This document shows, piece by piece, positions 1 through 64,000 of a stretch of DNA of 64,000 bases; the stretch's first letter is position 1, and every line of letters starts with the position of its first letter. The translations under genes were made by a program, and so were the position numbers. The stretch comes from an uncultured Acidimicrobiia bacterium. GTDB taxonomy: Bacteria > Acidobacteriota > Terriglobia > Versatilivoradales > Versatilivoraceae. The stretch spans positions 42,280 to 106,279 of the forward strand of contig CAWEPG010000009.1 of NCBI GenBank assembly GCA_963810905.1, given 5' to 3'. The notes beneath the pieces were generated by a model. That model had not been told where the DNA came from. It ran no database searches and saw only the letters and a program-made list of their open reading frames with translations.

Positions 1-1996
1 CATTGGAGAAAACCCCGCAAAGAAGGCCGCAGGGGAAGAGGCCGATTGACGAATGGTTTTACGCCCCGGGCTGGAGATCCTCCTTGCCTGTGGCCGCTGA
101 TTCGCTCAATGCGTCCGACCGCGCCAAAGTATGCATGGTCTTTCGAAGAGACCATCCATTCCACGAAAAGCTGACCAATCGCATCAGGAGAATGGGCCAC
201 CACGTGCTTGAAGTGTTCCCGGCCCAGGGCTTCCACCCGTTGGTCCTGGTAGCTTCGGAATCGATCCATCAGAACCCGCGGACTATTTGCGTTTGCTCGA
301 TGACCTGAAACGGGAAGGCAAAGGTCCGGATCTCGTCGTTCATCTCTGGGGATTGGGGCAGGATGCTCCTGGCAACGCACGTCAAGACGCCGAAGATCTG
401 GCTCTGGAGCTGGAATTCTTTTCCCTTGTCTTTCTCGCCCAAGCATTCGGCGCAGTGGATAATGGCACTCCCGTGGACATCAAGGTCCTTGTGGACGGAA
501 CCGTGGAAGTCGTTGACGAAGGCGTAGCACGTCCCGAGAATGCATTAGCGATGGGACCGTGCATTGTCATTCCACAAGAATTCGACAACATCACCTGTGC
601 GTGCGTCGACCTTGATTTGTCCCTCTCCGGCCCGGGGAGCGAGAGCCGTTTGCTTGACCAGCTAGCCGATGAAATGTCGCTGAAAAGTACCGACCCATTG
701 GTCGCCTACCGGGGGAAATACCGCTGGACCAAGACTTATGATGCGGTCAGGCTGCCCGCATCGCCCGAACCGCCGCCAATGCTGAAGCAAGGAGGGGTCT
801 ATCTCATCACCGGTGGTCTGGGAGGAGTGGGCCTCGAGCTGGCCGATTATCTCGGGAAAACGGTTCAGGCGAAGCTGATCCTCCTTGCCCGGACGCCTCT
901 TCCAGCAAAGAACGCGTGGACGACCTGGCTTTCAGGACATGCTACAGATGACTCGACGTCGCAGAAGATCGCCAGGCTCCGACAGATCGAATTGTACGGC
1001 GCAGAGGTATTCGTGTGCAGCGCCGACATCGCGGACAGCGAGCAGATGCAGGCAGCGGTGATCAGCGCAACTGAAAGGTTTGGGCAAATCGATGGTGTGA
1101 TCCATGCGGCCGGCGTATCCGGCGACGGGGCTATTCAACTCAAGTCCCGCGAAGAGGCAATGGCCGTGCTGCGGGCAAAAGTACACGGCACCCGCGTATT
1201 AGCCGAGGTTCTTTCGGAGCAACATCCGGACTTCCTGGTCCTTTGCTCATCGGTAAACGCTGTGGTCGGCGGCTTTGGCCAAGTGGATTATTGCGCCGCG
1301 AACGCTTTTCTCGATGCGTTTGCACACGCCTACAAGGCGAGCACCGGAACGATGACTATCTCCGTTAACTGGGATATGTGGAGCGATGTCGGAATGGCAT
1401 TCAATACGAACGTGCCGGAGCGTTTGCGGCAGCAGCGATCCATTGATCTAAAATTGGGCATTACGGCAGGTGAGGGGCAGGACGCTTTCGCACGCCTGCT
1501 GAGGTGCGGTATGCCGCAGGTTCTCGTGTCCACCCGCGAGTTTGCGGAAATGCAGTCGAGCCGGCAGGTCATTGCGCCGGTTATTGAAGAAGCCGCCCCG
1601 ACGGCGGCTGAAGTTCGTGCCACAGGCCATCCGCGGCCCGACCTCAATACGCCTTACGTTGCGCCCCAAGACGAAACGGAACGGACGCTGACCAGCATTT
1701 GGCAGCAAGCTCTGGGCATCGACAGGATCGGCGTGCGTGACAATTTCTTCGAATTGGGCGGCGATTCTCTACTGGCTGTTCAGGTGGTTGGCAAGATTCG
1801 GCAGGCCATGAATGTTTCATTGCCGGTGGCAAGGTTCTATGCAGACCCTAGGGTCGCTTCCCTGAAGAAACATCTGAGGAGCAACGGAACAGCCGCGTCG
1901 GAGAAAGGTACGTCAGAGGTTCGTCGCGATGCGCGTCAGCGACTCGGCCTGCGCGCCCAACGCCGCCGGACTTTGGAGGCTGGCGGCGACAGTTGA
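1..1996 (+). CDS. C-terminal part of a type I PKS (KR structural region, ketoreductase, carrier domain); 5'-truncated by the window edge, frameshift near 240
   Basis: ORFs 3..308 and 287..1996 join across a 1-nt shift (...FPAQGF / GPGSFGIDPSEPADYLRLL). KR motifs GGVYLITGGLGGVG, HAAG and YCAAN; carrier motif FFELGGDSL. Confidence 0.92.
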
Positions 1997-2010
1997 AAGG
2001 AATTCACTTT

Positions 2011-5000
2011 ATGGTTTCGGAGCGGGACATTTCTTCGAGCGACATTGCCGTCATCGGCATGAGCGGGCGATTTCCGGGTGCTGCTGGACTGGAGCAGTTC
2101 TGGAGCAATCTCTGTCAAGGGCGAGAGGGTATTCGAGTCATCGCGGATGACGAGCTATTGCGTCACGGGGTTGACCCGCAGGTCTTAGCCGCCAGCGACT
2201 ATGTGAAGGCGGTTGCCGACGTGCATGCAGTCGAGTTCTTCGACAACGGATTTTTCGGCTTCACGCCGCGCGACGCCGAGATCATGGATCCACAGTTGCG
2301 GTTGCTGTTGGAATGCGCATGGTCAACCATTGAACACGCAGGCTATAACCTTGAAGACTACCATGGCGCGATCGGCGTATTTGCCGGAGCGGCGCCCAAT
2401 TCGTATTTCATAGAGAACCTTCTACCCAATCAGGAACTGATGCGAACCTTGGCTGGTCCACTGTCGTCGCTCGCGGTCTTTACGGCGAGCGACGCGTTGA
2501 GCACCATGGTTTCGTTCAAGCTGAACCTGAGGGGACCGAGCCTCACGGTTCAAACCGCCTGTTCCACTTCTCTGGTAGCAGTTCATCTTGCCTGTCAAAG
2601 CCTGCTGAGCCGCGAAAGTGACATGGCGCTGGCCGGAGGGGTCAATCTCAACATACCGCAGGAGCGTGGATACGTTTATCAAAAAGGAATGATTCTCTCT
2701 CCTGACGGCCATTGCCGGCCGTTCGACGCGGACGCCGCCGGAACAGTGTTTGGTGGCGGGGTCGGCCTGGTTCTCCTCAAGCGCCTCGCCGACGCACTGG
2801 CCGACGGGGATTGTGTCCATGCGGTGATCAAGAGTTCGGCAATCAACAACGATGGCTCCACCAAGGCCGGCTTTACGGCCCCGAGCGTCGTCGGACAGTC
2901 GGCGGCCATCGCGGACGCGCTGGCGCTGGCCGATGTGCCAGCTGATTCCATCACCTACGTGGAGGCCCATGGCACGGGCACGCCGCTGGGTGACCCGATC
3001 GAAGTCGAGGCGCTGACAAGGGCATTCCGGCAGAGCACGCAACGGAATTCGTATTGCGGCATCGGATCGGTAAAAAGCAACATCGGGCATCTGGACCGAG
3101 TCGCGGGGGTCGCGTCCCTCATCAAGACGATTCTTTCGCTCGAGCGTGGGCAGATTCCAGCCACTCTGCACTTTAAACGGCCGAATCCCAATATCGATTT
3201 TGATGCTACCCCATTTTATGTGGTGGACAGACTGACGGAGTGGAAGTCGGATAACGGGCCGAGACGGGCAATCGTCAACTCGGTCGGATTCGGTGGCACG
3301 AACGCCTGTGTGGTCCTTGAGGTGCCACCTCCGGTACGGGCTTCGGGCGCTTCTCGGCCTTATCAACTCCTGTCGCTCTCTGCGCGAACCGAATCCGCGC
3401 TCGAAGAAGCAACTCAAAACCTGGCGCAACATTTCGCAGAAAATCCCTCAACTTGCCTCGGCGATGCGGCTTATACGCTGCACATTGGCCGTAACCCGCT
3501 CGATTTCAGGCGCGTCGCAGTTTGCAGGGACGTTGCAGACGCGGCGAAGAAGCTCGTGTCACCGGACGAGAAAGGGGTGTTCACCGGCCGACGGGCGGGT
3601 GCCGCGCCGTCGGTCGTGTTCATGTTCCCCGGACAGGGAGCGCAATACGCGGGCATGGGCGCCGAGCTATATCGAACCGAACCCTTTTTCCGGGCCGAAG
3701 TGGATCGGTGCACCAAAGTGCTTCAGCCGATCCTCAAGAGCGATCTTCGTGCGCTGCTGTTTCCCGCTCCAGGCTTGGAAGAAGACGCCGGACAGCGACT
3801 CCTGCAAACCCGGCTTACGCAGCCCGCGCTGTTTGTAATTGAGTATGCGCTGGCCAAGCTCTGGATGTCGTGGGGCATCCAACCGACGGCGATGATCGGC
3901 CACAGTGTGGGCGAGTATGTGGCGGCGTGCCTGGCAGAGGTCTTCACGCTCGAGGATGCTCTTTCTCTGGTGGCCGAACGCGCATCGCTGGTGCAGGCGC
4001 AGCCAAGCGGGGCGATGCTGTCGGTCCGCTTGCCGGAAAAGGATGTCTTGCCGTTACTCGACTCGCAGCTAGCGATCGCCGCCATCAACTCGCCAAATTT
4101 GTGTGTGGTCTCTGGCCCATACCAAGCCATTGACCGACTCGAGAAGCAGCTTGAGTCGCGGGGGGTTATGGCCCGGCGTCTTCACACTTCACACGCATTT
4201 CACTCACCGATGATGGAACCCGTCTTGGCGCCTTTCACCGAACGACTGCGCTGCATGAAGTTCGGCGAGCCGTGCATTCCGTACGTGTCCAATGTGACCG
4301 GGACCTGGATTACGGTCAAGCAGGCCACGTCTCCTGAGTACTGGGCCGGTCACGTGCGGCAGACCGTGCGGTTTGCCGAAGGGGTTGCGGCACTCTGCGC
4401 CGACGCGTCGCGGTTGTTCCTGGAAGTCGGCCCCGGTCAGACCCTGGGTCAGATGGTTCGCCAACATCCAGGGAAGCAAGCTGATACCGTCGTGCTCGCA
4501 TCTCTCAGTGCCTCGCGTGATGCCTCCGGAGATATGCAGGCGATTCTCGAAGCACTGGGCAAAGCATGGGTTTTCGGCGTTGCAGTGGACTGGCGTGCAT
4601 TCTACTTGAACGAAGAGCGTTGCCGTGTGCCGCTTCCGACGTATCCCTTCGAAAAAAGGAAATTCTGGCTGGAGCCGCCTCGAGTTGCTCCCGCGATGGT
4701 CGCGTCCGCGGAGACGCCTAAGACAGTGGACGGGTCGATCAAGGGGGCGATGGAGAAAGCGACCACCGGTCGGCCGGATGCGAGCCGGCATGAAGATCGT
4801 GAATCGGAGCCGGCCTTGCCATTGCGCGTTGAACGCATCGCACAGAAGCTTCAGGGAATCCTCCAGGAACTGTCGGGCGTTCGTCCTTCTGATGTGGACG
4901 AATCAGCTACATTCCTGGAAATGGGTTTCGACTCGCTCTTTCTAGCGCAATTCAGCCGAAGGCTCGAGACCGAGTTCGGCGTCTCGGTAGACTTCAGCCA

Positions 5001-8000
5001 GTTGGCCGACCAACTAGCGACCTTGAGCGCGCTCTCCCGTCACCTGGATCTCAAACTGCCAGCAGGCGCGACGGTCGAGCTTAAACCGAACAGTTGGGTT
5101 AGCGCAGTAGGAGGTCAAGTGGGAGCAGGGTCACGATCCGCGCGCATCGGGGAACGGCTTCGGCAGATCCTCCAAGGGCTCTCCGGCATCAGCCAATCCG
5201 ACTTATCGAGTTCGGCGACTTTCCTCGAAATGGGTTTCGACTCGCTCTTCTTGGCGGGGCTCAGCCGGAAACTCGAGGCGGAATTCGGTATCCCTGTGAA
5301 TTTCGGCCAGCTGGCCGACTTCAGTCTGGAGGGTCTCTCCCTTCACCTTGATCAGGCACTGCCGCCGGGCGCTGGCCCGAGCCTGCCAGCAAAGGGAGGA
5401 AGCAGCTCCACCGCTGCTGTCAGCAGTCCAGTAATAGAACAATTGCAGGAACAGATCAGGGTGTTGACGCAGCAGGTGAAAATGCTGAGCAATGGCCGGT
5501 CGGGGGGACAACCGCAGGATCTCAAGATTGCCGGTTCGCCGGCATCGACCCCGACCGAAGAAGCGCAAATAGTAACGCTGCCGATCACGGCCGGCCAGCG
5601 AGAAATCTGGCTCGCTTCAAACTTGGCAGACGATGCTTCGCGTGCTTACAACGAAGTGGTTGTGATTCGCCTCCGAGGGGCTCTGCATGTCGGCACGCTT
5701 CACGTATCCCTTCAGGATTTGGTGGACCGGCATGATTCGTTACGCGTAACAATTTCGGCAGATGGGGAGCAACAGTTGATCCATCCGAAACGTCTGCAGG
5801 AATTGCCTCTTGTTGACCTTTCTGAACTGGCGGCACCCGAACGGGAGTCGCGTGTTCGAGAGATCATCGATCAGCACAACCAAACACTGTTCGACCTCGT
5901 CAACGGGCCGCTCATGAAAGCGCGTCTCGTTCGGCTGAATGCAGATGACCATGTGCTGCTCCTCGCTTTCCACCACGTCGTCATCGATGGTTGGTCAACG
6001 CACGTCGTTGTATCGGACTTGAGTTGGTTGTATTCGGCCAAGATCAGAGGCGGCGCGGGTGACCCAACGCCTTCGATGCAGTATCGAGATTACGTCAAGT
6101 GGTACTACGAACCTGAAACCGCACGAAAACGAGAGAGGGATGGGCAATATTGGTCAAAGTCCTTCGCGGATCTGCCGGCCTCCGTCGAACTGCCATCCGA
6201 AGGACCCCGGCCTTCGCAGCGCTCTTATCGCGCCGGAAACGCCAATATTGTCATCGATGGAGAATTGTATCTTCATCTCAAGAAAGTCAGCGCGAAGTCA
6301 AGTTGCACTCTGTTTCATTTCCTCCTGGCCACGTTCAATGTCTGGGTGCGTCGCATCACAGAGCAGCACGACGTCGTGGTTGGAGTGCCGATCGCCGGTC
6401 AGTTGGCCGCGAATCTCCAGCACATTGCCGGATGCGAAAGGCTTGTTGGTCACTGTGCCAACATAGTTCCAATCCGGTCGGAGGTAAGTGATACCGCAAA
6501 ATTTATCGATTTTCTCGCAGATATCAAACGGAAGGTATTGGAGGCCAGGGCGCACGAGGGTTTCACCTACGGCGAATTGGTTCAGAAGCTCAATCCGCCG
6601 CGTGATTCCAGTCGCGGGCCGTTCGTTTCCGTCACCATAAACCTGAATGACGAACCCAAAGTCCACTGGGATGAATTGAAGGTGGCAGTAGAAGTTCCAC
6701 CCCTGGCCTGCATCTTTTTTGATCTGGAAATCAATATATGGGAGAGTTCGAACGGTCTGCGCATTGCTTGTTATTACGCGGATGACCTCTTCGATTCGGA
6801 AACCGTGAAGAGCTGGCTCTTGCAGTGGAAGACATTAATGGTAAGCGCCGCGGAAACGCCCCTCAGCCAGCTTGACGAACTGGAACTGCTGGGAAAAGCA
6901 GAACGCGATCGGATTATAGTTGAGTGGAACGACACAGCCACTGCCTTTCCTCGGGACAAGTGTATCCACCAATTCTTCGAGGAACAGGTCGAGCGCACGC
7001 CGAACCAGGCCGCCGTCGTGTTCAATGATCAGCGATTGACCTATCGCGAATTGAATCAGAGGGCGAATCAACTGGCGCATTATCTCCGCAGCCGCGGTGT
7101 CGGTCCCGAAGTCCTCGTCGGAATCTGCATGGAGCGCTCCATCGAGATGGTGGTGGGCGTGTTGGGCATTCTCAAGGCGGGAGCGGGGTATATGCCGTTA
7201 GACCCAGGGTCCCCCCTGTCGCGGTTGGTATTCATCTTGGAGGACGCCCAGGTGTCGCTGCTCTTGACGCAAGCCCGGCTGGTCAAGCAACTGCCGGCGC
7301 ATGGCGTCCAACTTGTGCGGATGGATGCGGATGGGGGCGCCATAGCTGCCGAGAGCCAGGCGAATCCGCTCGCGCGGAGCTCGCCGCAGAACTTGGCTTA
7401 TGTGCTGTACACGTCGGGCTCGACGGGGCAACCGAAGGGGGTGGCGATCGAGCATCGTAATGCCGTAGCTTTCATCCATTGGGCCCAGGAAGCCTATAGT
7501 CCAGCGGATCTGGCTGGGGTGCTTTTTTCAACATCCCTGTGCTTCGATTTATCGGTGTTTGAAATATTCGTGACATTGAGTACAGGCGGGTGTGTGATTG
7601 GGGCGGAGAATGCACTGGAGCTGAAGCGGCTACCGGCGGCGGAAAAGGTGACGCTGATCAATACCGTGCCGTCAGTGATCGCTGAGTTGGTGCGGCAGGG
7701 AGGCTGGCCGGCGCGAATGCGGACCGTGAACCTCGCCGGTGAACCGCTGTCGAATAAACTGGCGCAGTTGGTTTACGCCCAGAGTACCGTTCAGCATGTC
7801 TACAACCTGTACGGACCGACGGAAGACACGACGTACTCGACCTGGGTGCGGGTAGAGAAAGGGGCGAGCCAAGAGCCCATGATCGGCCGCCCGATCTCGA
7901 ATGGCCAGGCGTATGTTTTGGATCGGCAGCTACAGCCGGTGCCGGTGGGAATAGCGGGGGAACTGTACCTTGGGGGAGCGGGATTAGCGCGTGGCTATTG

Positions 8001-8691
8001 GAAGCGACCAGACTTGACCGCTGAGCGGTTCGTCATCAATCCCTTCAGTACCGATCCGGCTGCCCGGCTATACAAGACGGGGGACTGGGCGCGTTATCGG
8101 GCGGATGGAAACATCGAATTTTTGGGTCGTATCGATCAGCAAGTCAAGATTCGAGGATTCCGGATCGAGCTGGGGGAGATCGAGAGCGTATTGCGCAGCC
8201 ACTCGGGAGTACGCGAAGCGGTGGTCGGTGTAGTGGCGCGGGACCAGGAAGAAAAGCAACTGGTGGCGTACGTGGTTGCGGCGGGGGAGGCGGCGTGGAC
8301 GAGTGCCGAATTGCGCGACTACTTGAAACAGAAACTGCCTGACTATATGGTGCCCACGACGTACGTAATGCTTGAAAGGTTGCCGTTGACGCCGAATGGC
8401 AAGATTGATCGCAAGGCGCTGCCCGCGCCTGAACGCTCGGACTCCGATGAGGCGACATACGTCGCCCCGCGCACACCCATCGAAAAGATCCTGGCCGGCA
8501 TCTGGACCGAGGTGCTGCGACTCGATCAGGTGGGCATCAAGGACAACTTCTTCGAGTTGGGTGGGCACTCGTTGCTGGCCATGCAGCTTATTTCGCGGAT
8601 TCGTGGGGTACTCGGCGTAGATGTTCCGTTGCGTAACCTGTTCGAGACGCCGACCGTGGCTGGATTCGCTGAGTACATTGAAGCAATCTGA
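2011..8691 (+). CDS. Hybrid PKS-NRPS: KS-AT-ACP-ACP-C-A-PCP, no thioesterase
   Basis: KS TACSTS/HGTGT/NIGH; AT GHSVG and HAFH (malonyl type); two GFDSL ACPs; C domain HHVVIDG; A domain YTSGSTGQPKG and YGPTE; PCP LGGHSL. ATG at 2011 follows AAGGA. Confidence 0.96.
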   Translation: MVSERDISSSDIAVIGMSGRFPGAAGLEQFWSNLCQGREGIRVIADDELLRHGVDPQVLAASDYVKAVADVHAVEFFDNGFFGFTPRDAEIMDPQLRLLLECAWSTIEHAGYNLEDYHGAIGVFAGAAPNSYFIENLLPNQELMRTLAGPLSSLAVFTASDALSTMVSFKLNLRGPSLTVQTACSTSLVAVHLACQSLLSRESDMALAGGVNLNIPQERGYVYQKGMILSPDGHCRPFDADAAGTVFGGGVGLVLLKRLADALADGDCVHAVIKSSAINNDGSTKAGFTAPSVVGQSAAIADALALADVPADSITYVEAHGTGTPLGDPIEVEALTRAFRQSTQRNSYCGIGSVKSNIGHLDRVAGVASLIKTILSLERGQIPATLHFKRPNPNIDFDATPFYVVDRLTEWKSDNGPRRAIVNSVGFGGTNACVVLEVPPPVRASGASRPYQLLSLSARTESALEEATQNLAQHFAENPSTCLGDAAYTLHIGRNPLDFRRVAVCRDVADAAKKLVSPDEKGVFTGRRAGAAPSVVFMFPGQGAQYAGMGAELYRTEPFFRAEVDRCTKVLQPILKSDLRALLFPAPGLEEDAGQRLLQTRLTQPALFVIEYALAKLWMSWGIQPTAMIGHSVGEYVAACLAEVFTLEDALSLVAERASLVQAQPSGAMLSVRLPEKDVLPLLDSQLAIAAINSPNLCVVSGPYQAIDRLEKQLESRGVMARRLHTSHAFHSPMMEPVLAPFTERLRCMKFGEPCIPYVSNVTGTWITVKQATSPEYWAGHVRQTVRFAEGVAALCADASRLFLEVGPGQTLGQMVRQHPGKQADTVVLASLSASRDASGDMQAILEALGKAWVFGVAVDWRAFYLNEERCRVPLPTYPFEKRKFWLEPPRVAPAMVASAETPKTVDGSIKGAMEKATTGRPDASRHEDRESEPALPLRVERIAQKLQGILQELSGVRPSDVDESATFLEMGFDSLFLAQFSRRLETEFGVSVDFSQLADQLATLSALSRHLDLKLPAGATVELKPNSWVSAVGGQVGAGSRSARIGERLRQILQGLSGISQSDLSSSATFLEMGFDSLFLAGLSRKLEAEFGIPVNFGQLADFSLEGLSLHLDQALPPGAGPSLPAKGGSSSTAAVSSPVIEQLQEQIRVLTQQVKMLSNGRSGGQPQDLKIAGSPASTPTEEAQIVTLPITAGQREIWLASNLADDASRAYNEVVVIRLRGALHVGTLHVSLQDLVDRHDSLRVTISADGEQQLIHPKRLQELPLVDLSELAAPERESRVREIIDQHNQTLFDLVNGPLMKARLVRLNADDHVLLLAFHHVVIDGWSTHVVVSDLSWLYSAKIRGGAGDPTPSMQYRDYVKWYYEPETARKRERDGQYWSKSFADLPASVELPSEGPRPSQRSYRAGNANIVIDGELYLHLKKVSAKSSCTLFHFLLATFNVWVRRITEQHDVVVGVPIAGQLAANLQHIAGCERLVGHCANIVPIRSEVSDTAKFIDFLADIKRKVLEARAHEGFTYGELVQKLNPPRDSSRGPFVSVTINLNDEPKVHWDELKVAVEVPPLACIFFDLEINIWESSNGLRIACYYADDLFDSETVKSWLLQWKTLMVSAAETPLSQLDELELLGKAERDRIIVEWNDTATAFPRDKCIHQFFEEQVERTPNQAAVVFNDQRLTYRELNQRANQLAHYLRSRGVGPEVLVGICMERSIEMVVGVLGILKAGAGYMPLDPGSPLSRLVFILEDAQVSLLLTQARLVKQLPAHGVQLVRMDADGGAIAAESQANPLARSSPQNLAYVLYTSGSTGQPKGVAIEHRNAVAFIHWAQEAYSPADLAGVLFSTSLCFDLSVFEIFVTLSTGGCVIGAENALELKRLPAAEKVTLINTVPSVIAELVRQGGWPARMRTVNLAGEPLSNKLAQLVYAQSTVQHVYNLYGPTEDTTYSTWVRVEKGASQEPMIGRPISNGQAYVLDRQLQPVPVGIAGELYLGGAGLARGYWKRPDLTAERFVINPFSTDPAARLYKTGDWARYRADGNIEFLGRIDQQVKIRGFRIELGEIESVLRSHSGVREAVVGVVARDQEEKQLVAYVVAAGEAAWTSAELRDYLKQKLPDYMVPTTYVMLERLPLTPNGKIDRKALPAPERSDSDEATYVAPRTPIEKILAGIWTEVLRLDQVGIKDNFFELGGHSLLAMQLISRIRGVLGVDVPLRNLFETPTVAGFAEYIEAI

Positions 8692-9974
8692 CCAGACCGA
8701 TATTTTGTACCAATCCTTGTGAGACACATTACATCACTGATGGGTCCTGGAATTCTGTACCAGGGTTAGAGTGAGTCTTGCGGGTTTTTGAGGCCCTTGA
8801 GATCGCGGCTAGCGGCGATCTCGAAGGGCAAACTGGTGCGGTGTCCGCTCCCCCAGAGCCCTGTGAGGGCGACTCTCATTGTACTCCCTCCGCCAAGCCT
8901 CGATGATCTCCTTAGCCTCTTCCAGGGTTGTGAACCAATGCGTGTTCAGGCACTCGTCCCGGAACGTCCCGTTGAACGACTCGATATGCCCAATGTCGGT
9001 TGGCTTTCCCGGCCGAGAAATACAATGTTTACTCCATTTTGATACGCCCACATGTCTACAATCTGACTTGCAAACTTGCTGCCGTCGCAGAACAGCCGCT
9101 TCGGCACTCCTCGCTCTTACTGAATCCTCTGCAGAACCCGCACCACTTCTTCCCCTCGCATACTCTGCGCCGAGTTCGATCGCCAAACTTTCTCGGCGTA
9201 TAAACGTCCACTACGGTCAGCGCTCGGAAGAAACGCGTCGACCGTCGGCCAGTTGGTCCACGACAAAATCCAGACTCTAGACTTGGTTGGCTGTCGACGG
9301 CTTGATTCGATCTCTGCGTTCTACTGCCACTCGCCTTTTCCTCGGCACCGTCGCCCGTAGCGTCAGCCCCTCTTCCCGATAGATTCGTCGCACCAATGAC
9401 TTGCCTACCGACCAGCCTTCCTGCTGTAGCAGGACCAGGATCTTTCGACACCCAGCGCACCCGGGCTGCCGCCATCTCCCGCATTGTCATCCGCAGTTCG
9501 GTATGAGGGTCTTTTTGGCTTTGATAGCGAAACGTCCCTCGGTTCAACTGCATCACCACGCAGGCTCGCCGCTCGCTGATGTAGTAGCCCCCACGCAGGT
9601 ACTCTACAACCTGGCGGCATCGCGGAGGCTTCAGAATTTTTTTGCCCAGCACGTCCTGCAACATCGTCTTATCCAATAGCAACTCCGCCATGTAGCTTCA
9701 GCCGTGTATTCTCCTTCTCCAGATCCTTCACCCGCTTGGCCTGCTCCACCTTTAACCCTCCAAATTCCTTCCGCCACCGATAGTAGGTCTGCGTATGGAT
9801 CCCTACCTCCTTACAAGCCTGCGGGGCCGTCTTCCCATTTCCCAAAAGCACTTCCACCTGTTGTAACATCGTGACCACTTGCTCGGGTTTGTACTACTGT
9901 ATTGGCATAACCTCTTCCCTCCTTCATGAGATGATCTTTCACTTCGGTAGGTACAAAAACACCCGGCTTGGTCA
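8689..9974 (-). mobile_element. Degenerate IS3-family (IS407-like) insertion sequence
   Basis: OrfA HTH (QTYYRWRKEFGGL, ENTRLK) with an internal stop. OrfB fragments in several frames (SERRAC, FRALTVVD, IESFNGTFRDECLN, WRREYNESRPH). A7 slippery site near 9640. Imperfect terminal IRs at 8689-8712 and 9950-9974. Confidence 0.9.
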
Positions 9975-10417
9975 CCCATCTATAGCTCCAATTCTTGGTC
10001 CGCTTTCTAAAAGCCCACCTAGGCAAAGCGCCTCAATACAATCACCACCGATAAGACAAATCCGGTATAGGTCTCCACCACCGGGATTGGGATTGGGCGA
10101 CCTCTTCTCGAATGGCATCGCCGCTCTCCCCGTTAGTCTCAATTCCCCTTCCTTTCCGCCAAAAATCGCTCTAATTTCTCCTCGCGCTGTTCTGTCTCTC
10201 CTCAGCTTGTTGAGATCCCACTTTAATTTAAACAAGTTAGGGTAAAAGCAGCCCCCTAATTTCGGAATTCAGGGATTCATGTTTCCTCCAACACTGTTCA
10301 AACTCGCCTAGAAGAAAGCGAGAATGCAGAAAAATTCGAAGGAAAAGGGGCTGACCGGCCTGGGTGAGTGGACTGGACTAGGAACTCCTCGAAAGTGAGT
10401 TTCAGTGTCACCATCGA

Positions 10418-10550
10418 GGCAACACTGTTTATGGAAAGTCCGCGCTGCCATTTTTCTTCTTGAGGAAGGGTCCTACCCTGTAACTGACGATGTTCTGGCT
10501 GTTGTCGAGGAAGGGACGGGGTTCACGGGTCTGACTGCTCTTCCATAAAC
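10418..10550 (+). pseudogene. Possible eroded fragment of an HprK-related kinase
   Basis: GNTVYGKSAL...LRKG (Walker A-like) followed after a frameshift by VTDDVLAV, the layout of GKST...LxDD in this family. Confidence 0.35.
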
Positions 10551-10868
10551 ATTTGATCCAATACGCTACCAGAGGTGGGGAATAACAATCTGCATACGTG
10601 GCCCCGAGGGATCAAGAAGCTGAAATCCCACTTTGCTTCGAGAGAAAATAAATCTGTTATTTGTTGCTCGGGGGTTCTTTTAGGGAGACTGTATTTCTCA
10701 ATCCCATTCACTCAGAGTGTGGGGAGTAGGCTACAGAGCTCACCTGATTCTCACCGGCTCCCTCAGTGCATGCTTCATCAACCGGACCGTGCTCATGGCC
10801 GGGGTGTGGGAGATTAGATTTACCCCATGAGCGCACCGATAAGCCTGTCGGGAACTCGCTTTTCTAAC

Positions 10869-11753
10869 CTATTTCTTTAACTTTCTTCGGAATGCCAGAC
10901 AGCATGCCACACCCGACGTCAAGAATACCAGAGTGCTGGGCTCCGGAACGTCTGCAGTAGGAGTGGGAGTTCCGTCAGCGAAGGCGGTCGGAATCGGGAC
11001 GTCCGAACCTCCTCCTGAACCTGAATGAACGAGGACTCCAGCAACTGGAACTCCAGCGATGAGCCCTGGAATTAAGAAACCTGGAGGATGCGAAGATGAA
11101 GGGGCGATGAAGCCAAACGCTGCGGGAGGAGTATTTTCAAGCGGCAAAGAAACTGGTCCGGGGATCGGAGCCAACAAAAGGGCGTTGCTCTCTTCTACAG
11201 GCACCGGTGTGTCCAGCAAAACCTGTGGAGGTTCATCGATCCTTGTCTGCATCTTTGGCACGTCCGAGATTCGATTTCCACAACGGGCTCGAGCATAATT
11301 CACCCCGTCCGTAATCAGTTTTTCGCCTTTTGCCAGCCGCACCTTTTTTCGGGTCCAGTAAACCTTGTCGTCTATTCTGTATGAAACGTAAGCGGCCTTT
11401 TCCATCTTGAGGTCGACAACTACGCTCTTGGCAACGTTGAAGTCGAAGAAGTGGGCTGACACGACGCTGTCTTTTAACATGGCTGTCCGCAACTCCTCAA
11501 CATTGCGAACTCCTCCCCGGATGACGGAGCGGGGATAGATCAATCTCACTGGAGCCGAATTCGACCGTAGCGAAGGAGCTTGCCAAGTCCCGGTCTTGCC
11601 GGGGTGGTCCATGAAGATCGATGTCTCTTGCGTGTAGGTTAACATCTCCGCGTTTCTCGTCCTGAGATGGACCGCGAAAGCGCAAAGGTGCAGTAAAACC
11701 AGAATGATGAAGAATGTGAGCCAAACATGTCTTTTCTTAGTTGTATTGCGCAT
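10869..11753 (-). CDS. PEP-CTERM sorting-domain surface protein
   Basis: N-terminal hydrophobic signal; Pro/Gly-rich linker; C-terminal VPEP + hydrophobic helix + RRKLKK. Confidence 0.92.
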   Translation of the reverse strand: MRNTTKKRHVWLTFFIILVLLHLCAFAVHLRTRNAEMLTYTQETSIFMDHPGKTGTWQAPSLRSNSAPVRLIYPRSVIRGGVRNVEELRTAMLKDSVVSAHFFDFNVAKSVVVDLKMEKAAYVSYRIDDKVYWTRKKVRLAKGEKLITDGVNYARARCGNRISDVPKMQTRIDEPPQVLLDTPVPVEESNALLLAPIPGPVSLPLENTPPAAFGFIAPSSSHPPGFLIPGLIAGVPVAGVLVHSGSGGGSDVPIPTAFADGTPTPTADVPEPSTLVFLTSGVACCLAFRRKLKK

Positions 11754-11827
11754 TGTCTTAAGTCCCTTAAGATCTTAGTGATCCAGTTAAAAACTACGTT
11801 TGTTTTAGTGATCACTACTACATATAT

Positions 11828-11844
11828 AGCAATCGAGGCACCAA
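11828..11844 (-). promoter_or_regulatory. sigma54 -24/-12 promoter of the PEP-CTERM gene
   Basis: Minus strand TTGGTGCCTCGATTGCT, GG-N10-GC, about 75 nt upstream of the ATG. Confidence 0.7.
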
Positions 11845-12039
11845 ACCTTTAACACACGGATTATCTATTGGATTGTGCCCATGGCAGGTTCTTGATCTCT
11901 CCACTTTCTCCACTGCCCTGCCACAAAAGAGAAAAGTTTTTCGGAACTCTCCGGCTGTTGGCCGAACTGAAGAGCAGATCTCTCCAGAGTCCAGCTTATT
12001 CAGTCAACTTTCGAAGATTCAATGCCGATGTTTTAACTG

Positions 12040-13656
12040 GTGAGGTTGGCTTTGGTTGGTAGACGGATTAGGGGGGGACAGGATCTGAAACACGAGATCA
12101 TGAAGAACCGAGTCGCGGGGGTCTGCCCAATAGAAACGCAACTTGAAGCTTGCTGGTCGGGATTGCGCATTCTTCAGCTGTGCTCTCTGGCTCTGCTCTT
12201 CCTGTTTGCCTATCGTTCTGTATTGGGATCATTAGTTCAAGACTGGTGGACGAATCAAGCGCATTCCCACGGATTCCTGGTCGTGCCCATAGGTCTTTTC
12301 ATCGTCTGGACAAAGCGTAATCAACTTAGGAGACTGCCGGTCAAGCCTACCATTTGGTTGGGGATCTTCTTTATGGGTGCCGCTGGAATCCTACTGATTC
12401 TGAGCGAGATTGGTGGAGTCCTGATCCTGGGAGAACTCTCCTTGATTCTTATGCTGGCCGGCATTATCTTGGAGCTACTGGGAATCTCTTTTTTCAAAAA
12501 CCTTTGGGTTCCGCTGGCATACCTGTTCTTCATGCTTCCAATCCTTGAGGGAATCATTCTAACCTGGAATTGGCAATTTCAACTTCTTACAGCCAGGATG
12601 GGGGTTTTCATCCTGCGGGTGCTGGGTATTCCGGTTCAGCTCGAACAAAATCGAATTGTCCTCCCGGACATTATCCTCCGAGTCGCCGATAGTTGTAGCG
12701 GGGCTCGATACTTGATCTCGGTCCTGGCCCTGGCAATTCCGCTGGCCTATGTGTTGTTGAAGCGAATGCGGAACAGAATCACGCTGGTCGTTCTCTCAGT
12801 CGTTATTGGGGTTGTGGCTAACTGGATTCGGGTCGTCTGCATAGGGCTTTGGGCATACTACGGTGGAGCGGTTGTCCATGGACCATTTCATGTCTTTCAA
12901 GCGGTATCTGTGGCTTGGGTGGCCTTTGCGGGATTATTCTGTTGCGCGTGGGGCCTATCATCAGCAGAAAGAAAAGTCGTCGATGTCAAGGGGACCGATG
13001 GGCTGCTGCCAACGGCCGAAAATGCGCACGGTCTCTCAACAGTCTGGCGTCACTCTTGGGTCAATGTCGTACTGATTTTGGTTCTGGTGATCGCTTACTT
13101 GTCGGTCTATTACCGAGGCCCGGTGCCCCTGAAACAGAACTTGACAACCTTCCCTTCGGTCATCGGGCAATGGGTGGAGCTTCGACAGAATTCGGGAAGC
13201 CCCTTGTTACAGGCCGAGGGGGCCGATGATGAACTCCTCAAGACCTATTCAGATGGAGAGGGGCGCCTAGTCCATCTATACATAGCCTATTTTCAATATC
13301 AGCGCCAGGCAAAGGAAGCCGTGAGCTATCTGATGGCCCCGTTTCATCACAACGCCCAAATGCTGCCGCTGCCGAGCACTCAACAGGCCGTTGTTGTCAA
13401 CCGGAAACATGTCAAAACCGAATCGCAGGATTACGAGGTTCTTTTCTGGTACGACTTTAATGGGCGAGTCGTGGCGAATAAAATTGCAGCCAAAGGCTCT
13501 ACCATTTGGGATGCACTGACGAGAGGAAGAACCAATGGTGCTTTGGTGATGGTTTACAACGAAGTCGGGCAGAACGGAGTTCTGGAGTATCACGCCGGGG
13601 GTGCAGAGAAATTTGCGCTTGAGCTACTCCCGATCCTGCGGGAATTTCTCCCTTGA
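12040..13656 (+). CDS. Exosortase (EpsH family) fused to a C-terminal EpsI domain; likely start ATG 12100
   Basis: Multi-TM protein with HSHGFLV, catalytic Cys (VADSCSG), Arg (NWIRV) and His (PFH); EpsI-like periplasmic C-terminus (LYIAYF, YEVLFWY, RTNGALV). Confidence 0.92.
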   Translation: MRLALVGRRIRGGQDLKHEIMKNRVAGVCPIETQLEACWSGLRILQLCSLALLFLFAYRSVLGSLVQDWWTNQAHSHGFLVVPIGLFIVWTKRNQLRRLPVKPTIWLGIFFMGAAGILLILSEIGGVLILGELSLILMLAGIILELLGISFFKNLWVPLAYLFFMLPILEGIILTWNWQFQLLTARMGVFILRVLGIPVQLEQNRIVLPDIILRVADSCSGARYLISVLALAIPLAYVLLKRMRNRITLVVLSVVIGVVANWIRVVCIGLWAYYGGAVVHGPFHVFQAVSVAWVAFAGLFCCAWGLSSAERKVVDVKGTDGLLPTAENAHGLSTVWRHSWVNVVLILVLVIAYLSVYYRGPVPLKQNLTTFPSVIGQWVELRQNSGSPLLQAEGADDELLKTYSDGEGRLVHLYIAYFQYQRQAKEAVSYLMAPFHHNAQMLPLPSTQQAVVVNRKHVKTESQDYEVLFWYDFNGRVVANKIAAKGSTIWDALTRGRTNGALVMVYNEVGQNGVLEYHAGGAEKFALELLPILREFLP

Positions 13657-13853
13657 CTGCCGGACCGACTAGCGAGCCAAATTCCTGGTATCCCAGTCAA
13701 TTTGATTTTCCCTGATCATGGAGGTGAGGTTAGCCATGACAGTGAGGGGAGGATCCCAGCAGACAGGAGGAACTGCGGTTGACGGTGTGCCGTATACGTT
13801 TTGAGGTTCCAACGCTCAATCAGCACCAGAAGAGTTGGCGTTCATCGAAGTCT

Positions 13854-14807
13854 TCAGAACTCGGGGGATCTTTCATCAGCGTCAGACTTGGAGTTTATAT
13901 GATCCTCCATGGTTTCTTTGACAACCTTGCAAGTTTTAGCCAAATCATTAGCTACAAGTTTGAAACAAGAGCATCGATCCGTGATTTCTAAAGCTGCATC
14001 GAGTCCTTCACCTGGGTGCGCGAGGGGGTTGAGCGCATTCGCAAAGAGTCGAACTGCAGCTTCAGCCCGGGTGATTGGTTGAACCTGAGGCGAAGGGAGA
14101 TCGGGACGATAAAACAAAAAGAAGATCGCGGAGAGAGGTATCGGACCATTTCGAGTACCCCCGGGTAAAGCCTTCACAGGCACATGAAGAGTTCGGGACG
14201 TTTGGACGGTCCGTTTCGGAAGCGGATACAAACTGGGAGGAAGATTTTTGAGACCTAAAGCGTGAAGATAGGGGAAAACGGACAGAGTCTTCAGGTCAAT
14301 GGGTCCCAGTTCATCGCTGAGATAACGGAAACCATGATGAGACAGTGCCCACGCAGTAGTCGACTTCCCACCACCTGACATTGCGATCAGCATCAGCCCG
14401 TGGCTCTTATACTCAAGCACCGCCGCGTGTACGAAATAAAGCTCAGGCCGAAGTTTTTGGATTTCGATGGTGACATCTTTTTCGAATTGAAAAAGAAAAT
14501 CACCATCATCCGATGCCAGTATAGGTTGCTCGGCTCCTCGAATGATCAGGAATTTGTCGGGCGAACTCTTGCCGACAAAATAACTGAAAACTGGACTCTT
14601 CGCTGGTCTCTCGAGCGAAGAGTAATTGGCTAGAAGCAGCCGTTCGCACTCGGGATCGGCAACCGTAACCTTGATTTCGATCCCCAAAAAGTCAAACGTA
14701 AGAGCCCCAATGGCCGCTGGCATGCGTAAGTCTTTCTCAAGTTGATTCAATCCAGCCCCGATTGGCGGCTCCTGAGAAAATCGGACAGGCAAAAACGCAT
14801 CGGTCAC
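13854..14807 (-). CDS. HprK-related P-loop kinase; likely start ATG 14723
   Basis: VHAAVL, SGGGKSTT Walker A and YLSDE motifs, as in HprK-related and lasso-peptide-associated kinases. Confidence 0.8.
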   Translation of the reverse strand: MTDAFLPVRFSQEPPIGAGLNQLEKDLRMPAAIGALTFDFLGIEIKVTVADPECERLLLANYSSLERPAKSPVFSYFVGKSSPDKFLIIRGAEQPILASDDGDFLFQFEKDVTIEIQKLRPELYFVHAAVLEYKSHGLMLIAMSGGGKSTTAWALSHHGFRYLSDELGPIDLKTLSVFPYLHALGLKNLPPSLYPLPKRTVQTSRTLHVPVKALPGGTRNGPIPLSAIFFLFYRPDLPSPQVQPITRAEAAVRLFANALNPLAHPGEGLDAALEITDRCSCFKLVANDLAKTCKVVKETMEDHINSKSDADERSPEF

Positions 14808-14815
14808 TAAAAAAC

Positions 14816-15115
14816 TTAAGACCGACGTTTTTTACCCAATCCTTCTACGTCTTCTTTTTTTCCTTTTTCTCCAGGATTTCCAGGCCCTGTGCCTGGACCA
14901 TCATTCACCGGAGGATTGCCGGGTGGCTGTGGATCCCAACCATTGCCGACGCCATTGTTTCCCTTTTTATCTTTTCCAGAGTACGACTCGGCAGTTTTGG
15001 CTTCGCCAGAGCCCGTCCCGGCAAATGAAGGAATGGCCTTCAGAGTCAGGATGCAAGGAATCACATAGGCCGTCTTCTTGATAAATTCTCGCTTGGACTG
15101 TTCGTTTTCGGTCAT
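14816..15115 (-). CDS. Small 99-aa peptide, candidate RRE-bound precursor or secreted substrate
   Basis: AGGAGG RBS before ATG 15115; leader SKREFIKKTAYVIPCILTL; Gly/Asn/Pro-rich core; sits between the PqqD-like gene and the kinase. Confidence 0.75.
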   Translation of the reverse strand: MTENEQSKREFIKKTAYVIPCILTLKAIPSFAGTGSGEAKTAESYSGKDKKGNNGVGNGWDPQPPGNPPVNDGPGTGPGNPGEKGKKEDVEGLGKKRRS

Positions 15116-15145
15116 CCTTAATTGCCTCCTTGATTCGCTTAGCAA

Positions 15146-15424
15146 TCAGTGATCGGAGTACTCCAGCAGATTCAATTTCTTCATTTCACCCAAGACTCCA
15201 ATTACATCTTTTTCAGCTCTTACAGGATCAATCTCAAAAGCTTGTGCCAATTGCTCGATAATCTTCTGTGTCATCGACGAGCCGTCACAATGATTCCAGA
15301 TATAGCTGGCTGTTGAGTTGAGCTGATGAACGAGCCCATTCGCTCGGTCCAAAATCACTATCTCTTCACCCACAATTCGAAAACTCAGTTCCGAACACCT
15401 TTTAAGTGGTTTTTCTGTCATCAC
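15146..15424 (-). CDS. Stand-alone PqqD-family protein (RiPP recognition element)
   Basis: 92 aa; VGEEIVILD...HQLNSTASYIWNHCDG...LAQAFEID...AEKDV...NLL matches the PqqD/RRE pattern. Confidence 0.88.
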   Translation of the reverse strand: MMTEKPLKRCSELSFRIVGEEIVILDRANGLVHQLNSTASYIWNHCDGSSMTQKIIEQLAQAFEIDPVRAEKDVIGVLGEMKKLNLLEYSDH

Positions 15425-15500
15425 GAATGACCTTGAGCTCGAATCGCACTCGCTGACCCCTTATCGAGAAGCTTTGCGAACAGTTACCCGTCCAATGGCA

Positions 15501-15517
15501 TGCAAAACCGAGTCCAA
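15501..15517 (-). promoter_or_regulatory. sigma54 -24/-12 promoter of the PqqD-peptide-kinase operon
   Basis: Minus strand TTGGACTCGGTTTTGCA, GG-N10-GC; AT-rich tract immediately upstream. Confidence 0.65.
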
Positions 15518-16088
15518 ACTCGAACTGAACAAAGTTTGATTGAGATTTTCTGGTAACTATATGAAATAAAAATTCTTACTACAGTTTCCAATTGAGTAGA
15601 AACGCCGCACTCGTCTCTCGGAACGGTCCAAAAAGAATTATTAACGTTCCATTTATGTGCAATTTTTTTCCCGATGACTTTCTATCATTCGAGTCTGCCC
15701 ACCAGATCTGAAGGCGTTCAAGTACAATCAAATGAAGCGCCACAGCCGATCTTGTTCACCGCCCCGGGATAAAGGGGACGACTCGAAATTTACGCAAAGT
15801 CGAGACCTTTATGATCACTAACTTCAATGTTATCTGAATCCGTCGACCAGGATTGCGGCAAGTTGCCCCCTAGCTACTAGGCATAATCCTAATCCAGGTC
15901 GAATTGTCCTTTTGTGGTTGGGGAGAGAAGAATTGGGAAAGACGTGCACATTTGGAGGAGCCTGGCGATTTGCCGACGGTGGACTTGCCCCAGTCCCGGC
16001 AAATGGGTCACCAACTTGCTTAACATTTTAAGTGCCACGCCCAGAGCCCGGCTCTGCCGGACAAGAGACCAGGCCCACTACTATCCAG

Positions 16089-16853
16089 ATGGCAACCATC
16101 GGCTCTATAGACGATTTTGACAAGCCTTTATGCTCCCAGCCGACTCTGGGCACAGGAGATGTCCATGTCTGGAAAGTTGAGATAGGAGTTGAGTCCCCTC
16201 GCATCCCTCTCTTTTGGTCCGTTCTTGCCAAAGAGGAGCAGGAGCGAGCCAGCAGATTCTATTTCTCACCGGATCGGGATCGTTTTGTTGTGTGCCGGGG
16301 ATTACTCCGACGCTTCATTGCAGAATATCTGCATTTGGATCCGGCCTTAGTCACATTTCAAAGCAAACCACATGGGAAACCTTCCCTGGCAGGAGGATGT
16401 ACCGAGGCGGATCTCAGATTCAATATCTCCCATTCACATGATCGAGCACTTTTTGCCTTTTCAAGGGGCCGGGAAGTTGGGGTGGATATAGAACAGATCG
16501 ACGCGAAGCCTGCAGAAGAACAGATTGCGGAGAGATTTTTCTCGCCAGAGGAAGTAAGTGCACTTCGCGCGCTTCCGTCTGACCAGCAGATCGAGGCTTT
16601 CTTTCTTTGTTGGACTCGCAAGGAAGCATTCGTAAAGGCCCGCGGTGAAGGATTGAGCATTCCTTTGGATCAGTTCGCAGTCTCCTTAGAACCGGGCCGG
16701 CCAGCATCGCTACTCTGGGTGAAAGGGAATCCCCATGAGACCCAAAAGTGGTTGCTAAGGAATCTGAATCCAGGCGCCGGATACGCTGCAGCTCTGGTTG
16801 TAGAGAGTGGAGAAGCGGAAGTTCGGTGTTGGAATTTGCCGCCAAGCTTCTAG
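16089..16853 (+). CDS. Sfp-type 4'-phosphopantetheinyl transferase
   Basis: GKP, FNISHS, VGVDIE and WTRKEAFVKARGEG motifs. Confidence 0.95.
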   Translation: MATIGSIDDFDKPLCSQPTLGTGDVHVWKVEIGVESPRIPLFWSVLAKEEQERASRFYFSPDRDRFVVCRGLLRRFIAEYLHLDPALVTFQSKPHGKPSLAGGCTEADLRFNISHSHDRALFAFSRGREVGVDIEQIDAKPAEEQIAERFFSPEEVSALRALPSDQQIEAFFLCWTRKEAFVKARGEGLSIPLDQFAVSLEPGRPASLLWVKGNPHETQKWLLRNLNPGAGYAAALVVESGEAEVRCWNLPPSF

Positions 16854-17660
16854 CTGAAATCTGTTCTGGCATGAATGCTTCTGCGTTCGCTTGTCAACAG
16901 GAACTAGGAGCTGATATTGAATGGATTGATTATGATTGGCAGTATTGCAGGGAACTCATGGAGGAGGAGAAGTGGGACTTTCCAGCACCTTAGAAATGCA
17001 ATCGAGGCGAACTACCCCTGAGGATCTGGCTGACACAGTCCAGAGCCAAAACAGCAATCTCATCCACCAAAAGCCCGAGAGAAACCATTTGCCTAATTAG
17101 CGCCTGAAGGTCAGAAGAGGCGACCCCGGGCTTTTCAAAATGCTCTGGAAACAGCCAGCAAGGTGTCGTAGTATTTTTTGAAGATGAGAATAGCAGTTCG
17201 TTAGTGGAAAGTTGTGTCACAGCTGCTTTTACTCCGAAGAGTTTCCTTTGTTCATGGGGCATATATGGTCCGGTCTAGATCCTTTAAGTTCTGGGTAGAT
17301 GTATCTTTGATAAGTTCGGATCATAGACGGTTCCGTTTAAACAATAAGGGCTGGAAGAAATTTCTCTTGGCGTGATTCCAGGGCTGGAGAAAGGCTTTCT
17401 GCACGGAAGAGCCTTTTGCATTTCAGGCAGACAGAAGAGTGTGCTGGTCATTCAGCGCTTTGGATAGTAGGAAACAATGGTCCTTAAGTGGATGGAGTGA
17501 GAGATATTTGGGCTCATCCTTAGCTCATCTCTAAGAAATTACGAAAATAATCTATGCCCGCGTGAGTTGCCATTAGGCGCGCATGCCGTCGTCCAGTCCC
17601 TCACCTTTGGCGATGAATTGGAGGTTTAGGAAATCCTACCAATAGTTTCGGAGCCTTCCA

Positions 17661-20600
17661 ATGAATAGGCTGTGCTGGCCCAACATCCTCTTGCTGGGCG
17701 CACTTTGTTCGTTTTTTTCGATTGCGATGACTGGAAGGATATTTGCGTCCAATCCAGTCCCGAGCATAACCCAGCTTTCTCCAGCAGGGGCCTATGCTGG
17801 AGGTATTTCTTTTCAGCTCAACGTACAGGGAACCAATTTCGCTTCCGATTCGCAGGTGCGATGGAAGGGGTCCGGCCGCCCAACAACTTTCATCGACAGC
17901 ACTTTGCTTATAGCAGAAATTTCGGCAAATGATCTTTCCCAGGCAGGTCCGGTCAGCGTGACCGTCTTCAACCCCGCCCCGGGCGGAGGCACATCGAATG
18001 CTCTGATATTCAATGTAACAAACGTCATTCCAACGATTAGCAGTCTCAATCCAAACTCAAACTTGGCCGGCGCCGGCAGCTTCACCTTAACAGTTAATGG
18101 GAGTAAATTTGTTACTACTTCTCAGATCCTTTGGAATGGTTCCCCTCGACCGACAATATTTATCAATCTCAATCAATTGAAGGCAGCGATTTCTGCCAGC
18201 GATATCGCCACAGCAGGTTCAGCCAATGTAAAGGTCTCAAATTATCCTTCCGGATCGTTCGTGTCCGGCCCATTGGAATTCTTGATCACCGATACAAATC
18301 CTCTTCCGATCATCAATAGTCTTGATCCAAATTCTATCCCTCATGGGAGTACGGGCCCGATCCTAACTGTTTCCGGCAGCAACTTTGTTTATGACTCCAA
18401 AGTGCGATGGAAGGGCTCCAATCGGCAAACCAGTTTCATCAGCAGTACCCAGCTGGAGGCGCTGCTCTCAGATGCAGATGTTGCGACCGCAGGGCTGGCT
18501 GATGTGACCGTTTTCAACGCCGCACCAGGCGGCGGAGATTCAATTTCCAAATCGTTCGCCATAACCCAGGAAAATCCCGTCCCGGTAATCAGATTCAATG
18601 GTCTATTTCCCAATTTTTCCCCAGTGGGAGGGGATAGTTTCACTTTGTTGATCTGTGGCTCCAACTTCACACATGATTCTAAAGTCCAATGGAATGGTTC
18701 CGACCGCGCCACTACATTTGTTAGAACTACTCAATTAGAGATAGAAGTTCCAGATAGCGACCTGATCACTCAAGGATCAGCAAGCGTTGCTGTCTTGAAT
18801 CCTTCTCCTGGCGGGGGAAGCTCCGCAAATGAGACCAGGCTGTTTATTACCAATAACTTTCCGGACATTAACAAATTAAATCCAGCTTCGCTCTTTGAGT
18901 TGAACGATGATTTCACTCTCACGGTCGATGGGAATCATTTCGACGTGGCGTCTAGAATTCATTTGAATGGCCAGGAAAACCCAACCAGATTTGTCGATAA
19001 GACCCATCTTGAGACAACGATACCTGCAGTTCATGTCGCTGCAGGTAAACCCATTCAAATCGGTGTTTACAATCCGGGCCTTGGAGGTGGAATCTCAAAT
19101 ATCTTGGCGCTCGCGGGGAATAATCCCAGTTTAAGCATCTCAAGCATCAGTCCCCAATCTGGACCAATCACAGGTGGGGTGTCCGTTCTCATCAATGGAA
19201 CAGGATTTCAGAGCGGAACAAAGGTTGAGATTGGGAATGTTGGCGCAACAGTAATCTCCATAAGTCCCATTCAGATCACTGCTGTGATCAATTCTGCACC
19301 CTCAACAGGTGTTTTCGATGTGGTATTAACTGATCCGGGTGGAACAAAAGTAACTTTAATAAAAGGGTTCAATTATACGTCTGTTGTCTCGCCGGTTTTG
19401 ATCAGTTTGGCTCCATCTTCAAAGTCGCAGGGCAGCGAATCCTTCATCCTGACAGCAAGCGGTGACAACTTTACTGAGAGAGCAATAGTTCAATGGAATG
19501 GGTTACCGCGAGTCACCCAATTCCTTGGTAGTAATCAAGTGAAGGCGGCAATCTCAACCAATGATATCCTTAACCAAGGGACAGCTCACGTCACTGTTTC
19601 GATGGATGGAGTTGTAACCTCTCCGGTTTCATTTTCGATCACCCCGAACAATAACCCTGTTGAGCTGACGGGGGTGCTTCCCAAGTCTGGTTCGGTCTTA
19701 GGAGCTACAAAAGTCAGCATTTTGGGTAGAAACTTTACACCCGAAATGACCAATTCGATTTCAAAGCTATTTATAACCGGATCTGGAGGAGAAAGCTCAT
19801 TGGAACAAACCTCCAGTGATACGCAGATCCTGTTTGGAGAAAAGAAGGCAAGCAACATCCTCTTCGTCAACAGCTCAAAACTGAAGGCCGTTACGCCAGC
19901 TAACTCAGAAGGAATCTCTGATGTGAGCTTGATCCATTCAGATGGAACACGTGCAATTCTCCCCAGGCTTACACTTTCCAATTATTTTCGCAGTTACCTC
20001 CTCCCGATCCAGGGGCGGGCGGGCTGCCCAAAAGATTGCGAATTCCTCTAGTTATTGACAGCGCGGAATTTCGTACCAACCTCGGGATCAACAACCTCGG
20101 CAGCATACCTGCCGCGGTACGCATTTTTCTGCTCAACAATCACGGAGAGGTCATGGCGACCCAACCGGCCATGGTACCCCCACATGGGCTTACCCAAATC
20201 TTGAACGTTGTACGATACCTCGAAGGGGTTTCGACGCTGACGGGTCGTGAAGGTTCGCTAGTATTGGAATCTGCGCAAAGCATTGCGGCTTGGGCATCTC
20301 TGATCGACAATCTTACGGGGGATCCCAGCCTCCAGATTGCCCGCACTGAATCGGAGGCGGCCAGCTTTGTGATGATCCCCACCTCTGCCTCGATCGGCCG
20401 TTTTTCGACGAGCCTCATCGTAGTTAATAACAGTTCAGCCGCCGGACAGGTCACCATCCGGTCTCGCCAGGCAAGCGGTGCGATTCAGGCTTCACTATCT
20501 AATTTGCAAATAGACCCCAACGGTTACCTTTATTTCGAAGATTTCTATTCGGAAGCAGGCTTAGGCGGGGTCTTCGGTCCCATAGAAATTGAAGCGGTAG

Positions 20601-21340
20601 GTGCGATAAAGGTCTTGGCTGCCGCACGAATCTACACCCGTGAAGGGACCAGCGGTTTTATGGATGGAGTGAATGGCAGTCTTGCTTCCAAGAAAATAGT
20701 TCTGCCATATTCTTTGGACACCGATGATTTTAGGACAAACCTTGGGATCACAAACCCTGGCAGCGACCCGGTAAATGTGACCGTCAGCCTACTTGACAGA
20801 GACGGCCTGACGTTGGGGACGTTAGCAACCACAGTTCCTTCTAACGGACTGACTCAAATCAACAATGTCAATCAAGTGTTGCTCAATTCCGGGACAATCA
20901 GTAATCAGGAGGGGTATTTGGAGCTGAAGGCTGATCACCCGATCTTCGGTTGGACCTCTCAGATAGACAATGTGTTTTCCGATCTCAGCCTGGTGGTGGG
21001 AAAATCACCAATAGGGGCAACAAAAGTACTCATTCCATCCACAGTTGACACGAGCAGCTTTAGATCGAGCCTTGCAATCGTCAATCTAGATTCGTTGTCG
21101 ACAAACGTGCAAATCACAGCCCGAGATAACGATGGCAATGTAAGGCAGTTGAGCAACTTGACTATCCCGGGTAACGGCTTCTTTTTCTACGGCAATATAT
21201 TAAGCAGCCTCGGCTTGGAGGGTACATTCGGCCCATTGGAAATCAGCTCTCTTGATAGCAAGCCATTACTGGCCGTCTCCCGCGTTTATAGTCCACAGCG
21301 CACTGGTGGCTACTTTGAGGGAATAGACATAAGCCCATAG
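17661..21340 (+). CDS. Large secreted IPT/TIG-repeat protein with two copies of a conserved C-terminal module; split by a frameshift near 19961
   Basis: Signal peptide; about 7 IPT-like repeats (PxIxSLxP...GxNF...VxWNG...NPxPGGG). One added C in the C-run at 19961 gives ILPQAYTF...LPKRLRIP, joining ORF 20036..21340. Confidence 0.82.
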
Positions 21341-22183
21341 TTCGAGGTTATTCGCTTTAGGAATTCGTTACTATCGTAAGTGCGCACTCCGGAAGAGTTC
21401 CTCCTCGACTTGTCCCGGGTCGAAATTGGGGATGTAGCGATCAAAGGCATCTATAAAATCATCCCATTCTTAGCCTCGAGTCCTTTCACCATTGCACGAC
21501 TTTTTTCCCGGGTGAATTCTAAGAGGCTTCAGAATTCTGGTTATCGTGTTCTTCGTGATTGGCTGGCCCTGATTCTATTTCATAAATATTGAGCGATCTT
21601 AGATTGTTTTTCACACCGGGATACCCAGTCAGTGAACCGCTTTGGAGTTGGCCTGTAGTCATCGTCCGTCCCTGGGACCATAGTTTTGCGAACCACGCGG
21701 ATGATCATTTGGAAACGGTCTGGTGACGACACTTTTCTAAGGGAGAAGCTTTGCCTAGGGTATCGCGGGAGGGCGAAGTGTCAATTGAAGAAACCTGCAA
21801 AGTTGTCACTATAATTTGTAAACATCGATAGGACCGATCATCCGGGAAGGGGCCCGTGGGTTGACCCGGACACCAAGGTACGTTGTTTTTGGTCATCCCA
21901 CATTCAAGCCTGAGTCGGACTGGGCAGGAAGCTCAGCAGGGAGCGCTGGTGCGACTTCAGAAGCGACTGGATTTGTCTTCCTTAATTGCTTCTGCCGTTC
22001 TGCCGGATGTCGATTAGGGTTCTGTATCTGCTCCCAGGAGATCGAGAAACTGTTCCATAACAATGTGTCTCAAAATGGGAGACAACCACAACACAAACCG
22101 TCGTTGCCCTTTGCTAGCAGATGCAAATGGAGAATGAGATGGATTACGGCAATAAAGATGAAGGGTGAGTTAATGGACCACCC

Positions 22184-24232
22184 CTACTGGTGTAGGTTCA
22201 CCACATTGGCTTTGACTACGACTTCCAGGCCCCTAGGAGTTCTAGGTTCCGCTTTGGGAGCTGTTCCGACTCGCAAAGGGATGAATCGAGGGGATATTGC
22301 AGCCGGTATTGGATGCGATTCAACTGGGTTAAGTTCCGCTTCAGGAACCATTTCGCAAAGAAGGCTTAGAACTCCATTAGTGTCCTTCCTTGATATCCGC
22401 TCTTCTAGGTGCGAGATTTGGGTAAAAAAGTGATTCCGGTCTACACTATCATGTGATTTCCAGACTGTGATTTTCTTGTTTTCGGTGGCGGCAATCCCCT
22501 CACCCTGCCAGTAGAGCTCTTCATGGAGCTTCTCCCCCCCGCGGAGACCGGTAAACACAACGTCAATGTCTTCGTCAGGTTGCAGGCCAGAGAGCTTGAT
22601 CATGTTCCTGGCGAGATCGAGGATTCCTACCGGCTCGCCCATGTCTAAAAGGAATATTTCTCCCCCGGTTCCCATGGTGCCAGCGATCATCACCAATTGA
22701 ACAGCCTCGGAAATTGACATGAAATAACGGGTGGCTTCAGGATGAGTCACCGTCACCGGCCCGCCAATCGAGATCTGCTTCTTGAAAAGTGGAATGACGC
22801 TTCCGTTACTTCCCAACACATTGCCGAAACGTAGAGCCACGTACCTTGTCCCGTTGCCCCCGAGAGCTTCGACAACCAACTCCGCAATGCGTTTCGTGGT
22901 GCCCATAATGCTGCTGGGACGAACCGCCTTATCGGTCGAAATGAGCACGAACTTACCGACTCCCGCCTTGCTGGCCATCTTGGCGACATTGAGAGTTCCT
23001 AGAACATTGTTTCGCACGGCCTCCATCGGCTCGCGTTCCATCATGGGCACATGTTTATAAGCGGCCGCATGATAGATTAGATCAACTTCGTGATCCCGCA
23101 GAACTTTCATCAATTTTTCACCGTCAAGAATATCACCAAGAACAGGGAGGATTGGAACATCCGGGAAATCCCTTTTCAAATCTAATTCCAAATCATAAAG
23201 ACTGCTTTCGTACCGCTCATACATGATGAGTATGCCAGGTCCAAGCTGAGCAACTTGTCGACAGAGCTCTGAACCGATCGATCCACCAGCGCCAGTTACC
23301 ATGATGGCTTTTCCCTTAATTTCCGCTTCCAGAACTCGGCGGTCGGATTCCCGGCAGAACTTGATCACGCCACGCCCCAGCAGTTCTTCACAGGAAACAT
23401 CTCTTAGCTGGCTGGTGAACTTCCTGTCGCTAATCAACTCGCTCAGACTGGGCAGGACCAAGGTTTTGATCTGTGTGCTCTGGGCGATGGTCTTGACGCG
23501 GACTATGTCTTTATAGTTTGCCGAAGGGATAGCAATAATGATTTCGTCAATCGTGTGAAGGCTGGCAATCCGAGGAATTTCTTCACTATTGCCCAACACG
23601 GGGACCCCGAGTATGCTCGTTTTGCGCTTAAACGGATCGTCGTCGACGCAGCCCACGACGTGGATACCCAGATTAGGGTTGGATTGGATTTCCTTCAGCA
23701 AGAGAAATCCCGCTTTGCCGGCGCCTGCTATCAGGACATACTTGAGCTTCTTTTGTAAATGATTGCCCTTGGACTGCAGGTAGTGTCTTACCAGGAGGCG
23801 CGGCCCAGTCAGGAAAGCCAGATTGATCAAAGGCTCCAAGATAAGCACGGATCGGGGGAAACCTTGAAGCTTCGTCGTGAATGACAAAATTACAATAATG
23901 CCAACCGATCCTAGCGCGGTGGCTTTCACTATGCTCATTAGATCCTGAATGCTGGCAAACCGCCAAGAACTCGCATCAATCCGGTAGTAGTAATAGCTTG
24001 CCAGTCGACACACTACAAAAATTGAAGCCAAATTCAAGAAAAGCGCCCAATACTCACGAGGGATACTCATCTCAAACCGCAGAAACAAGGCCAGTGCGTA
24101 AGATGCAAGCACAGTGAGTAATTGGAAAGACCATACTAATAAAAACCGATAGCGCATGACCTGCTCTTCAGTCATCTTCTCGGTCGATTTTCCGTTCTTC
24201 AGCACGCTCAGGTCTAAAACAGTGTGGTTCAA
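22184..24232 (-). CDS. Membrane-bound nucleotide-sugar 4,6-dehydratase (CapD/PglF/WbpM family)
   Basis: Four N-terminal TM helices; GAGKAG; VTGAGGSIGSEL, HAAAYKHVP, STDKAV, RFGNVLGS and GEKLHEEL. Confidence 0.93.
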   Translation of the reverse strand: MNHTVLDLSVLKNGKSTEKMTEEQVMRYRFLLVWSFQLLTVLASYALALFLRFEMSIPREYWALFLNLASIFVVCRLASYYYYRIDASSWRFASIQDLMSIVKATALGSVGIIVILSFTTKLQGFPRSVLILEPLINLAFLTGPRLLVRHYLQSKGNHLQKKLKYVLIAGAGKAGFLLLKEIQSNPNLGIHVVGCVDDDPFKRKTSILGVPVLGNSEEIPRIASLHTIDEIIIAIPSANYKDIVRVKTIAQSTQIKTLVLPSLSELISDRKFTSQLRDVSCEELLGRGVIKFCRESDRRVLEAEIKGKAIMVTGAGGSIGSELCRQVAQLGPGILIMYERYESSLYDLELDLKRDFPDVPILPVLGDILDGEKLMKVLRDHEVDLIYHAAAYKHVPMMEREPMEAVRNNVLGTLNVAKMASKAGVGKFVLISTDKAVRPSSIMGTTKRIAELVVEALGGNGTRYVALRFGNVLGSNGSVIPLFKKQISIGGPVTVTHPEATRYFMSISEAVQLVMIAGTMGTGGEIFLLDMGEPVGILDLARNMIKLSGLQPDEDIDVVFTGLRGGEKLHEELYWQGEGIAATENKKITVWKSHDSVDRNHFFTQISHLEERISRKDTNGVLSLLCEMVPEAELNPVESHPIPAAISPRFIPLRVGTAPKAEPRTPRGLEVVVKANVVNLHQ

Positions 24233-24352
24233 CGGTCTTCTCCCAGGGTTCCATGATGGGGAAAGTCATTTTCCGAACGGGGATTTTCCTCAGCTCGGAT
24301 CAGACAAAAGCGTGGACGACACGACAGCATCGAAATGTCACAGTTACGCTTT

Positions 24353-24368
24353 AGCAAGACTTTGGCCA
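24353..24368 (-). promoter_or_regulatory. sigma54 -24/-12 promoter of the CapD-like gene
   Basis: Minus strand TGGCCAAAGTCTTGCT, GG-N10-GC; IHF-like TTTCAATAAATTA at 24408-24420. Confidence 0.65.
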
Positions 24369-25146
24369 TTGTCTGATGCCGAGTTGAAATTGAGCTCTTC
24401 GCTTCATTTTCAATAAATTAGATTAGGTTTGTAGTAGGACATTCCTAATGACAGAAGCTCCAGAGTGGAATTTCATTGGAACATTCAGTAAGAGAAGTTC
24501 CACTATCTGCGGGCAACAATTGCTCCACCTTGAAAAAAACTACTCCTTTTTTTGTGGATCCGAGATCTGGAAGACCTGGAACCTAAGAAAAAAAATTCCC
24601 TGGTTCTGGTGCTGAGATCGGGAGAGGCTTGAGCCGCTCGGCGTGAAAATTCTTCCTACTTCAGACTCAACACAGAAGACAAATACGAATGAACAATGTC
24701 AATCGACTTTTGATACTGAGGCACCTGAGGGGATGGTTGTAAACAGTGGAGGGGTGAAATCGTTTTAGACTCAATTTCGGTACCGTCGGCGAATGCGCGC
24801 CAGAGATGGCCGCAGGACGATCCTTGGGTGTATCCAAGATTTTGGTGAAGGTTCCAGTTTAGCCAGATTGGTTCCGATAGTTGGAATTCCGATTGAGGAG
24901 TCTTCCCCCAAGAAAACGTTCTCGACCGCCACCACGATTCTTGCAGACGGTAACTCCGTTAGGTCCAGCTTTTTGGAGCATTTCAATTAAAATCGCTCCC
25001 AATAAGGGCCAGTAGGTATTTAAAGGGTCAAGAGACGATCCCGAAAACAAAATGTGTGGTATCCTGATGCCGCAACAATCACGGATGTAGCTCTCTTTGA
25101 CAATGAAAGGCTTCTCATTCGAGCCAAATCTCTTTGAGGTGAAAGT

Positions 25147-26085
25147 ATGTCGTTGCGAATTTTAGTTACGGGCGGCGCCGGGTTTATAGGATCTCATCTC
25201 TGCGAACGACTCCTTAGCGAAAATCACGAGGTGATCTGTCTTGATAACTACTTCACTGGATCAAAAAGGAATCTTTACCACCTCCTCGATTTTCAGAATT
25301 TTGAATTGTTGCGGCATGATATTATCAATCCCGTTGATATTGAAGCGGATCAAATCTATAACTTGGCTTGTCCGGCGTCTCCAATCTTCTACCAGTTTAA
25401 CCCTGTCCGCACAATTCAAGCGAATGTCCTGGGTGTTACCAACATGCTTGAATTAGCCAAAAGGACACGGGCAAGAATTTTGCAGGCTTCCACCTCTGAA
25501 GTCTATGGCGACCCCACAGTACACCCTCAACGGGAAGATTATTGGGGCAATGTCAATCCGATAGGTGTTCGAAGTTGTTATGACGAGGGCAAAAGAGTAG
25601 CCGAGGCCCTTATGATGGATTATCACCGCCAAAACGCCATTGATATTCGTATTGTTCGAATCTTCAATACTTATGGCCCTCGAATGGCTGTGCACGACGG
25701 AAGAGTGGTCAGTAACTTCATCGTCCAAGCCCTGCGCGGCGAAAACATTACCATTTACGGAAACGGACAGCAGACCCGTTCATTCTGCTATATCAGCGAC
25801 CTGGTCGATGGATTGGTCAGAATGATGAATTCTGAAGGGATCACCGGTCCGGTCAATCTTGGAAATCCGAATGAATTTACGATCCGCGAGTTGGCGGAGA
25901 AAATCCTGCAGAAAATCAAGACGAGGTCAGAGATAGAGTTTCGACCCCTTCCAAACGATGATCCAGTCAGGCGCCAGCCTGATATTGGGTTGGCGAAGAA
26001 TAAATTGAATTGGGTTCCCATGATTGCTTTAGACGAGGGTTTAGATAGAACTATCGAATACTTTAAGGGCATTTCGCTTCCATGA
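25147..26085 (+). CDS. UDP-glucuronate decarboxylase (UDP-xylose synthase)
   Basis: [35 protein letters not shown] and CYDEGKR. Confidence 0.94.
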
Positions 26086-26440
26086 TTTCAATCGTGAATT
26101 CACTTCAACTTATCTGCAAAAAAACTCTTGCTGATTTATTCCTCAGGATAATCCTCTAAAGTTCTCTTTCCCTCCTTCTGAATTTCCCTTTCGGATCAAG
26201 CGTCAGAGGGAAGGGGGAGGGGAATTACCTCGACTTTTTTTGGCTTGGTCCATCCCCATTACTTCATCATTCCAAACGCCGTTAGGCAGTAACGAATTCG
26301 TTATTCAGACGGGAAATTGTAATTCCGTACTTCCAAAGATTCCAAAATGTACTCGAGGTAGAATGCGCTAGTTATCTTTACACAAAACAAAACAAAAGAT
26401 TTATTTGGTAATCGGTGTTGAGGATCTCTAAAGATCCTAA

Positions 26441-26456
26441 TGGACTACCAGTTGCA
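26441..26456 (+). promoter_or_regulatory. sigma54 -24/-12 promoter
   Basis: TGGACTACCAGTTGCA, GG-N10-GC, about 50 nt before ATG 26509. Confidence 0.65.
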
Positions 26457-26508
26457 TTAGACCGCGTGGAGATTCAGACTCCATTCATCTTTGTTCAGGT
26501 AGATTTTC

Positions 26509-27702
26509 ATGCATACCCAGATAAAAAATCACTCGCTCTGCCAGAAGATCCTCTCAATTGTTTTCGTTTTTGCCTTCTTTGGGATCGCCGCTGGAAAGTT
26601 AATTGCGGGCTCCCTCTCTATTTCCTGGGCCCCAGTACAGGACAGCCGATTGGCAGGCTATAAGATCAAGTACGGCACGACATCAGGGATTTATTCACAA
26701 TCGTTGGATGTAGGAAATGTCACTAGCTTTATCGTGCCGAACCTGACTGAGGGAACGACATATTATCTTGTCGTCGTAGGATATGACGGCAACAAGGCAG
26801 AAGGTCAGCCATCGCCAGAGGCTTCAGGGAGCGTCTTAGCATCCTGGATTATTACGGCAAGCTCCATTACAGCCAACGGGGCGGTCATTACCTGGACAAC
26901 CAACAAGCCAAGCGACAGCCAGGCTGACTATGGAACCACTCCAAACTATGGATCCAGTACAACACTTGATACCACCCAGGTGACAAGCCACTCCCGGTCG
27001 CTTGCTAATCTGACTGCAGGGACCACATACAACTATCGCATCCGCTCTAAGGATGCCGGTGGCTCCGTGACGGTTTCTTCAAACTTCACTTTCTCGACCC
27101 AGCAAGGGACAGACACCACGCCTCCCGGAGATGCGACCAACTTCACAGCGGTACCAGGCAACTCCGTAGTCAACCTTAATTGGACAAATCCCACAGACTC
27201 TGACTACAAAGGGGTCATGATTCGTTACCGCACGGATGGGATGTACCCGACCAGTAATGCTGATGGAATGCTTGCAATGGATCGGACCGAAGTTGCCGGG
27301 TCAAACGATTATTTTGTGCACTCGGGATTGTCGAATGGGACTACGTACAGTTATTCGGCGTTCACTTATGACACTTCAGGGAACTACTCGCACACGGCCC
27401 ATTCTCAAGCCACGCCAGCCAATGTTTCCATCAGTTCACTTTCCCCGACCAACGGGCTAGCGGGGGCCACAGTTGTCATTTCAGGCATTGGGTTCGGCAG
27501 TATTCAAGGGACTAGTATAGTGTCGTTCAGTGGATTGAGCGCCACCGCCAGCGCTTGGAGCGGCACTTCACTGACTGTTACTGTTCCACAGAATGCCAAG
27601 AGCGGCGATGTTTTTATGACGGTGAACGGAGTACAAAGTAATTCTGTTTATTTCAAAGTTGGAAAGACTCTTGGCAAGCCTCTGAGAGTTAGGGCGCATT
27701 AG
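26509..27702 (+). CDS. Secreted fibronectin type III + IPT/TIG domain protein
   Basis: Signal peptide; three FN3-like repeats (NLTEGTTYY, NLTAGTTYNY, GLSNGTTYSY); C-terminal IPT-like domain. Confidence 0.85.
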   Translation: MHTQIKNHSLCQKILSIVFVFAFFGIAAGKLIAGSLSISWAPVQDSRLAGYKIKYGTTSGIYSQSLDVGNVTSFIVPNLTEGTTYYLVVVGYDGNKAEGQPSPEASGSVLASWIITASSITANGAVITWTTNKPSDSQADYGTTPNYGSSTTLDTTQVTSHSRSLANLTAGTTYNYRIRSKDAGGSVTVSSNFTFSTQQGTDTTPPGDATNFTAVPGNSVVNLNWTNPTDSDYKGVMIRYRTDGMYPTSNADGMLAMDRTEVAGSNDYFVHSGLSNGTTYSYSAFTYDTSGNYSHTAHSQATPANVSISSLSPTNGLAGATVVISGIGFGSIQGTSIVSFSGLSATASAWSGTSLTVTVPQNAKSGDVFMTVNGVQSNSVYFKVGKTLGKPLRVRAH

Positions 27703-27738
27703 GTAGTAAAGGATAAACCACCCTTAGATAAGAAATCG

Positions 27739-27780
27739 AAACGGTAATCAGCAGAAACAAGCTGGTTGCCGTTTTTTTTT
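27739..27780 (+). terminator. Rho-independent terminator
   Basis: Stem ACGGTAATCAGC / GCTGGTTGCCGT followed by a long T run. Confidence 0.85.
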
Positions 27781-27840
27781 GCGCTCCAACCCGTTTGCTT
27801 CTTCGGCAGGACATGCACGGCGTGCGTGACGAATATCAAT

Positions 27841-27955
27841 GGCGGTCTAAGCAAGACGGCCCTGCCATAATTCTAGAGTCCCCCAGTTTGGTTTAACGAG
27901 ATGGCATGACACAAGAGGCCATTCTTCGCAGTGGTGTCAGCGAGACCGCCCTATC
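27841..27955. repeat. Two degenerate REP arms
   Basis: GGCGGTCTAAGCAAGACGGCCCT at 27841 and GTGTCAGCGAGACCGCCCTA near 27934. Confidence 0.6.
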
Positions 27956-28265
27956 AATCGGACTAACTAATTACTAATTATGTAGTTTTAATACTAAAGC
28001 TAAATTTTCGACCCGAGGTGAAATCGGTACGCAATTACTAGTATTTCCAATACTCCGAATGGGTTACTAGCTACTACCCAATGGGTATTAGAACATGGTT
28101 GACTGCGCAAGTACAAGATCGTTCTGAAATGTTTTCTCTAAGCCTGCATGGTTCCCGTTTTGCCCCGCTACGCAGCCTGTACGTTTTTTAATTAAGTGTT
28201 TTTATATCAATGACTTTAGTCATAAGTGAAAATAATTTCACACAAGAAAAGATTGTCCTCAACAA

Positions 28266-28281
28266 TGGAGTAATGGTTGCT
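28266..28281 (+). promoter_or_regulatory. sigma54 -24/-12 promoter
   Basis: TGGAGTAATGGTTGCT, GG-N10-GC; IHF-like TATCAATGACTTT at 28205-28217. Confidence 0.65.
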
Positions 28282-28303
28282 TTTGGAGTGATGGATTATT
28301 CCA

Positions 28304-30553
28304 ATGAGAGGGTTAGGGATCATGCGTAATTACCAGAAATCCATCATATTAATCGCAGGCTTTTTACTAAGTTTGTCGTCAGCTGCATTTGGACAGTCTG
28401 GCAACATTACGATCTCCTGGGATCCTATCCCGGACCCGGATGTAGCTGGGTATACTGTAGTTTGGGGAACAGCCTCAAAAAACTATACAGGTTCCCAAAA
28501 CGTAGGGGCGACGGCCACTCAGTCGACTGTCAATCTCCCAGGCGGTAAGACCTATTATTTCGCTGCTCGAGGATTCGACAAGGATGGCGTGCCGGGGGAA
28601 CTCTCTGATGAGACTTCAGCTATGGTTAACGGCAACGACACGACTCCTCCGGTTATTTCCGGCATCTCCGTTTCCAATCTCTCAGCGTCTGCTGTCACTG
28701 TCTCGTTCACCACGGACGAAAATGCTTATAATCAGGTTGAGTACGGGCTGACTACAGGATTGGGTTCCTATACGGGACTGACAAATGTCTCAACGACATC
28801 TCACCAGGTCCTTGTAGGCAATCTGTCCAGCTCGACAACTTATTACTACCGGATCACAGCCAAGGATCCTTCCGGGAACGAGGCTCTTTCTCAGATACTC
28901 TCCTTTAAAACGAAATCCGGCGTTGGCGACCCGCCCGATCCGAATGCCTTAATCAAATTCACTCAGATCACTCTGACAAACGTCAGCAGTAATTCGGTGT
29001 CGATTAACTGGGTGACCGACAAATGGACTACAGGGTTTATTGATTATGGTCCAGATGCCAATTTTGGGATGAACGCCTCCGATCCGAACTCCCTTACGAA
29101 TCACGTTACTCCCCTTTATAGTCTGGCTCCGTCCACCCTTTATCGGTATCGAATCACGGCGATGGACACAGAAAGCCACCAGGTGATTTCAGGGATTCTG
29201 ATGTTTAAGACTGCCGACCGCGTCAACCAGCCAGCGCGTCCTTCATCTCAAGCGATTTTCATTCCTTCGATTGTTGAGAACAAACGGTTCCGAACGAACC
29301 TTGGCATCAATAATGAAACCGACACGATGGCCAATGTCAGTCTAACGCTCGTGGACAAGGAAGGGCTTGTCCTTGGCGGAACATCGTTGACTGTGGAACC
29401 CATGGGGCTGAAACAAATCAACAGTGTCGCCCGGATCCTCTATCCAGACAGCTTTGGGAATGATTTAGAAGGGGATCTCTATCTTGAAAGCGACCAGAAT
29501 ATTAAGGCTTGGGCGTCTCAGATCAACAACGCGACCAATGATCCGAGTCTCTCACTGAGCAAACAGTCTGGCTCAACGAAACTGCTCATTCCTTCTTCAG
29601 CCAACCTCGGAAAATTCACCTCCTCGCTGGTGATCATGAATATTGGCTTGTCGGCCGCTGAGGTAAGCATGAAGGCCTACGGGGTCTCTGGCCAAGTTCT
29701 TGGTCAGACTAGTGGGTCGCTCTCTATTCCGTCCAACGGGATCCTAAGTTTTGACAATGTGCTTGAATCTTTAGGAGTAAAGGATAACTACGGGCCGATC
29801 GAAATTACCTCTACCAACAGTGTGCCGATCATTGCCAGTTCGCGCGTCTCCAATGCGAGTGGATCGGGGGGATTTTTCGAGGGACTGGATTATGCGAACG
29901 CGTCTACTCTTCAATACATTCCTCACGTCCTCGATACCAATGCGACCCGCACCAACCTGGGGATTAACAATGTAACGGCCACCACTGCAGCCGTAACCAT
30001 TCGGTTGTTTAATCAACATGGAATTCTATTGGCCTCGAGGCCAGTATCGGTGGCACCGAGAGGTCTGACCCAGATAAACAATATCGTTCGGACAATATTG
30101 AACAAAGGCGATGTCACCAATCAGGAAGGCTATCTTCAGTTGGATTCAGATCAGCCGGTATTTGGCTGGGTTTCTCAGATTGACAATTCCAGCGACGATC
30201 CAGGGTTTGCCGTGAGCAAGGGTAGTGGTTCGACCCATCTTCTGGTGCAATCCACAGCCAATGTGGGCAGCTTCAAATCCAGCCTGATTGTTGTCAACAT
30301 TGGGGATTCCGATGCGGCTGTCGACATTGTTTCGCACAATAGCGGAGGAAGTATCCAAGGCGAAGCCCGTGGGATAATGATCTCGAAGGGAGGCTTCTAC
30401 AGCACGACCAATATCCTTGAAACCTTAGGGATCAATTCCGGCTATGGGCCCATCGAGATCCTCTCGACAAATGGCAAGCCACTTTTGGTGACCTCTCGGG
30501 TCTATAGCAATTCTGGTACGAGTGGGTTTTTTGAAGGACAGCCGATGGATTAA
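28304..30553 (+). CDS. Secreted FN3-repeat protein with two copies of the shared C-terminal module
   Basis: Signal peptide (SAAFGQ); three FN3-like domains; FRTNLGINN...GFFEG unit occurs twice. Confidence 0.85.
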   Translation: MRGLGIMRNYQKSIILIAGFLLSLSSAAFGQSGNITISWDPIPDPDVAGYTVVWGTASKNYTGSQNVGATATQSTVNLPGGKTYYFAARGFDKDGVPGELSDETSAMVNGNDTTPPVISGISVSNLSASAVTVSFTTDENAYNQVEYGLTTGLGSYTGLTNVSTTSHQVLVGNLSSSTTYYYRITAKDPSGNEALSQILSFKTKSGVGDPPDPNALIKFTQITLTNVSSNSVSINWVTDKWTTGFIDYGPDANFGMNASDPNSLTNHVTPLYSLAPSTLYRYRITAMDTESHQVISGILMFKTADRVNQPARPSSQAIFIPSIVENKRFRTNLGINNETDTMANVSLTLVDKEGLVLGGTSLTVEPMGLKQINSVARILYPDSFGNDLEGDLYLESDQNIKAWASQINNATNDPSLSLSKQSGSTKLLIPSSANLGKFTSSLVIMNIGLSAAEVSMKAYGVSGQVLGQTSGSLSIPSNGILSFDNVLESLGVKDNYGPIEITSTNSVPIIASSRVSNASGSGGFFEGLDYANASTLQYIPHVLDTNATRTNLGINNVTATTAAVTIRLFNQHGILLASRPVSVAPRGLTQINNIVRTILNKGDVTNQEGYLQLDSDQPVFGWVSQIDNSSDDPGFAVSKGSGSTHLLVQSTANVGSFKSSLIVVNIGDSDAAVDIVSHNSGGSIQGEARGIMISKGGFYSTTNILETLGINSGYGPIEILSTNGKPLLVTSRVYSNSGTSGFFEGQPMD

Positions 30554-30559
30554 TTTCAG

Positions 30560-30643
30560 GTAGGGCGGTTTCGTTGAAACCGCCGTCTCGAATTGTGCTC
30601 CCGAAACGAAGACTGCCTGGCAGTCTCAGCGAGACCGTCTTGC
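30560..30643. repeat. REPIN-like inverted REP pair
   Basis: GTAGGGCGGTTTCGTTGAAACCGCC ... GGCAGTCTCAGCGAGACCGTCT. Confidence 0.7.
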
Positions 30644-31911
30644 CTTTTTGACCAATTCCTGGACTAAAATCTTTACAATCCGCTTCCCAGCTTTTCCGTC
30701 CCAATAGCGTGGTTCGCGCGACTTTCTTTTCTTTTTGATCTGTGACAAAGCGCAATTCACAATATTGTTCTTTTTCGTCCCCGCCAGAACATTTGTCCCT
30801 TCAGATATGGTTATAGGCCTCTCCGTGTTCTCACGGAGTGTGAGGCAGGGAACCCCCAAGACTGTCGTCTCTTCTTGAATACCTCCAGAGTCGGTCAATA
30901 CCAAACGAGCGTTGGCCATGAGGCAGAGGAAATCCAAGTAACCAAGTGGGTCAATACAACGTACGCCTGAATTTCCGGTTGGGGCCGATGATCCTTCCAG
31001 CCCGAGCTGGAAATAGCTCTCCAATTGGAATTCCTTGATACGATTCATAGTTCGAGGATGGACCGGAAAGAGTATTGGAATCTTGGTCGAGATTTTGGAC
31101 AGAGCCTGGGCGATTTCCTGGAATGCCTCCCGATCATCTACATTGCTTGGACGATGCAATGTCACTAGCGCGTAGTCAATAGCGCCTTTACTGATTAGAC
31201 TTAGTTTCTTGAATACTGCTCTTCTTCTTTCTTTGTCCGCCTTATTAGGTCTGGCGATTTTAAGAGTCCGAATTGCGCGAGGATTTCAGATTTTTCTGCT
31301 CTGGACCGATGCTTCAACAGCGTATCGACCATGGTATTCCCGACCCAATAGATCTTATTGGAGATAACGCCTTCCCGCGTCAAATTCTTGGTCGCTCGTT
31401 TTTCAGTTACGAAATGCAAGTCGGAAATGGCATCCGTGAGCAATCGGTTGATTTCTTCCGGCATCGATCGGTCGAAGCTTCTTAGCCCAGCCTCCACGTG
31501 AGCGATAAGCGGACGAACGCGGCTGGAGAGGCTAGCCGGGTAAATAATCTTAGCAGCGACCAGGGAACAGGCAATGGTTGAATTCACATCGCCGACTACC
31601 AGCACGACATCTGGAAGATGAGACATCAAGACCGGCTCGAATCGTTTCATGATCTCAGCGGTCTGCTGAGCGTGAGAACCTGAGCCGACCTCTAAATCGA
31701 CATCCGGCTTTGGAATTCCCAAATCATGGAAAAAGGTGGCAGACATCTTTTCATCATAATGCTGACCCGTATGCACGATCAGCTGGTGGATCATGGGTTT
31801 ACGCCCAGAGTCGTTATATTTGGTCACAGCATCGGAGATCGACGCAATTTTCATGAAATTGGGGCGCGCCCCAGCTACAAGCATCAGTTTAAGCGACTTC
31901 AAAATGAACAT
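30626..31911 (-). CDS. wecB: UDP-N-acetylglucosamine 2-epimerase (non-hydrolysing); frameshift near 31260
   Basis: GARPNFMK, HTGQHYD, HVEAGLRS and MPEEINR in the first ORF; TLHRPSNVD, TDSGGIQEE and RENTERP in the second. Confidence 0.92.
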
Positions 31912-31941
31912 TCCTCCAATTGGAATATTTCTATTGTGTTA

Positions 31942-32013
31942 GTAAGGGGACGCTCGCCGAGCGCGCCGAAGAACTTATTATTAGTAACGGCGGTCTCAGC
32001 GAGAACGCGTTGC
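31942..32013. repeat. REPIN-like element
   Basis: GTAAGGGGACGCTCGCCGAGCGCGCC ... GGCGGTCTCAGCGAGA. Confidence 0.65.
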
Positions 32014-32083
32014 CAACCCAACAGAATCCCTCCTAAACAAAGGGAGTCCTCCAAGACTGTTTCGGCGAAACAGACCTGCTTTA

Positions 32084-33349
32084 CTAGGTCACACGCTCTA
32101 TATCGGCTCCTAGCCCTTTGAGCTTTTGCTCGATTTTCTCGTATCCTCGGTCGAGATGGTAGACGCGATCAATGACTGTTTCACCTTCCGCTACCAGACC
32201 CGCCAGGACCAGTGATGCACTTGCTCGGAGATCCGAAGCGATCACTTTCGCCCCCGTCAGTTTGGTTTTGCCAATGACAATGGCCCGATTCCCTTCAACC
32301 TTAATGTTCGCTCCCATTCGGATTATCTCACTGGCATGCATGAACCGGTTCTCGAAGATGGTTTCGGTGACAATCGAAGTGCCTTCGCTTTGAGTCATGA
32401 GCACCATGTACTGCGCTTGCATATCTGTAGCAAATCCCGGATATTCCGCAGTGATGACATCTTGTGATTGTATCCCGTTAGGAGTGCTGACCTTGAGCTC
32501 AGATGAGGAGATTCTCTCTACTTGTACCCCTGCCTTTTCAAGTTTCTCAATCACCGCTGAGAGGTGATCGGCCCGACAAGATTGAATCGTAATCTCGCCC
32601 TGACTGAGGGCACCAACTACCAAGAAGGTCCCAGTCTCAATCCTGTCCGGGAGAATGGAATGTTGAGCACCATGAAGTTTGGCGACGCCTTGGATCCGAA
32701 TGACACCTGTCCCATCCCCCGTGATTTTGGCCCCCATGTCCCGCAACAAATCTGCTAAATCACTAATTTCGGGCTCGCGAGCCGCATTATGGAGCACAGT
32801 TTCCCCATCAGCTAATACGGCTGCCATGATCAGATTCTCAGTTCCTGTCACAGTGATCCGGTCGAAAAAAATCTCAGCGCCTTTTAATCGGGTTACTTTT
32901 GCCTCAACATATCCATGTTCAATCGTAATGTTGGCTCCTAATTTCTCAAGTGCCTTAATGTGCAGGTCAATAGGTCTGGCTCCAATAGCGCATCCTCCAG
33001 GGAGTGAGACTCGAGCGCTTCCAAAACGGGCTAACAGGGGACCAAGGACCAGTACCGAAGCCCGCATAGTCTTCACTAGTTCGTAAGGCGCTTCCCAAGA
33101 GTTCAATTGACGCGAACTGAGGGTGCAAATATTTGAGTCTGATACCTTTGCCAAGTCAACATCACACCCGAGTTCCTTGAGTAGTTGCCCGGTTGTCTGA
33201 ATATCCCTCACGCAGGGAACATTCAATAGGGATAATTGGTCTTCGGTCAGCAGCGCAGCGACCATGCAGGGCAGGGCAGCGTTTTTTGCTCCACTAATGC
33301 GAACTGTTCCATGGAGCGGTCGTCCGCCTCTGACGAGGAGTTTGTCCAT
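32084..33349 (-). CDS. murA: UDP-N-acetylglucosamine 1-carboxyvinyltransferase
   Basis: SGAKNA, MRAS, LPGGCAIGARP, DRIE, DLRA and LDRGYE. Confidence 0.98.
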   Translation of the reverse strand: MDKLLVRGGRPLHGTVRISGAKNAALPCMVAALLTEDQLSLLNVPCVRDIQTTGQLLKELGCDVDLAKVSDSNICTLSSRQLNSWEAPYELVKTMRASVLVLGPLLARFGSARVSLPGGCAIGARPIDLHIKALEKLGANITIEHGYVEAKVTRLKGAEIFFDRITVTGTENLIMAAVLADGETVLHNAAREPEISDLADLLRDMGAKITGDGTGVIRIQGVAKLHGAQHSILPDRIETGTFLVVGALSQGEITIQSCRADHLSAVIEKLEKAGVQVERISSSELKVSTPNGIQSQDVITAEYPGFATDMQAQYMVLMTQSEGTSIVTETIFENRFMHASEIIRMGANIKVEGNRAIVIGKTKLTGAKVIASDLRASASLVLAGLVAEGETVIDRVYHLDRGYEKIEQKLKGLGADIERVT

Positions 33350-33380
33350 TAATAGCCTCTTGTTGGTTTCTATTTTTTAA

Positions 33381-33453
33381 TAATAAAGCGCGCTCGCTAA
33401 GCGCGCCGCAAACTTAGAATCAGGGACGGCGGTCTCAGCGAGACCAAGCTGTC
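33381..33453. repeat. REPIN-like element
   Basis: GCGCGCTCGCTAAGCGCGCC ... GGCGGTCTCAGCGAGACC. Confidence 0.65.
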
Positions 33454-33463
33454 AACAACTGCT

Positions 33464-34645
33464 TTACTGGCGTCGATACACGAGTCGTCCTTCGCAAAAA
33501 GTCATTTGCACATTCAAATCATCGTCCAGCAAGACTATATCTGCATCGAGGCCAGGTTCGATACTTCCTTTTTGGTTGGCAATTCCGATGGACTGAGCCG
33601 GATTCCGGCTTGTCATAAAGGAGGCTTCAGCCAAGCTCACCTTTGTCCACCGCATCATGTTTTGAAGGGCACGATCTTGAGTAAGGGTGCTCCCAGCTAG
33701 TCGCCCTTCGAGGTTGCGGCAAACTCCTTTGGTAACCATAACTCGTAGCGGTCCAACCTGATACTCTCCATCGGGCTGGCCGCAAGCGCTGATGGCATCG
33801 GTGACGAGCAGAATCTTATGAGGCCCTTTGCATCTGAGTAGAATCTCAACAACCGTAGAATCAACGTGTACCCCATCGGCAATTAATTCTGCCCAGATAC
33901 TATCGTCTGCCAAAACAGCTCCCAAAATCCCCGGATCGCGGTGATTGAATTCACGCATGGCGTTAAATGCATGAGTCGCATTGGTGATGCCCGCTCGAAT
34001 GGATTCTTTTGCCTCCTCAAAATTTGCATTGGAATGCCCCATAGACACTAGAATTCCCATTGACCGTGCATGGCGAATGAATTCTAAACCGCCGGGGGCT
34101 TCCGGAGCCATTGTTATAAGCTTGATCTGATTGTTCGACCACTTGACGAATTCATCGAGAGTTGGAATAGATGGATTGCGAATAAATTCAGCCGGGTGCA
34201 CCCCCCTTTTCTTTTCACTGATGAATGGGCCTTCTAGGTGTAGTCCCATGATCCTCGCGCCGCCTGTTTCCTCTGGGATCAGCCTCCCCAAGCTTTCAAC
34301 GGCCTGCAAGGTGGCAAAGGGTGAAGCCGTAACCGTCGTCGCAAGATAAGCGGTTGTTCCATGGCCGGCCAGAAATCGAGAAATCACTTCAACAGCTTCC
34401 CGGGTTCCCTCCATGACATCCCGGCCATTACTGCCATGAATATGAATGTCAACAAAACCCGGAACTAGAGTTGAATTTTCACAGTGATAAATCTCAAACT
34501 CACGATCATCAAAATGAACCGTAAAGCGGTTATCGACCTCGAGTATCTTTTTCCCTTCGATGAGCACAACGCCTTGTGGAATAACTCTTTCAGGTGTTAT
34601 GACTTTTTTCGCATATATCGCCAGTTTGGTCATGACTAGTCTCAC
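33464..34645 (-). CDS. nagA: N-acetylglucosamine-6-phosphate deacetylase
   Basis: PGFVDIHIHG, HLEGPF, THAFNAM, DGVH, VTDA and LAGS. Confidence 0.96.
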   Translation of the reverse strand: MRLVMTKLAIYAKKVITPERVIPQGVVLIEGKKILEVDNRFTVHFDDREFEIYHCENSTLVPGFVDIHIHGSNGRDVMEGTREAVEVISRFLAGHGTTAYLATTVTASPFATLQAVESLGRLIPEETGGARIMGLHLEGPFISEKKRGVHPAEFIRNPSIPTLDEFVKWSNNQIKLITMAPEAPGGLEFIRHARSMGILVSMGHSNANFEEAKESIRAGITNATHAFNAMREFNHRDPGILGAVLADDSIWAELIADGVHVDSTVVEILLRCKGPHKILLVTDAISACGQPDGEYQVGPLRVMVTKGVCRNLEGRLAGSTLTQDRALQNMMRWTKVSLAEASFMTSRNPAQSIGIANQKGSIEPGLDADIVLLDDDLNVQMTFCEGRLVYRRQ

Positions 34646-34775
34646 GCCTCAAAAATCTAAATTGCCAAGGCTAAACGCCAATTGATGGAACAGCCGCCCC
34701 GGCCAGTGGCCCTAGTCCCAAAAATAAACGTTTTTTGGATCGGCAACGTATTTCAACGCCAGCCGGGAGGTGGCC

Positions 34776-35699
34776 TTAGCGGTTTGACCGGGTTCTTGAT
34801 TTCGATAACTTCTTTTCCAATCGCTCCCCTAATGCAACACGCAAGTCATAATGGGCCTCTTTTAACCGTCTAAGAGCTGCGACACGGCCTAACCCACATT
34901 TCGACATAACCACTGCCAGTTTAAGATTTCCTCTCGCTTCAGCCAGGGCTTTGCTCGCCCTTTCAAAATTAATACCCGTTGCCGCCATGATGATCCTGCA
35001 TCCGCGCTCCCGTAACTTCTCGTTATGCATTTGAACATTGATCATCAAGTTACTGTATACATAACCCATTCGGATCATCACGGCCGTCGAAATCATATTG
35101 AGAACGAGTTTCTGGGCTGTTCCGGCTTTCATACGAGTTGATCCTGTAAGAATCTCCGGACCAACAACCGGAGCAATTGATACTTCAGCCATTTTTGCCA
35201 TTCTGGAGTTTGGGTTACAGCTAATACTGATTACTTGGGCGCGAATGGATTGAGCATACTTCATTGCCCCTATCGTGAAAGGGGTATTTCCACTGGCAGC
35301 AATGCCTGCGACGACGTCATTTGAGCTCAATTTTCGGCGTTTCATAGCAGTAGCCCCCGCTTTTTCATTATCTTCGACGGCTTCTACAGATTGAAAAAGG
35401 GCTCTTACACCTCCTGCAACGACTCCTTGCACTCGCATTGGGCTAACGTCAAAAGTCGGCGGGCATTCACTTGCATCCAGCACGCCCAAGCGTCCGCTCG
35501 TTCCGGCCCCAACGTAAATCAAGCGCCCGCCCTTCTTGAATGCCGCCACGACCAAATCAACCGCTCGGACAATTTGAGAGATCTCACTGGCCACAGTGGA
35601 CGCAACTATCCGATCTTCGCGATTAATCATTCGCAAAATTTCTTCTGTGGATTTGAGGTCGATCTCAAGGGAATTCGGGTTTCGGTCTTCAGTAAGCAA
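34776..35699 (-). CDS. murQ: N-acetylmuramic acid 6-phosphate etherase
   Basis: GAGTSGRLGVLDASECPPTF and GPEILTGSTRMKAGTAQKLVLNM. Confidence 0.97.
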   Translation of the reverse strand: MLTEDRNPNSLEIDLKSTEEILRMINREDRIVASTVASEISQIVRAVDLVVAAFKKGGRLIYVGAGTSGRLGVLDASECPPTFDVSPMRVQGVVAGGVRALFQSVEAVEDNEKAGATAMKRRKLSSNDVVAGIAASGNTPFTIGAMKYAQSIRAQVISISCNPNSRMAKMAEVSIAPVVGPEILTGSTRMKAGTAQKLVLNMISTAVMIRMGYVYSNLMINVQMHNEKLRERGCRIIMAATGINFERASKALAEARGNLKLAVVMSKCGLGRVAALRRLKEAHYDLRVALGERLEKKLSKSRTRSNR

Positions 35700-35760
35700 G
35701 TTATCGGACCTTTGTATGGAATGTAGCCAAATCCTTATAAAAGACTTTGGGAGTGGTTGG

Positions 35761-35830
35761 GTAGGGCGCGCTCATTGAGCGCTGTGCGAAACCAAAATGA
35801 GGTCGGGCGGTCTCAATGAGGCCACTCGAC
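35761..35830. repeat. REPIN-like element
   Basis: GTAGGGCGCGCTCATTGAGCGC ... GGCGGTCTCAATGAGGCC. Confidence 0.65.
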
Positions 35831-35882
35831 CGAGACAAGCCTACCAACAAGCATCTTACGTACGAACCGCCCGCCTATCGCA

Positions 35883-36926
35883 TCAGAGTGTCTTTGTAAC
35901 TTTTTGTAATGATCGGGGCCGGTCTGGGCTCAGTCCTTTTACCTCTGAAAGAAATGCCGCAAAAAGTTGTCCCGGAACAATGTAAGGGATTGGTGAAAGA
36001 AATTCATTTATCTTTTGAGGAATCCGAATTTCACGAGTAGCCAGATTCAAAATAGACGGTTCACTCGAAATGATGAGCGTCTCTGCTCTAAGCCGCCTTA
36101 GTTGTTGGGCGAGAGAGTGCATATTGCTGAAAGTTTTCCCGGGAGGCGCGAAGACAAAAACAGGAAAACCCTTCTCAATCATGGCTACGGGCCCGTGCTG
36201 AAAGTCGGCAGAAGAGAACCGTTCAGAAATCACGTAACAGGTTTCCATCAGCTTGATGGCCAATTCATAGGCATTCGCATAGTTCAGTCCTCTACCCACG
36301 ACAATGCAATGGTCCATGAAACGATATCTCTCGACGATCGACTCAATTTGAGGTGACAATTTAAGAACTTCAGATGTCATTTCAGGTATGCGCTGCAAAC
36401 GATCCGCGCCTTTGCCATTTTGCAGAGCCGAAGCTAAAAGGTAAAAAATGAGAAGCTGAGTAGTGTAAGTCTTGGTAGCCGCTACGCTAAGCTCTCTTCC
36501 GGCCCGAATCAGGAAGAACTCATGTACGATGTCACACATCGGGGAAGTGGCATCGTTGGTAATCCCCAGCGTATAGGCACCAGAATCTCGGGCACTCTCC
36601 AAGACATAATTGACATCAGTCCCTTCCCCGGATTGGGAGATTCCAACCACGAGTGCGTCTTTCATTCTTAGTTTTGAACGGTAAAGCGTGTGAACCGATG
36701 GGGCGGCCAGAGAGACCGGAATTTTCAAAGCAATCTCAAGCAAGTATCTCCCAAACAACGCGGCATTGTCGGAAGAACCGCGCGCGACCAGGACAATCAA
36801 ACGGATATCACGTGACGAGAGGAATTTTCCGAACTTGAGCACTTTTCTGGTCTCCAATTGCAAAGTCCGAGCGAGTGCCTCCGGCTGCTCCGCAATCTCT
36901 TTCAGCATGAGAGACATTGTCTTCAT
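35883..36926 (-). CDS. Double SIS-domain protein, probable glucosamine-6-phosphate deaminase (GlmS C-terminal type)
   Basis: EIAEQP, ARGSSDNA, SQSG, VAATKT, HGP and PRSLQKVT; no glutaminase domain. Confidence 0.88.
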   Translation of the reverse strand: MKTMSLMLKEIAEQPEALARTLQLETRKVLKFGKFLSSRDIRLIVLVARGSSDNAALFGRYLLEIALKIPVSLAAPSVHTLYRSKLRMKDALVVGISQSGEGTDVNYVLESARDSGAYTLGITNDATSPMCDIVHEFFLIRAGRELSVAATKTYTTQLLIFYLLASALQNGKGADRLQRIPEMTSEVLKLSPQIESIVERYRFMDHCIVVGRGLNYANAYELAIKLMETCYVISERFSSADFQHGPVAMIEKGFPVFVFAPPGKTFSNMHSLAQQLRRLRAETLIISSEPSILNLATREIRIPQKINEFLSPIPYIVPGQLFAAFLSEVKGLSPDRPRSLQKVTKTL

Positions 36927-37012
36927 GGTATAAAAGCCTTGGTGATAGGGAATGCTGGCCGTCTGGGCCGAGAACTTTAACAAACTATATCTGCGGTCTC
37001 AGCGAGATCGCC

Positions 37013-39845
37013 TTACCTGTGCTTCTTTGAGCTAGCCTCAATCACTTTGACGACTGCATCGGAAAAATGTCGACGAAATTCACGAATCGCGTTGTTTTTT
37101 CGAGATGGATAGACTCGATTGGTGAGGAGAACTATGAAAAGTTCCCGCGAAGGGTCAATCCAAATCGATGTGCCTGTGAACCCCGTGTGGCCGAATGCAT
37201 TTGAAGAAAGCAAGTTCCCTGCAGAACTCCCTTCCGAAGGGGTATCCCATCCCAGGGCCCGGCTGCTATTGGCAGGCTGCTGCTGGCGAGCCGTGAATTT
37301 ATCCAGGGTGCTCCGGAAAACCACGCGATGGTGATCGTAGACTCCCCCGTTAAGTATCATCTGGCAAAAAATGGCCAAGTCTCCGGAGGTCCCGAACAAT
37401 CCGGCATGGCCAGCAACTCCTCCCATTGCAAAAGTGTTCTCATCATGAACTTCACCTCGAAGCAATCGTTTTCTCCACGGATCGTGCTCAGTGGGCGCTA
37501 TTTTGGATTTTAAGTTAGCTGGAGGATTAAACAGAGTTTGGGACATTCCCAATGGGCGGAAAATTTCCTCGAATGAAAGAGTGTCCAATGTCAGTCCGGT
37601 TAATTTTTCGATGACATCACCCAGCAGGATCATTCCAAGGTCACTATATTCTGCTTTGCAGCCCGTTCTAAAATCTAAAGGGAGATTGAGAATCTTTTTG
37701 ACTATTTCCCGTTTCCCGTCGACTTGGCGATACAAAGGCCGGTGTGCAGGCAGTCCCGATGTGTGCGTCAGCAGATGAAACAAAGTAATCTTTTCTCTTC
37801 CGCCGCCTGTGAATGATGGATAAAAGCGAATGAGCGGATCGTCCAACTTCAACAGTCCTTGTTCGAAGAGTTGCATTGCCAGAGTCGTTGTAGAAACAAC
37901 TTTTGTCAGCGAAGCCAGATCATAGATGGTATCTGCCGTCACAGCAGGGCTTTTCGCGGAGTAGGAAAACTTACCATAACCGTGGTGAAAAACGAGGCTG
38001 TTGCGATATCCAATAGCCACCGAGGCTCCCGGGAAGGACCGCTTTTCGATTTCTGGAATGAAAAGATCATCCAGTGTGGTCTGAAGGGCTAAGCGCAATG
38101 CGAATAACTCTTTCGTATTACTCTGACACTTTGCTATTGATAAATCCGTCAAACGCATTTCGAACCTGTTTCGAAGAATTCCAGTACCTAGTTCAGCGAT
38201 CTTGGGGATCGTAATTGGCAGTCTTCCACGCATGTCAATCTCACCCAAAAGGGCTTTGACCGCCGAACGCTGGGAGACATCTGCGTTACTAAAGGTGCAT
38301 ATGTACAACGGAATTCGGGGGAATCCTTCAATGATGTAAGGGTTTCCAAATGCAATGGTAGCGACCGGTTGATTCAGTGACGAAAGCCTTTGAACCCAAT
38401 TCGCCAGCTTCTCTGGCAGTCCGACTGTGCCGGTCGCTGTGACCACCCTTGCAAACGCGGCACAAATGATGAAGTCTGCTTGCGCGGCAGACTGGAATGC
38501 CGCCTCCATTTCAGAGCTTGTCGATGAAGAGGCAATGTATGAAAAGGAAATTTGCTCGAGCCGATCTTTCAATTCTTTTTCGAAAACACTGGTCTCCTCT
38601 TGTGCGCCTCTTCCCAAGACAAGGCTAACGTGCACCGATCGTAGACGACGAACGTCTACCGGAACAATTTTGTTTTGGTCGCGTACCAATGTCATGGAGG
38701 CATCGGTCAATTCTTGTACCTGCTTCTGCAATACCGGACTATTGATTACCCGGCTGACTTGCCGCAGGTCAAAGCGGGGCTTTGTTGTCAATCCTAGCCA
38801 GACATTTGGCTTTCAAGATCTTATTGACAGAACGGTCGATTTGTCTTGGATCAATTTCTTTCCTCTGCACCGCACTGAGAAGGGCTTCATAGACAACACC
38901 TGGATTAGGGGGATCCAGCAATACATCAACCCCGGCATTGACAGCACGAACCGCCGCATCTCCGACCCAATAGTTTTCGGTAAGTCCAGACATGGTGAGG
39001 GAGTCAGTCACGATAAGTCTTGAAAAGCCAAGTTCCTTTTGGAGGATGTCCGTCAGTATTCGGCTGGAGAGTGTTGCGGGAAGTCCTGGCGTTGGCTCTA
39101 CGGATGGGACACTGATATGCGCTGACATGACTGACCAAACACCAGCTTTTATTGCTTCCTTGAATGGAGTCCACTCGACGGATTCTAATCGCTTTCGCCT
39201 GGCGTGGATGACAGGCAATGACAAATGGGAATCAATATTGGTATCACCATGCCCGGGAAAATGCTTGGCAGTTGCCAGGACGCCTGTTTCCTGAACTCCT
39301 CGTATGAATGCGACGCCCAAACGGGCCACCAATTCAGGATCGCCACCGTAAGAGCGAATGTTGATCACCGGGTTTCTGGGGTTGTTGTTGACGTCCAGCA
39401 CTGGAGCAAAGATCCAATTGACCCCTAGAACCCGAGCTTCTTGCCCTGTGGATTTTCCCTGAAAATAGGCCCACTGTTCCGAATCGGTGGCCCCCAAGGC
39501 CATGTTCCATGGGGGGGAAAGAGTATTGCGGATACGGAAACTGGCTCCTCGCTCAAAATCGGAGGCGACAAAAAGAGGTATTTCTGCAAACGACTGAAGC
39601 CTGTCGATCAATACAGCGGATTCATAAACGTCCCCGGCGTACAATATGAACCCACCGACATGACAATGCGTGATTTGACGTTTGAGTTCAAGGAACTCAG
39701 GACATGAGGAACTCAGGTAGATCCCTCGGAAGGCTGGCATGATCATCTGCCCGACCTTCTCTTCAAGCGATAACTTTCGAAAAGTCTTCTTGACCCAACT
39801 GAGGCCGAGGGATTTCTTCGAGCTTACTTTTTTTTCAGGGGCCAT
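37013..39845 (-). CDS. GH3 beta-N-acetylglucosaminidase (NagZ-like) fused to a serine hydrolase (AmiE/beta-lactamase fold); frameshift near 38800
   Basis: KHFPGHGDTNIDSH (NagZ motif); C-terminal SLTK (SxxK), YSD and GHTGFTGT. The two ORFs overlap and join with a 1-nt shift. Confidence 0.88.
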
Positions 39846-39907
39846 CAGAAAGTTAGGATTCCTGCTGACAAAATAAGAGTCGAAATAAGGCTGACTTGCC
39901 TATCCAT

Positions 39908-40884
39908 TTATCGAAATCGAGGTAAATGGACTATATCTTCAGTCGGGACTAGTTCTACGGGTTTTCCAGATCGCTGCCAGGCCGAGTATCCACCTTCGAT
40001 GGCATAGGCATTGTATCCATTCTCCCGGAGAATATACGCCACACGGGCGCTGGTTGCTTCGCGCAGTCAGGTGCAATACAAGTAAATTTCCTTGTCCTTC
40101 GACAGCTGGTGCATTTCATGCGGGAGACTGTTTGGCTCAAGGCGAATCGAACCTGGGATCCGCATGGCTCCAACATCATAGTACCCGTGGCTTCGCGTAT
40201 CCGCGACAATAACTTTTTCCTTGCTCTCCTGCGAGTTCAACTTCTCTGCCAATTCGTCTACTTGAATTCTGAGGTACGTCTCTAAATCGTCGAGTTTTCC
40301 TGTAGTTGCGGAGTCGTTGGATGAGATAGAGAGTCAGGCAAAACAACAGGATCCATTCGACTACTCGCGTGTAGGACGTAAAGCCAAGAAGGATATCAGT
40401 CAGTAAATGGCTGAAGAAGAATCCGAGGCCAAAGAAAGGGAAAACATAGAGGCAAGATGCCAGGAAGTCCCAGCCAAGGAACTCCAGCACCTTCATGTTC
40501 ATACTTCCCGCCATCGGGGGAGCCATGGTGTTAACTGCCGGGATAAACTTGGAAAACAACAAGGTCAACCGGCCATGTTTGTAGAACGACTCTGCGGATC
40601 TTAAGATACAATCTTCCGGGTTGTCAAAAAAGCGGCAGAGAAAACCTAAGATAGCCCAGCCTGTATAGCGGCCTGCCAGGAAAAGGATAAAATCTCCCAA
40701 TAACATGGATACGATAGCGAGTGAGATTACCTTAGAAAATGCGAGTGTTCCAAATGCACAAGCCGCTCCACCTGGCTACGAGTATTGGAACAGCAGGCAA
40801 AGGGAGTCCAATGGCTTCAAGAAATACATTGAAGAATATGATCCAATATCCGTAGTGCTTGAGGAGATTGCCGACCTCTAGCAT
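39908..40884 (-). CDS. DedA/VTT membrane domain + rhodanese fusion, probable selenoprotein; two 1-nt frameshifts (near 40772 and 40272) and an in-frame TGA at 40067-40069
   Basis: Reconstructed FLEAIGLPLPA...LGD...SKFIP...(rhodanese) DTRSHGYY...RIPGSIR...LYCT[TGA]LREATSARVA...IEGGYSAW...stop TAA at 39908. Confidence 0.8.
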
Positions 40885-41379
40885 ATCCTGTCATCCTTAA
40901 TATTTGGCTGATTTGCCCTGCTTCCAGATGAAAGGGGAAAGGCAAACTTATTGCATTGTAACTGAAATCCTTGAATTATGAGGGAGTGAATTCATGAGAA
41001 AGATGTCGCCTTTATCAATCCGGTGCCTCATCCACGGTGCAGAACTCCCACAACAGGTCCTTGCCACGGACAAGCTCATCACCGTCCAGATGAATACTTA
41101 TTTCGTCGGAAATTCGAAATGCCAGGCATCCAGTAAACAGAGGGCGCTTCATGGGAGAGTTCAAGGTAAGAGGGTTTCGGAAGGTTTTTCCGTAAGACTT
41201 ATGGCAGGCAAACGTGGCCGAGATAAATTTCTGTCTATTTGAGGATCTGTCTGTCCTTGAGGGAATCAATCATACCCCCCAAAGAGGCGCTTCGTGGCAC
41301 GCTTTGAGTGGAATGATCGTTCGGTGAGATGGAAAACTGGCCAAGATACGGGCCCCATTGAAAGAGCATTCACCCGAAG

Positions 41380-41817
41380 TTAGTAACTTCCCCCGGCGAT
41401 GTAGGATTCCAGTTGCTCAATCATAAACTCTTGATCAGAGATGATCGCTTTTACAACATCACCGATTGAGATGAGCCCGATGATACGACCACCCTCTATA
41501 GCGGGGAGATGTCGGATATGTTTGTCAGTCATTCGCGCCATGCACTCTCTCACAGAATGGGAAGGACTAACACAATCAACTTTCTCAGTCATGATTTCGC
41601 AAACAGGCATGTCCTTGGAGGATTTTCCATGGAGGACGACTTTTCGGGCATAATCCCTTTCTGAAAAGATACCCCTTAGCTTTTCTCCTTCAAGCACAAC
41701 CAAAGCCCCTACATTCTTATCCGCCATCACTTGTAGAGCCTCAAAGACGCTTGTTTCAGGGGTAACCGACCAAACAGCAGATCCTTTAATTTTCAGAAGT
41801 TGATTGACAGTCATCAC
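41380..41817 (-). CDS. CBS-pair protein
   Basis: VGALVV, GIFSERDYARKV, HIRHLP and ISIGDVVK. Confidence 0.92.
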   Translation of the reverse strand: MMTVNQLLKIKGSAVWSVTPETSVFEALQVMADKNVGALVVLEGEKLRGIFSERDYARKVVLHGKSSKDMPVCEIMTEKVDCVSPSHSVRECMARMTDKHIRHLPAIEGGRIIGLISIGDVVKAIISDQEFMIEQLESYIAGGSY

Positions 41818-42053
41818 GGGTACCTCCCCTTAAAATAAATGTGAGTATGCCCAATCTCAGGCCCGTCGACAGCTGTATGCCGTTTGTCATCTCGTCTATT
41901 GGAGTCTTCTAGTGGGACGATTCAGTTGAGTCTGTGATTTCTTTTACAATAACCCTTCGGACAAAAAGAATCAATAAGGATTTAGCAAGTCAGGGAAACA
42001 TATTTCTCTGCCCGGAGTATCTCAAATCAGTAGTAACAATTCATTGAATCGAC

Positions 42054-42881
42054 TTATTTTTCCCCGTAAATTGACCCCTCAGGTTTCTGATGAGAGATTA
42101 CTCCTCCGCGTACCTTATTCAGCAGGTCGCTAGCCGCACTCTTCATCATGCCCAGTTCCGTGTTGGCTTGAAAAAACCGGAAGCCCTCAGAGATTAATTG
42201 TCTGATTTCTTCAGCGTTCCCGCTCGGATAGCCGACCGGGACGCCATATTTCTTGCCGGCAGCCAAAACCTTCGAGATCGCTTCTTTTACCAGAGGGTGA
42301 TGGCGCTGACCGCCAACGCCCAGTGAATACGACAAATCGCTCGCTCCGATGAAGAGGACGTCGATACCCGGGACAGAGGCGATCTGTTCAATATTCTCCA
42401 CAGCTTGCTTTTGTTCGATGATCGTGATCACCAGAACATTCTCATTGGCAAATTGCGTATACTCCTGCCCCACATAGTCCCAACGAGGTATTGCTAAACT
42501 TGGCCCAAATCCTCGGATCCCCAAGGGCGGATATTTGCAGGATTGGACTGCCTGTTCTGCCAGCTCCCGTGTATTTGTGAAAGGGAAGCAAACACCGAGG
42601 CTCCCGATATCCAGAACGCGCTTGGCCATCCAGGGTTCATTAACTGGGACTCGTGTCATGGGAACGGCCTGCATTCCACGAGTTGCCAGGATCATGGAGC
42701 GCACCGTTTCAAGAGTCACTGGGCTGTGTTCCATCTCGATCCATAGAAAATCAAACCCGCTGCTCGCCAATGTGGCGGCAACATCCGGGCTAGCTACCGT
42801 GATCGTGGCGCCGATTACGGGCTTGCCCTGCTTAAGTGCCAACTTCATAGGGTTTTGGAAAATCATATTTGTGTCAGTCAT
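42054..42881 (-). CDS. HpcH/HpaI family aldolase
   Basis: FDFLWIEMEHSP, KYPPLGIRG and FIGASDLS. Confidence 0.9.
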   Translation of the reverse strand: MTDTNMIFQNPMKLALKQGKPVIGATITVASPDVAATLASSGFDFLWIEMEHSPVTLETVRSMILATRGMQAVPMTRVPVNEPWMAKRVLDIGSLGVCFPFTNTRELAEQAVQSCKYPPLGIRGFGPSLAIPRWDYVGQEYTQFANENVLVITIIEQKQAVENIEQIASVPGIDVLFIGASDLSYSLGVGGQRHHPLVKEAISKVLAAGKKYGVPVGYPSGNAEEIRQLISEGFRFFQANTELGMMKSAASDLLNKVRGGVISHQKPEGSIYGEK

Positions 42882-43081
42882 AGTTTTTGTCAGTAACCTT
42901 TCAATATTGAAGTGATCTGGAACGAAATGAATTCTATAAGACGCTCTCCGTTTTTGGCTATCTTAACAGAGGCTCAATCTTAGCTCCCCTTTAATTTTCT
43001 ATTCTACTGGGACATCGGAGGGGATGCTTTTATCCATTCGTATTGGAATGCCCATGATCTCGACTCCTGAGTATATTTTCG

Positions 43082-44110
43082 TCATTGCGTTCGTATGTTA
43101 TACAGGTAGGTAAACTGCACCGTAACGAGTTCACCTTTAAAAGTGGATGGGAAGACGGGGAATGGCTCGGAGAGGTTTACCGAAGAGACCGCCGCACGAT
43201 CATAGGGAGAAAGACCGGAGCTCCTCAAAACCTCGATGTTATCAATCCGACCATTGTTACGAACATCGAAAATAAGCACAACCTTTCCTTTAGTTCTAGT
43301 CCGGATCAATTCAGGAATGACCGAATACCAATTGTCTCGGACTCTGTAATAAATCAGATGCAGCCAGGGAGAAAAATCGACACCCTCGGTATCGCTGACG
43401 ATCGCTGGTTGTTCAACTGAAAAGTCTGGGTTGCGATGGTCAAAATTATGGATGGAATTACCCCCTCCCTCCTGGCCGTAACTCCCACTCTGGCGAGCTT
43501 TTTCTATGGCGCTTTGAATTGAAAAACCTGGAGATTCTAGGCTTTCATTGATTTCACGCAAACTCCGTGCAGTGGGTTTTGCAGGCGGACCGGAAAGCTG
43601 AGCAGATTGTAACGGCGAGTCTTGTTTCCCTACAGTTTCGTCGGACTGGCTTGGCTGTACTCCTCCAGTTACATTCGGAGGCAACAGAGGGGGCGGCACC
43701 ACAGGTGATGACGCCGCGAATTTCGGAAGGCTTGGAGAAGGTGGTCGTTCCGGTCCCTGAGGATTTTTCTCAGGATAAGGAGCGTGCAGCTTTTTGACGT
43801 CTAACGTGGGTGGCTTAGCCTTAATGATCTGATCTCTATCAGAGGGGGGCGAGATCTTCGGTTTTTGCAAAAGTTTCTGGTAATCCTGGCCCAAAGCCAG
43901 CAGCCCAAGTCGTTTTGAGTCTTCAAGGCCGGCGGGACTTCTCCGAACCAACCGCTTCTCATCGATACGGCTAAAAATTTTGGGACTCACAAGGATGAAA
44001 ATAATTAGGAGCAAATGCAGAACCAAAGAAGCCAGATAAGCTTCCCGTCTTCTGTGGGAGGCTTTATCATCTTCAAAGCGGAAGGTTAATAACTGAAGAT
44101 CATCACTCAT
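43082..44110 (-). CDS. TonB/TolA-family protein
   Basis: N-terminal TM (SLVLH), Pro-rich linker, C-terminal SSG..YDRAA...PFP domain. Confidence 0.82.
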   Translation of the reverse strand: MSDDLQLLTFRFEDDKASHRRREAYLASLVLHLLLIIFILVSPKIFSRIDEKRLVRRSPAGLEDSKRLGLLALGQDYQKLLQKPKISPPSDRDQIIKAKPPTLDVKKLHAPYPEKNPQGPERPPSPSLPKFAASSPVVPPPLLPPNVTGGVQPSQSDETVGKQDSPLQSAQLSGPPAKPTARSLREINESLESPGFSIQSAIEKARQSGSYGQEGGGNSIHNFDHRNPDFSVEQPAIVSDTEGVDFSPWLHLIYYRVRDNWYSVIPELIRTRTKGKVVLIFDVRNNGRIDNIEVLRSSGLSPYDRAAVSSVNLSEPFPVFPSTFKGELVTVQFTYLYNIRTQ

Positions 44111-44349
44111 GAGGCTTGGCCACTGACATGGTAGGGGAAAAGCATTTTTCCAGAGGAAAGGGGATTACCTTTGGCGTCCCTTAATGAATGCTAACCCTAA
44201 TTTCGGTGATTTTACCCCACCCTCAGGGGAGTCATGTCGAGAGCCTCATGGGTTTTGGCTTCCATCCTCCCAACTTCTCAGTCGAGGAGGCGGGACGCTA
44301 TTCAAGTTTCGTTTACAGGCATCCAGCCAGCTTGAACAAATGGCTTGTA

Positions 44350-45327
44350 TTATTCTTTCCTCCCTACCGAAAAGGACAAAGGCAAATGCTGCGAATGTTC
44401 GCTGATCTGGCGTACAACCCAATGAGCCAACTGCAAGGCTTCTCGGCTGCTATCCGGTGACACCTCCGGGCGACTTCTAGACCGAACCGACCTGAGGAAG
44501 GATTCTATTTCTGCTCGGAGTGGTTCTACTCTGTGGGTCTCCAACCTTCTCGGAGTAATAACGGGTGCACGGTCACCCTCCCCAGGTTGAACAGAGAGCA
44601 CGACAACATCCTGACGAGAGTAATCCACCGAGATGTATTCATTGGGCTGGAAAAATCTCATCTTTCGCACTTTTTCTGTGCTGACGCGACTGGCGGTCAA
44701 ATTGGCTACGCAACCGTTTGCAAATTCAATTCTTGCATTTGCAATGTCGATCTTGTTGCTCAAGATTGGGAGCCCGACGGCACTGACCGCCTTGACGGGT
44801 GATTTCACGAAATCCAAAACAATATCGAGATCATGGATCATGAGGTCCAAGACAACATCGATATCTAGACTGCGGGATGTGAAAACCCCCAGGCGATGAA
44901 TTTCAAAGAACATGGGTTGATGAGCGATTCTTCGAGCTGCGCAAATGGCTGGGTTGAATCTTTCGAGATGCCCTACCTGCAAGACCCGCTCATACTTCGT
45001 GGCTGTTTCGATCATCATTTCCGCTTCATCAACTGAGGACGCCATCGGTTTTTCGACCAGCACATCAATCCCACGGCTTAGCAAATGACAGCAAACCGCG
45101 GCGTGATCTGTTGTCGGAACAGCCACACTGACTGCGGTTGCTTTGTCCAGGAGTGCGGAAAAATCAGTATAGGCATGGGTGTTAAATTCATTGGCTACGG
45201 ACTCTGCCGTTGTAAGATTCTTATCCACGACTCCCAGCAGCTCCACCGACTCGTTTTCGGAATAAATCCGCACATGCTGTCGTCCGAGATATCCTACGCC
45301 AATAACGGCAACCTTTATCTTGTCCAT
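44350..45327 (-). CDS. Gfo/Idh/MocA oxidoreductase, GnnA-like
   Basis: GVGYLG, EKP, VGHLERFN and DLMIHDLD; directly downstream of lpxA-lpxI. Confidence 0.85.
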   Translation of the reverse strand: MDKIKVAVIGVGYLGRQHVRIYSENESVELLGVVDKNLTTAESVANEFNTHAYTDFSALLDKATAVSVAVPTTDHAAVCCHLLSRGIDVLVEKPMASSVDEAEMMIETATKYERVLQVGHLERFNPAICAARRIAHQPMFFEIHRLGVFTSRSLDIDVVLDLMIHDLDIVLDFVKSPVKAVSAVGLPILSNKIDIANARIEFANGCVANLTASRVSTEKVRKMRFFQPNEYISVDYSRQDVVVLSVQPGEGDRAPVITPRRLETHRVEPLRAEIESFLRSVRSRSRPEVSPDSSREALQLAHWVVRQISEHSQHLPLSFSVGRKE

Positions 45328-45433
45328 AGGTTCTTGACTCGTGGCGGAATATCAGGGCACATGTACTAGGCCCCAACGATTAACATTCAATCAGATACCA
45401 CTATAATGAAACTAGGAAACAATGCCTTTGTGA

Positions 45434-46282
45434 CTATTCAAGCTTATTCTCAACCGGCGTCTCCATTTCGGTTTCTGGTCTATAGGCGGAAATGCTAATT
45501 CCATGGTCATTGGCAAAGCGGAGCAGTTTTTCCTGGTCGAGAACTAGTGTTTTGTAGGCATCGATCGCAAGGGCTGAGGCATTCACTGTGGCCATCAATT
45601 CAACCGTTGGTAAGCCGATCACGGGCACATCAAAACGCATGTCTTGTTTGGGCTTGCTGACCTTGACCACTGTGATTCGTTGATTCCCCGTCACTTCAGC
45701 AGCGCGCCGGATTACGGCATCCGTACCTTCCATTGCTTCCACGGCTACACAAGCCTGCTCTCGCACGACAACAGATTGGCCAATATCTAATCGAGCAATT
45801 TCTCTGGCGATGCGCCGTCCATATTGAATATCCTTACTTTCTTCTTCATTGGGTGAGCGTTCCGTCAGCACCCCTGGCTGAGGCAAAAGCGGCCCGAGAA
45901 AGGTTGTTGAGTCGATCAGGGTAATGCCCTCCTCTTCCAAAATCCGGGCAACCGCACCGATCAGCGCATCCGTATTTCTCGACCTCAGGCTTGTCAAAAG
46001 TTTCAACATCTTCAGATCGGGCAGGATCGTACTGAAGATCTGCGAGTGTTTCACCTGACCTGCCATGATGGCTTGTGTGACCCCCTCCTGCTGGAAGATT
46101 TTGATGAGTTTACCCAATTGTCCGAGGCTGATCCAATGGACCGTGCTCGAATAGGATTCAATTTCCTTGAAGGTCTCTTCCAAGATGGCTACAACAACCA
46201 TTTCTAGTCCACGACTTCGCGCTGCTTCCAGGACTAGGAATGGAAACTTTCCATTTCCAGCGATTAGGCCATAACGAGTCAT
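45434..46282 (-). CDS. lpxI: UDP-2,3-diacylglucosamine diphosphatase LpxI
   Basis: GLIAGNGKFP, DIGQSVVV, AVEAMEGTD and KPKQDMRFDVP. Confidence 0.93.
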   Translation of the reverse strand: MTRYGLIAGNGKFPFLVLEAARSRGLEMVVVAILEETFKEIESYSSTVHWISLGQLGKLIKIFQQEGVTQAIMAGQVKHSQIFSTILPDLKMLKLLTSLRSRNTDALIGAVARILEEEGITLIDSTTFLGPLLPQPGVLTERSPNEEESKDIQYGRRIAREIARLDIGQSVVVREQACVAVEAMEGTDAVIRRAAEVTGNQRITVVKVSKPKQDMRFDVPVIGLPTVELMATVNASALAIDAYKTLVLDQEKLLRFANDHGISISAYRPETEMETPVENKLE

Positions 46283-46378
46283 AGATTTGATTTGCCAGTT
46301 TCCGCAGCCAGGCGTTTGAGCGAAGTGAAGAGTATTTTTGTCAATCCGCAAACTACAGAAGAGAGATCAGACGTTTTC

Positions 46379-47155
46379 TTACTTAATGATGCCCCGTTCG
46401 CTTCGCTCGATAAAATCTATAATCGGCTGAATGTCCGAGTGATTCGGAAATCTCTCTTTCAGCACGTTCAGAGCCTGGGAAGTGTTTAGTTTGGACTGCA
46501 AAATAATACGAAACGCTGCCCGGATGTCATGGAGAGATTTCGGTGAAAATCCTCTACGTTCCAGCCCAATGGTGTTTACCCCGTAATTTCCCGTGTCCCT
46601 CGCGCTTACCGTCTTGGAGTAAGGAAGAACATCCTTGGTTATTACGGAATATCCTCCCACAAACCCATGGGCACCCACTCTACAAAATTGATGGACACCC
46701 GAGAAGGCTCCAATGGTTGCGTAATCCGAAATAGTCACATGGCCAGCCAGCGTAGCCGCATTCGCCAGGATTACATGGTCGCCTACAATACAGTCGTGAG
46801 CGACATGGGCATAGGCCATAACCAAAGTGTGATTGCCGATGACCGTGCGACCTCCCCCGGCGGGAGTCCCGCGATGAACTGTGACGTACTCGCGGAAGAT
46901 ATTGGAGTCGCCCACGATGAGCTCGGTCAATTCCCCTTTGTATTTTAGATCTTGAGGCGGTAAGCCGATGGATCCAAAAGGAAAGAAATGACAATTCCTT
47001 CCAACTCGGGTCGGCCCTTGGATGACCACATGCGAGTCCACAACACAACAATCCCCAAGAACAACCGAGTCTCCAATCACTGAATATGGCCCCACAGCGA
47101 CGTCTGCTCCCAAAAGTGCAGAAGGACTAATAACAGCGGTTGGGTGAATCTGCAT
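46379..47155 (-). CDS. lpxA: Acyl-ACP--UDP-N-acetylglucosamine acyltransferase
   Basis: Hexapeptide repeats, PQDLKY, HVAHDC and LAGHV. Confidence 0.97.
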   Translation of the reverse strand: MQIHPTAVISPSALLGADVAVGPYSVIGDSVVLGDCCVVDSHVVIQGPTRVGRNCHFFPFGSIGLPPQDLKYKGELTELIVGDSNIFREYVTVHRGTPAGGGRTVIGNHTLVMAYAHVAHDCIVGDHVILANAATLAGHVTISDYATIGAFSGVHQFCRVGAHGFVGGYSVITKDVLPYSKTVSARDTGNYGVNTIGLERRGFSPKSLHDIRAAFRIILQSKLNTSQALNVLKERFPNHSDIQPIIDFIERSERGIIK

Positions 47156-47596
47156 CTACGCGCTCCGATCCACAATGGTAGAGAAGATTTCAGCCTCGGC
47201 GACCATTCTCTCTTTCACGTATGCCTCCGCCTTCAATTTACCATGGCGGGGGCGCATTTTGATGACCTCTACGACGATCCGAATTTGGTCCCCGGGGACT
47301 ACCGGTTGGCGAAATCTTGCCCTGTCAATTCCGCTAAAGTACACGAGCTTATGTTCCCGATCTGCGATTTCCTTTAGCACCATCACCGCGGCGACTTGGG
47401 CCATGGCTTCCACAATGAGAACGCCAGGCATGACTGGGGCACCCGGGAAATGGCCCTGGAAGAAGGGTTCATTGATGCTGACATTCTTAATCCCGACGAT
47501 CTTGCGCGCCGGATCTAGTTCCAGGATGGAATCCACCAGAAGAAACGGATAGCGATGGGGGATAATGCGCTGTATTTCATTCACATCCATTAGCAT
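47156..47596 (-). CDS. fabZ: 3-hydroxyacyl-ACP dehydratase
   Basis: [10 protein letters not shown] and [23 protein letters not shown]. Confidence 0.97.
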
Positions 47597-47740
47597 AAGG
47601 TCATCCTTAAAGTGAAAAGGGAAGGCTGGCTCCAGATTGAAAAGCAACCTTCCCTTGTTGAGCAAAGAATACAGAAACCCGGGTTACTCTAATTCTTCTT
47701 AGGAGCCGTCACTGAGGGCTTCCCGACTGTGCCTTGTATT

Positions 47741-48364
47741 TTATTGGGTTGGGCTGTGGGCGTGCTCTTCTGGCTCTGGGCAACTGGCTGCTTTGGCAGC
47801 CGTGGGGGCAGTACCTCTTTGGGAGACCTGCAAGCCGTCGTAGCGTTTGATGATATTATCAGTGACGTCAAGGGCCGGATCGGCGTAAAAGAGTTGGCCG
47901 GTTTGGCTGGAATAATCCAGGAGCAAAGTAAAGCTCTTCTCTTTGGCGTATTGCTGCACGATGGGCGTCATCTTAGCTCCGATTCGAGAGAAGATTTCAT
48001 TTCGTAGGTTCGTAAATTCTTTTTCAGCATCCTCCTGAGAACGCTGGAAGGCCGTTGTCTTTTGGTCGATAGTTCGAGCTAGAGCCGCTCTTGCCTCTTC
48101 TGACATTGTGGTTCCCTGGGTAGTGAGCTGCTGTTGCAGATCCTGCAATTCTTTCTGTATTTTCGCCAATTCGTCCCGTTTCGCATCATATTTTCTTTGA
48201 AAGTCAGCATTATCTCTCTGGCCTTCAGCACACTCGGCGATGGCACGCAATACATTGATGATGGCTATTTTCTGGTCTGCGGCTTGAGCGAGCAATGGCC
48301 TGGGCACGGCAAGAAGTGAAGCCAGCAGGAAAGATGAAATTAATCTCATCATGTTGTTAGACAC
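47741..48364 (-). CDS. skp: Periplasmic chaperone Skp/OmpH
   Basis: Signal peptide, KIAIIN, coiled coil, DVTDNIIK; position upstream of fabZ. Confidence 0.9.
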   Translation of the reverse strand: MSNNMMRLISSFLLASLLAVPRPLLAQAADQKIAIINVLRAIAECAEGQRDNADFQRKYDAKRDELAKIQKELQDLQQQLTTQGTTMSEEARAALARTIDQKTTAFQRSQEDAEKEFTNLRNEIFSRIGAKMTPIVQQYAKEKSFTLLLDYSSQTGQLFYADPALDVTDNIIKRYDGLQVSQRGTAPTAAKAASCPEPEEHAHSPTQ

Positions 48365-48370
48365 TCCTTT

Positions 48371-50048
48371 CTACTGAAGTCCGACGGCCTCGAGAAATCC
48401 TCCCGTATTACTCGTACTCTCCACGAGAGTGACAACGATTAAGGGTTGAAGGTTTGGAGATGTAATCTGCATTGGGCCAAATTTTCCAGTCAGGCCCATG
48501 TCCGCCAATATGTCACTGCTATAATAAAAGCCACCCACTGGGACAAAAATATCTGTCTTCGTAGCCAGCGTGGCACCGGTATCAGGATCGGATACAGTTA
48601 GAGAAGTTGCCCCGATTGCGTTCCCCAAGTTCAGGATGAATATTCCTGAACGGAAATTTCCCGTGTTAGTCACCGCATCGAGTACGAGATTCGCAAAGCC
48701 TGTTGAACGGCCTACTTGAAGGGCGGGATCATTGGTTGCATTATTGATTATCGAGATGAAACTTGAGAAAGGCTGATCAGAAGTTACCCGCACAGATCCA
48801 ATGGTATTGGTGACATTGCTCGTTCCAAGAACAAAGCGGTTGACGTTGTTAATCTGCAGAAATCCTTTGGATGCTATTTGTGCCGTATTTTTTCCCAATG
48901 AATTCCCGTTTTGGTCAAACAGCTCAACCTGAAAATTCCCAGTTACAGTACTGATATTGGTTATCCCTACATTCGCACGGTATTTATCGTTGTCTATGGC
49001 GAAGGGCAGATAGTTGATGAACCCCAAATTATTAACGTACACGCCGTCATTCGTCGGGCTTACAACCAACGCCGTATTATTGGAATTGTTCACAGCCACA
49101 CCGTTCGGAGTACTCCCAACATTCGTGTTCAGGACCGTCGGATATTTCGTGTTGTCATTAAGATTGAGCAAAGACATTGTACGGGCGTTACTGGAAACAA
49201 CTACGCCGACATTGGTAACCGTGTTGACGCTGATGCCAGAAGGGGGTACTCCCAAAGGAATCGATGCAGTCACAGGGCTTGCCGTAACCGGCAAAAGTTG
49301 TGTCAAGTCAATCACTGTAACATCATTCGACCCTGAATTTGCCACATAGGCCTTGTTTGTTGCCAAGTCCAGCGCAATATCTACCGGATTGGATCCCACG
49401 GCGATGGCCCGAATCAAGACCCGATTCGGAATGTTGATCACAGTGACATCATTGCTATTGAAGTTTACGACCAGGGCGACATTCTGAGCAGGATAGTAGG
49501 CCACACTGATGGGGCTGGTTCCTGCCTGAAGCTGGTCCGGCAGGATGGAAGTGTTGGTGTTCAGATCAATGATAGAGATTCCGCCCCCGTTCAGGTTAGC
49601 CACAATCGGCTAGATTGTTGGCTGTGTCGATAGCCACTGCCCGCGGACTATAGTGAAAGGTCGGATCCGTCGTGCTTTTGGCGCCAACCAACACCGTGGC
49701 CACAACGGATTTTGAAGCGAGATCGATGATCGAAACCGTATCGTCTCCGAAGTTCGTGACCACCGCCCGGTTGGTTACTGGGTTAATCGCAACGCTGGTC
49801 GGAGCCAACCCAACTGCTAAATTCGCCGTGACAGTACCTGTGCTCAAGTCGATAATTGATACCGAATTCGAATTTCGATTGGCGGTCACCGCAATATTGG
49901 TTTCAGGTATTACGGCGACATCAAAGGGACCGCTGCCTGTCGGCAAAAGGATCTGTTGGGCGTGCAAGGTGACTGTTCCCAACAAAATAAACCCTACCAA
50001 AATCCAAAACCTACGTTTCATCCATCCGTCCATTCTTAATGGCTCCAT
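48371..50048 (-). CDS. Secreted YVTN-type beta-propeller protein with one copy of the shared C-terminal module; frameshift near 49605
   Basis: Repeats such as AVVTNFGDDTVSIIDL and AYVANSGSNDVTVIDL. Removing one C gives NLAIVANLNGG. C-terminal YRANVGITN...GGFLE. Confidence 0.82.
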
Positions 50049-50069
50049 GTCGCTGGTTCCGCCTGTCCT

Positions 50070-52790
50070 TTAGAAAGTTCGCCCTACAGTAAATTTAAAA
50101 CCCCTGGTTTTCTGGGTCGGAGAATTTGAATAATAATTGTCGCGAAGCGGATAAGGCAGCCCGCCTTCGGGTCGAATAATATAGCTATTCAAAATGAGTG
50201 GGTCCCAAAAGTAAATCAAGCGAAAAGGTGCATTAACCACGGGAAGGATTACCTGGAATTCTACGCCTGTTGTCGCCCGCCACATGGTTGTTTGGGGGAT
50301 AATTGGAAGAGGCTCTCCCGCAGTGTAGGGGACGAAGGCCCCATTTTCGAACTTGTAGAAATTTCCAGCGGCTTCAGGTGCCAATTGCAGTGAGGACTTC
50401 TTCGCTACCCAAGATTTCCCGATATCAAAAAATGGTGCCAACGTGACAGGTCCCATAATGGGGATTCGGTATTCGATGTTACCCACAACCTGAGAGTCCC
50501 CTCCTACCAAATATGGGAAAGTATAGTAGAACGGCACGCTCTGCGTGGTAGTTCCACCCGTCTGAGGGTCAATCACTGGATTCCCGTAAGGATCCTTGAC
50601 AATGCCGTTAACATAGGTTTTGGTAGTCACTTCAGCTCGAGGACTGATCGTTCTGAAATCAAACCCACGAATGCTGTCTTCCCCTCCGGTGTAGAAACGG
50701 CTATAGATGGGGGGTTGTAACCCGCCATAGCCGGTGATAAAGGAGTAAAGACCGCGGACGGCAAGTGTATTCCTTCTTTTGTTCATGGGTCTGAAGTACT
50801 TGCCCTCTACAAAGGGCTCGATGAATTTAACGTCTCCCCCAATTCCCGCCATTCGCAGGAGCAAGCTGACATTTTTCCCGGATCTCGGCGAATAGGGATT
50901 ATCCACTGTGCTGTAAGTGAGTGTTGGCGATATAATACTCTGCAAAACCCCTTGATAAGTCCCGATTCCGGTAAACGTATCCGTAAATTGAAAGGCTGTA
51001 TAAAAAGCCTGATTTTGAGCCGAGGGGAAAACTGTATAAGTTTTTTCCATCGTATAGCTCAGCCCGAAGCGTGTAAACGGTCTTACTGGTTTGCTTGCAA
51101 AAAGGGTGAATCCCCTGCTGTTCTGGGAAAATAATTCATTTCCAATAGGTACGTAACCATAGTATCCCTGGAATTGGTCGCCTTCGCGATAACTGTACTT
51201 TCGGTAATAGACACTAAATCCCGTTGTCAGGGGTCGATTCCTAAAATAAGGCTCCGTAAAGCTGAGTACGTAGGCCGAGTAGCGCGTTCCTCCCTGTAAC
51301 TGGACGTCCAGGGTTTCACCGTACCCCATGAGATTGTTTGTAGAGTAATTGACCCCCAGAAAACTTCCTCCAATTCCGCTGACGCCACCCGACAATCCAA
51401 TAGAGTTCTTGCCTTTTTCCTTCACCTTCAGGGTCACATCGACATAGTACTTGCCGTCGGATGGATCCGGTTTGGGTTCTGGCTTAACCTCCGCATCTTC
51501 CTGTTTCAAGACATCAAAATAACCAAGTTGATTGAGGCGGAGCAGGCTGATATCAAATAATTGCGTGTTGTAAATTTCGCCTTCAGTGAGGAGTATTTCT
51601 CTACGAATAACTTTGTCGCGTGTTGTGGTGTTCCCGACAAATTCCAGGCGGCGAAGGTAGTATTGATTTCCTTCTTCAAAGTCAAAAACAATGTTAACCG
51701 TATGATTTTCTTCATCATAATCTTGACGGGGAATGGGGGTCCAGTTGATATAACCCCTGGAGCCGTAGATCTTTTTCAGATTCTCAAAACCCTTCCGGAT
51801 CAGTTCGCCATTGAATACCTCGCCTTGCTGCATTCCAAACACGCGGACCAACTGGTCTTTAGTAAAGAGAGTATTTCCAGTGAAATTGATTTCACCGACT
51901 CGATACTGATTACCTTCTTCAAGAGGGATGTCAATGAAGACCCGTTTCCCTTTGGTAGACTTGAACGGAATTGGGAAAAAAGACATGCTGTTTACATCTT
52001 TGACTTCTACTTTGGGGTCTTGAATGAGGAGCTTAATATACCCCTTTTCATTGTACTTCGCCCTCACTCCCATCTCGAGCGACGCTTCGAGCTTGTTCCG
52101 GTCAAAAGTTGATTTTCCGCTAAACATTGAGATTAAGCTCGTTTGTTTGATGTACTTCATGGATTTGCGGAGTTCACTATCTGAATAGACCGTATTCCCG
52201 TGGAAATCAATTTTCTCAACCTTCACCTTGGGACCTTCGTTAATCAGAAAAGTGACGGCTTTAGAGTTTGGAGGGATGTCCGTTGCTTCGTATTTAATAT
52301 CGGCATACTGCCGGCCTTTTTCGGCCAGCAAATCCGACAAAACAGTGATAGCACGGGAAATCTTATTCGGATCGAAAGGGGTTTCAATTCCCAGGTTAAC
52401 TTTCTTTTCCTTGTATTTATCGAGAACTTCGGTATTGGTCGCTGACTTAAGCCCCTTATAAGTGATGCTACGAATGAGAGGTTTCTCTTTAACCCAGAAA
52501 ATCACAATCTTGCCAGTTTTGCCTTGTTCCAAGGTGATCGTCAAGTCATCAAAAAATCCTTGTGCCCAGACAGTCTTAAAATCCCGGCGAAGGACGGCAG
52601 GGTCAAATCGCCCGTTCTTCTGGGAAATGATGTGAAATCGGACAGTGTCCTGAGGGACACGGCGTGTTCCCCTGATCTCGATATTCTCAATCAATTCTTC
52701 ATCCTCAGCTAGAGAGGGCGAAGTGCAAAGAGGGTACGTGAAAATAAACAGGACGGAAAGGACAAGGGTAAGAATACCCTTTCTCAGCAT
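50070..52790 (-). CDS. bamA: Outer membrane protein assembly factor BamA
   Basis: POTRA repeats (GNTTTRDKVIRRE), IRGF motif, C-terminal FTVGRTF. Confidence 0.96.
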   Translation of the reverse strand: MLRKGILTLVLSVLFIFTYPLCTSPSLAEDEELIENIEIRGTRRVPQDTVRFHIISQKNGRFDPAVLRRDFKTVWAQGFFDDLTITLEQGKTGKIVIFWVKEKPLIRSITYKGLKSATNTEVLDKYKEKKVNLGIETPFDPNKISRAITVLSDLLAEKGRQYADIKYEATDIPPNSKAVTFLINEGPKVKVEKIDFHGNTVYSDSELRKSMKYIKQTSLISMFSGKSTFDRNKLEASLEMGVRAKYNEKGYIKLLIQDPKVEVKDVNSMSFFPIPFKSTKGKRVFIDIPLEEGNQYRVGEINFTGNTLFTKDQLVRVFGMQQGEVFNGELIRKGFENLKKIYGSRGYINWTPIPRQDYDEENHTVNIVFDFEEGNQYYLRRLEFVGNTTTRDKVIRREILLTEGEIYNTQLFDISLLRLNQLGYFDVLKQEDAEVKPEPKPDPSDGKYYVDVTLKVKEKGKNSIGLSGGVSGIGGSFLGVNYSTNNLMGYGETLDVQLQGGTRYSAYVLSFTEPYFRNRPLTTGFSVYYRKYSYREGDQFQGYYGYVPIGNELFSQNSRGFTLFASKPVRPFTRFGLSYTMEKTYTVFPSAQNQAFYTAFQFTDTFTGIGTYQGVLQSIISPTLTYSTVDNPYSPRSGKNVSLLLRMAGIGGDVKFIEPFVEGKYFRPMNKRRNTLAVRGLYSFITGYGGLQPPIYSRFYTGGEDSIRGFDFRTISPRAEVTTKTYVNGIVKDPYGNPVIDPQTGGTTTQSVPFYYTFPYLVGGDSQVVGNIEYRIPIMGPVTLAPFFDIGKSWVAKKSSLQLAPEAAGNFYKFENGAFVPYTAGEPLPIIPQTTMWRATTGVEFQVILPVVNAPFRLIYFWDPLILNSYIIRPEGGLPYPLRDNYYSNSPTQKTRGFKFTVGRTF

Positions 52791-52884
52791 CAAAAGAGCC
52801 TCCACAAATACATTTCACGATGGCGAGTAGGCACAAATCTCTCCGTAGTTTCTGGACTAACTCTTTGATGCAAGAAATGGGGAA

Positions 52885-55323
52885 CTATTTGTATAAGAGA
52901 GAGGTTTCAATAATCGAATTCTTCAGATTACGATAATAGAGTCCTTTATCTACTTCGTAGATCTCCAGTTCCGAGCCAGGCGCAACATCGCCCTGGATCA
53001 GAGCTTCGGATAAAGGGTCCTCTACATATCGCTGCAGAGCCCTACGCAATGGACGAGCACCATAAGATCTATCTTGGCAGGTCTTGTCTAGGATCCAGCG
53101 CTTGGCATCGGGTGTGAGGGTAATCTTAACGTTTTTTGAAACCATACTTTCGTTGATTTGAACCACCAGCAGATCGACTATTTTCTCCAGGTCCTCATCA
53201 CTTAACGAATTGAAGACAATGATCTCATCTAAACGATTGATAAATTCTGGGTTGAACGCTTTCTTAACTTCAGCGGTTACCAGCTCCTCCATTTTCTGCT
53301 GCGTGGATTCTTCGCTGGACCCGTGAAACCCTAGCTGATGGCGCTTTTCAAGAAAACGGGCACCGAGGTTGGAAGTCATGATGACGATCGTATTCTTGAA
53401 ATCGATCGTGTTGCCGAGGCCATCAGTCAACTGGCCGTCTTCAAAGACCTGCAGCAAAATATTAAAAACATCGTGGTGAGATTTCTCAATCTCATCCAGC
53501 AGAACAACCGAATAAGGATTTCTTTTAACTCTTTCGGTTAACTGCCCCCCTTCCTCATAACCAACGTATCCCGGGGGAGAACCGATAAATTTTGATACGG
53601 AGTGCTTTTCCATATATTCAGACATGTCAAACCGGATCAGCGCCTTTTCCGTGCCGAATAAAAATTGAGCCAGCATGCGGGCGACCTCAGTTTTGCCAAC
53701 CCCCGTCGGTCCCAAGAAGAGAAAGGATCCAACCGGTCGGTTGGGATTCTTTAATCCTGCACGCGATCGACGAATCGCCCGTGCCAATGCGCTAATCGCT
53801 TTATCCTGGCTGATAATCCGCCGATGCAGATGCTCTTCAATCCGCATCAATTTGAGCATCTCTTCTTCTTTGATCGATGTCACCGGAATGCCCGTCCACT
53901 TGGCGACGACGTTTTCGATATCCTCTTTCGTGACCATGCCAATGGAATTATCTGTCAGGTTAAATTTTTCTTTGACCGACCGAAGTGTCTCTAACGCCAG
54001 CCGCTCCTCATTCTTATAAATTTCAGCCTTTTCAAACTCATGGTTGGAAATGGCCGATTCCATGTGAGAGACAATCACTTTGATTTTTTTCTGAATCTCG
54101 GTCATTTCCTTTGGGAGCCTATCCTGACGAAGTTTCACTCGCGCTCCAGCTTCGTCGATTAAGTCGATGGCCTTGTCGGGTAGAAAACGATCAGGTATGT
54201 AGCGACTGGAATGATGCACGGAGGTCTCAATTGCTTCGGGCGTATACGACACCAGGTGAAACTTCTCGTAGCGCTCTTTCACCCCATTCAGAATACGGAT
54301 GGATTCAGATTCGTTGGGAGGAGGAACCTTGACGGCTTGAAACCGTCGCTCCAAAGAACGATCTTTCTCGATCGACTTGCGATACTCCGCCGGGGTCGTA
54401 GCGCCGATACACTGAACCTCACCGCGGCTCAAAGCGGGTTTCAAGATATTAGCGGCATCGAGGGATCCTTCCGCGGACCCCGCACCCACCAGAGTATGCA
54501 ATTCGTCAATGAAAACAATGGCATTCGGGTTTTCAATGAGTTCCTTCATGATCGTCTTCAAGCGTTCTTCAAACTGCCCACGATACTTAGTCCCAGCCAC
54601 GATCAAGGATAGATCTAAAGCTAGAATTCGCTTGTCGGCTAAATAGCTGGGCACATCGCCATCCACGATCTTTTGGGCCAGGCCTTCTACGATAGCAGTC
54701 TTGCCGACACCTGGTTCTCCAATCAGAACCGGGTTGTTCTTTGTTCTTCGGCACAGGATTTGAATGCAGCGTTCAAGTTCATTTTCTCTCCCAACCAGCG
54801 GGTCCAATGAATTTTCGGCCGCCAATTGAGTGAGATCACGGCTGAATTCAGCCAATAATGGGGTGTCCTTCGATCGAGCGGCCGCCGGTTTTTCCGACTG
54901 CGTTCGCATGAGTTCCTCCCGGACTGTATTTAACCGTAACCCACGTTCATGCAAGATCTCGGCTGCCAGGCTCTTGTCCTCGCGTAAGATTCCAAGCAGA
55001 AGGTGTTCTGTCCCGATATGACGGTGACGCAACCGTTCTGCTTCATCTGCCGAAAAGGCCAGGATTCTCTTGCACTCTGCACTGAGAGGTAAGTCTATGG
55101 AAGTAGATACTTTCTCCCTAATGATCGTTCGCCCTTCGATCTCCTTTTTGATGGATTCAATAGAGGAATGCGAGCGGAGGAACCGGTTGGTCAGGCTTTT
55201 GTCCTCTCGCATCAAGCCCAAAAGCAGATGCTCGGTTTCGATTGAAGGGCTCCCGTACTGGCTTGCCTCGTACCGGGCAAAGAAGATAACTCGACGTGCC
55301 TTTTCAGTATAGCGTTCAAACAT
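52885..55323 (-). CDS. clpC: ATP-dependent Clp protease ATP-binding subunit
   Basis: [11 protein letters not shown]-domain, [16 protein letters not shown] and GARPLRR. Confidence 0.96.
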
Positions 55324-56032
55324 TGGTTTGATTAATGACGTGCAAAAAACCGTTTTCTAACCGAAGAACCCTGTTACATCTCAAGGCTATATTAGCATTG
55401 TGTGTTGCCAGGATGGAAGTAAGATTTTTCTCTTGCTGGATTTTACGAAACAGCTCGAATACCTTCAGACCCGTCTGCGTATCGAGACTTCCAGTGGGTT
55501 CATCTGCCAGGATTAGCGCTGGATTATTAACCAAAGACCGGGCAATTGCAACCCGTTGTTGCTCGCCTCCGGATAACTCGCCGGGACGGTGCCCCAACCG
55601 GTCACCCAGGCCTACTAGGGTGAGCAATTCTACTCCCAAAGCTTCGTCTGCCGGTGCACCGGCAATAATCCGTGGCATGAGCACGTTTTCCAGGGCTGTA
55701 AATTCCGGCAGGAGGTTATGAAACTGAAAAATAAACCCAATAGAATGTCGTCGAAACGCGGCAAGGGCCTCAGAGTTCAGGCAATAAATGTCGGTTTCTC
55801 CAAAATGAACTGATCCTTCGCTGGGACGATCCAAAGCACCGAGAATGTGTAACAGAGTACTCTTTCCAGAGCCAGATTCTCCCACAATTGCGATCATCTC
55901 CCCTTGATGAGCCGTCAGATCAATTCCTCTCAGAATTTCCAATGGCTCTCCCGTGTTCCGGAAAGTCTTCCTTATATCCTTGGCGCTCACAACATCGGCC
56001 ATCCGAGAGAGATGATTGTGCTCTTCTGACAT
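55316..56032 (-). CDS. lolD: Lipoprotein-releasing ABC transporter ATPase
   Basis: GESGSGKS, GFIFQFHNLL, LSGGEQQ and DEPTGSLD. Confidence 0.9.
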   Translation of the reverse strand: MSEEHNHLSRMADVVSAKDIRKTFRNTGEPLEILRGIDLTAHQGEMIAIVGESGSGKSTLLHILGALDRPSEGSVHFGETDIYCLNSEALAAFRRHSIGFIFQFHNLLPEFTALENVLMPRIIAGAPADEALGVELLTLVGLGDRLGHRPGELSGGEQQRVAIARSLVNNPALILADEPTGSLDTQTGLKVFELFRKIQQEKNLTSILATHNANIALRCNRVLRLENGFLHVINQTNV

Positions 56033-56034
56033 GC

Positions 56035-57270
56035 CTATTCATACCTCAAGGCTTCGACCGGATCGAGGGTCGCTGCTTTCTTGGAAGGATAAATCGTGGC
56101 CAAAAGGCTAATCACAATGGCAGCCATTGCCACCCAAACCCCATCCCAAGGGTTTATCTTGAAAGGGACATGCGAAATTGAGTAGACATCGGTCTCCAAT
56201 CTTATTAACTCGTACTTATCGCAAACCCAACAGGTTAAGTTTCCCAGAATCGATCCCAGCACTGATCCCACGAGGCCGATAACCAAGCCTTGAAAAACAA
56301 AGATCTTACGAATTTGATTTTGCGTTGCCCCCATTGACATCAAGACCGCGATATCCCGGCTCTTTTCCATGACCATCATGATCAACACTGTAATGATATT
56401 TAAAGCAGCCACGAACACAATCAGCCCGATCGTGATAATCATGACCATTTTTTCCATCTTGAGGGCATGAAAAATCGATTGGTATTGCTCAATCCAGTCT
56501 TTGGTCACGAAATCTGAACCGACCACCTTCAGAATTTTCTCGGAGATGCTCTTTACCTGATAAATATCGGATACTTTGCATTCAATCAGAGAGACAAGTT
56601 CTCCCGTCCCGAATAGTCGTTGAGCTGAAGCCAAAGAGGTAAACCCCCAGGAGGAGTCGAAGTCAGATAATCCCGAGGAAAAGATTGCGACGACCTTCAG
56701 GCGCTTTCTTACCGGAAGGGTTCCAATGGGTGACAACTCCCCTTCATCACTAATGACGGACACGTAATCGCCGACAGAAGTACCTATTTTCTTTGCCAGT
56801 TCATCCCCTAAAGCAATGCGATCTTTGACGGGATCATCTTTCTCGGCCACCAGGTCTTTGAGTTTTCCTGATTTAATTTCAAAAAAGGGATCTTGAAAAA
56901 AAGCAGGATCATTGACTGCAATTCCCTTTAGGTAGACCGGCTGCTGGCGCCCCGCAATGATGAGAACCACTTGGTAGATGGCTGGCAAGGCTGACTGTAC
57001 GCCAGGGACACTCTTGATCTTTTCGGCAAGGGCAGGGTAACTCGAGATCCCGTACCGGATCTCTTTCGGCAGCACATTAATGTGGGAGGTTCCCCGCAAA
57101 AGTTTGTTTTGCAGATCTTCGCGAAACCCGGCACTGATTGAGAGAGCCACGATTAACGCCATGACCCCGGATGTTACTCCCAAGATGGAGATCACGGTGA
57201 TCACAGAAATGACAGTCTGTTTTCGTTTGGCTTTGAGGTAGCGAAGCGCAACGAACAGCTCGAACTTCAT
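56035..57270 (-). CDS. Lipoprotein-releasing ABC transporter permease (LolC/E family)
   Basis: FELFVALRYL, EKSRDIAVLMSMGA and DPVEALRYE; adjacent to lolD. Confidence 0.92.
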   Translation of the reverse strand: MKFELFVALRYLKAKRKQTVISVITVISILGVTSGVMALIVALSISAGFREDLQNKLLRGTSHINVLPKEIRYGISSYPALAEKIKSVPGVQSALPAIYQVVLIIAGRQQPVYLKGIAVNDPAFFQDPFFEIKSGKLKDLVAEKDDPVKDRIALGDELAKKIGTSVGDYVSVISDEGELSPIGTLPVRKRLKVVAIFSSGLSDFDSSWGFTSLASAQRLFGTGELVSLIECKVSDIYQVKSISEKILKVVGSDFVTKDWIEQYQSIFHALKMEKMVMIITIGLIVFVAALNIITVLIMMVMEKSRDIAVLMSMGATQNQIRKIFVFQGLVIGLVGSVLGSILGNLTCWVCDKYELIRLETDVYSISHVPFKINPWDGVWVAMAAIVISLLATIYPSKKAATLDPVEALRYE

Positions 57271-57274
57271 GGAG

Positions 57275-58825
57275 TTACTCTCGTTTTTCAGGACGCAAGT
57301 GAGGAAAGAGAATGACATCGCGTATGGAGCGGGAATTTGTGAAGAGCATTGTGAGCCGGTCGATACCGATCCCTTCACCAGCTGTAGGAGGCATCCCATA
57401 GCGAAGCGCCCGGACGTAATCTTCGTCCATCTGGTGGGCTTCCTCGTCGCCTTTCTCCCGTTCGGAAACTTGGGCTTCAAAACGACGCTCCTGCTCTTCC
57501 GGATCATTCAATTCACTGTAGGCATTTGCGATTTCCATCCCGCCCATGTACAGTTCAAATCGCTCCACCATTGAAGGATCATCCGCTTTAGTCTTACTGA
57601 GCGGGGAGAGCTCGATTGGATAGTCATAGATGATTGTGGGTTGAATCAAATGTCTCTCCACTACCGCTTCAAATAATGCGCCCAGTAACACCCCTTTCGA
57701 GAGACCTTCGTTTGCAGGAATAGTCTCTAGTGAACGGCTCGCCGCATATTCATTCCATTGCCGCGCCCGATTCAACAGAGAACCTGAAACTTCTAACTCT
57801 TCAGGATTCAGGGGAGGGAGGTCAGGAGAAGGCCAGAAGTGAAGAATGGCTTCCTTTAGCGAGTATCGTTGCCAATGGAAAAGCGAGATGTGCTGACCGT
57901 CAAACTCAAATTCTTCTTTTCCCAGCACATTCCGGGCTAATTGCTTCAAAAGCTCTTCCGTCAGATCCATCAGATCCCGATAGTCGCTATAGGACTGATA
58001 GAATTCGAGCATCGTGAACTCAGGATTATGCTGGGTCGAAATCCCTTCATTTCGAAAATTACGGTTAATTTCATAAACCCGCTCCAGCTGGCCTACAATG
58101 AGTCGCTTCAAATAGAGTTCCGGAGCAATTCGCAGGAAGAGATCCAAGTCCAGTGCATTGTGATGGGTCTTGAAGGGACGAGCTGTTGCGCCACCAGCCA
58201 GGGGTTGCATCATAGGGGTTTCCACCTCAACGTAACCGCGTGCATCCAAGAAGCTCCGGATTTGTTTGATTACTTTACTGCGAATGATAAAAACCTCTCT
58301 GGAATCTCTATTGGAAATCAAGTCGAGATACCGCTGCCGATAGCGAATTTCTACATCCGAAAGCCCGTGCCATTTCTCAGGCAACGGCAAAAGAGACTTA
58401 GCAAGGAAGGTAAGTTTCTGGACATGAATGGTAAGCTCATTGGTTTTGGTCCGGAACAAATACCCTTCTACCCCAATGAAATCGCCTATGTCCAATAGCT
58501 TGTAAAGGGAGAAGTCCTGCTCTCCCAGATCATCTTTCCGAATGTAGACCTGGAGGGGCACATTTCCATTGGAGATATTGAGGAATCCGGCTTTTCCTTG
58601 CCCACGCATTGCCACGACTCGCCCACAGACTTGCACGATGATTTTCTCGGCCTCGAGTGATTCCTTGGAAGAGTCTTGATACAGGGCCAAGAGCTGGTCA
58701 ATGGTGTGCGAGTAGTTGTAGCGATGGGGGTATGCGGGAAAACCGAGCTGTTGAATAGCTTCGAGTTTTGAATAGCGCTGGGCAACAAGTTCGGGTTTGT
58801 TTTGGGTGTCGGACAAGGGCCTCAT
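57275..58825 (-). CDS. lysS: Lysine--tRNA ligase (class II)
   Basis: [25 protein letters not shown] and GEGIGIDR. Confidence 0.98.
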
Positions 58826-58841
58826 TTCTCCTTCAATGAAA

Positions 58842-59306
58842 TCAAGACCGGTTTGGCTCGAGTGGGGTTTCGACCGGCTCTTTCGCGGATTGGTCCTGTC
58901 CTTCCCGCTCTTTTCGAATGCTATCCAAAATCCCGTTGATGAAAAGAATCGACTCGTGAGTGCTGAACTTCCGAGCCACTTCCAAGGCCTCGTTGATCAC
59001 CACCGCGCAGGGCGTTCCAGTTTCATGGAGCAGCTCAAAGGTGGCCATTCTTAAAATATTCCGGTCAACGGTCGGCATCCGTGGCAGCCGCCAGTGTTCC
59101 GCATGACGCGCTAGTAGCTCATCGATCCTCTCGACGTTTTCAATGGTTCCTTCAACCAGTTGATCCGAAAAACTTCGGACGTCGTCATCCGCCTCCTGAT
59201 GAAGAGTCCAGAAAGAGTCTCGGACCTCCCCGTAAGCTTCTTTGGAGAAATCCCATTGAAAAAGCATCTGAAGAGCCAATTCCCGGCTCTTGCGTCGACC
59301 CGCCAT
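58842..59306 (-). CDS. nusB: Transcription antitermination factor
   Basis: [21 protein letters not shown] and FINGILD. Confidence 0.96.
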
Positions 59307-59317
59307 CGCTTGATTCC

Positions 59318-59785
59318 TTACAGCTGTTTGAGAAGATTCGCCATTTCGACGGCGCTCATAGCAGCCTCAAATCCTTTGTTCCCGGATTTCAGCCCTGCCC
59401 TGTCAATGGCCTGTTCAACCGAATCCGCAGTTAGAACACCGTAAGCGACCGGTATTTTGTCTTCTAAAGAAACTGAAGCAATTCCTTTAGTGACTTCACT
59501 GCTGATGTATTCAAAATGAGGAGTATCCCCGCGGATTAAGGTTCCCAAGCAGATTATTGCGTCGTGTTTCTTCGATTCCGCCAGTCTTTTTGCAGCCAGG
59601 GGGATCTCAAATGATCCCGGAACGCGAACAACCATGATGTCGGATTCTGCAGTTCCGGATCTTTCTAGAGCGTCCAATGCCCCCGCCAACAAGCGACTGG
59701 TTATAAACTCATTGACGCGGCTGGCAACGATCGCAAACCGCAAGCCACTGGAAGTTAAATTTCCTTGGACTATTTTAGGCGCCAT
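59318..59785 (-). CDS. ribH: 6,7-dimethyl-8-ribityllumazine synthase
   Basis: [16 protein letters not shown] and GNKG. Confidence 0.97.
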
Positions 59786-60101
59786 AAAACCACCTCCGCT
59801 GAGTGCAGGGCCCAGCAATGTCTTGAGCCCCTAAATCGCCGAAAAGGCCGATGTAAAGCCAAACCAGGATGATATCAGGTTTTGGAGGTGAGTCTAGTGG
59901 AAATTACTCTGCTAAGATCAACAAGGCAAATTGCTTAAGGACGGAACGGCCGGCATTGCAGAGCTTGGTATGCCGAGAAAAGACCTAAAGCGAGAGGGCC
60001 AGAGATTGATAAAGTTTTCTGACGGATTGGAAATGCATGCAAAGTCCCGGCCAAAGGATTTGAGAGTTGTTACCCTGTTATGCCTAGCTTAAGATAACTC
60101 C

Positions 60102-61019
60102 ATGTTCAGGCAACGACTCAATTGGAAACTTAAGCGTATTCTCCGGGAACTCGAAGAACACCTGGATACATTTCAGAATCTCTGGCGGGGGACTCAAGTG
60201 AAGAACCGGATGTGTCCTTCTTGCCGGGCACTTGTGAATTCTGATGAGAGTGTCTGCCCGCACTGCCACGAAAGGTTAGGACGGCGCCTTGGAGGCGTCG
60301 AAAAGCTCCTGCAGAATCTGATTCCGAACTTCGCTCCCGTTTCTTATATTGTGCTGACAATCAATTTTCTTTGGTTTGTAATCATCTTCGCCTCACAGCG
60401 TGAAGCCACAGGCCAGGATTTGAGAATGTTTCTCATGGGCGGAAGCGTAAAAGGCATCGTTCAGTGGGGGGGAGACGCTGCGCTGCTTGTTTCACAAGGC
60501 CAGTGGTGGCGTTTGGTTTCGGCCATTTTCGTTCATATCGGAGTCATCCATCTGTTGTTTAACTCCTATGCGCTTATTTTCATCGGACCGTTGTTAGAAG
60601 AGTTGCTCGGACGAGAACGATTTCTCGTCATCTATGTTGGGACTGGAGTTCTTGGTTTTGTCGTGAGCAATACCTACTACAATCCGGTCCATGTCACGGC
60701 AGGGGCATCTGGAGCCATTTTCGGGCTTATTGGCGCTGGAATCATTCTTTCGAGAAAGTGGGCAGCTTGGGGAAGCCTATTAAAAGAACAACTGGTTCAT
60801 TGGGCTATCTATGGTATGGGCTATGGGTTGTTAGTCGGAGCCAATAATGCCGCCCATATTGGCGGATTCCTCTCGGGCATGGGACTTGCCTTCCTTCTTC
60901 GCAATCCGGCATTGAGTACTTCTCGAGAAGAAATCTCGTGGAGGATCCTCTATTGGGTGGTTCTATTACTGACGATAACATCCCTCGTTTTGGCCTGCCT
61001 CTCGGGAATCACGGCTTAA
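60102..61019 (+). CDS. Rhomboid intramembrane serine protease with an N-terminal zinc ribbon
   Basis: WWRL, HLLFN, GASG and AHIGG; CPSC...CPHC. Confidence 0.92.
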   Translation: MFRQRLNWKLKRILRELEEHLDTFQNLWRGTQVKNRMCPSCRALVNSDESVCPHCHERLGRRLGGVEKLLQNLIPNFAPVSYIVLTINFLWFVIIFASQREATGQDLRMFLMGGSVKGIVQWGGDAALLVSQGQWWRLVSAIFVHIGVIHLLFNSYALIFIGPLLEELLGRERFLVIYVGTGVLGFVVSNTYYNPVHVTAGASGAIFGLIGAGIILSRKWAAWGSLLKEQLVHWAIYGMGYGLLVGANNAAHIGGFLSGMGLAFLLRNPALSTSREEISWRILYWVVLLLTITSLVLACLSGITA

Positions 61020-61075
61020 AATTCAGCTTGAGGCATAAGATTGGGTTGGTGAAGCGGATCATAACCGCGAAAGGT

Positions 61076-62092
61076 CTATTGAGTCACCAGGACTCCGGCT
61101 CCGTGTATCTGTCCGGATCGTAATGCGGAAAGGGCTTCGTTGGCTTCCTTTAGGGGGAAGACAGATACCATGCTTGTTACAGGAATCTGAGGGGCAAGGG
61201 CTAGAAACTCCTGCCCGTCTCGACGCGTCAGGTTTGCCACTGAGCGGATGACTCGCTCCCCCCAAAGGATGGAATAAGGGAAGGACGGGATGTCACTCAT
61301 ATGGATACCTGCGCATACGACGGTTCCACCCTTAATGACCGACTGCAAGGCGAGCGGAACCAGTTCTCCAATAGGAGCAAAGATAATGGCGGCATCCAAG
61401 GGGCTGGGACAGAGATGCGACGAATCTCCCGCCCAGGCCGCCCCCAATTTTAGAGCGAAGGATTGGCCCACGACATCGCCAGGGCGTGTGAAAGCGTAAA
61501 CCTCGCGTCCCTGATAATTTGCCACTTGAATCAAAATGTGAGCAGCGGCGCCAAATCCATAAAAACCCAGGCGCCTGGCCTCGCCCGTGAGCGTTAGTGA
61601 ACGGTAACCGATCAGACCGGCGCATAAGAGTGGAGCGGCCTGCAAATCGGGGTAACCTGTGGGAATGAGAAAACAAAAACGTTCATCAGCAACGGAGTAT
61701 TCAGCATATCCTCCATCGAGCTGATAACCGGTGAATCGAGCTTGATCACAAAGATTCTCTCTCCCGCCGATGCAGAAGGCGCAGTGACCGCAAGTCCACC
61801 CCAGCCAAGGGACTCCAACACGGTCCCCGAGTTTGATCGTACTCACCTCCGCTCCCAAGGCTACTACTGTCCCTACAATCTGGTGGCCTGGAATCAAGGG
61901 TAATTTCGGCTGTGTCAGTTCTCCATCCACGACATGGAGATCGGTTCTGCAGACCCCGCAAGCTTGAATGCGCAGCAGGACTTGCTTCGGCTCTGGCTTT
62001 GGTATTGGGACTTCCTTCGCAACTAATCCCTGACGAGATTGCTCCAGAACCATTGCCAGCATCGTAGAGGGGGCATTCCGACCCATAGACAT
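61076..62092 (-). CDS. Zinc-dependent alcohol dehydrogenase family protein
   Basis: GVCRTDLH, GHQ, CGHCAFC...ENLC and LCAG. Confidence 0.93.
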   Translation of the reverse strand: MSMGRNAPSTMLAMVLEQSRQGLVAKEVPIPKPEPKQVLLRIQACGVCRTDLHVVDGELTQPKLPLIPGHQIVGTVVALGAEVSTIKLGDRVGVPWLGWTCGHCAFCIGGRENLCDQARFTGYQLDGGYAEYSVADERFCFLIPTGYPDLQAAPLLCAGLIGYRSLTLTGEARRLGFYGFGAAAHILIQVANYQGREVYAFTRPGDVVGQSFALKLGAAWAGDSSHLCPSPLDAAIIFAPIGELVPLALQSVIKGGTVVCAGIHMSDIPSFPYSILWGERVIRSVANLTRRDGQEFLALAPQIPVTSMVSVFPLKEANEALSALRSGQIHGAGVLVTQ

Positions 62093-62279
62093 GGATTTAA
62101 AGAGTTCTTTGATTTGTCACGCAGTTCGGCAAGAAGGCTTAGCTTTGTTGCCTCAGGAATTAATGCGGACGCATTCAATGTAGTTTGCCGTCATTTTTCA
62201 CTCCCCAGTAGTCCCACTTTGACAAAGGGGGACTTGAGGGGGGCAGTGCTGGATTTGTGCCATGATTTATTGCGCTTCA

Positions 62280-62909
62280 TTAATTCTCACAACCGCACTT
62301 TGCACCCCGAATCGCCGCAACGCCTTCCTTAACAATCAACGGAACCATCAATAATCCTGCCACTGGATCAGCCCACCACCATCCCATCAGCGCGTTTGAT
62401 GATAAGCCAACGAGCAAGATAAGCGACAAATAGGCGCAGAGATCGGACTGACGAGAATCGGCATGGAGGGCACGACTGTCTATCTTCACCGCCACACGTC
62501 GCTTGGCTCTCGCCAATACGGGCATCACGACAAGTGATGCCATTGCAAGGCAAATCCCAACCAAACTAGCCTCAGGGGGTTCACGATTGAACAGAGCTTT
62601 TCCCGATCCCATTCCGACATAAATGGCTAACACGAGAAAACTGATTCCCACGAAGCGAAGCGCCTGCTTCTCGCGCCGATCATTTTCAGGATGCTCGCGG
62701 AGCCGCCAAATGAGAGCGATTCCAGAGAGACTTTCAATTAAGGAATCAACCCCGAATCCAATGAGGGAAATACTTCCAGCGGCTAGACCACTAGACGCAG
62801 CAACACATGCCTCGAACACATTCCACCCGATGGTCACATATTCCAATTGCCTTCCATGTTTCACAAAACCAGAATGTGAAACGATGGTGCGTGAAACAGC
62901 TCGAGTCAT
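62280..62909 (-). CDS. Cation-diffusion-facilitator-like cation transporter (TM domain only)
   Basis: Six TM segments; GFGVDSLIE, ALHADS and WWWADPVA. Confidence 0.82.
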   Translation of the reverse strand: MTRAVSRTIVSHSGFVKHGRQLEYVTIGWNVFEACVAASSGLAAGSISLIGFGVDSLIESLSGIALIWRLREHPENDRREKQALRFVGISFLVLAIYVGMGSGKALFNREPPEASLVGICLAMASLVVMPVLARAKRRVAVKIDSRALHADSRQSDLCAYLSLILLVGLSSNALMGWWWADPVAGLLMVPLIVKEGVAAIRGAKCGCEN

Positions 62910-63044
62910 CTTGTGATTATACTCCTGTAGCGTGTCCTCCAAGATCCAGTTAAATAATATGGATGTTTCAGATTGGCAAGGTCTCCTCAGGCGCATTCAT
63001 TACGAATAGCTTTGAAACGCTGGCGTCTTTACCCCAAGAAAATG

Positions 63045-63080
63045 AAAGGCCGCTCCTCTGTCCCCAGAAAAGCGGCCTTT
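63045..63080 (-). terminator. Rho-independent terminator
   Basis: AAAGGCCGCT / AGCGGCCTTT stem downstream of the outer-membrane-protein gene. Confidence 0.7.
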
Positions 63081-63118
63081 GTTCATGCTTAAAATACTGA
63101 ATTACTTTCTACTTCGAA

Positions 63119-63775
63119 CTACTTGCCTCCCAAGTAGAAAACAACTCCTGCCACGTAGCGGAAGTTGTTCTGGTTATTTGTCAAGGTGAAAGGATTGGTG
63201 TAGCGGGTCAATATATAATCGAGTTCAATTGGTCGGATCGCAATGTTCTTGGAGACTTTCACATCAAGTCCGCCGCCGAACGCCATCGTGAAGGGGTGCT
63301 GAGTTCCAGTTGCAATGTTCGCCCCAACCCCATTCAGAGCACTGGCCACGTTCGCGTAAGCATTGCTGTTCGAACCCCCGAAGAGTAACTCGCCAAAGAT
63401 ATTCGCTTTTGGCATGCGGTAGGAGACTTGTGGTCCAAATAGGTAGGTGAACATATTGGCCTGAGTTGTAATCGGAGCCGTTGTGATATTGATAGCAGGC
63501 GGCACGGCCCCGGGGATTGTAGTCCCTGCCGGAATGGTGTAATTGGTGCTGCCATAGCCCATCAGCTCGGCCTTGATTCCGATATAATTGTTGAGGTTAA
63601 AAGTGACTCCTCCTCCTCCGCCGCTGAAGCTGCGGTTCTGGACACCAGGGAGCGTTGGATTGAAGCGCAAATAAGAATACTCGCCAAAAATTTCTGCCTT
63701 GGGTGCGTCATCCGCAAAAGCTGGAACCGCATAAGTACATAAAAGGGCAGCAAGAATGATCAATTTACTCTTCAT
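63119..63775 (-). CDS. Small outer membrane beta-barrel protein
   Basis: Signal peptide (AFA), amphipathic strands, YLFGP, GGGLD and a C-terminal aromatic strand. Confidence 0.85.
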   Translation of the reverse strand: MKSKLIILAALLCTYAVPAFADDAPKAEIFGEYSYLRFNPTLPGVQNRSFSGGGGGVTFNLNNYIGIKAELMGYGSTNYTIPAGTTIPGAVPPAINITTAPITTQANMFTYLFGPQVSYRMPKANIFGELLFGGSNSNAYANVASALNGVGANIATGTQHPFTMAFGGGLDVKVSKNIAIRPIELDYILTRYTNPFTLTNNQNNFRYVAGVVFYLGGK

Positions 63776-64000
63776 TTAAAAGTATCCTCCTTAAGGATTA
63801 GGTACATTGACATTCACTTACAATTTGTTCGCCCGGTTGAAACTCAAAAGGTGTTAAGGCAGTTACTCAATACGCTCAAGTTCACCTCCTTCTCTCTGTT
63901 CAAATTCTCAAACACAGCCGTAAGTCGTTAGAAAATTAAAGCTTACGGAAATGTTCGACACCTTTTTTATTCCTCCCAGCAGCTTTGGCGAACGGCACAG

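Follow-up and report, generated by a model that had tools for sequence, protein, structure and literature searches.

The minus strand of the window, that is, of the whole stretch of 64,000 nucleotides analysed here, carries a DedA-rhodanese gene with an in-frame TGA in its rhodanese part. The explanation that best accounts for this gene as a whole, and that is very likely correct, is that of an intact selenoprotein gene with a recoded UGA, in which two single-base insertions would represent errors of the consensus. As judged by comparison with the family, the TGA is almost certainly a selenocysteine (Sec) codon that occupies the active-site position in a rhodanese anchored to the membrane. The gene is probably real and intact, and it would represent a known type of Sec-rhodanese in a membrane-fused form. 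A preliminary description had read positions 39908-40884 as a selenoprotein gene; this reading is supported at the level of the family, but the range does not constitute one frame in this assembly, two frameshifts having been overlooked.

Gene layout and the two insertions

In the list of open reading frames, the region 39908-40884 is split into three pieces lying in three frames: 40884-40732, 40706-40176, which holds the VTT/DedA match, and 40252-40067 (Table 1). The last of them is the rhodanese ORF. The preliminary description had this ORF stop at the TGA (40069-40067, minus strand) and its frame continue to the TAA (39910-39908), and both statements agree with the coordinates obtained here: 52 sense codons follow the TGA, they complete the fold, and the Pfam Rhodanese match spans the TGA itself. 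An intact orthologue is present in the relative G002 (L015:1498-2472, minus strand; 975 nt, corresponding to 324 codons plus stop), in which a single open frame has the TGA as its only interruption and the nucleotide identity with the window copy is 93%. Positions 1-121 of the PF09335 profile are all matched by this orthologue, and Pfam scores over the copies examined amount to 41.8-60.5 bits for PF09335 (gathering score 33.9) and 42.7-56.6 bits for PF00581 (gathering score 22.2). An AF2 model of the same orthologue, obtained from an alignment of 60 sequences (pLDDT 83.9, pTM 0.65), predicts that roughly the first 200 residues form a helical membrane domain and that an alpha/beta rhodanese fold comes after it. 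A Foldseek search employing this model matched only rhodanese domains of solved structures, and when the sequence of the DedA half was searched against solved structures, nothing meaningful came up (best E 0.27), so that the membrane half lacks a structural template.

Table 1. Window positions of the DedA-rhodanese gene, its domains and the elements discussed in the text
Feature	Position	Strand	Remarks
Whole DedA-rhodanese gene as assembled	39908..40884	-	977 nt
ATG start codon	40882..40884	-	aligned with the starts of the G002 and G001 orthologues
First extra base	40771..40774	-	private to this assembly; frame lost after about codon 37, inside the DedA domain
VTT/DedA domain, PF09335	40422..40703	-	profile positions 28-121, E 1.8e-8, middle-frame ORF
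Cys83 of the DedA domain, first of C-x8-C	40635..40637	-	60/60 aligned family members
Cys92 of the DedA domain, second of C-x8-C	40608..40610	-	60/60 aligned family members
Second extra base	40270..40271	-	private to this assembly; frame shift in the linker just 5' of the rhodanese domain
Rhodanese domain, PF00581	39971..40249	-	E 1.1e-11, residues 2-94 of the read-through product, across the TGA
Cys codon TGC, C of C-T-U	40073..40075	-	two residues before the putative Sec; invariant in family alignments
ACC codon, Thr of C-T-U	40070..40072	-	directly before the TGA
In-frame TGA, almost certainly read as selenocysteine	40067..40069	-	catalytic-Cys column of rhodanese
SECIS-like hairpin	40036..40050	-	5-bp stem (one G-U pair), 5-nt loop, G at loop position 2
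TAA, true stop codon	39908..39910	-	52 sense codons 3' of the TGA

With regard to the gene neighbourhood, genes for a CBS-domain protein and for an HpcH aldolase precede the gene in the window, and one for a GH3/beta-lactamase fusion lies downstream of it. Among the best 80 loci of a species-level genome collection, the genes found upstream on the same strand are those of a polyprenyl synthetase (PF00348; 47/80), a DUF520 protein (45/80) and TatD (40/80), an arrangement that occurs among close kin and is absent from the window. Since these loci are close kin and the neighbours in the window differ, no function was deduced from the neighbourhood.

Compared with the G002 orthologue, the window copy carries one additional base near 40773 and another near 40271, with no other indel within the coding region, and neither of the two falls in a homopolymer run. 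When both bases are skipped, the two copies differ over 325 codons by 40 synonymous and 13 conservative non-synonymous codon differences, and no further stop appears. Both positions were also inspected in Logan contigs of four public runs (X1-X4) from three samples, which derive from related strains mostly 95-99% alike and not from this organism's own reads, the best run containing 0.41 of the stretch's sampled words. In every contig that reaches one of these positions, the extra base is missing. At 40270/40271, contigs without the extra base have depths of 10.7/10.7 in X1, 3.21/3.21 in X2, 2.91/2.91 in X3 and 3.02/3.02 in X4; at 40771-40774, the corresponding values are 11.75/11.8 in X1, 3.49/3.49 in X2 and 5.19/5.19 in X4, X3 being uncovered there. 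The preliminary description had also proposed that the TGA be confirmed in sequence data, and, among the 40 listed of the 95 differences from these related environmental contigs, none lies at the TGA.

The background of indels was estimated over 160,392 aligned bases elsewhere, by comparing this genome's contigs C9, C21, C4, C8 and C1 with G002:C5:1353001-1753000. This comparison yielded 109 clean net-frameshift events, 30 of which break in this genome an ORF of at least 200 aa in G002 while 24 do the converse and 55 do neither; insertions make up 23 of the 30. The density of ORF-breaking indels is about one per 5-7 kb over both drafts and about one per 5 kb in this genome, and clusters of 2-6 ORF-breaking events in one ORF were found elsewhere in the comparison. 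Because the two insertions are private to this assembly and ORFs are broken about once per 5 kb with respect to the sister genome, they are read as assembly errors. On these comparisons, they most likely represent faults of the consensus or assembly and not biology. Programmed frameshifting was considered for the two insertions and dropped, as they are absent from all relatives and from all environmental contigs.

A further explanation is that this copy is a real and recent pseudogene, the family being a selenoprotein family in which two genuine 1-nt insertions killed the gene in this strain. This is unlikely, even if several observations speak in its favour: both insertions are present in the assembly as given and lie outside homopolymer runs, two frameshifts within 977 nt exceed the expectation at the mean rate (lambda 0.18, probability of two or more about 0.015), and a third frameshift in the adjoining GH3/beta-lactamase gene could mark a locally decaying region. 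Against it stands the rate of about one ORF-breaking indel per 5 kb sustained over 160 kb, with a similar number of events conversely in G002, which points to draft-assembly noise. Moreover, both insertions are missing from near-identical environmental contigs, and the substitutions still appear to be strongly purifying, with the 40 synonymous differences outnumbering the 13 non-synonymous ones. A consensus error at each insertion is consequently preferred, and ORF-based readings of this genome should allow for frameshift errors. In practical terms, draft long-contig MAGs can mask a real recoded gene by assembly frameshifts.

Over the 36.7 kb of the window that are syntenic with G002, isolated +1 insertions split two further genes, each of which is whole in G002. 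One of them is the GH3/beta-lactamase fusion (37013-39845, minus strand), a single 962-aa frame in G002; here, the GH3 N-terminal ORF (38769-39845) overlaps an ORF of another frame that encodes the GH3 C-terminal and beta-lactamase-family parts (37013-38791), with a net +1 indel near 38804. The other lies at 48371-50069 on the minus strand, where two abutting ORFs of 413 and 158 aa (stop to stop), with no Pfam match, correspond to one 566-aa ORF in G002 and the split is due to an isolated +1 insertion near 49607.

Conservation of the TGA column

The read-through rhodanese part was searched against the genomes of 40 relatives (41 with this genome). An in-frame TGA at the same place is found in 13 of the 40, which belong to several families of one class, so that relatives do keep the TGA in this column, a point that the preliminary description had proposed to check. 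Counting this genome, the motif [YF]C[TS]U is present in 14 of 41 genomes. With the TGA read through, the open frames of the relatives extend over 326-375 aa, and orthologues taken from the conserved ATG form single open frames of 311-330 aa in which the DedA domain precedes the rhodanese. At 14 of the 16 loci inspected, the window locus included, the sequence [YF]-C-[TS]-U is followed by x-x-E/D-A-T/S-S.

A second survey took the best 80 loci from the species-level genome collection, 3 of which lack the motif. In the 77 motif-bearing loci, the codon at this column is TGA in 72 and TGC or TGT in 5. Pairs of Cys and TGA in one column, suggested beforehand as a check of the selenoprotein reading, are therefore present, and of the Acidobacteriota genomes that match best, most carry the Sec form (72/77). 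According to the labels given by their submitters, almost all of these collection loci come from Terriglobia or Acidobacteriota MAGs. When both surveys are combined, the TGA occupies the column in 86 loci with the downstream hairpin conserved likewise; the observation is therefore more than chance. In one relative, G003, two Sec-form copies of the gene lie about 10 kb apart on one contig (C34:206195-206533 and C34:215992-216330).

Homologous entries of the protein database fall into two classes. The first comprises 271-aa entries ending in ...LYCT, for which the annotation is that of DedA or VTT proteins, and the second comprises entries of about 323 aa with LYCTC-x-x-[ED]-ATSARVA, which are Cys forms. 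To go by their sequences, the 271-aa entries are Sec forms cut at the TGA; in the database records examined, the Sec form is cut at 271 residues and the catalytic residue is lost. The TGA had been assigned to a Cys position on the basis of the motif YCxCPxExxSARVA. The assignment agrees with the full-length homologues, which have Cys there, and the motif itself was nearly right, except that a Pro after the second Cys is found only in distant Sec forms. In agreement with this assignment, the TGA column aligns on the catalytic Cys of the active-site loop in the solved rhodaneses 3foj, 3iwh and 6mxv, and a conserved Cys is located two residues upstream. The family would accordingly represent a widespread membrane selenoprotein of soil bacteria (soil Acidobacteria) that is systematically mis-annotated as truncated.

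The public annotation implies that the TGA is an ordinary stop and that translation yields a DedA protein of 271 residues ending in a truncated and inactive rhodanese stub. Gene callers indeed give this 271-aa product in many records, but such a reading is extremely improbable. The 52 codons 3' of the TGA are open and complete the rhodanese fold, and the protein sequence they encode is conserved as far as the C-terminus while their synonymous sites vary freely; homologues exist with Cys in place of the stop; and termination at this point would delete the catalytic residue itself.

The hairpin and the selenocysteine machinery

The selenocysteine reading of the TGA also draws on a hairpin located downstream of it on the minus strand, in which 40050-40046 pair with 40040-40036 and 40045-40041 form the loop. 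The hairpin had been placed about 21 nt after the UGA. It does lie there, although this figure corresponds to the distance to the loop, while the 5' arm begins after 16 nt; the G reported near the start of the loop is indeed its second base.

Constraint on this element was assessed from the entropy of synonymous codons for conserved residues, measured over 76 distinct Sec-form genes. In these genes the codons of the stem are frozen (AGC 75/76, GCC 74/74, GTG 74/74 and GCG 74/74), with an entropy of about 0 against typically 1.3-2.0 bits at four-fold sites of the same kind in other parts of the gene, and the codon in the loop is freely CGT, CGG or AGG. Cys-form genes keep the Sec-form stem codon in 2/4, 3/5 and 3/5 cases (Fisher p 0.002-0.003, from only 5 Cys-form DNAs). 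In an alignment of 77 sequences, the five core base pairs display standard pairing in 384 of 385 cells. The changes in the stem include one compensatory change from G-C to A-U, carried by 2/77 sequences, and three wobble changes, the G-U pair of the window among them, and RNAalifold recovers the same 5-bp stem from the alignment. A constraint on the hairpin at the RNA level is shown by these alignments, the freeze of synonymous sites being strong evidence for it and covariation proper being thin, as the core pairs hardly change. A scan of 39850-40950 against Rfam with E up to 10 returned no SECIS family and gave two chance matches (mir-207 and a piece of a lncRNA).

Codons outside the hairpin are also little variable. 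Of 75 Sec forms, 70 have ACT immediately 5' of the UGA, where the window has ACC, and the second and third codons after the UGA (40058-40063 in the window) are nearly fixed as CGC (65/69) and GAA (65/75). These near-fixed codons suggest that sequence-context constraints may extend beyond the hairpin.

In bacterial SECIS elements the loop lies about 16-37 nt from the UGA, and both the distance of the present hairpin and the G in its loop fit the bacterial pattern. Like the element of E. coli fdhF, and as in the bSECISearch model, it occurs right after the UGA and within the coding sequence and has a G close to the beginning of its small apical loop; unlike the fdhF element, it is much shorter and no bulged U was identified in it.

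The preliminary description had named selA, selB, selC and selD as genes to look for, and the genome contains selA, selB, selD and a tRNA-Sec. The tRNA is encoded on contig C6 (97 nt, anticodon tca), and the three proteins are matched in intact frames, SelA with 444 bits, which is above the curated cut-off, SelB with 364 bits (cut-off 242) and SelD with 379 bits (cut-off 125). From the TGA/Cys pair, the constrained hairpin and this machinery we infer that Sec is inserted at the UGA. Read-through of the UGA outside the Sec pathway, by near-cognate decoding as Trp or Cys with the hairpin merely stimulating, is scarcely credible: the inserted residue is indistinguishable from the sequence alone, but the genome has a complete Sec machinery, the position is that of the catalytic Cys with Cys in non-TGA homologues, the distance and loop G of the hairpin match the bacterial SECIS pattern, and the nearest curated family is also a (seleno)protein family with a C-x-U motif.

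The predicted product and its known relatives

Under the selenoprotein explanation, the product would be a 324-residue inner-membrane protein composed of an N-terminal DedA/VTT transporter-like domain and a C-terminal, probably cytoplasmic, rhodanese whose catalytic residue would be the selenocysteine encoded by the UGA (40069-40067). Recoding would depend on SelB and be directed by the small hairpin, with its loop 21 nt downstream of the UGA. A topology, a chemistry and a substrate may be proposed for this protein from its sequence features. An Arg/Lys-rich stretch follows the last helix, which by the positive-inside rule argues for a cytoplasmic rhodanese domain; that domain is probably located on this side of the membrane. 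The Cys at -2 (C-T-U) would probably resolve a Sec-bound intermediate as a selenenylsulfide, and the Sec would be the nucleophile of a persulfide/perselenide carrier that takes or gives an atom of sulfane sulfur or of selenium on the face of the membrane. At the membrane, transport by the DedA half might be coupled to this activity, perhaps via a C-x8-C pair. The pair is invariant in 60/60 aligned fusion proteins, Sec and Cys forms included, and absent from E. coli YghB, and it is predicted to lie in the cytoplasmic helices that separate one half of the DedA domain from the other.

The DedA half was compared with the COG0586 flippases (E. coli YghB and YqjA, B. subtilis UptA), with which it shares the VTT/DedA domain PF09335 and weak NCBIfam matches to PRK10847 and UptA, at scores far below the equivalog cut-offs. 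In a MAFFT alignment with E. coli YghB (20-29% identity), the Glu corresponding to E39 is retained, and Lys is found as a conservative substitution for R130. Unlike YghB, the family has no equivalents of D51 and R136 and carries the C-x8-C pair; the R136 column holds Asn, Ala or Ser, and the D51 column holds a hydrophobic residue, this column being less certain in a single alignment at such identity. It has been reported that E39, D51, R130 and R136 are all essential in YghB, and its arginines have been proposed as phosphate binders for undecaprenyl phosphate (PMC10127716). The lack of two of the four flippase-defining residues suggests that the substrate of the DedA half is probably other than undecaprenyl phosphate.

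A bolder proposal, doubtful as it is, would make of the DedA-rhodanese protein a dedicated membrane device for chalcogen trafficking. A divergent DedA domain, in which the flippases' phosphate-binding Arg was lost and an invariant cytoplasmic C-x8-C pair acquired, would carry a sulfur or selenium species such as selenite, thiosulfate or a persulfide across the membrane and pass it to the rhodanese Sec by a thiol/selenol relay. If true, this trafficking would give a molecular basis to an old genetic link between DedA and selenite, which Ledgham et al. reportedly described in 2005, to go by the title of their article. It would also bear on the view, stated in PMC13188914, that a specific transporter of high affinity for selenium is not known in prokaryotes. 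More generally, a DedA-family membrane domain tied to sulfur/selenium chemistry would offer a testable handle on roles of DedA proteins beyond the flipping of undecaprenyl phosphate.

A Sec-bearing CxU rhodanese domain is already known, and it is the DedA-fused form that is uncatalogued. The preliminary view of a missed selenoprotein is supported for the fusion, whereas the CxU type of rhodanese had been catalogued before: it is listed as a predicted selenoprotein in two reviews, PMC13188914, where it is named 'form 3', and PMC9312934, where it is named 'COG0607 form 2', and DedA has 0 occurrences in the text of either. A full-text literature search, with supplementary lists outside its reach, found no paper on a DedA selenoprotein. 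Fusions of DedA and rhodanese are known to exist, and section 6 of PMC10127716 regards their link to undecaprenyl phosphate as unclear and leaves selenium unmentioned.

The best NCBIfam match of the rhodanese half is NF041203 (rhodanese_LYCAU, 'rhodanese-related (seleno)protein'), which corresponds to form 3, or COG0607 form 2. The present family shares with it the L-Y-C-x-U active-site motif, here LYCTU, in which Sec is the catalytic residue and a Cys stands at -2. The cut-off of 115 bits is not reached by the window copy (78.6 bits) or by two orthologues (84.2 and 92.6 bits), and, while the NF041203 model describes a stand-alone protein over 126 positions, the rhodanese is here the C-terminal third of a 324-aa membrane protein. 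A Sec rhodanese fused to a membrane domain is also found in TsoB (NF045694, rhodanese/DsbD fusion-like), to which the family gives a weak match of 24-26 bits against a cut-off of 805 bits. Membership in TsoB was ruled out by this score and by the different partner and motif, TsoB having a DsbD-like partner, a UxxxxU motif and two Sec residues. The Cys-form DedA-rhodanese fusions (PF09335 plus PF00581) have the same architecture, 50-56% identity and the LYCTC...ATSARVA loop, and they differ in carrying Cys for Sec and in a DNA that has not retained the freeze of the stem codons.
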